A stretch of 64,000 nucleotides of DNA from Octopus bimaculoides (GCF_001194135.2 NC_068989.1:80946982-81010981); one strand, 5' to 3'; counted from the first letter of the stretch, positions 1 through 64,000 are shown. Translations and numbers: made by a program. Notes: generated from the sequence alone by a model not told the origin.

Positions 1-135
1 ATCCAGCTGTAGAAACTCTGCCAAATTAGACTGGAGCCTGGTGTTGCCATCCGGTTTCACCAGTCCTCAGTCAAATCGTCCAACCCATGCTAGCATGGAA
101 AGCGGACGTTAAACGATGATGATGATGATGATGAT
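1..135 (+). mobile_element. RTE-family 3' tail (young copy)
   Basis: Nearly identical to the 3' end of the 24120-25514 element; ends in (GAT)n. Confidence 0.85.
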
Positions 136-711
136 ATATATATATATATATAAGTTCAAAAAAGGAAAAAGACAAAAAAACAACAACAAAAAGCAACAAC
201 GTGAGGACGTGATACAGATTGTGTCATTAGAGGCTCGGGAAAGGATATATATGTAATTATATGTGTGTGTAATTATATATATATATATTATACACACACA
301 CACACACACACACACACAACACAAGATATAGTAATAGAGAGGAGAAGGAAGAAGTAAGCACATATCAATCATACAAACTTGGCAGAAATGAACTCAATTG
401 CTGGGCTTTCTTTGATCAGAGAATTTCCATTCACCTCAATTAGTTTCATCAGAAGAGAAGGTGGATGAAGNNNNNNNNNNNNNNNNNNNNNNNNNNNNNN
501 NNNNNNNGGGGGGGGGGGGGTTGTGATATTCCAATTCTTACCTTAGAACACAAAGTAACAAAAGTGAAATAAATAATAATGATGATGATGATGATGATGA
601 TGATAATAATAATGATAATAATAATAAACAGAAGTCAAAAGCAAGTCATGAATCCCCTTTACTCTGGAGCCTAACAAATGCATTACAGGGTCTTGCTATA
701 TATATATATAT

Positions 712-762
<51 letters not shown>

Positions 763-2797
763 AAATTTATGCACTGAAACTAATTACCTTTGAGTTAAAA
801 AGAGATCAAAAAGATTCTCAAATACCAAGAGAGGAAAATGAAAGAAAAATACAAATATGTTGAAGCCTAAGGAAGAAGATAAGCTCATATATACACACAC
901 ACACATATATATGAGCTTATCTTTTTCTACATCAATTCACATAACATTTTGTCAAGATGGATTTCAGCAATCATACAGCATTTCCCAAATTTGGATAAAA
1001 GAATAGAGAATGTTAGAGACCAAATCATAAACTTAACATTCAATATAACCTTCAATATGTTATAACCATATCCATTTAGCTGTCGTATCTATTCAAGCAT
1101 TGCTGTGTAGTTAAGTTTGCGTCCAAATTGCATGACTCTGGGTAGAGTCCCATTGCACAGCACTTTGGGCAAGTGTCTTCCACTGTAATCATAGGCAGTC
1201 TAAAGCTTTATCCTTCACTTGTTTCAGTCATTAGACTGTGGCCATGCTGGGGCACCACCTTGAAGAATTTTTAGTCAAATGAATCAACCCTAGTACTTGT
1301 TATATTTTTTTTTAAGCTTCACATCAATTTTATTGCTCTCTTTTGCTAAACTGCTACATTACAGGGACACAAACGCAGCAACACTGGTTGTCAAGCAGTG
1401 GTTGAGGGACAGACACAGACATACATAAATGATGGGTTTCTTTCAGTTTCTGCCTGCTAAATCCATTCACAAGATTTGTTCAGCCTGAGGCTCTAGAAGA
1501 CACTTGCCCAAGGTGCCACACAGTGGGATTGAACCCAGAACTATGCGGTTGGGAAGCAAACTTCTAACGAGACAGTCATGCCTGCACCTACTTATGAATG
1601 AATTTGGTAGATGGAATCTGAAAAAAGCTCGTCATATATATCTTCTTTTCTACTCTAGGCACAAGGCCCGATATTTTGGGGAGGGAAGGGGCCAGTGGAT
1701 TAAATCGACCCCAGTATGCAACTGGTACTTAATTTATTGATCTCAAAAGGATGAAAGGCAAAGTCAACCTCAGCGGAATTTGAACTCAAAACGTAAAGAC
1801 AGATGAAATACCACTAAGCATTTCACCTGTCTCTCTCCACCTGTTTCTTGCAATTCATATCAATACATTCATCAAAAACATTTTTTCAGGGGCCCTTGAA
1901 ATACTATTGTGAATCCCCAATTTACTATATTATTGCATGGACTCCCAAAAATATTTATATGGACCCACCCCCACTTGCTAAAAGCAGCAACCAAATTATC
2001 TCTCAAATCACACCCTACTGTCACAAAATAAAAAGGGGTCACATCTTATAAATTAGCCCTAATTACAACAGGTCATAAAAAAATAATGACCTAAATTATA
2101 TTTTGATCATAGGTCTGCTAAATCAGGGACTAAACAACAACAGTATTTAACATTTATCTTTCTATGTTATTGTTAAGCCACAGGTCAGCTTTACTCAAGG
2201 AGATAAATGATCAAAATTGTGCTCCAATTATGAACTTTTAATATCACCTCACCAAAACTGGAATGACAAAAGCAGCCAAATTATCCTTGACTTACATAAT
2301 GGGTCTTTTAAAAAGGATAGGAAGGTCAAGGTTAGAGTATCTTTGATAAATGGCTTTATAACAATATCAGAAGAAAAAAAGATAATGATATATCTATTTT
2401 ACAGGTCAAGGCCATCTTTTACTTTTCTTTTTTCAAGCATAGTGCGGCTGTTTTGTTAAGAAGCTTGCTTCCCAACCATGTCATCTTAGGTTCTAACCCA
2501 TTGTGCAGCACTTTGAGAAAGTGTCTTCTGTTATAACCCTAGACCAACGAAAACCTTATGAGTACATTTGATATACAGAAATTGAAAGAAGCCCATCAAG
2601 TGTGTGTGTGTATGTATATATTACATATTCTGTGTTCTAACACAACACTTAAGTGGGAGATAAATATTACCTTTGATATTAATACTGCTTCTGTTGCTAT
2701 TAATTACTTTTTAATTAAACCCACAGACTACTTGCGATACCAGTGCTTGAATAGGCACTGATATTCTATGTCATTAATGGGGGAATCGGCTGCTATG

Positions 2798-3052
2798 GAC
2801 TGGCTCTTGTACGGGTGGCACATAAAAGACACCATTTCGAGTGTGGCCGTTTTTGTGCGGGTGACACGTAAAAGCACCCACTACACTCTCTGAGTGGTTG
2901 GCGTTAGGAAGGGCATCCAGCTGTAGAAACTCTGCCAAATTAGATTGGAGTCTGGTGTAGCCATCCGGTTGCACCAGTCCTCAGTCAAATCGTCCAACCC
3001 ATGCTAGCATGGAAAGCGGACGTTAAACGATGATGATGATGATGATGATGAT
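2798..3052 (+). mobile_element. RTE-family 3' end (young copy)
   Basis: Same 3' UTR and (GAT)n tail as 25203-25514. Confidence 0.85.
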
Positions 3053-3199
3053 ACCTCACTGAACATCTGCCATTAAGAAGCCCAAGGAATGGCAAAAATC
3101 ACATAATTTGGCAGTTCCAGTGGTCATAGTGAGCAGTTATCACCTGTCAATAATATTAACACAAGTGCTTTTATGCACAAGTCTGTATGAAAGGAGAGA

Positions 3200-3990
3200 T
3201 GATGAGATGTGGAAGAGGGGCATCAAAACTGGTGGAGAAAATTCACAGTTTTCTAGATGAGGACTATCTATAAAGACAATAAGCATAGAGTTAAGAGTTG
3301 ATGTGGCAACTGTACACAGAATTATTCATGAAGATCTAAACATGTGCAAAATTTATGCAAAGTTTGTTCCTAGGGTGTTCAGTGAGTTGGTAACAGCAGG
3401 GAGATGGTTGAGTTTGTTAGCTCTAATTCAAGAGTACTTGAGTTTCTGGTGACCTGTGATGATCCGGAGAGTGAGAGAGTGCCCAATGGAAGCATTGTGG
3501 CTCCCCCAGACCCAAGACTTTGGTAATGATAACCCCCTTTTTCGATAGCAAAGAAGGACATCTGCTGGGTTCCCTTGGATTAGACAGTCAACAAAGAATA
3601 CCTTGTGGAGGTTTTTAAGGAGTCCAAGAAGTGATTTCATGGCAAAAGGCCAGAGCTCTTTTACTTAGTTTGGTGGCACCTATACCAGGACACTGCATCA
3701 GTCCATAATCCTGTCTTGACAAGAGAGACATGAGCATCAAAACCGTCCCTCGCTCTCTGTACAGTCCCAACCATGCTCCCTGAGACTTTTGAGTGTTCCC
3801 GAAGCTGAACAAAGACCTCAGGGGCAGTCGTTTTGAAGACATTGAGAAGATGAAGGAGCCTGTGATAAGGATCCTGGGCTCCTGCACTTTGGAGGACCTC
3901 CATGGACCCTTCACAAAGTGCGGGAGCACTAGAACAAGTACATTGAAATGAGAAGATCCTACTGTCAAATCCCACCCAATCAACAATTTG
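3200..3990 (+). mobile_element. Degenerate mariner transposase fragment
   Basis: Translates VATVHRIIHEDLNMCKIYAKFVPRV and PRSLYSPNHAP*DF*VFPKLNKDLRGSRFEDIEKMK, decayed forms of the mariner WVPREL and YSPDLAP motifs. Multiple stops and frameshifts; TIRs not resolved; ends approximate. Confidence 0.8.
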
Positions 3991-5140
3991 GAAAAACCAC
4001 ATTGTTTTTAATTTAATTTTTATTTACAATCATGTACCCTTTGTGTCACTAAACTTTATCCATTTTTCAAATGAAAGATTTTCATTTTATTCCACTTGTC
4101 TTCCAGGATAATTTGTAAACAGATTTTATGTTATGTTCATATAACCTCAGCATTTTTGCTCAAACACTTTCATGTGAAGACATGGAATGTAAATATTCAC
4201 AGACATGCACACCTACCATCATCATCATCATCAAATGTCCATTTTCGATGCTTGCATGGGTTGGATGGTTCCACAAGATCCAATGGCTCCAAGGTCTGCA
4301 TCATGTTCCAGTGTCTGCTTTGGCATGGTTCCTATGACTGGATGCTCTTCCTAATGCCAACCACTTTACAAACATGTACTGTTGTGCTTCCTTTATGCCA
4401 CTAGCACTAGTGAGGTTGCCCTGCAGCTCACAAAACTACAAACTCTTAGTAGAGTGGTGGGGGGTCAACTTCATGCTAGGAGATGAGGTGCTAAAATATG
4501 AGAGAAGGTGGGGGCAGAGCAGATTCTTATAAAGGAAGCTCACATTTAGAAGGGAGAGAATGACCAGTAAGTGCTGTAAAGAGACATATACATGTCTTCG
4601 TGTTTGTCTCTCACAGCTTGATAACAAGTGTCGGTTTGTTTATGTCTCCATAACTTAGTGGTTCAGCAAAATGACACCAATAAAATAAGTACCATCATCA
4701 TCATCATCATTTAATGCCCACTTTCCATGCTGGCATGGGTCGGGTGATTTGACTGAGGGCTGGCAAGCCAGAAAGCTGCGCCAGGCTCCAATCCGATCTG
4801 GCAATATTTCTACAGTTGGATGCCCTTCCTAACACCAACCACTCTAAGAGTGTAGTGGGTGCTTTTCACATGTCACCAGCACAGGAGCCAGTTAGGTGGC
4901 ACTAGCAATGACCACACTCAAATAGTGCTTTTTACATGCCACCAGGACGGGACCAGTCAGCCGGCATTGGCATCGACCATGCTCGAATGGTGCTTTGTAT
5001 GTGCCACTGGCACAGAAAATAAGTAATGAGGATGATTTTATTGACTAAACCTTTCGAGGTGGTGCCCAGCATGGCCACAGTCCAAGGATTGAAAAAAAAA
5101 TTCAAGTATACAAGTGTTATTGCTATATTCTTTTATCTTA

Positions 5141-5358
5141 CAGCGACGAGCTGGTAGAAACGTTAGCACGCCGGGCAAAATGCTTAGCAGTATTTCGTCT
5201 GTCTTCACGTTTTGAGTTCAAGTTCCGCCGAGGTCAACTTTACCTTTCATCCTTTCAGGGTCGATGAATTTAAGTACCAGTTGCGTGGTGGGGTCGATCT
5301 AATCGACTGCCCCCCCCTCCCCCAAAATTTCAGGCCTTGTGCCTAGAGTAGAAAAGTA
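5141..5358 (+). mobile_element. tRNA-derived SINE (Nin-domain-like), near-complete copy
   Basis: GAGCTGGTAGAAACGTTAG head, GAGTTCAAGTTCC B box, GGTCAACTTTACCTTTCATCCTTTCAGGGTCGAT domain. Other copies at about 1641-1828 (-) and 26733-26965 (+). Confidence 0.8.
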
Positions 5359-5606
5359 TATTTTTTTTATCTTCCAAAATAGATAATTGACAGGTAGATA
5401 GACAGATAACTGATAGATAGATAACATGTTGCTAAATGCTACAGAAATAAATAAAAGAACAAAGAAAACTGTTACAGCAGCCAAACTGCTAAATATTTTG
5501 CAGCAGTTTTAGAAACAATTTAGCCTAGAAATACTAACAATTCAATCTCCTACACAATGTGCCATATTACATATTATATATATAGGCATGTATGTATGTG
5601 TGTATG

Positions 5607-5648
<42 letters not shown>

Positions 5649-8600
5649 TACATACATACAGACAGACAGAACTTCATTCTGTAAAAATACTTAAGATATA
5701 GCAAAATGGGAAAGAGAAGGTAGTGGAATGGCAGAAATGGTTAGCTAGAGCGCCAGACTAAATAAATACCAACCACTAAGTACTATGTTCTCAAGAGTAC
5801 AAATCCTGTGAGTTAACTTTACCAGCATCAACGACACAAGTACCAGCTACATGCCAGTGTCAATTCAATACTAAGAACTCTAATTACCAATTAGACAAAT
5901 CAGAGGAATGGATGGCAACAAAGTCACGCTGAGTGGCTTGCGATTTTTAGTTATAGCCATTTTTGTTTTCAGTTCCAAGTTTAAATCCATCCACATTGGA
6001 CGCAATAAAACAAATACCAGTTAACTTCAAGAGTTGATATAATCAACTCCATCTTCAAACCTCCCAGCATGACACCTTGGGCAAGTGTCTTCTACTATAG
6101 CCTCAGACTGACCAAAGCCTTGTCAGTGGATTTGGTAGATGGAAACTGAAAGAAGCCTATCATATATATGTATATATATGTACATATATACATATATATA
6201 TATATATTTGTATGTTTGTGTGTGTGTCTGTGTTTGTCCCCCAACCATCGCTTGACAATTGATGTTGGTGTTTAAGTCCCTGTAACTTAGTGGTTCTGCA
6301 AAAGAGACCAATATAGTAAGTACTAGGCTTATAAAGAATAAGTCTTGGCAGCAATTTAACTAAAGGCGGTGCTCCAGCATGGCCAGTAAAATAATAAAAA
6401 TTATTATATTATTACTATTATTCATCAGCATCACCATTTTTAATGTCCACTTTTCACGCTTGAAATAGGTCAGATGGAATTTGTTGAAGCGGATTTTCTA
6501 TAGCCAAATGCCCTTCCTGTTTGATAATGTCTGTCCATCTGTCTATAGATGGACAGACAGACAGACAAACACACACACACACAGTGGGCTTCTTTTAGTT
6601 TCCATCCATCAAATCCACTCACAAAGCTTTGGTAGGCCTGATGCTACAGTAGAAGATACCTGCCCAAGGTGTCACATAGTAGAATTGAGCCTTAGACCAC
6701 ATGATTGGGAAGCATATATTATATATATATATATATATAATATATAAATATACACACACACACACACATATATATATATACATCTTCTCTTAAAGCAATG
6801 CCCTACAGATCAAAAAGCAAACAACACCCCCACTTCATGGTTGAACAGTTAGGTTAGCAAACAGGAGACTAGGAGAGGTCGCCAGCTGTACAAACAATCT
6901 GATCTAACAAATAAGTCATCTTACTTAAGCAAACAGAAAAATGGATGTAAATTAGTATATGGTGATAGATCAGCCACCAGCTTCAGCTGTTTAATCAAGT
7001 TGATTACTTACATGTTAAATTAACATCTAAGTGGCTAACTGAATGTTCCACATATCTGTGGTACATCATCATTATTTTAATGTACACTTTTCCATGTTTG
7101 CATGGGTCAGACAGTATTTGATGCAAACTTTTTATAGCCAGATGCAATTCCTCACCAGTTTCCAAGCCAAGTAATATTTCCCCCATGGTCAGACATATTT
7201 ATCGCAGAAGACAAGAATCAAACAACATTGCTTGTATGACTGATGGTTATTTACAACCATCACATATCTAGACAAAGATACACACATATACACACAATCA
7301 AATCCACTCACAAAGCTTTGGTCGGCATGGGATTGTTGAAGACACTTGCCCAAGGTGCCATGCAGTGAGACTGAACTCAAGACCACATAGTTGGAAAACT
7401 AACTTCTCAACCATACTGCCACATCTTAACATAATTCTCAGGCCAAATCAATATGATATAATATAACAAGGAGTTTTGAAATATAGGTACAATTCATCTA
7501 GCAGGCTTCCACACAGCCTCTGTTAATTCAAAACTATGGTAAAAGACACTTGTTCAAGACACTATGTAATATCAAACCTGGGATCCCCCAATTGCAAAAC
7601 GAACTTCTTAGCAACAGAGTAATACGAGCACTCGTAACATATATGCACCCACTCACACTCTAGAAAATGAGGGAGCCACTATGTGGTCACTTGATTTGCT
7701 AGAAATATCAGCACAGCATCTCAAATTACACTAAAAACAAAAATAGGGACACCTTTGATAATCTCTGCAAAGATTAGTTGGTCATAGCTAAAATCTCTTT
7801 GATCATAAGGGCTCAGACAGAGCTGAACTGGAATAACACATACACACAATATTTGTTGAGTTGCTATTCAAACACAAATTTAAATATGTAAATACTTATA
7901 TACTGGTGAGACTTCAAAGTAAATTTTCAATGAAAAGAATATAAATGGTTGCATGATCCCAGTATGTTATCAAGCCATTATTCCACAAGCCCTAAAGTAT
8001 TAAAAAGTAAAGATCAATCTCTGGTGAGTATTGAACCTAGACCTTAAAAGGCTGAAACAACTAAATACTGTATTACATTTACACCAGGGCTTTACACAAT
8101 TCCTGCCAACTCCACCAAAATCAAGTTACCAACATTAAATAAAACTCCATCTTATTGAACAACCAAGATGTGAGGTGGGAGTAGATGTGAGATTTGGTAA
8201 CGCCTCTGACAAAATTCTTTGTGGTGTTTGGTTACATTCTAAGTTGAAATCCTACATGTACATTTGACATAGCTTTTCATTGTATAGACGTCAATAAAAT
8301 AAGTACCAAAAGTTGGAAAGAAAGATACAGGCAACTGTAACCTTGAAGGCAAGGTTCCGTTGATATAGTCAGTCCTTGAGGCTTTTGTCAGTATCAGAAT
8401 ATAGTTTTGCTGGCTTCAATCCAATGACTGAAACAAGCAAAAGAGTAAAGGATTAAGGGGGCAAAAAAGAATGGAAGAATTTAACAGAGTGAAAAGGCCT
8501 TGAGGATTATAAAAGTGAGAAAGAATGGAAAAAAAGAAAGGAATTCTATGAATGGTTAGGAACTGGATAAAAACAAGAACTTGAAAGAATGACAACCAGA

Positions 8601-11600
8601 AGAGGTTGAAGCAAGGATAAGAAAAAAAAAGGTAATGATTAAATCTGAAATAAGAATAAAAAAAAAACATTTGTCTAGCAGGAAGAATAGCTAGACAGGT
8701 CTCATAGGAGGTACACAAGGGAGATGAAAGTAGTTCTTAAAGGAAGAGGCAAATATAAGTTCATAGTATTTAGAATAGGAATACTTGTGGGGATTGGTAA
8801 ATAGGATTAAGGAAGTCGTGTAAAAAAAAAGAAAGATAAGGATAGAGAATTGCAGTTGGATTGAACAGGGTTAATAATAGCAAAGGTGTAGTGTTAAGGT
8901 GTTACCTACATCTATGCACTTTCTAGATTCATATATTATGTGAATGTGTGAAGGAGTGAGTGAGAAAGCATGATGTACTGAAGAACCCTTTTTCATTTTC
9001 TTGCATCACATGCAAAAGGCAATAGTAACGATATCCAACTTCTGGAAGTAGGCAGCCCCAACTACTGAAATTACCACAGCTACACACAAACACACAAGCA
9101 ATTATCAAAGAGGAAATGCCTGTAAATATAATTACACTAATACTTAAGACAACAGCATTAGGTATTTTGCACTTGTTTGTTATTAATCAAATCAGTAATT
9201 AAAAGTATATTTGCAGAACAGCAGAAGTAGTGGGTTGCTACAACAATGATGATGGTGATGAGAAAAGTATGGAGTGTAGTGGGCATTCTGTAATCTTTCA
9301 TTACATGTGAAAATATTTCCATTTAATAATCTCAACCCAAACCAGAGATGTTTACTTAAGTCACAAGACATTGTAAAAGATTCAGTAGTTTAATGATTTT
9401 AATTGCTATATAAAACCAAATAGACAGTGAAAGTGGTGATGTTAATTACTTCATACATAATTCTACAATATATATATATATATAACAGTCATTCATCTAG
9501 TCAACCTTAGATCAAGTTGACCTTATGATGCTCTTTACTAACTTTGCATAATGCTCCTTCACCTGGTCACTCCTTGATAAAGTTGACCTTGTAAGAAGGC
9601 TAAGGCTACCCCAATTAATGTCCATTTTATATCTGAATCCACACTGCACTCCTTCAACAAGACTTCTCTCAACTCCTCAATTTCACATCTCTCACCTCCA
9701 CGCACATAATTAAAACTTCTCCAGCTGCTCCAACTCCCTCAACAAGACAGCTGGTTCTGAAGGTATCATTTCTGTTATTCTTAAACAGATCTCCTCAAAA
9801 CCAGCTCTCAATGCACACAAACAGTGCATTCAGGAGGACTATCTCTCTTCATGTGCAAAGTCAGTTTTACAGGTGTCAGCAATTATGGACCTCTATACTA
9901 AAATTTGAAGATTCAAGATTTTTCTCAGGAAAAATACAACAGCATTCCCAGTTAATTTCAGCTAGTTAATTAATTTACTCTATTAGTATCCTGCTCTCCA
10001 AAGCTTACCCTCAAGACAACTTATTTAACCCTTTGGCAGGATGACTAGTTCATGTGACAACAGGGTTTATCCTCACACTGGTGACCAGTGACACACATAT
10101 ACAAGAGCCAACCTTTTCCGAGTCCTGCGAGCCTCAGTCACAGGACCATCTTGTATTATTTGACCTATATTTGAGGCTCTTGACAAGAACAACCACCCCA
10201 ATTCTGAGCACATCTGAGAGTAGTGGTGATTAAGGGGCAACTTAACTCATGAACTCCCAAGCTGGAGCCTCATCACTGGATAAAGTTTAATGTCTCACCC
10301 AAGACTGCATTATTCAATGCTTCCTTTTTTTTTCATTTTTCTAAGACAGTATGAAGGAAGCCATAGCTATCTTTTCAAGCAAATTCAGCAACCACAGAGA
10401 AGTGTTTCTGTTGGCCTGGGACAACAAATGTCTAATTGTTGCTGTTTATTCTCAAATCAGTTAGATTCAGCAGACTTTATGACCAAAATTATTCCAACCT
10501 TTTGCTATTAGAATTTTTTGTTATTTGCTGTTCAATCACAGGGTAGCCAAGACTTCATTACCTAATGTATCCTTTCTTTTCTTAAAGACATTAGAATACA
10601 AAGTGATGGAAAATTGTCTGTTATTCCTAATAAAAGCTCTTTGGTTTGTTTGAAACAACAAGGGTAGATTAAGCCCATGGTGGACATTTTATGAGTTTGA
10701 CTCATAAGTGCAGACACGATTATGTGGTTAAGAAGTTACTAAGCAACCAAGTGTTTTTGGTTCAGTTCCACTGCACAGCACCATGGCCAAGTGCCTTTTA
10801 CTATAGCACCGAGACAATCAAGGTCATGCAAGTAAATTAGGAAAACAGACCTGTATATATGTGTGCGCGTGTGTGTGCGTGAATGTTTGCATTCCAGGCT
10901 TGTCATTATTTGAATGAAATGTTTACATTTCTTGTTGACATTGCAAACAATCACTCTACGCTTTCAAAAACCTGGCCACAGTCCAATGAATAAAATCGGT
11001 AAAAGAGAATAGAAAGATTAGAATTTATGTTATTCAGCATGTGTTTAATTTTTAACATAATGAAATGATATTATGAAGATCTATAAATTTATGCCACAAA
11101 ATAGAAATAACTAAAATATTGAATTGCCATGGGTCTCACTGGTAATTATTATAAGTTAAACGAAAACAATAAGTTATTTATGCATTCTTCATCATGCGGC
11201 CAACTTATGAAATATCAATAAACATACAACTCCAGCACGACTGCAGCTTTAAAGCTGAAACAAGTTAAAGATACAGCTGATTTAGTATTAACATATGTAA
11301 TATAATGATTATCGACAATCTAATTTAAAATGAATCTGTGGCGAGTAAATGAAAATGTTAGTTAAATTACTAATGTTCAAATCTTTTCAGAAAGTACGAA
11401 GACAACCTCAATCACATTCCCGCCTCATTAGACCTCTTCGCCTTACTTGTTCAAGTAGCGATGATAGAAATAATAATAATAAAAAACGGAGAAAATATGC
11501 CCGTGAGTAAAAAAAAAATTAGCGTTTCAAAAAAACAAAAACAAAACAAAAAATGATATTCGAGATAAATTACTCAGGAGCGCCATTCTCATGAAAAAGC

Positions 11601-13466
11601 AATAGTTGAGTTGGTATCGAGTAGTTAGTAACAGCAGGGTATTTTGAGATTTACAATGAAGTTGATCTCAGCTTTATCAAAACCATATTTAAATGTCAAG
11701 CACAGTATATATAGTCTAGAAATAATATAGAAAATGTGAAAACAGATTTAGAACACATGGTGATATAAAACAAAAACAGTGTAAATGCGAATTAATTATT
11801 AATAGCAGCACATACCGGTATGAATTAAGTTTATATATAGAATGTGTATGTATATTATTAAGGGTACATACACTTTGGATATTGAAACGGGTAGGATTCA
11901 TTTACGTAACTTAGAATTTTTTTTTTTTCTAATAGCAAAACGTCATGTTTGAAATGACAGTTATTATTTTTAATATTGTTACAATTATTATTATTAATGC
12001 TATTACTGTTGTTATTATTTAGTACTGTTGTGTAATCGAAAACTGGATCTTTGAATACGTGTTTACCACATTTCCTGGCATTGAAAGTTAATAAATTCCT
12101 CCAGATTGCCTTTCAAAAAAGAAATTGTTTATTTTGTTAGGAATTTGTTTTTTACGTCACAATATAAAGACGTTGTTAGTGTTGTTTGCTCTCGAGTTAG
12201 TTCTGATCGGAGGCCTCCTCCGTTCACAACCTCAGACCATACTATATAATGTGTCACTCCTATTCTTTCTAGCGAGCCGAGCTACCACGTAGGGACTCAA
12301 TAGGTTTCGCGAACCAAATGAGGGACCCTCAATATGATCGCTTGGACTGCTCGGAAAAGCAACCAGATCTTCCTTAAATCACATACCCTCATCTAAAACA
12401 AAATAAAAAGGGAAAATTTCACTGAGAGGTATGGACCACCCCAGATGAACCCAATTTTATCAGGTATTGTGCTCCTCCGCGCCGAAGAAAAATAGGTTAT
12501 TTAAATGTAAGTGCTTTCATTCATATGTAAAATATATCGCCCATAAATTCTAGGTGATATGTTTTACAAATTCTGGGTTTTCAGTCATTCCATGTATGTG
12601 TGTATCAGCATGAAAAGAAACGTAAAAAAACGTTAAAAGAAAATCGTAATGCCCTCTCTCTACTCCAGATCAGCTTCAGGCCCGTTAATTATGTTAGAAC
12701 TGGAGAAAAAAAAAAGTAAATACTTCAGAGAGAAAAAAGTACTAAAAATGATCAGTTCGCAACTTTTATAAAACTTCTATCAAACTTTGTATAACAAGAG
12801 AAATTGAGAACAATTTACACACAAATATACAGACACGCAACTACTGTGAAACAACAATAATTCCCTTATTAACAAATATTTGCAGTAAAATTAAAGGAAG
12901 AAGAGATTGCAATTTCACTTGTTGAGTCTCACCATCCAATGTCAGAACAACATTGTTTCTCAGTTAATTTGCTCGATTATCCCAATTAACTTAAATATCA
13001 AATGGTCTGGATTTGAATGTAGTTTAGACATTTGGAGGTGGCGAAAGATTTACTGATAGAAAACACTAGTGTCGGGTACTAGAAATAGTTTCTAAACTTT
13101 TAAAAAGACCTCTTTGAATCAATCACATAATCTGACAGGAAACAATCAAAATAGAAAACGTGATACATGAGAGGACTTTCTGTTTAATGCTGAAATAAAT
13201 TTTAAATATATACATATATTTAAAGAAAACGGTCGGTATATTTACTCACAGTAAAGCAACAGAAGTTAAGAAGAAACTACTGGCAGTCCTCGAAAACTAA
13301 AAGTAAATACAAATAAGTTCTACTTAGCGAACTTTTTGTATTTTTACAGAGGACTGTCATTCATGATACATAAGGTTTGAGAAAAAGGGGGAAAATGCCG
13401 TCTTAATGTATGAAACGCTATTCTTCTTTTTAAAAAAAGTTTTAGAAATTTTTATTTATTTTAGGG

Positions 13467-13750
13467 CAGGGGTTTTCAAACTTTTTGACTTGCGGACCTC
13501 TTTATATTTCAGGCTTTACCCTTATAAACGCTTATGAAATTTATACATAAATATTTGCTTAAAATAACATATTTTTACATTTATTTCTTTAACAGTATTT
13601 AACAAATAGGTTTATTGTCAATTAAAAGATTTCGATTAAAAAACATATACAAAATCAAATTGCCCATAAAAAGCATTTGCTGTCTACGGACCCCCTGTCT
13701 TGTCCTTGCGGACCCCCTATGTTCCGCGGACCACAGTTTGAAAACCCCTG
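13467..13750. mobile_element. hAT (Charlie-like) MITE
   Basis: Perfect 16-bp TIR CAGGGGTTTTCAAACT / AGTTTGAAAACCCCTG, 8-bp TSD TTTTAGGG / TTTTAGGC (7/8, central TA), subterminal (G/A)CGGACC repeats. 284 bp. Confidence 0.88.
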
Positions 13751-40048: not shown

Positions 40049-40719
40049 GACAGAGAGAGAGAGAGAGAGAACCTTCCTGAGTCATATACACTCCTAGGGC
40101 TGGTTTCTCCCGTTCCCATGGTACATATATACTTTCCCTCCACCATCCTGGATGAGACATCACTGTTGCAGGATTACTCATTTTGCCAGCTTGGACTGGA
40201 GCAATATGAAATGAAGTGTTTTGCTCAAGAACACGATGCATTGCCTGGTCCAGGAATCAAAACTACAATCTCACAATCATGAATCCATCACCCTAACCAC
40301 TAAGCCTTGTGCTTCCACATTTTCAAACAAAGGACAAAAGCTTGAAATAGGAAATGGTGCCTCTATTTTCTCTGTCTCTCTGTCTGTCTGTCTCACTCTC
40401 CTTTCCTCTCTCAAAAAGACAAGTGTTTAAGTTGCTGGATATTTTCCATTCCTGCTCAACTTCTTTTATGAATTCTCCTATAGATTAACTTAGTTGGCAC
40501 AGAACATCACCAGTTTCCAGAAATTCAAGATTTTACCATATTTACAATAAATAGTTACATTGTCGCTCTATCATAACTTGGCCTTTAGCTTCTCCCTCAT
40601 TATTCTATGTTCAAATTTTGTGTTAGGTTTGACTCAAGGGAGTTTTTGTGAGAGTGAAGTTAGCAGAATGGTGACCAAAGCAGCAAAACTCTCTTTCTCT
40701 AACTTTCTCTGTTTCTACC

Positions 40720-40799
<80 letters not shown>

Positions 40800-40931
40800 C
40801 TGCAGTCGAAACATATGTAGGTCTGATATATGCTGTAGAAAACTTTTAAATAAAGAAGTTTTCAGGTGTGAATAAAACTTCCACTCTCTTCTTTGTTATC
40901 AACATTATATATATATTTGTGTGTGTATGTG

Positions 40932-40965
<34 letters not shown>

Positions 40966-41492
40966 CATATATTGTATATCAAACCCCAGCTGTTAGATTT
41001 AATTTGTTTATCTGCATAATTGCCTCTGTATCTGCTCATCTGGATTCCCTTTATAGCCACTCTTTACCTCACAGAATTGGTCTCTCATAAAGACATTGAA
41101 GTTTAAGCTCAAATCCTTTGACTGCTGCTAAGTGTTTTCTATACCAAGAACCTCTGGATCTCATCTGTTGACTCTGTATGTGTGTGTGTGTGTGTGTGTG
41201 TGTACGTACAACTGTTAAATTAGTTATGTCCCTTCTTTCGGGAAACTAACTTAGCCGTTTAACAAACAATGGTTTGATAAAATAACCACTGGACTGAATG
41301 GGTTGGCATGATAGACTACTAACCTTTAATGCAATGCTCCATCATGGCCATAATCCAGCAAGTGGAACTAACAAAAGAATAAAAGAACACAAAGGTTTGA
41401 TTGTTACTGAAACCAATATGATATTATTATTATTATTATATTTTTTCATATTCTTGTTTTTAATTTCTTTTTTTTTCTTTTTTTACAGAACA

Positions 41493-41834
41493 ATGACAGC
41501 CAGAGGACTTCATGAGAGTTGTCAAGGACCTTATCCTGGGTTTGATCTCCAGCCAAAGAATGCTCGTCCAATGTCGAATTCAAGGGTCCGTCCTGAAGCA
41601 GAGGAATATGCAACAATGCATAAAGGATCTTTAAATCTCTTTGAGTCTTCTTATTTTACAGGGAATAACGGTAATAATAATGTGAAATCCAGGTGCCCCT
41701 CACAAGCATCCCGAGAAAATTTAGTTTACAGCCGACAAGGATCTGTGAGTAAAATTATTCACTGCCAGGCCACCCCACGTCCTGACACTCCAAACCAAAC
41801 CCGAATCAGACCAGAAGCGTTGTCAATTGCTGAG
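41493..41834 (+). CDS. Uncharacterised repeat-containing protein, first coding exon
   Basis: Long polypyrimidine tract and acceptor ttttttacag|AACA (exon starts 41489), ATG in aacaATG context, donor GCTGAG|gtatgt (phase 0). 114 aa MTARGLHESCQGPYPGF...RVRPEAEEYATMHKGSLNLF...RIRPEALSIAE, non-repetitive DNA, open frame. Confidence 0.75.
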
Positions 41835-42788
41835 GTATGTAAACAAAAATGTATGCATGTGCATGTGTGTGTTTTTTCTTTGAGTTTTGCTAAAGTTCTT
41901 CTCAAAAGAGTTCATGCCAGTTGCTAACAAATTGACAAGACTTTTTGGGTTAAGAAAGTTCCTGGTATATGTAAATATGTGGTTGAATTGGCATGTTAGC
42001 TAAGTTGTTTATACATACACCCATCTTACAAATCTTCATTTTGACACTAATAGATAGGATTTGGAGAATGTGCATCAGTTTTTTCTGCTCTTTCTGTAAA
42101 AAAACATACTATACTCTTTTACTCTTTTACTNNNNNNNNNNNNNNNNNNNNNNNNNNNNNNNNNNNNNNNNNNNNNNNNNNNNNNNNNNNNNNNNNNNNN
42201 NNNNNNNNNNNNNNNNNNNNNNNNNNNNNNNNNNNNNNNNNNNNNNNNNNNNNNNNNNNNNNNNNNNNNNNNNNNNNNNNNNNNNNNNNNNNNNNNNNNN
42301 NNNNNNNNNNNNNNNNNNNNNNNNNNNNNNNNNNNNNNNNNNNNNNNNNNNNNNNNNNNNNNNNNNNNNNNNNNNNNNNNNNNNNNNNNNNNNNNNNNNN
42401 NNNNNNNNNNNNNNNNNNNNNNNNNNNNNNNNNNNNNNNNNNNNATATATATATGTATATATGCATATATATATACGACGGGCTTCTTTCAGTTTCCGTC
42501 TACCAATCCCACTCACAAGGCTTTGGTCGGCCCAAGGCTATAGTAGAAGACACTTGCCCAAGGTGCCATGCAGTGGAACTGAACCCGGAACCATGTGGTT
42601 CGTAAGCAAGCTACTTACCACACAGTCACTCCTACACCTATTCCTAGTTTTTATGTAAATTTGTTGGTACATTCCTGAAATGTACCTAGGTACAAGTGTA
42701 CCTTGTAGCTACAAATGAGGATTTACAGTCAGTGTACAAGAGATTTAAATTCTGCTTTAATTCACCACAAATGTTCTCCCTCTTTGTT

Positions 42789-42819
<31 letters not shown>

Positions 42820-43566
42820 TTGTGTGTGTGAAAACCAGATTAAGGGCTACTGATGCTCTATGTACAATCTAACAATGGCCTTCTCTCAGTACTTCCATTG
42901 TAGAAATGACAAGACAATGAGACACAATAAATGCTGAATGTGAAATATTAAATGAGAATTTTTGTTTTCTTCTAGGCTAATCCTCACAACTATATTAAAT
43001 ATAGCTTATTTTTCACCCACCAGGTTAATCCCCAAAATTATTTTAAATACAGCCTTGGTCCTTTTAACATGTACTTATTTTGTCTCATGTATAGTTGGGA
43101 CCTCATACATACACACATACATACATACATACAGACATACAGAAAGGCAGACAGACAGACAGACAGACAGAACCTGGTGGAGCCCTCTACTTGGTCTTTC
43201 TCTGTCAAATTGTCCAACCCATGTCAGCATGGAAAAAGGATGCTAAATGATGATAATGATATATATATATATATACAACAGCTGCAGTATTTTATATTTG
43301 CTTTGCATCCTGGAAGGGGTTGGACAGGTTGCTGCTTATTTGGAGTTGCTACCCTCCCAGCTATGATTAGGGGAACGTATTTATACATACATGTATATGT
43401 GTGTGTTTTGTATGTGGAGACAGTAATTTAAATAAACATGAATAGGCTTGATATATATAAATATACATATATACACGCTCACATATAGATACACACACAC
43501 ATAATGAGAGAGAGACTTACAAATAGCTAAATATATTCAGAAGATAAACACATATGTACAAGCATC

Positions 43567-43606
43567 GGCCATGACGAAGGGAAATAGCCCTGAAACTCGA
43601 GTCGCC
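43567..43606 (+). ncRNA. Minimal type I hammerhead-ribozyme-like motif, variant core
   Basis: GGC-CATGACGA-AGGG aaatag CCCT-GAAA-CTCGAG-TC-GCC. Stem I GGC/GCC, stem II 4 bp, palindromic stem III ACTCGAGT, GUC triplet. One extra nucleotide versus the canonical CUGANGA. Confidence 0.65.
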
Positions 43607-43988
43607 TTTATATATATATATTTATATTTATATATTTATATATTTGATCCTTTATATTGAACACTCAATATTTCATCTACATTCAATACTTTCTTTCATG
43701 GTGCCATCCATTTTTATTTTATTTTATTTTATATTGTATATTGTATATCATATTATATATTGTATATTCCATATTCTATACCCCACATTAGTTCTGCAGG
43801 AATANNNNNNNNNNNNNNNNNNNNNNNNNNNNNNNNNNNNNNNNNNNNNNNNNNNNNNNNNNNNNNNNNNNNNNNNNNNNNNNNNNNNNNNNNNNNNNNN
43901 NNNNNNNNNNNNNNNNNNNNNNNNNNNNNNNNNNNNNNNNNNNNNNNNNNNNNNNNNNNNTTAAAAGCAGCAGAAATATAACAAAAAG

Positions 43989-44026
43989 CTGTTACTCAGA
44001 GTTTCACGTTCCCGTTCATTGGACAG
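43989..44026 (-). ncRNA. Degenerate minimal type I hammerhead-like motif of a different family
   Basis: Minus strand CTGT-CCAATGA-ACG ggaa CGT-GAAA-CTC t GAG-TA-ACAG. All three stems pair; the core differs from CUGAUGA at 2 positions; GUA triplet. Confidence 0.55.
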
Positions 44027-46357
44027 TTTTGTTAGAAATGGGAGAGAAATGACAATGCAATCAAAACTAATATAAATTAAAAAACATGGATCTGTTTCAT
44101 TGGTCGTTTCAAATAACGGTCTTAGGTATGCAATGAACAAAATAAACAAAACAAATGAATTCAATATAGATTCATTCTATTTTTTTAAAAATCAAAGAAA
44201 ACCTTAAATTGAAAAGTGGGTTCAAAATACATATTGTAAATAATTATATTCGAATTAATAATAATTATATTCGAAACCTATAACCAATGAATTTATTGTT
44301 CCAAAACGGATGGTATAATTTGGAAAATATAAATTGTTGTGTGATTAAGAAGGTCACTTTGCAACCACATGGTAGTGGGTTCAGTCCCACTACATTGCAT
44401 CTTGGGCAAGTATCTTCTATAGCTCTGGGCTGACCATGCCTTGTGAGTAAATTTGGTAGACAGAAATTGTGTGGCAGACTGTCATACATACATATATATA
44501 AATGTATCTTTGTGTTTGTGTTTTTTGCATTTGTCCCCACCAACACTTGCCAACCAGTGTTGGTTTATTTTTGTCCCTATAACTTAGTGGTTTGGCAAAA
44601 GCATCTGGTAGAATAAGTTCCAGACTTTAAAATAGGTACTGGAGTTTTTTCAACTAAACCCTTCAAGGTGGTGCTCCAGCATGATCGCAGTCCAATGCCT
44701 GCAAAGCAAGTGAAAGATAAAAAGTAAATAGATGGATATAAACAGGTGAGTTAACTCACCTTTCAGAGTAATGTTAACACTGACACAAATCTATTGACTT
44801 TTTATATCAACAGTTTAGGGAGACTTGAAAAGAGCACCTTATGTTTTACCATATTTGAAGGCATACAAGATACATATAGCCCTGGTCCTATATGCAAAGT
44901 TGCTTTAAGTTTTTAAATGTTAATGCACTATTATTACCTCTTATCATCATCATCATCATCATTATCATCGTTTAACATCCACCTTCCATGCTACCTTGGA
45001 TAGGACGATTTCACAAAACCCGTCTAGGCAGAAGCCTGCACCAGACTTCTGCGACTGTTTTGGCAGGATTTCCACAGCTGGATGCCCTTCCTAGCACCAA
45101 CCACTCAGTAAGGCTATAGTAGAAGACACTTGCCCAAGGTGTCATGCAGTGGGTCTGGACCTGGAACCACGAGATTGGGAAGTAAGCTTCTTACCACACA
45201 GCCACACCTGCACACTAAATAACTTTTTTGCCATATATGTGCTGTGTTGAAATTAGGATGTTTCNNNNNNNNNNNNNNNNNNNNNNNNNNNNNNNNNNNN
45301 NNNNNNNNNNNNNNNNNNNNNNNNNNNNNNNNNNNNNNNNNNNNNNNNNNNNNNNNNNNNNNNNNNNNNNNNNNNNNNNNNNNNNNNNNNNNNNNNNNNN
45401 NNNNNNNNNNNNNNNNNNNNNNNNNNNNNNNNNNNNNNNNNNNNNNNNNNNNNNNNNNNNNNNNNNNNNNNNNNNNNNNNNNNNNNNNNNNNNNNNNNNN
45501 NNNNNNNNNNNNNNNNNNNNNNNNNNNNNNNNNNNNNNNNNNNNNNNNNNNNNNNNNNNNNNNNNNNNNNNNNNNNNNNNNNNNNNNNNNNNNNNNNNNN
45601 NNNNNNNNNNNNNNNNNNNNNNNNNNNNNNNNNNNNNNNNNNNNNNNNNNNNNNNNNNNNNNNNNNNNNNNNNNNNNNNNNNNNNNNNNNNNNNNNNNNN
45701 NNNNNNNNNNNNNNNNNNNNNNNNNNNNNNNNNNNNNNNNNNNNNNNNNNNNAAACATGCAACCGTCAGACATCTACCATACTCTGAACTCTTAGCATGG
45801 ACGCATTAAAGTTCCAAGGTCTGACAACTGATTTGTTAGTCACCCACAAGATATCACCTACCACCTTTCCAACAACAACCTTGAGCCACTTTTTGAATTT
45901 CAAATGTCTAATATTCATGGACATGCTTACAAAATAAATCGACCACATGACTGATTCTTTGTAAGCATAGTACTTATTCTATCAGTCTCTTTTGCCAAAC
46001 CACTTAGTCACAGGGATGTAAGCACACCAGCATCGGTTGTCAAGCAATGCTGGGGGCACAAACAGACACACAAACATATACACACACATACATGCATACA
46101 TACATACATACACACACACATATATATATATATACACATATAACGGGCTTCTTTCAGTTTCCGTCTACCAAATCCACTCACAGGGCTTTGGATGACCCAA
46201 GGTTATACTATAAGACACTTGCCCAAGGTGCCATGCAGTGGAACTGAACCCGGAACCATGTGGTTGGTAAGCAAGCTACTTACCACACAGCCACTCCTGA
46301 ATATTTTAATTGAAATCATGAAAATTCCTTCTCAATGTTTTTATATTTTGATTACAG

Positions 46358-46776
46358 GGGCTTCAATGGCTGCTATCTTGAGTCAACCCCCCAAAAGCAA
46401 GCCAGTTCCAACTGTGTTTCACATAAAAAATACAACAAACTCTTTATGCCTCTGGGAAAAGGCAGTCAACAGCATCACTAAAGGAGAGCAAATGAGAAAG
46501 GTACTGAGCAGCAACAACGATGCAGAAATAGCAGCAGCACCTGCAGCTCGGGTGAAAAGAGAAGGCCAGCATATATCAAATCTCGACAGAGGAGGCCGTA
46601 TGAACAAACTGATTTATGATACCAGCTCACTTCCAGCACCTATTAAACCAGTTCCCAGATGTGGCATGTCTAAAGTTGCCAAAAAGATAATGCAACAGAA
46701 TAGAGGTACTGTTGGAAGTCTTTTAACAAATTTGGCAAGCCATCAGATTGTTTTACAACCTGGAGTCAGAAGTTGA
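46358..46776 (+). CDS. Uncharacterised repeat-containing protein, terminal coding exon
   Basis: Acceptor ttatattttgattacag|GG (phase 1). Open frame ASMAAILSQPPK...ARVKREGQHISNLDRGGRMNKLI...PRCGMSKVAKKIMQQNRGTVGSLL...QPGVRS* with TGA at 46774-46776. Shares a repeat motif with exon 41493-41834. Confidence 0.7.
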
Positions 46777-47467
46777 GAAACTTATATCTAAGTTCATGCC
46801 TCTGGTTATCTATCTATCTATCTATCTACATACCTGTTTGTACACACACACACACACACACAAACATACACATGCATGCATACACACACACACATGCACG
46901 TGTGCACACATATATATTCTTTTACTTGTTTCAGTCATTAGACTCCCCACCAAAAAGAACAAACTAGATTTATTCAGTTTGATATCGGCTGCTATATAGA
47001 TTATTTATATATAATCAGTTGATATCAAACTGGATAAATTTCTCTCTCTCTTTCTGTCTCTCTCTATATATATATGCATACATGCATATATTTTCTTACC
47101 CACCTTATTCCCTCAACCATCATCCACCCCAAATATTTGTAACTGTGATTTGCAAAGCACATTCCATACACTGTCGTCCCTTTATCCCTATTTATTCTAC
47201 TACTAAATAAGTTAGAATAAGGGCGGAGGGCAGGTGGACTAGAGGGCACAAGCTTATGACTTTGAAGTGCTTTACCACCCGTTAGAGGCAAAAGGGGATC
47301 TTTTGGTAAAGAATTGCCTTTCTTTTTATTTATAAATGATTTTATTTCTTCTGTTCTTTTTTGTTATTTGTAGATCTATCATGCATAACATATAAGTGCT
47401 GTATACCTATAACACATAGGTAAATTATATGCATATTGCACTAATTACAGAAGTACTTAATGAACAG

Positions 47468-47726
47468 TTTGAAATAGGGCCTACATTTCACATCTGGTCT
47501 GGATCTAGTTGAAATAGTGCAAACATTTCAAATCTGTCCTGGGTCTATTACCATTTGAAATGGGCCTATGTTTTACATCTGTCTGAGACCTGCTACAAAC
47601 TGAGACGAGCTTGAATTTCACATCTGACCAGGGCCCACCATTTGAAATGGAACCTACATTTCACATCTGCACTGGGCCTATTACCAGTTGAAATGGAGCT
47701 TTCATTTCACATCTGACCCAGATTTG
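47468..47726. repeat. Degenerate minisatellite, ~6 units of 40-46 bp
   Basis: Unit consensus TTGAAATGG..CCTACATTTCACATCTG..CTGGG.CTATTACCA with an internal TGAAAT...ATTTCA dyad. Confidence 0.85.
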
Positions 47727-49236
47727 CATGGGCCAATTACTGACAAAAATTCCTTCTTTATTGCAAGAACTGTTTTCACTCAGTAAGTTTACACTTTTCT
47801 TCACAGTATTACAAGCAAATCTTTTCAAATTTCTACACACCTCTAGTATTTCTCCAAATTCATTTCCACATACACATCAGCACATTTGTCAGATGTAAGT
47901 GATGAATTAAATGCAATTTTTTGTGTTTTAATTTACCACAAACTTCAATCTTTTTAATACCAAACACCTGTATTAAAGTGTTGAAATTTAAATTCCAATC
48001 ATGGACTGAAATTTTATTTTTGCACAAAAGATTAAAATAAGATTTGAATTTGTAAAAAATTATCTTTCAATAAATAAGTTAATTCATTAAGTCTATCATA
48101 ATTCTTGATTATTAAAAAAAAATTAAGTGCTAATTTTATACTTGTGTGTGTGTATTTTACATTTATGCCTCTCCTAAAAAAAATTCAATTCAGCTACCAA
48201 TGCTGATGATGTCATTTCCCCAATCAGCAAATCTTCCACTGGCTTTGCACCTTCAAACATATGAAACAATTAGAGATCTATTACTTCAGAGACAAGTAAA
48301 GGTTAGTAACAGGAGAGCACCCAGCTGTAAAACAAGGCCTCAATTATATATTCAGCTAACGTATGGAAAAACAGGTATAAAATGAACATACATACATATG
48401 CATGTATGTATGTATGAACCTTTATGCTTCTTTCTTTCCATCTCCTTATTCTTTTACTCCCTAACTCTATGTTGTCATCTTATTAATATATACCATTCTC
48501 ATTTTCCCTATTTTTCTCTAATGGAATATCCCATAGTCGGGGATATTTCAGAAACAGCTGTAAGATTTTGAATTTCTTCCTATAATAATATTGTATATGA
48601 CTTGAGATGTGTGCCTTGCTTTAATGTTTGCTGTCCTGTTTAACAATTATATCTATTTATCTATCTATCTATCATAAATGGCATCTATGCCAGTAGCACA
48701 TAGCATTATTCGAGCATTGGGCCTCATGGAGGCAATGTGGCTGATACTGGTGTCACATAAAAAGCACCATTCAAGTGCTGGGCCCCATGGAGGTAATGTG
48801 GCCGATGCCAGTGTCATGTAAAAGCACCTATTACACTCTTGGAGTGTTTGGTATTAGGAAGTGCATCCAGCCATAGAAACCATGCCAAATCAGACTGGAG
48901 TGTGGTACAGCCCTGGTCAAACCATCCAACTCATAGCAGCATGGTCAATGGCTGTTAAATGATGATGTATGTATGTATGTATGTTGGCATTTCTATAATG
49001 CAGTAATTTTGTGTATAAAGCTTACCTGTCTCTGACGATTTGACTGTACAGCTTGGTTATGTAATTAACTTTGTATAACTAATAATCAGCTTTTGTTAAT
49101 GAAAAGTATGTAAGGTAGTGCAACTAAATATCTTATAAACAATCCTTCATGTTTTATTTATTTATTGTACATATATATATGTATGTATATATATATATAT
49201 GCATGTGTGTGTGTGTTCTGTCTGTCTGTCTATCTA

Positions 49237-49453
49237 TGTGGGGGTCCCAAAAAGTTCCTGGCTTTGGGTAAAAGAAAATACTGAAGGATCAGTTAATTAT
49301 GATTTTATTTAACATATTCCATTCTCAGATTCACACACTTATTGCAGCAGTCCTTCAGTTTTTCTAAGCCCTGTGAAAGAACTCTGAAGACTGGACCTCC
49401 AACTAGGCTTTTCGTGATACCCTTAAGGCAAGGAACTTTTCAGTACCCCCTCA
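49237..49453. mobile_element. Mariner-derived MITE
   Basis: Imperfect ~34-bp TIRs (TGTGGGGGTCCCAAAAAGTTCCTGGCTTTGGGTA vs reverse complement TGAGGGGGTACTGAAAAGTTCCTTGCCTTAAGGGTA), TA on both flanks. 217 bp. Confidence 0.8.
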
Positions 49454-50335
49454 TATCTATCAATCTCTCTCTCTCTATATATATATACATATACAATACA
49501 TTGTGTGTGTATGTAAACGTCACCAAGATCAGGAAATTGAGTCTAAAATAATCAAACATTAACATTAATGGCAGTGCCCCAGCAAGACTACCTCTGGCTG
49601 AAAGCATGAAACTGATAAGAAAATAATAGAACAAACGATGTGTGTGTGTGTGTGCGCATACATTTATATATACAGGCTTTTTGTTGCCTTGAAAGCATTT
49701 AAACCAGGTTGCTAGTCTCCATCACTATTTTGAAAGCCCTGAAAAGAAGGACCATGTAATTTTGCCCCTTGCACTTCTGACAAAAGTCATTAAAAAATTA
49801 TGTAGAAACCCTTAACTGAGCTGCCTACTGGACAGGAATTATGAGACCTTGGGACGCCAAGCTTCTCTAATGGTCTGACTTTTTCCTTTCCATGTCATGA
49901 GTAATAAAATATTTTCAGTATAATGTAATGAAAAGATCTTGGCATGTTATGTTATTAAATTAGTCTGACCTTTTCTTTACATCAGCATGAAAGAAAAAAG
50001 AAAACTGTTATGTGTTAGAAAATACCGTCAGTTACCATTTACTGCTATTTAACTGTTTGTTTTTCTTGAATCAAGAATAGCAACAAGTGTTTTTGTTACT
50101 GTTTGTTAACTTTACATCCAATTTTCCATGATGATATGGATTGGACAGAGATCAGAAATTTAATCTAAGCAGCATGTTATAGTTGGATGACCTTTCTGTT
50201 GCCAACCCTCACCTGTTTTTCTAGTAAGAAATATTCTTTATTCCAATAATGCACAATGATAAGATGTTTTTGTCAACAGTGGATTTAGACATCATCTCAC
50301 TGTTTTGCTCACATGGTGGCAAGAAGTAGAATCTA

Positions 50336-50465
50336 CAGGGTGTTCACAAGGTCTGGGCACATGGAGTAAATAAAATAATAACATAAACAATTAAATATAA
50401 GAAATAATAATAATTTCTTAAAGTACGTGTTAATCCCCATGTACCCAGACTTTGTGGACACCTTG
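50336..50465. mobile_element. Tc1/mariner-type MITE
   Basis: TIRs CAGGGTGTTCACAAGGTCTGGGCACATGG vs reverse complement CAAGGTGTCCACAAAGTCTGGGTACATGG, TA on both flanks, AT-rich core. 130 bp. Confidence 0.82.
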
Positions 50466-53400
50466 TACATTTGCATAAGCTAGACAGAATTCATTGAGGT
50501 TTATTTTCTCTGGCCTGATCCCCCTTCTTGTTGCCAATCCTCATCTGTTTCTAAGTAAGGTAATATTTCCCTATGGCCAGACATTTTCACAGTATGTAGG
50601 ACACAGTTTGTATGATGGGGCTTCTTGAAATTATCTCCCCTTTCTAATTCACTAATTTGGTATCAGTCACAACTGCCAACCATGCCTTTCTTCACTTTTT
50701 ATCAAAACGAAAATGTCAATAAATCAAGAATTTATCTTTTAAGGTTATTTAACATACCTTTACTTACTCCGAGATATTTCTCTTGGCTCATTTTAACAAT
50801 TATGGCATTAAATAAAAAAAAATTGCACAGAATTAAATATATAGGTGTAGGTTATGACTACGTGGCAAAGAAGCTTGCTTTGTCACTATGTAGCTTTGGG
50901 TTCAGTCCCAATGTGTAACACCTTGGGTGAGTACCTTCTATTATAGCCCCAAGTTGATCAACACCCCTATGAATGAATTTTGTAGACGTAAATTGTGTGG
51001 AAGTCTGTCGTGTGTGTGTGTGTGTTTTTTTGTGTCAGTGTTTGTCCCCTCACACCACATGACAACCGGTGTTGGTTTGTTTATGTCCCTGTCACTTAGT
51101 AATTTGGCAAAAGAGAAGAGTAAGTACCAGACTTAAAAAAAAAAAATACTGGGGTTGATTTGTTTGACTAAAATTCTTCAAGAGAGTGCCCCAACTGAAG
51201 TGCAAGAGAGTGCCCAATCACTGAAACAAATAAAACATGGAAGATAAACATGTAGCAAAAATGTTAAAGCAGATTTGATCAACAGTTATTGAAAGAGAAA
51301 AAGGAAAGCAAATGTTAGAGCTAGAGAAAATTTTATTTCTTTTGTTTGTTCTTTTACAAGTCTGAAGTGTGTCAGATTGGAATGGGAAAAAAACCTTTAC
51401 ATAGGAAAAAAAGCAACAAAACTTTAGCTTTGAAGGTAAACTGTCATGATTCAGTGTCTTATATATGTGAGTGTGTAACTGTTGAGGAAAATAGCACCAA
51501 TAGGCAAGTGTGAGGGGAAAATTTAGAATTTAAAAAAAAGAAGAACTCAGTTTAACAGAAAGATATAAGTGTGGGTTAGGGGGTGGGGGGTTGAGATAAA
51601 AAGAAAAAAGAATTTGATTTATTTCAAATCGAAAACAATACCAGATACCAATACATTTAAAGAATGTTTAGCATGAAACACAGAGCAGGAGCTAGAGTAT
51701 TCTGTGCCTCAGGCCAGTGCTACAAAGTACAGCTGTTTGGCAAATACAGCCAAGAGTAGTAGCTTATAAATAAATATGTAGCGTACATTTGTTCAGCTGA
51801 AGTCTATTTCATTTCTGATATTGCTAAAACATTGTTTAAACAACTACAGCATCCATATCTGTTGACAGATATAGATAGTAAGACTAGGATTTACCAAAAA
51901 AATTATCATAATCCTTTTTGTTTTTTGTTTTTTTTTATGTTCTTTGAAAAAAATCTGTATTTTTAGCTAGATTAATGAAATTACATCTAAACTGTTCAGA
52001 ATTTAGATTTTAACATCTTAAGTAATCTCTTGGTTTGCCAAGTGCATAGCACCGACCCTGTTAGTACCAATCTATAAACAGGGGACTAGTGGTGGGTAAT
52101 AAATAAATAAACATGCCAATAATGGCTTTCTTCAGCTGAACTTATACCATTATTATATGTTCTTTTATAAGCTAAAATGTATCTTTATCAAATGGTTGAT
52201 GTAATCAAGTCTTCTTTCAAGACTCCTAATATTTACGTAGAAAGAATAAATGACATTGTTTTGATATCAGCAGGAATTAATTTTTATATAGATAATGGCT
52301 TCAAATCAGCTTTTTAAAACTGAGAGGTAGATACTTATAAAAGAAATCTACAACACTGAATTAATCCAAAACGAACTGCTTGATTTTAAAGATGTAAAAA
52401 GAAGTAATATGGCATGCAAACAGCATCAAAGCCAAAATTTAAATAAACATTTAAGAATAATGTTAAATTCAATAAATATGAAAACATGAAAAAAAAAAAA
52501 AAAATTCCTATGACCACATTATTATTATGATGATAATGATTATTACTATTATTTAAATTAAAATTTTGATGAACATTTTAAAAATTGTTTTACATCATTC
52601 TTTTAAACTGAGTTCTGTATATTCTGATAAGAGGTAGATAAACCGCACACATGCACACACATATACAACATTTGTTTAACTTGAAAGAAAATATCAATAA
52701 GAAAAGAAAATATTGATAATTCTACTTAAAATCCCATTCAGAAAGATGGAATTAATGCAGGAGACTAAAAAGACAGGTTGAAATCTCAGATATGAAATAA
52801 TATAGATGTGTCTCTCCCTCTATATAGATTTAAACATCTTGTTAAATGCTCAGAGTCAAAACTGGTACAATAAGTTTTACTAACAGCTCTATTAACTTTA
52901 AACGTATTTCAATCTAAGAAAGTCTGTTTGACTTAATAATAATAATAATAATAATAAGAGACTTTCAAAAACAAATTGTNNNNNNNNNNTAAAGGAAAAA
53001 AAAAAAAAAAAAGAAAAAAAAGAAAAAGAAATGCTTTATCCAATAAATTTTAAATATTTTTCTTGGTTTTTATTTTTAGAAAAATAATCTCATCCTTGTT
53101 TGTCTCACTTGTGTAAAAACTAATTTCCAAATAGTAATCTTTGTCCATACTAAGTGAAATTTATCTATTCAACTTTAAATATAATTCCATATTTATAGCT
53201 CAATATAACAAATGTAAAGGGTAACAAAAATAATCTAAAACTGGTTATTCCATATAGCGTGTTGCTGGCAGTCACAGGCCAATTCAATAACTGGTAAGGC
53301 ACAACAGTACATATGCTTCGCAGCAGCCTAATATATCTGCACTGTTGCCTTTGTCGTCTTCATTTTACTTTTATAGCAGCCAGCACCTAATCGGACATCA

Positions 53401-54592
53401 TTAAACTATTAAGCAAGAAGCAATACTTTTGACTGAGACAGACAAGAAAAGGGGACAGAAATGAGAAGAGAGAAAGCTAATGTATATAAAACTCACTAAA
53501 CACATTTCAAACTCAAATATTTAAAGACTGAAGCCTATTTCAATAAAATGCTTAAATTATTGCATCTAATCAGAACAAAATTTTTTTGAAGGAAGTAAAA
53601 GGTCCAATTCAAAGTTCTTTAGATTTACACAACAATACTTCTTAAACTAGTCTTTACTAAATTCTTTATATTAATTAAATTTTAAAATATTGTCCAAAGA
53701 TAACAGTTGCATTAAATGATAAAAAAAAAAAACGAAAAACCATGATATAAATATAATGAAGACAATATATTCAAGAAATCTAACTGGCTAAATGGTATCT
53801 ACTGCTTGTGCACACACACGCACAGTCAGCCAACGCAACTACTAAATGACACTAGCAGCCAATGCAAACAAAATACGACTATTGTTAAAGTTATATCCAA
53901 AACATCATTGCACATGTTTGCTCATGTAGGCAAGCACAGCTTCTCCTCTTCAAGTCTTATAGTGCTGTACTACTATCAGTTTCAGAAGAACCATGTGGGC
54001 ATGTGCATGCTATTGACTTTGATATTTACTACAATTACTACTACAGGAATCAATTGTCTACAATAGTGCTGTATCGGATTTTTTTTTCTTTAGGCAACGT
54101 TAGCAGAAGTTTTTTTGTTGTTGTTGTTGAGATTCTTATACTCATGATTATTTTGAAGTATATCAGTAAGATAATTACCATTAGCAGCATACATATTACA
54201 TTTAACGAGGGGGGGGAAAAAATGTAGGTAACTGTTGGAATAAAATTTAGCCCTACCTCAATTGGGACACTGTTGTTGTCTTTTTTTTTTGTTTGATATT
54301 TTAAAATTTTTTGTTTTACATATACAAAAATATGTTAAGGTTTTTGGTTACAGGAAAGAATTCAAAAGTTTTTCCTAATAACTACTGAAAAAAATTCAAA
54401 TGAGTTAAGGCAGCAGCTGTAGCAGTTGAGTCTGCTAGATACATCGCTCTTCCCGGTAATCTAGGAGAGGTGAACTCCAGACAAAGACAGCAAAAGTAAT
54501 GAATGTAGCATGCCTCCTCCTCCACGCACTGGTCAACAGGTGAGAAGGAACACAAATGGTCCGATGCACAGCACTGCTTGGCATCCACATCA

Positions 54593-54660
54593 TCATTGCA
54601 TGCCCTCGGGCTTTTTACCTCCGTGGAATTCCTCTATGCACAAGTGGCAACTCCAACTAC
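54593..54660 (-). CDS. DPF: DPF terminal coding exon
   Basis: Acceptor tctttcgttacag|GT, phase 1. Encodes (G)SWSCHLCIEEFHGGKKPEGMQ* with TGA at 54595-54593. All four exons join in frame. Confidence 0.93.
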
Positions 54661-55381
54661 CTGTAACGAAAGATAAATGTAGAAACATCAGAATAAAAAA
54701 CTTATTTGATAAAATACAATATGCATGATAGTTTTCAATGAAAACAAAGAGAGAAAAACCATCTGTGTTGGTGCCATGTAAAAGCACCCATGCCAGTGCC
54801 ACGTATGTAGCATCTGTACTGGTACCACATTAAAAGCACCCAGTATACTAAGTAAAGTGATAGGCATTAGGAAGGGCATTCAGCCCTAGAAACCAAGCCA
54901 AATCAGGCTGGAACATGGTACAGCTCTCCAGCTTGTTAGCTCTGGTTAAACCTTCCAACCCGTGCTAAATGATGATGATGATGATGATATAAATACACAC
55001 ACACAATTCTAAGAATCTTATTACACATTATCTAAAATAAGCACTACTTAAAATTCAATAATGGAATGGTAATTTTTGTTTTTTAAGTTATGTATGTGTG
55101 TATCTATATGTGTGTGTATGTGTGTATCTGCCTACATAAATACATGTGAGATGCTTAAAACCTCATTATATGAATCTGAAAGTGAGTTCTTTTCTCTCGT
55201 CTACTCCACTTAACATTATAAAATGCATCTTAGTTAACATGAATAAATGTTCTGTGTTAGTATCAAAGTCAGTGACTAACAGGAAGAATATTTTGGAAGG
55301 GCAAATTTTTTTCTGAGGAAGTAAGTGCAAATAGGCAATGTGTTTCAGTACATAATACATATATGTATATAGTTATATTAC

Positions 55382-55463
55382 CCTCAGGCGGTTCCGATAA
55401 CTGAGGAGTCAAGCAATACATATGATAGCCTCGGTCACAGTCATCACAGAACAGAAGCTGTTC
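55382..55463 (-). CDS. DPF: DPF exon: core of PHD2
   Basis: Acceptor ttctccttttag|GAA and donor GAGG|gtaata. 82 nt, phase 0 to phase 1. Encodes [27 protein letters not shown](G). Too short to appear in the ORF track. Confidence 0.95.
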
Positions 55464-55518
55464 CTAAAAGGAGAAAGAAAAGAAAGGAAAATTAATTTTA
55501 TATACATATATATTTATC

Positions 55519-55571
<53 letters not shown>

Positions 55572-55588
55572 TACACTAACACACACAC

Positions 55589-56339
55589 AAGGTGATATCA
55601 AAAGGTTCCAGGAGTAGTTATGCATAATAAAAAATAACTTCTTACACCAGTCCCAGTGTTCCTGCCACTTTTGGAATCCGGCCTGGAAGTTGTTTTTCCA
55701 TAAGCGGGTCAAGGATCTTCTGTAATTCACTCTGGATCTCGACAACGGTGATAAAACAGTGACCTTTGAGTTTCATTTTCATCTTGGGGAAGAGATGGAA
55801 GCCCACAGGTACAGAAGTGATACCATGTTCTTGTGAAGAATCCAATTCTTTGTAGTCCACAGATCCAGTCGCTTTCACTGAATGTCCTTCATCAAACGCT
55901 TCAAAACATCGCAGTACAACCGTCTAGCCCTGGGGGACAAATTCTCGGTGCACAAAACCAAATTTCTGGAGGTGACACTCATGGCAGGTCTTCTAGGGAC
56001 ATTCTTCTACTTTTGAAGCACCCATGCCACTTGAAACATTGTGTACAATCCATTGCCTCATTTCCATAAACTTGCTGAAGCATGTTCAACGTCTCAGTAG
56101 CAGACTTCCCAAGTTTAATACAAAATTTCATGTTGTCTCTTTGTTCCTGTCCATGACAAAAATTGCAGACTGCAGCATACATGTGATCACAAAAACACAT
56201 ATCTGTGAAATAAACTCAGTGACACCACTCGGCACACTGCCTCATGAAGGTCACTGCTAGCTCTCAGTGCACACACAACTGTGTGCTGCCATCTGTTGGC
56301 ATGCTACAGGACTAGTTTGGAGACTTTTTGAAACCACCT
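55589..56339 (-). mobile_element. Internally deleted mariner element in a DPF intron
   Basis: N-terminal HTH region (NMKFCIKLGKSATETLNMLQQVYG...FKWHGCFKSRRMSLED) and C-terminus (FHLFPKMKMKLKGHCFITVVEIQ). Imperfect TIRs AAGGTGATATCAAAAGGTTCCAGGAGTAGT / ACTAGTTTGGAGACTTTTTGAAACCACCTT. Confidence 0.85.
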
Positions 56340-57741
56340 TATGTGTGTATATATATATCTATATATATATGAAATAGTAAAAGTCTCCACATGAAACAAT
56401 GCAAAACAAAAATTTGGGAAAATAATGGAATGAAATTTACAAAGCCAAAGAACATATAATTCATTTAAATGACTACTAATAAGAAAATAATTAAAATATT
56501 TATAATAGAGCTATTTACAGATTACAGGCTTATCAAAAGATTTTACACATAAATGATGGCATGATTTGGCTATATGGTTCATGTTATAATATTGCTCAAT
56601 GTGAATAAGAGCACTTCAAATTTCCTTCATAACAAGCAATTCTTTTTGTTTATTATTTACATTTGACGGATATTTGTCCTCATCTTTTTGTTGTTTAATA
56701 AATCTAATAATGAAATAAACTGAAACAGCACAGCTATTAAATTTGGGGACTAGAAAAATATGGGCTTCACTGTATCTCCGTATGTCATTAGAAACCAACT
56801 TCAACACAATGTGAAAATGACTAACTTTGTCATTAGCCTGAGCTTTTGCCCACTACAGAAAAAAATTCATTTTCAAGGAAAGAATTATTTTTGAGTTAAC
56901 ATACATCATCAATTTAATGTCCACTTTTCTTTGCTTGTATGGGTCAGAAAGAATTTGTTGAGGTAAATTTTCTATGGCCAAATGCTCTTTTTGTTGATAA
57001 CCCACATTGATTTCCAAGCAAGGCAATATTTTCCGGTAACTAGACACGTTTTTCGTGGAAGACAGGAAATGAACAACCTCACTTGTATGACAATAATGCT
57101 CATTTACAACCATCATGTGATGTCTAGACAAGGGTAAACACAAAAACACACACAACAGACCTCTATCAGTCTCTGTCTATTGACTCCACATGCAAAGCTT
57201 TGGTCAATCATAGACTATAGTAGAAGACACATGCCCAAGGTGCTGCACTGTGGAACAGAACCCTGAGACCACATGGCTAGGAAACAAGCTTTTCAACCAT
57301 ATAGCCACATATGCACCTATTTTGACATAAGTTTTCTATAAAGAATTTTCAAAAACATATTACTTGGTAATACTTTGATTAAACCAGAAGCTAGAGCAGC
57401 CTTATCAACAAAACCAACTTAACAGAAAACAGCAATACCACCCTTGTTCTTTACTTCTCATTAAAATCAATTCAACTAAAATCTGTAATACTGCTGGTAT
57501 ACAATAGCAGAAGCCAATATTTATTCAGAATTTACAAATATGTTCAGATTCTTTTCCTACTTCAGCACATGCTATAAACCAGCAGTTTAATTTCACATCC
57601 ATTGTGGCTTATTTTCATGACAAAGTAATTTTATTCAATATCAACTTGTTTATATGTCTTTATCCTATAAATCACTGCAAGTTAGAAAAGATCTTAAAGT
57701 TTGCAGAGAACTGTACATATTTTCAGGAAATGGGAACAGAT

Positions 57742-58061
57742 ATCATCATCATCATCATCATCATCGTTTAACGTCCGCTTTCCATGCTAGCATGGGTTGG
57801 ACGATTTGACTGAGGACTGGTGCAACCGGATGGCTACACCAGGCTCCAATCTAATTTGGCAGAGTTTCTACAGCTGGATGCCCTTCCTAACGCCAACCAC
57901 TCAGAGAGTGTAGTGGGTGCTTTTACGTGTCACCCGCATGAAAACGGCCACGCTCGAAATGGTGTCTTTTATGTGCCACCCGCACAAGAGCCAGTCCAGG
58001 GGCACTGGCAACGATCTCGCTCGAAAACCCTACAAGGCCAGTCAGGCGGTACTGGCAACGG
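57742..58061 (-). mobile_element. RTE-family 3' end (young copy) in a DPF intron
   Basis: (CAT)n followed by the reverse complement of the 25203-25514 sequence. Confidence 0.88.
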
Positions 58062-60254
58062 TATATATATAATATATAATATATATCAGAAAATATTTTA
58101 AAATTTCTACTCTGCAAGACAACTTTGGAAATTTCTAACGGAGAAAATATTTTAACAACAAAAACTGAGAAAATCTTAATCTGAATATAGTAAATGAAAT
58201 TTTGAAGCTAACAAAGCTCTAAATATGAAGTTTGATGTAGTGTAGCTAATAGTAACAACCAGTATCCAGCATGTTAGTGATTGGTGAAATTGTGATAGGT
58301 GTAAATAGTGAAAGGCTAAATTGATAACTAAAGAATTGGTAAACACTAATGAAAATAGTAACTAAATCTAGATATAAACAGTCTCTGAAAGAAGATTATG
58401 CATGTATTAATAATAAGTGCGGATGTTAAGATTAGATTTAGATTAAAGTAAAGCGAATTTGGTGGGTCACAAAAGCTTGCCAGTAATTAGCTGGAGTTGT
58501 GGGTCAGTGCTAGATGTGTTAAAATGTGCTACCCATGGTCACAGTTGTTCTCAGTTTTACAATACCTACAGCAAATATCCTGCAGTTTTCTTGATCCATG
58601 CTGTTGCAAACCTGATTACATCAAAAACAGATTGGTCTGCAAGAATACAAGGTCACACTTTATCAGGTGTTGTATCTGACATGAAAGCTAAGTTCAAAAC
58701 AAAATAAACAATGCCAGCTCTTGCCATTAACCACCTAAATCTAGTTTTTAGTGGACACTAGCATACGTGATGTGGAAAACCCAGTAATCCTAATTAATTG
58801 GAATTATGTCCTTACAGGTGAGAACTATGATTTTCTAAATGACTATTTCTTGAGGGGAGGGGGAACACATGAGTTTTTAATTAATTTAAATTAAATATAG
58901 AATGCAGTATTGAGTTTATTCTTCATCAGTATGGTGACAACTCTGAAGATATGTCTTGTTGAACCCCACTTAGTGAAGCATTGTCTGTTACTGCAGGTCT
59001 TTGATGATGAGAGAAGTAAATAGGGTTTTGCTGAATGAACACAGAGTGGCTTTATAAAATAAAAGACTAGGAGAATATAACTGGAGATACTTGTTGTGCT
59101 TGTGTGTGTGTGTGTGTATTACACTTCACATGTGCTCTTGACAGTTCTATAATTTGTGTATATTGCAAAGCACCAATCTAGAACTGCAGGGATGCCTACT
59201 AAATATAGATTATCGTTATTAACTAATTTAAAAATAATTAACAGTGACCATGGTAGAGACAAGTAATAAATGGGAAAGTTAACTGCAAGACAAAAATAAC
59301 AGTTTTACTGACAAAATGTTCTCCAAGCTGGTATCTATAACATCCACACACGACAAATCAGCTATTTATTTCACCTGAATATATATATATATATATGCAA
59401 TATTATTTGATAATCTAATGTCCATATGAATTTTACAGGTCATTAATCCTCATATCCAATGTTATATTTAAGTTACATCTCATTAAAAATATATCATTCC
59501 ACAGATAACTCCCATTGCCTTATCCAATACATGATTGTTAATACTTTGACATAAATTTGGATAAACAAAAATGTTTGAGAATCATGTTTTTTTTTTTTTA
59601 GATGTTAGCAGCTAATATTTTTAGTAATTTGGTGTAAATCAAAGTTTAAAAGTAAAAAGAAACTGCATCATTTCAATGTAACAGGAGTCCTTGAAGTACA
59701 AAAATGGAAGTCTATTCAATCAAGGATGACTTGGGGACTAAACAACAGGTGTCCTACCACATATGAGGAAGCAACTCTCACAATAAATACATATCATTTC
59801 CTGGTCAATTCCCATAACATTTCTTATAGTAATAACAGTGTTGATATATTTGTTCAAATCTGACAGAATAAGACAAAACAAAAATGAATTCTTAAAACAG
59901 TTTAACCAGGAAAACAATACATGCTATGAAAAATTAATGTCACGAAATGAGAGTTACTTTGAATCCTTTGATTTCAGTCACAAGAAATTTCCACTGGTAA
60001 TTAAAAACAGTTCTGTTAATTTAAGTTTATTTAAATCTGGTTAATGGGGGGAAAAATCTAAGCAACAATCCTCTAAGGACATGAAATGTGAATTTTCTTA
60101 AATGCAAATTTCTCAAACCTTTTTTTTTAACATATAACAAATAAAAACAGTGGCAATAGAAGCTATAGTAGCAACAGCACTAAGAAGATGCAAATAGATT
60201 TTCAAAGAAATATAGATATATATAAATAAAAAAGAAAAGCAAACATATGCTTAC

Positions 60255-60367
60255 ATCATTATCGGATGTCCCACAGAGACCACAAGACTTGCATTCAATA
60301 CATTGCCAAGGATATTTCTTCACGGATATTATCATGTTTGGAGTAAACTGCAGGCAGGATGGATGCC
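60255..60367 (-). CDS. DPF: DPF exon: end of PHD1 and start of PHD2
   Basis: Acceptor ttgtcttgctccag|GG and donor AATGAT|gtaagc. 113 nt, phase 1 to phase 0. Encodes (G)[37 protein letters not shown]. Confidence 0.95.
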
Positions 60368-61971
60368 CTGGAGCAAGACAAACAAAATGGATTGGAAGAA
60401 ATTGTAAAGCCCAAGCAAGAAAATTAATGTAATTTTCATGAGCATTTGTAGCCAAGCAATTAAAATATAAACTTTCTTTTAATAATAATTATAAAAAGAA
60501 ACCAAAAAAAAAAAAAATGATTTCTGAGTAATAAATAACCTAAAGATGAGTGTTAATGGCAAGTTGTTATACTTACAATTGCAAACAGTATCAGAGCTCT
60601 GAGAAAGAGAGTATGAAATATAATTGTAACATTTGGATGGGGGGCAAAATTGTAAATGTTGAAACTATAATGATACACCATGAATCATCTATAACAGTAA
60701 TAGAAGAGAAGATGCAGTCAAAATAGTTGTTTTGGTACAGAATTTAAAACCAAGCCTCCTTAAATGTACTAAATATGTAATTGAGATAAATATTATAGGG
60801 TTTTACAATTTTGCTCAGTAACTGTTGGGCTGTGTATTTGTTTTTGTATTTATGGAGGAAGACAGAAGTATATAAAATTGGTTATTAGCTTACATAAGAA
60901 TTTTTTATATTTTTTCCTATGCATGAACAAAACCAGTAAAATGCAGCTCCTGTCCTAGTCTGTCAAAGCTAGATTTCAAATATTTAGTAAATTAAATCAC
61001 CCAGTAAATAAGCTTAATAATATAAAATATTTTCTTTTTCTTTTTTCATATCACATGGATATATATTTCCTTGGTTCACAGATTTGTCTCAGATAATCTA
61101 CAAACACTTGCAAAAGAAATTCTAAGCTTAAAAAAAAAATAATCATACTCCCAGTTTACCTCAATCAATTTAAAAGCATAATATGGTTTTAAACAATATT
61201 CATTAATGTATTTCAAGATTACATTAATGTAATAGTATGATCTAAACTATAGCTTATATAATCACATCATTATATGTTGAAACAACATAAGAAAATAACA
61301 AACAGGTTTAATTACCATCATTTTCACGCCTGTTCTTCCAAACTGGCATGGGTTGGGACTGGACGTTTTGGCACAGTTTTAACAACCAAACGCTCTTCCT
61401 GGTACCAGCCCTTTTAGTTGCGTTTTACGACACTCAAGTATAAACTGTACTTATCCCTGCATGTCATAAGAGGTGACTAAAAGGAGCTGGTGTTAAGAAG
61501 GCAGACTTTCAGTATTTCCAAATATCTTTTGCCAAATAATCAACAAACAGAACTAAGATTTTTGTTGCAAATACACAAAACTCTGATACTAAAATCAAAC
61601 TGTTAAAAACTGCAAAGTTTCTTGTCAAATCACTTAACTGCTGCAAGGAGTCTAACAACAAGTTTCCTCAACACACACACACATATATTATACTCTTACA
61701 CAAAGAGTGATGACAATGACTTCAAAGTTTTGGCTTGCTACCTCTCATCTGACAGTTTGTAGAAGGATAACAGGCCAAAACTTCAAAGTCACTGTAATTT
61801 CTCCTCCTGTAAAAGTATAAGTATTTTATAAAAAGTATTGCGTAATCCTTCAGTTCATTGTAAAATTGTTTTTATTGTAGTTCAAGGGAAAAACAAACAC
61901 ATATAAATGGTACCCAAAATAAAGATTAAGAGACTGGAGGTAAGAAAAGTTAAATGAATGAAAGCCTTTAC

Positions 61972-62097
61972 CTGATCGTCCACAATCACTGCAGGATACT
62001 AGGCCTTCTGGCTGACGCGTCTTCTTGTTCTCTTGTGAGTCTCCGAGGCAGAAATCACAGTAATTATTTGGAGCCACTTTGCCATCAATAGATTTTG
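61972..62097 (-). CDS. DPF: d4-family (DPF1/2/3, ubi-d4/BAF45) gene, exon encoding the start of PHD finger 1
   Basis: Minus-strand acceptor ttaatctttcag|CA and donor TCAG|gtaaag. 126 nt, phase 1 to phase 1. Encodes [41 protein letters not shown](G), matching the d4-family [10 protein letters not shown]...[18 protein letters not shown] signature. Upstream exons are not in the window. Confidence 0.95.
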
Positions 62098-62500
62098 CTG
62101 AAAGATTAACAAAAACAAAAATAAAAAAACTAAATGCTTGAAGACAGTGGGATGTAACTGAAGAAAGCACAACACTACACAACATGGCAAACTAGAATCC
62201 CATCTATGTTAACCCTGCCACCATTACACCCAGGCTGCAAGCAAGAAAGCAGTTACAGAACAGATAAGTTTAGAATTATTGTGCTATCAATTTCCTTGCT
62301 TAAAAAATTCATCCAGAAATTATCAATTATAACTGCTTTTAATGATAAATTCAAATATGTATCTGCATATTGTTTATATAAAGGTAAGATATTGTTCACC
62401 AGCACTTATCCAAACTAACAAAAAATTTGAAATAGCTTCGCACCTTTTCAAAACAGCCTCATTAATGAACATTTTGGGCCCCCATTGGGAAAGTAGATTT

Positions 62501-62694
62501 TCAGTTTTTCTTGGGCCGCCCTCTCTTTTGGTGGTGATTTTCAATGCTTTTATGCTTCTGCAGTTGATACTGAGAGGCAAAGCATCGGCCACACTCTTCG
62601 CCTGAGCCCACGAGGAATTTGCAAATAAACAGAGAGGGTGAGTCTGCGTGTCTCGTGTGAAGGCTGCCACCATGCATCCACACCGTGTGTCTTC
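62501..62694 (-). CDS. Putative terminal exon encoding a C2H2 zinc finger and AT-hook-like RGRP motif, 400 bp upstream of the DPF PHD1 exon
   Basis: Acceptor catatttccctcttctactgacag|GA, phase 1. Encodes xRHTVWMHGGSLHTRHADSPSLFICKFLVGSGEECGRCFASQYQLQKHKSIENHHQKRGRPKKN*, i.e. C-x9-C-x3-F-x5-L-x2-H-x5-H followed by KRGRPKK. GC-richer than its flanks. Minus-strand ATTAAA at 62343-62338. Confidence 0.6.
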
Positions 62695-64000
62695 CTGTCA
62701 GTAGAAGAGGGAAATATGAAACGGCAAGAAGACGTTCAGATTCTAGGTTGGTGGCCCCGGCTCAGTTTACATACAACAAGATTTGTAGACTTATGAATTA
62801 GAGAGGAAACAAAAAATAACAAAACAAAACAAAAATAAAATAAACATCTTTTTTTTTATATTTATTTTAATAGTTTAAAATAAAATTAAGAAAAATGTGT
62901 GGATTGTTTTATTTTAAATATTGAAACTGAAGAAAAAGTTATAAAGAAAGACAAAGAAAAATTACAAAAATTTGTATACTTTAATAATAGATCGATAGAA
63001 ATATGATATTTCCAATTACTATAATTGCCAATTTTTTTCTGTTATTAAAATATTTCTTTTGGAATCACTTTTATCTTTCTCTCTCTCTCTTTCTCTCTTT
63101 TCAAAAGCATTATATTTCGTTCATATAAGAACAGTGCTATAGTATATTATTGTTTTCAGTAGTATTAAAAGCAGAAATATGCATTATTAAATATTTTTGT
63201 TTATCAGGATGACTTTTTTAAAATTTTATTTAAAATGACCAAAACTTTATTTTTAAAATAGTCTTTAAAATTGATTTAATTTATATTAATATTTTTCTTC
63301 AATTTTTTAATTTTTTATTTATGAATCTTCTGTCTTAAATTAATATTATGAAAGCAGGTTGTAAAAAAATGTAAGAAAAAATATTGAATTATAAAAGAAA
63401 ACAAAGAAAACAAAGGGGAGGCAGGTATCTAAGAAAGAATATTACCAAAGACATTCAATACTAGACAGGGGGGAATAGTTGGAATAAGAATTTGGAATGA
63501 AAGAAGCTGGTAAGCAGGTTCTGACTACTCTACTTGCAGCCTGGTGAAGTATCTATGGTTTACTTTTAGCCTAGGGTTTCTGATGGTACACTTAGGTAAA
63601 CATATTGTAATCAATACATCACAATAGCCACTCACCAAATAAAAGATGAGGTGACAGCACAAGAGAAATGTGTGAGACTTACAAGGAAGATTTTAATGAT
63701 ACAAGAGATTTTACTAACTAAATCATTAACCATAAACTTGACATGCACAGATATTTTATATGCTTAGATAAATATAATAGTATCCCAGCTTGTTACTTAC
63801 AATAGCCAGACTATACTGCTAGCTTTTACTATTGCACTAATATGAGACATTATAAGTTAACAGCCAGTAAATATTAAAGAGACTGGTGAAGTGACATATA
63901 CCAGTTTTTAAGGTAAAATCAAAATGACGTGTGCACACATACACGTTGATGTATGTGTAATAAAAGAGTAAAAGACAACTGAAGGGTGAGGAAGATGGAT

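What the first reader, a model, noticed from the sequence alone, without database searches (positions are those of the whole stretch)
41489..46776. Unrecognised gene encoding a protein built from a short degenerate repeat (R-h-x-x-E-A-x3-A-x3-[RK]-G-x-h-x-x-h-h)
Seen, in two exons: SRVRPEAEEYATMHKGSLNLF, SRCPSQASRENLVYSRQGSVSKII, TRIRPEALSIAE|, |GASMAAIL, LWEKAVNSITKGEQMRKVL, ARVKREGQHISNLDRGGRMNKLI and PRCGMSKVAKKIMQQNRGTVGSLL, separated by Pro/Ser/Asn-rich linkers at roughly 35-50 aa spacing. I recognise no named domain. Inference: short helical motifs in disordered linkers resemble the architecture of ciliary or sperm microtubule-inner and filament-binding repeat proteins (SAXO/FAM166-type organisation, but not their motifs). 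It may be an uncharacterised family.
Basis: partly seen in the sequence, partly recalled or inferred. Interest (0 to 1): 0.7.

Follow-up and report, generated by a model that had tools for sequence, protein, structure and literature searches.

The report
Octopus repeat protein related to ENKD1
This is a real, conserved octopus gene, missing one exon in an assembly gap, whose protein is a string of eight short repeats matching the microtubule-binding end of the cilium protein ENKD1, so it probably binds microtubules.

Summary
The two exons are real: 41489-41834 and 46358-46776. Between this window and O. vulgaris, dN/dS is 0.155. They cannot be spliced to each other: exon A ends in phase 0, the last exon starts in phase 1, and a direct join stops after 7 codons. 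In O. vulgaris a 205-nt exon lies between them. Colinear anchors place it inside the gap 45265-45752.

The full protein is about 321 aa with pI about 10. AlphaFold gives no globular fold (pLDDT 50-55). It has eight repeats of about 36 aa with the consensus P-R-V-[KR]-P-E-A-x3-A-x3-[KR]-G-x-x-M-x-x-L-L. The gene is annotated only as "uncharacterized LOC106867260". No Pfam or PDB sequence match was found.

Orthologues occur across molluscs. Related stand-alone repeat proteins occur in brachiopod, nemertean, rotifer and flatworm species.

The same motif forms the N-terminal region of ENKD1 orthologues (hhalign 98.5%, E 2e-15). Tunicates have 3 copies, a ctenophore several, and Lingula and non-mammalian vertebrates one. 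Published work shows that the N-terminal ENKD1 fragments, not the enkurin domain, bind microtubules, and that ENKD1 is an inner protein of the transition-zone doublet.

The most likely function is a microtubule-lattice-binding repeat protein. This is inferred, not shown.

The parts
41489..41834 (+). Coding exon A (start codon at 41493; 114 codons; ends in phase 0). It encodes the conserved PYPGFD box, repeat 1, repeat 2 and the N-half of repeat 3.
   Evidence: Splice sites read directly. tblastn of O. vulgaris, Argonauta, squid and Pomacea proteins matches here. With the last exon, 240 of 253 aa are identical to O. vulgaris and dN/dS is 0.155.
41580..41642 (+). Repeat 1: SRVRPEAEEYATMHKGSLNLF
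   Evidence: Gastropod-only HMM, domain E 1.5e-5. ENKD1-only HMM, domain E 1.1e-5.
41688..41759 (+). Repeat 2 (degenerate): SRCPSQASRENLVYSRQGSVSKII
   Evidence: It aligns with the conserved PRCPSxExRxNYExxRxGTVxxLL unit of all mollusc orthologues, 36 aa after repeat 1. The repeat HMM detects the equivalent unit in Pomacea at residue 61.
41799..41834 (+). N-half of repeat 3: TRIRPEALSIAE. Its C-half (SQKGNAMANLL in O. vulgaris) lies in the missing exon.
   Evidence: domain E 0.12 for the truncated half.
45265..45752 (+). Assembly gap that hides the 205-nt middle coding exon. That exon carries the C-half of repeat 3, degenerate repeat 4 and the N-half of repeat 5. It starts in phase 0 and ends with the first base of the next codon (the last exon starts in phase 1).
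   Evidence: The O. vulgaris exon is at L001 47443-47647. Colinear anchors are L001 47185-47338 = window 45109-45264 and L001 47742-47931 = window 45753-45938. tblastn finds no match in the readable window.
46358..46776 (+). Last coding exon (starts in phase 1; TGA at 46774-46776). It encodes the C-half of repeat 5, repeats 6-8 and the conserved C-terminal QIVLQPGVRS.
   Evidence: The stop position is conserved in O. vulgaris and Argonauta.
46358..46380 (+). C-half of repeat 5: (G)ASMAAIL. Its N-half (PRVKPEAKVTAEAAK in O. vulgaris) lies in the missing exon.
46450..46506 (+). Repeat 6 (degenerate): LWEKAVNSITKGEQMRKVL
   Evidence: It aligns with gastropod repeat PRVKQEAAEMASMDRGGRMQNLL. Only the KGEQMRKVL half is weakly detected by the HMM in O. 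vulgaris and Argonauta.
46546..46614 (+). Repeat 7: ARVKREGQHISNLDRGGRMNKLI
   Evidence: Gastropod-only HMM, domain E 1e-7.
46654..46725 (+). Repeat 8 (degenerate N-half): PRCGMSKVAKKIMQQNRGTVGSLL
   Evidence: It aligns with PRxxSxxAKxIxxxNRGxxGxIL, which is conserved in all mollusc orthologues.
35661..35733 (+). Probable 5' untranslated exon used by the old RefSeq model (donor CAG|GTATTC after 35733). Its 5' end is lost in gap 35489-35660.
   Evidence: P0004 begins MSVKVLSAIVILILIR, spliced to 41489. The ATG at 35687 is ATT in O. vulgaris, although the region is 95% identical.
16580..16623 (+). Possible first (5') exon, conserved with the first exon of the O. vulgaris gene model (donor TAG|GTGACG).
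   Evidence: tblastn 11 of 14 aa. blastn gives 90% identity over 401 nt to L001 9820-10207. Sequence read. Whether it is coding is doubtful.

Best explanation
The locus is the incompletely assembled octopus gene LOC106867260. Its mRNA joins exon A (41489-41834), a 205-nt exon lost in the gap 45265-45752, and the last exon (46358-46776). Non-coding 5' exons lie further upstream.

The product is about 321 aa, basic (pI about 10) and hydrophilic. It has no signal peptide and is predicted to be intrinsically disordered.

The protein consists of a PYPGFD box followed by eight tandem units of about 36 aa. Each unit has three parts:
- a basic P-R-V-[KR]-P-E-A entry;
- about 20 residues predicted as helix-Gly-helix (EAxxxAxxx[KR]G-xxMxxLL);
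- a Pro-rich linker of about 15 residues.

The units are homologous to the motif that makes up the N-terminal region of ENKD1, and N-terminal ENKD1 fragments carry the microtubule binding. The gene belongs to a family of stand-alone repeat-only paralogues seen in molluscs, a brachiopod, a nemertean, a rotifer and flatworms. These lack ENKD1's central region and enkurin domain.

Inferred mechanism: each unit docks on the tubulin lattice. The basic head and amphipathic helices contact tubulin, and the linker spans to the next site. The array would then lie along a microtubule and bind successive tubulin subunits or dimers. One fully extended unit could reach about 8 nm. The protein would stabilise or mark axonemal, centriolar or other stable microtubules.

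Shown: gene structure, purifying selection, the repeat, and homology to the ENKD1 N-terminal region.
Inferred: tubulin binding, one unit per lattice period, and a ciliary or centriolar location.
For: **Gene structure**
- Splice sites, phases and the missing exon.
- Purifying selection: dS 0.162, dN 0.025, dN/dS 0.155 against O. vulgaris.

**Orthologues and the repeat**
- Orthologues with all eight units in the same order occur in cephalopods, gastropods, bivalves and a chiton.
- The family has 155 representative clusters at E<=1e-3.
- The repeat period mode is 35-36 aa. Pomacea units start at residues 25, 61, 97, 133, 169, 205 and 241.

**Link to ENKD1**
- Proteins with the motif at the N-terminus carry Pfam Enkurin PF13864 at the C-terminus. 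One of them (P0105) matches ENKD1 in PDB 11yj_8A at E 2e-40, and ENKD1-named orthologues (Ciona, Styela, vertebrates) were found with the ENKD1-like profile.
- An HMM built from stand-alone units only finds 3 copies in Ciona, Styela and Clavelina ENKD1 (domain E 1e-9 to 6e-15). It finds 1 copy in Lingula (2e-8), several in Mnemiopsis (best 1e-9), and 1 each in Polypterus, quail and frog (1.4e-4 to 3.5e-3).
- hhalign of the octopus-family profile against the ENKD1-like profile gives probability 98.5% and E 2e-15 over 159 columns, with three repeats in register.
- Human ENKD1 residues 59-84 align positionally with the motif.

**Literature**
- ENKD1 fragments 1-150 and 1-250 co-pellet with and bundle microtubules. 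Fragment 250-346 (enkurin domain) does not (bioRxiv 10.1101/2021.07.20.453048).
- ENKD1 is a luminal inner protein of the transition-zone doublet with an 8-nm repeat (bioRxiv 10.64898/2026.06.11.731632).
- ENKD1 is present in a sea-anemone ciliome (bioRxiv 10.1101/153437).

**Physical properties**
- pI 9.99, GRAVY -0.74, and no hydrophobic run of 7 or more residues.
- AlphaFold pLDDT is 49.8 and 55.2, and pTM is 0.15. Each unit shows short helices separated by non-helical linkers.
Against: - There is no direct evidence that this protein or any stand-alone family member binds microtubules. No expression, localisation or proteomic data were found.
- The ENKD1 experiments map binding to fragments 1-150 and 1-250, not to the motif itself. 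Fragment 1-150 bundled microtubules much less than fragment 1-250.
- The mammalian copy of the motif is so degenerate that the HMM does not detect it in human ENKD1.
- I could not see which ENKD1 residues are modelled in PDB 11yj.
- No match to any chain of the solved axonemal doublets. If it is an inner protein, it is not one already seen in those structures.
- Half of the octopus units (2, 4, 6, 8) are degenerate.
Confidence: 0.6

Rival explanations
1. The repeat is a docking motif for a non-tubulin partner. Candidates are a CEP41-like, calmodulin-like, ezrin/actin-related or enzyme partner. The protein would then be a multivalent disordered scaffold rather than a lattice binder.
For: - Each of the eight units has its own position-specific conservation across molluscs. 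This would suit several different partners.
- ENKD1 forms its 8-nm unit together with CEP41 and has several reported non-tubulin interactors (titles and abstracts).
- The motif itself has never been mapped as the tubulin-contacting element.
Against: - The only mapped activity of the ENKD1 region that holds the motif is microtubule binding and bundling.
- High pI and a periodic array of about 36 aa are typical of lattice-binding proteins.
- No PP1 RVxF-type, IQ, WH2, RPEL or nebulin signature was detected by Pfam.
Confidence: 0.25
2. The eight repeats fold together into a compact alpha-solenoid domain of unknown function, rather than acting as separate linear motifs.
For: The tandem repeats are regular at about 36 aa, and each is predicted as helix-break-helix.
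Against: - AlphaFold gives pTM 0.15 and mean pLDDT 50-55, even with 18 orthologues.
- The linkers are Pro/Ser/Gly-rich and vary in length: cephalopod spacing is 65-78 aa over two units.
- Copy number ranges from 1 in Lingula and non-mammalian vertebrate ENKD1 to 8. A solenoid would not tolerate that.
Confidence: 0.05
3. It is a secreted or peptide-precursor protein, as repeated short peptides in a mollusc gene might suggest. The upstream hydrophobic ORF (MSVKVLSAIVILILIR) of the old RefSeq model would serve as signal peptide.
For: The old model P0004 starts with a hydrophobic 16-mer encoded at 35687-35733.
Against: - That ATG is ATT in O. vulgaris.
- Squid, Argonauta and gastropod proteins start near MTARG/PYPGFD without any hydrophobic segment.
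- No dibasic cleavage or amidation sites flank the repeats.
- The motif is shared with the cytoskeletal protein ENKD1.
Confidence: 0.03
4. It is not a functional gene here: a pseudogene, or a chance ORF pair among repeats.
For: The direct exon join is out of frame. The intron is full of SINEs and gaps.
Against: - Both exons are intact and under purifying selection (dN/dS 0.155).
- The frame problem is fully explained by the exon hidden in the gap.
- Orthologues extend across Mollusca.
Confidence: 0.02

Closest known systems
ENKD1 (enkurin domain-containing protein 1, C16orf48): centriole/cilium microtubule-associated protein and transition-zone doublet inner protein
   Same: - The repeat unit P-R-V-[KR]-P-E-A-x3-A-x3-[KR]-G-x-x-h-x-x-L-L is the same motif that builds the ENKD1 N-terminal region. 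Tunicates have 3 copies, a ctenophore several, and Lingula and non-mammalian vertebrates 1.
- The preceding GP[YIL]PGF[DE] box also recurs by eye.
- N-terminal ENKD1 fragments (1-150, 1-250) bind microtubules.
   Different: - The octopus protein has no central KALW/KDHxKEN region and no C-terminal Enkurin domain (Pfam none). A conserved stop follows repeat 8.
- It has eight units instead of one to three.
- Lingula has both an ENKD1 (P0215) and a stand-alone repeat protein (P0031). The octopus gene is therefore a paralogous family, not an ENKD1 orthologue.
Tau/MAP2/MAP4 tubulin-binding repeats (Pfam PF00418)
   Same: Both are basic, disordered proteins with tandem units of about 31-36 aa containing a [KR]-x-G-S-x-x-N-[IL]-like core. 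Each tau repeat lies along a protofilament (my own knowledge).
   Different: There is no sequence relationship: no Pfam hit at E<=10. The motif, the helical propensity and the period (36 against 31-32 aa) all differ.
SAXO/MAP6 (Mn modules) and FAM166/CIMIP2 microtubule inner proteins
   Same: The general organisation is the same: short conserved modules in disordered linkers, with a ciliary microtubule association.
   Different: No Pfam match to STOP/SAXO or FAM166 families. No match to any chain of the solved axonemal doublets.
Nebulin repeats (about 35 aa, actin-filament ruler)
   Same: A tandem helical unit of about 35-36 aa that could measure along a polymer.
   Different: No SDxxYK motif and no Pfam hit. 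The homology points to a microtubule protein, not an actin one.

Membership tests
ENKD1 orthologue | C-terminal Enkurin domain (Pfam PF13864) | tested here: not met
   Pfam scan of the exon translations and of the joined protein finds no family at E<=10. The ORF ends at a conserved stop right after repeat 8. True ENKD1-like proteins score 50-80 bits.
ENKD1 orthologue | Central conserved region (KDHxKENxxRxRxIQ ... PVKALWKSxKY) | tested here: not met
   It is absent from all mollusc orthologues. The hhalign match covers only ENKD1-like columns 15-178, which is the N-terminal repeat region.
ENKD1 N-terminal motif (shared module; no Pfam model) | P-R-V-[KR]-P-E-A-x3-A-x3-[KR]-G-x-x-h-x-x-L-L unit preceded by a Pro-rich linker | tested here: met
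   The ENKD1-only unit HMM hits exon A at E 3.6e-9. The stand-alone-only HMM hits ENKD1 proteins at domain E down to 6e-15. hhalign gives 98.5%, E 2e-15.
ENKD1 N-terminal motif (shared module; no Pfam model) | Binds microtubules | not testable with these tools
   Only ENKD1 fragments 1-150 and 1-250 have been tested experimentally. No data exist for this protein.
Mollusc LOC106867260 orthologue group | PYPGFD box, eight ordered units and a C-terminal QIVxxPGxR, about 320 aa in total | tested here: met
   Alignment of 18 cephalopod, gastropod, bivalve and chiton proteins. The window encodes all parts except those in the missing exon.
SAXO / MAP6 (STOP) family | Mn/Mc modules recognised by the Pfam STOP/SAXO models | tested here: not met
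   No Pfam hit at E<=10.
FAM166 / CIMIP2 | Pfam FAM166/DUF2475-type domain | tested here: not met
   No Pfam hit at E<=10.
Tau/MAP2/MAP4 | Tubulin-binding repeat PF00418 | tested here: not met
   No Pfam hit at E<=10.
Microtubule inner proteins of solved axonemal or transition-zone structures | Sequence match to a modelled chain in the PDB | tested here: not met
   The family profile A1 gives only a chance hit at E 1.1. The unit profile A2 gives none at E<=10.

The most novel reading that the evidence does not exclude
The repeat defines a previously undescribed, ancient tubulin-lattice-binding motif. It is present from ctenophore to vertebrate ENKD1. Molluscs, brachiopods, nemerteans, rotifers and flatworms have turned it into a family of stand-alone proteins with up to eight units. 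These would lie along axonemal or centriolar microtubules with one unit per lattice period, acting as a longitudinal stabiliser or ruler. The position-specific conservation of each unit would reflect distinct docking sites, as for inner proteins of doublet microtubules.
Probability: 0.35. Interest if true: 0.65.

Novelty: new variant of a known kind. Interest (0 to 1): 0.5.

Why it matters
**A candidate binding element for ENKD1.** ENKD1's microtubule binding has been mapped only to large N-terminal fragments. The homology found here points to a concrete conserved motif of about 25 residues as the candidate tubulin-binding element. Natural arrays of 3 to 8 copies would be convenient tools for structural work on microtubules.

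**A hypothesis for an unannotated family.** More than 150 sequence clusters of "uncharacterized" animal proteins (named members are spiralian) gain a testable hypothesis about ciliary or centriolar microtubule function.

**Annotation.** The O. bimaculoides gene models at this locus (P0001, P0003, P0004) are artefacts of an exon lost in an assembly gap. They read through intron or SINE sequence, or use an aberrant 3' exon.

Tried and rejected
- **Pfam scans** of the exon translations, the joined protein and ten diverse family members gave nothing significant.
- **PDB sequence searches** with the family profile and the unit profile gave nothing.
A 66-aa double-unit profile found only 5 short fragments, so that search was largely wasted.
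- **Unit HMM against human ENKD1 residues 1-115** gave no hit, even with filters off. The human copy is supported only by positional alignment.
- **Literature searches** for the locus names of six orthologues and for the motif strings found nothing relevant.
- **Fold search** was not run. Both AlphaFold models are low-confidence (pLDDT 50-55, pTM 0.15), and matches would be meaningless.
- **An alternative in-frame donor** at 41838|41839 (TAT|GTAAAC, giving ...IAEVW-ASMAAIL) was considered as a way to join the two exons directly. I rejected it because all orthologues contain the extra 68 residues and O. vulgaris uses GAG|GTATGT.
- **The upstream ATG at 35687** was considered as the start codon. 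I rejected it because it is not conserved.
- **Hits P0140 and P0150** (low-complexity proteins) were disregarded. **P0180** (a P5-ATPase fusion) looks like a gene-model fusion. None was used.

Full report
**What the window is.** The window has 36% G+C, many N gaps, microsatellites and tRNA-like SINEs. The best protein matches are Octopus bimaculoides models of "uncharacterized protein LOC106867260".

**Observation.**
- Exon A starts after the acceptor ttacag at 41489. The ATG is at 41493, and the exon ends at 41834 before GTATGT.
- The last exon starts at 46358 after ttacag and ends with TGA at 46774-46776.

**Frame test across the gaps.** Exon A ends in phase 0. The conserved frame of the last exon needs one base from the previous exon. 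A direct join reads ...SIAE|GLQWLLS*.
- The O. vulgaris orthologue (P0002, 342 aa) has 68 extra residues between the two parts.
- Its locus (L001) has a 205-nt exon at 47443-47647. The acceptor is tatag|AGCCAG (phase 0) and the donor is AAAG|gtatgt, one base into the next codon.
- tblastn finds no copy of this exon in the readable window.
- Colinear blastn anchors run L001 47185-47338 = window 45109-45264, then L001 47742-47931 = window 45753-45938. The 403 bp of O. vulgaris that contain the exon therefore correspond exactly to the gap 45265-45752.
- The gap 42132-42444 sits where O. vulgaris has no extra sequence, next to a SINE in the window. The gap 43805-43960 is intronic, with no exon of the O. 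vulgaris protein at the corresponding place.
- The published O. bimaculoides models bridge the hole by translating intron or SINE sequence (P0001) or by using odd splice sites (P0003, P0004).

**A real gene.** Across the 253 alignable codons, 240 residues are identical to O. vulgaris. dS is 0.162, dN is 0.025 and dN/dS is 0.155. The upstream ATG of the old RefSeq model (35687, MSVKVLSAIVILILIR) is ATT in O. vulgaris, although the surrounding DNA is 95% identical. That exon is therefore 5' UTR, and 41493 is the start codon.

**The repeat.**
- An HMM built from gastropod units only picks out exactly the two exons among 2026 six-frame segments (E 1.7e-8 and 9e-8; next best 1.3).
- In Pomacea the units start at residues 25, 61, 97, 133, 169, 205 and 241, a strict 36-aa lattice.
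- Over 598 units in the collected proteins, the modal spacing is 35-36 aa. A second mode at 71-73 arises where a degenerate unit is skipped.
- An alignment of 18 cephalopod, gastropod, bivalve and chiton proteins shows a PYPGFD box, eight units in fixed order each with its own conserved flavour, and a C-terminal QIVxxPGxR.
- In octopus, units 1, 3, 5 and 7 are canonical and units 2, 4, 6 and 8 are degenerate.

**Physical character.** I combined the two window exons with the O. vulgaris middle exon for this calculation only. That gives 321 aa, pI 9.99, GRAVY -0.74 and no hydrophobic run of 7 or more residues. AlphaFold with 7 and with 18 sequences gives pLDDT 49.8 and 55.2, and pTM 0.15. Each unit is predicted as roughly 20 residues of helix-break-helix followed by a non-helical Pro-rich linker. 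There is no globular fold, so I did not run fold searches.

**Relatives.** Pfam finds nothing. A full HMMER profile search of 1.84 billion representative proteins finds 155 proteins at E<=1e-3 and 85 at E<=1e-10.
- Named members come from gastropods, bivalves, a chiton, the brachiopod Lingula, the nemertean Tubulanus, a bdelloid rotifer, and Schistosoma and Spirometra.
- One comes from a transcriptome labelled as the apicomplexan Siedleckia. This may be contamination from its polychaete host (my own guess, not tested).
- Every named member is "uncharacterized" or "hypothetical".
- Many further members are unnamed metatranscriptome ORFs.

**The key link.** Three hits (P0103, P0105, P0133) carry three copies of the motif at the N-terminus and a Pfam Enkurin domain at the C-terminus. 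P0105 matches "Enkurin domain-containing protein 1" in PDB entry 11yj chain 8A at E 2e-40. A search with these proteins returned ENKD1 orthologues named as such, from Ciona, Styela, fishes, frogs, a lizard, a bird, Lingula and Phytophthora, plus a Mnemiopsis homologue annotated as a hypothetical protein.
- An HMM built only from stand-alone units detects 3 copies in each tunicate ENKD1 (domain E 1e-9 to 6e-15).
- It detects one copy in Lingula ENKD1 (2e-8) and several in the ctenophore protein (best 1e-9).
- It detects one copy at the equivalent position in Polypterus, quail, frog and lizard (1.4e-4 to 0.03).
- Conversely, an HMM built only from ENKD1 units hits window exon A at E 3.6e-9.
- The ENKD1-like profile recovers stand-alone mollusc proteins such as Pinctada P0247.
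- hhalign of the two family profiles gives 98.5% probability and E 2e-15 over 159 columns, with three units in register.
- Human ENKD1 is not detected by the HMM. I recalled its sequence from memory and verified it as identical to 11yj_8A residues 1-115. Its residues 59-84 (PCIGPGAGEILERGQRGVGDVLLQLEG) align column for column with PRVRPNATDILERSKKGSVGNLLQLEG of Polypterus and PRVKPEASHIATAQQGGSIGFMLGITG of Lingula. This segment lies just upstream of the conserved KDHEKEN box.
- Lingula has both an ENKD1 and a stand-alone protein, so the octopus gene is a paralogue family, not a truncated ENKD1.

**What is known about that region.**
- GFP-ENKD1 1-150 and 1-250 co-pellet with microtubules and bundle them. 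The enkurin fragment 250-346 does not. The authors conclude that only the N-terminal region binds microtubules (bioRxiv 10.1101/2021.07.20.453048).
- A 2026 cryo-ET preprint assigns ENKD1 as a luminal inner protein of the bovine transition-zone doublet. It spans protofilaments A13-A11 with 8-nm periodicity, together with CEP41 (bioRxiv 10.64898/2026.06.11.731632).
- ENKD1 was found in a sea-anemone ciliome and at the base of mammalian cilia (bioRxiv 10.1101/153437).
- I found no paper that describes the motif or the stand-alone family.

**Mechanism (inferred).** I propose a basic, disordered chain of eight docking units that binds the acidic tubulin lattice, one unit per lattice period.
- About 20 helical residues (about 3 nm) plus about 16 linker residues (up to about 5 nm) could just span an 8-nm dimer repeat. 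They could comfortably span 4 nm.
- Each unit is conserved in a position-specific way across molluscs. This fits fixed, non-equivalent docking sites, as seen for doublet inner proteins. It fits a partner-scaffold model equally well.

**Rivals.** These are a multivalent scaffold for a non-tubulin partner, a folded solenoid (which AlphaFold argues against), a secreted peptide precursor (no conserved signal peptide or cleavage sites), and a pseudogene (purifying selection argues against). Details are in the rival list.

**Comparison and novelty.** The gene is annotated but uncharacterised.
- It is not a member of ENKD1: the enkurin domain and central region were tested and are absent.
- It is not SAXO/MAP6, FAM166, tau/MAP2/MAP4 or nebulin: no Pfam hit.
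- It matches no inner protein in the solved structures.
- It shares one module with ENKD1 and probably works like that module.
- I rate it a new variant of a known kind: a repeat-only derivative of the ENKD1 N-terminal microtubule-binding region.
- Interest is moderate. The function is inferred only by homology, but the link gives ENKD1 a candidate tubulin-binding motif and gives a large "uncharacterized" family a testable function.

Noticed in passing
window 42445-42637(+), 46120-46299(+), 45109-45210(+), 44346-44500(-): There are several copies of the same roughly 180-bp SINE-like element inside the large intron (…GGGCTTCTTTCAGTTTCCGTCTACCAAATCCACTCACAAGGCTTTGG…GGAACTGAACCCGGAACCATGTGGTT…). 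RefSeq model P0001 translates one of them as if it were coding.
   Followed up: partly
window 46705|46706 donor and exon from 47374: The older O. bimaculoides models (P0003, P0004) splice from inside the last exon (AGAG|GTACTG) to a downstream exon that encodes DLSCITYKCCIPITHR. This removes the conserved end of repeat 8 and the QIVLQPGVRS tail. It is either a minor isoform or a model artefact.
   Followed up: partly
window 16580-16623 and 35661-35733: Two upstream exons are used by different gene models as 5' ends of this gene. If they are real, the transcription unit spans at least 30 kb, mostly transposon debris and gaps. The 35687 ATG is not conserved in O. vulgaris.
   Followed up: partly
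window 21903-22271(-), 24108-24497(+), 31687-31941(+): Transposable-element remnants lie here: a DDE_3 transposase fragment (E 4e-12), an ORF with a PHD-type zinc finger next to gap 24498-25202, and a reverse-transcriptase RVT_1 fragment (E 3e-8) next to gap 31944-32530.
   Followed up: partly
window 61850-62185(-): This ORF contains ...[33 protein letters not shown]..., which looks like part of a PHD finger of a DPF/requiem-type gene. In O. vulgaris the downstream neighbour on the minus strand carries DPF1-3_N and PHD domains, so synteny seems conserved. Pfam gave no hit on this partial exon.
   Followed up: partly
related proteins P0006, P0007, P0013, P0024, P0025, P0031, P0032, P0034, P0037, P0065: Many family members end with a tryptophan as the very last residue (…NSQW, …NKMW, …TKLW, …SNDW, …SENW, …SELW, …TSKW, …SAMW, …TTWW). 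The octopus proteins do not. The meaning is unknown.
   Followed up: no
related proteins P0038, P0040, P0041, P0043, P0044, P0050, P0112, P0119: A longer subfamily of about 450-500 aa has an N-terminal half built from a variant unit. In it the motif's tail is replaced by D-W-[FY]-x-H (HPRTRPEAEDYAxKNRxTNDWFRHDGKNVE, …EAWYKHEENxNY…), followed by canonical units. The source organisms are mostly unnamed; one comes from a transcriptome labelled Siedleckia.
   Followed up: no
related proteins P0031, P0065 (P0031 = Lingula), P0019, P0045, P0076: Some members carry additional short boxes flanking the repeat array, of the form [ED]-[ST]-[FY]-x-[KR]-R-N-x-[ST]-T (…ESFDKRNKTTS…, …SESFHRRNATTWW). This is a second, unexplained motif.
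   Followed up: no
ENKD1 orthologues P0203, P0207, P0214, P0217 (N-terminal regions): In ENKD1 each copy of the motif is preceded by a GP[IL]xxDPx[YF] box. Vertebrates keep two such boxes (GPIPPDPTLFPDYY, GPLAPDPTLYPGCY) but only one recognisable motif copy. This suggests that copies were lost in the vertebrate lineage.
   Followed up: partly
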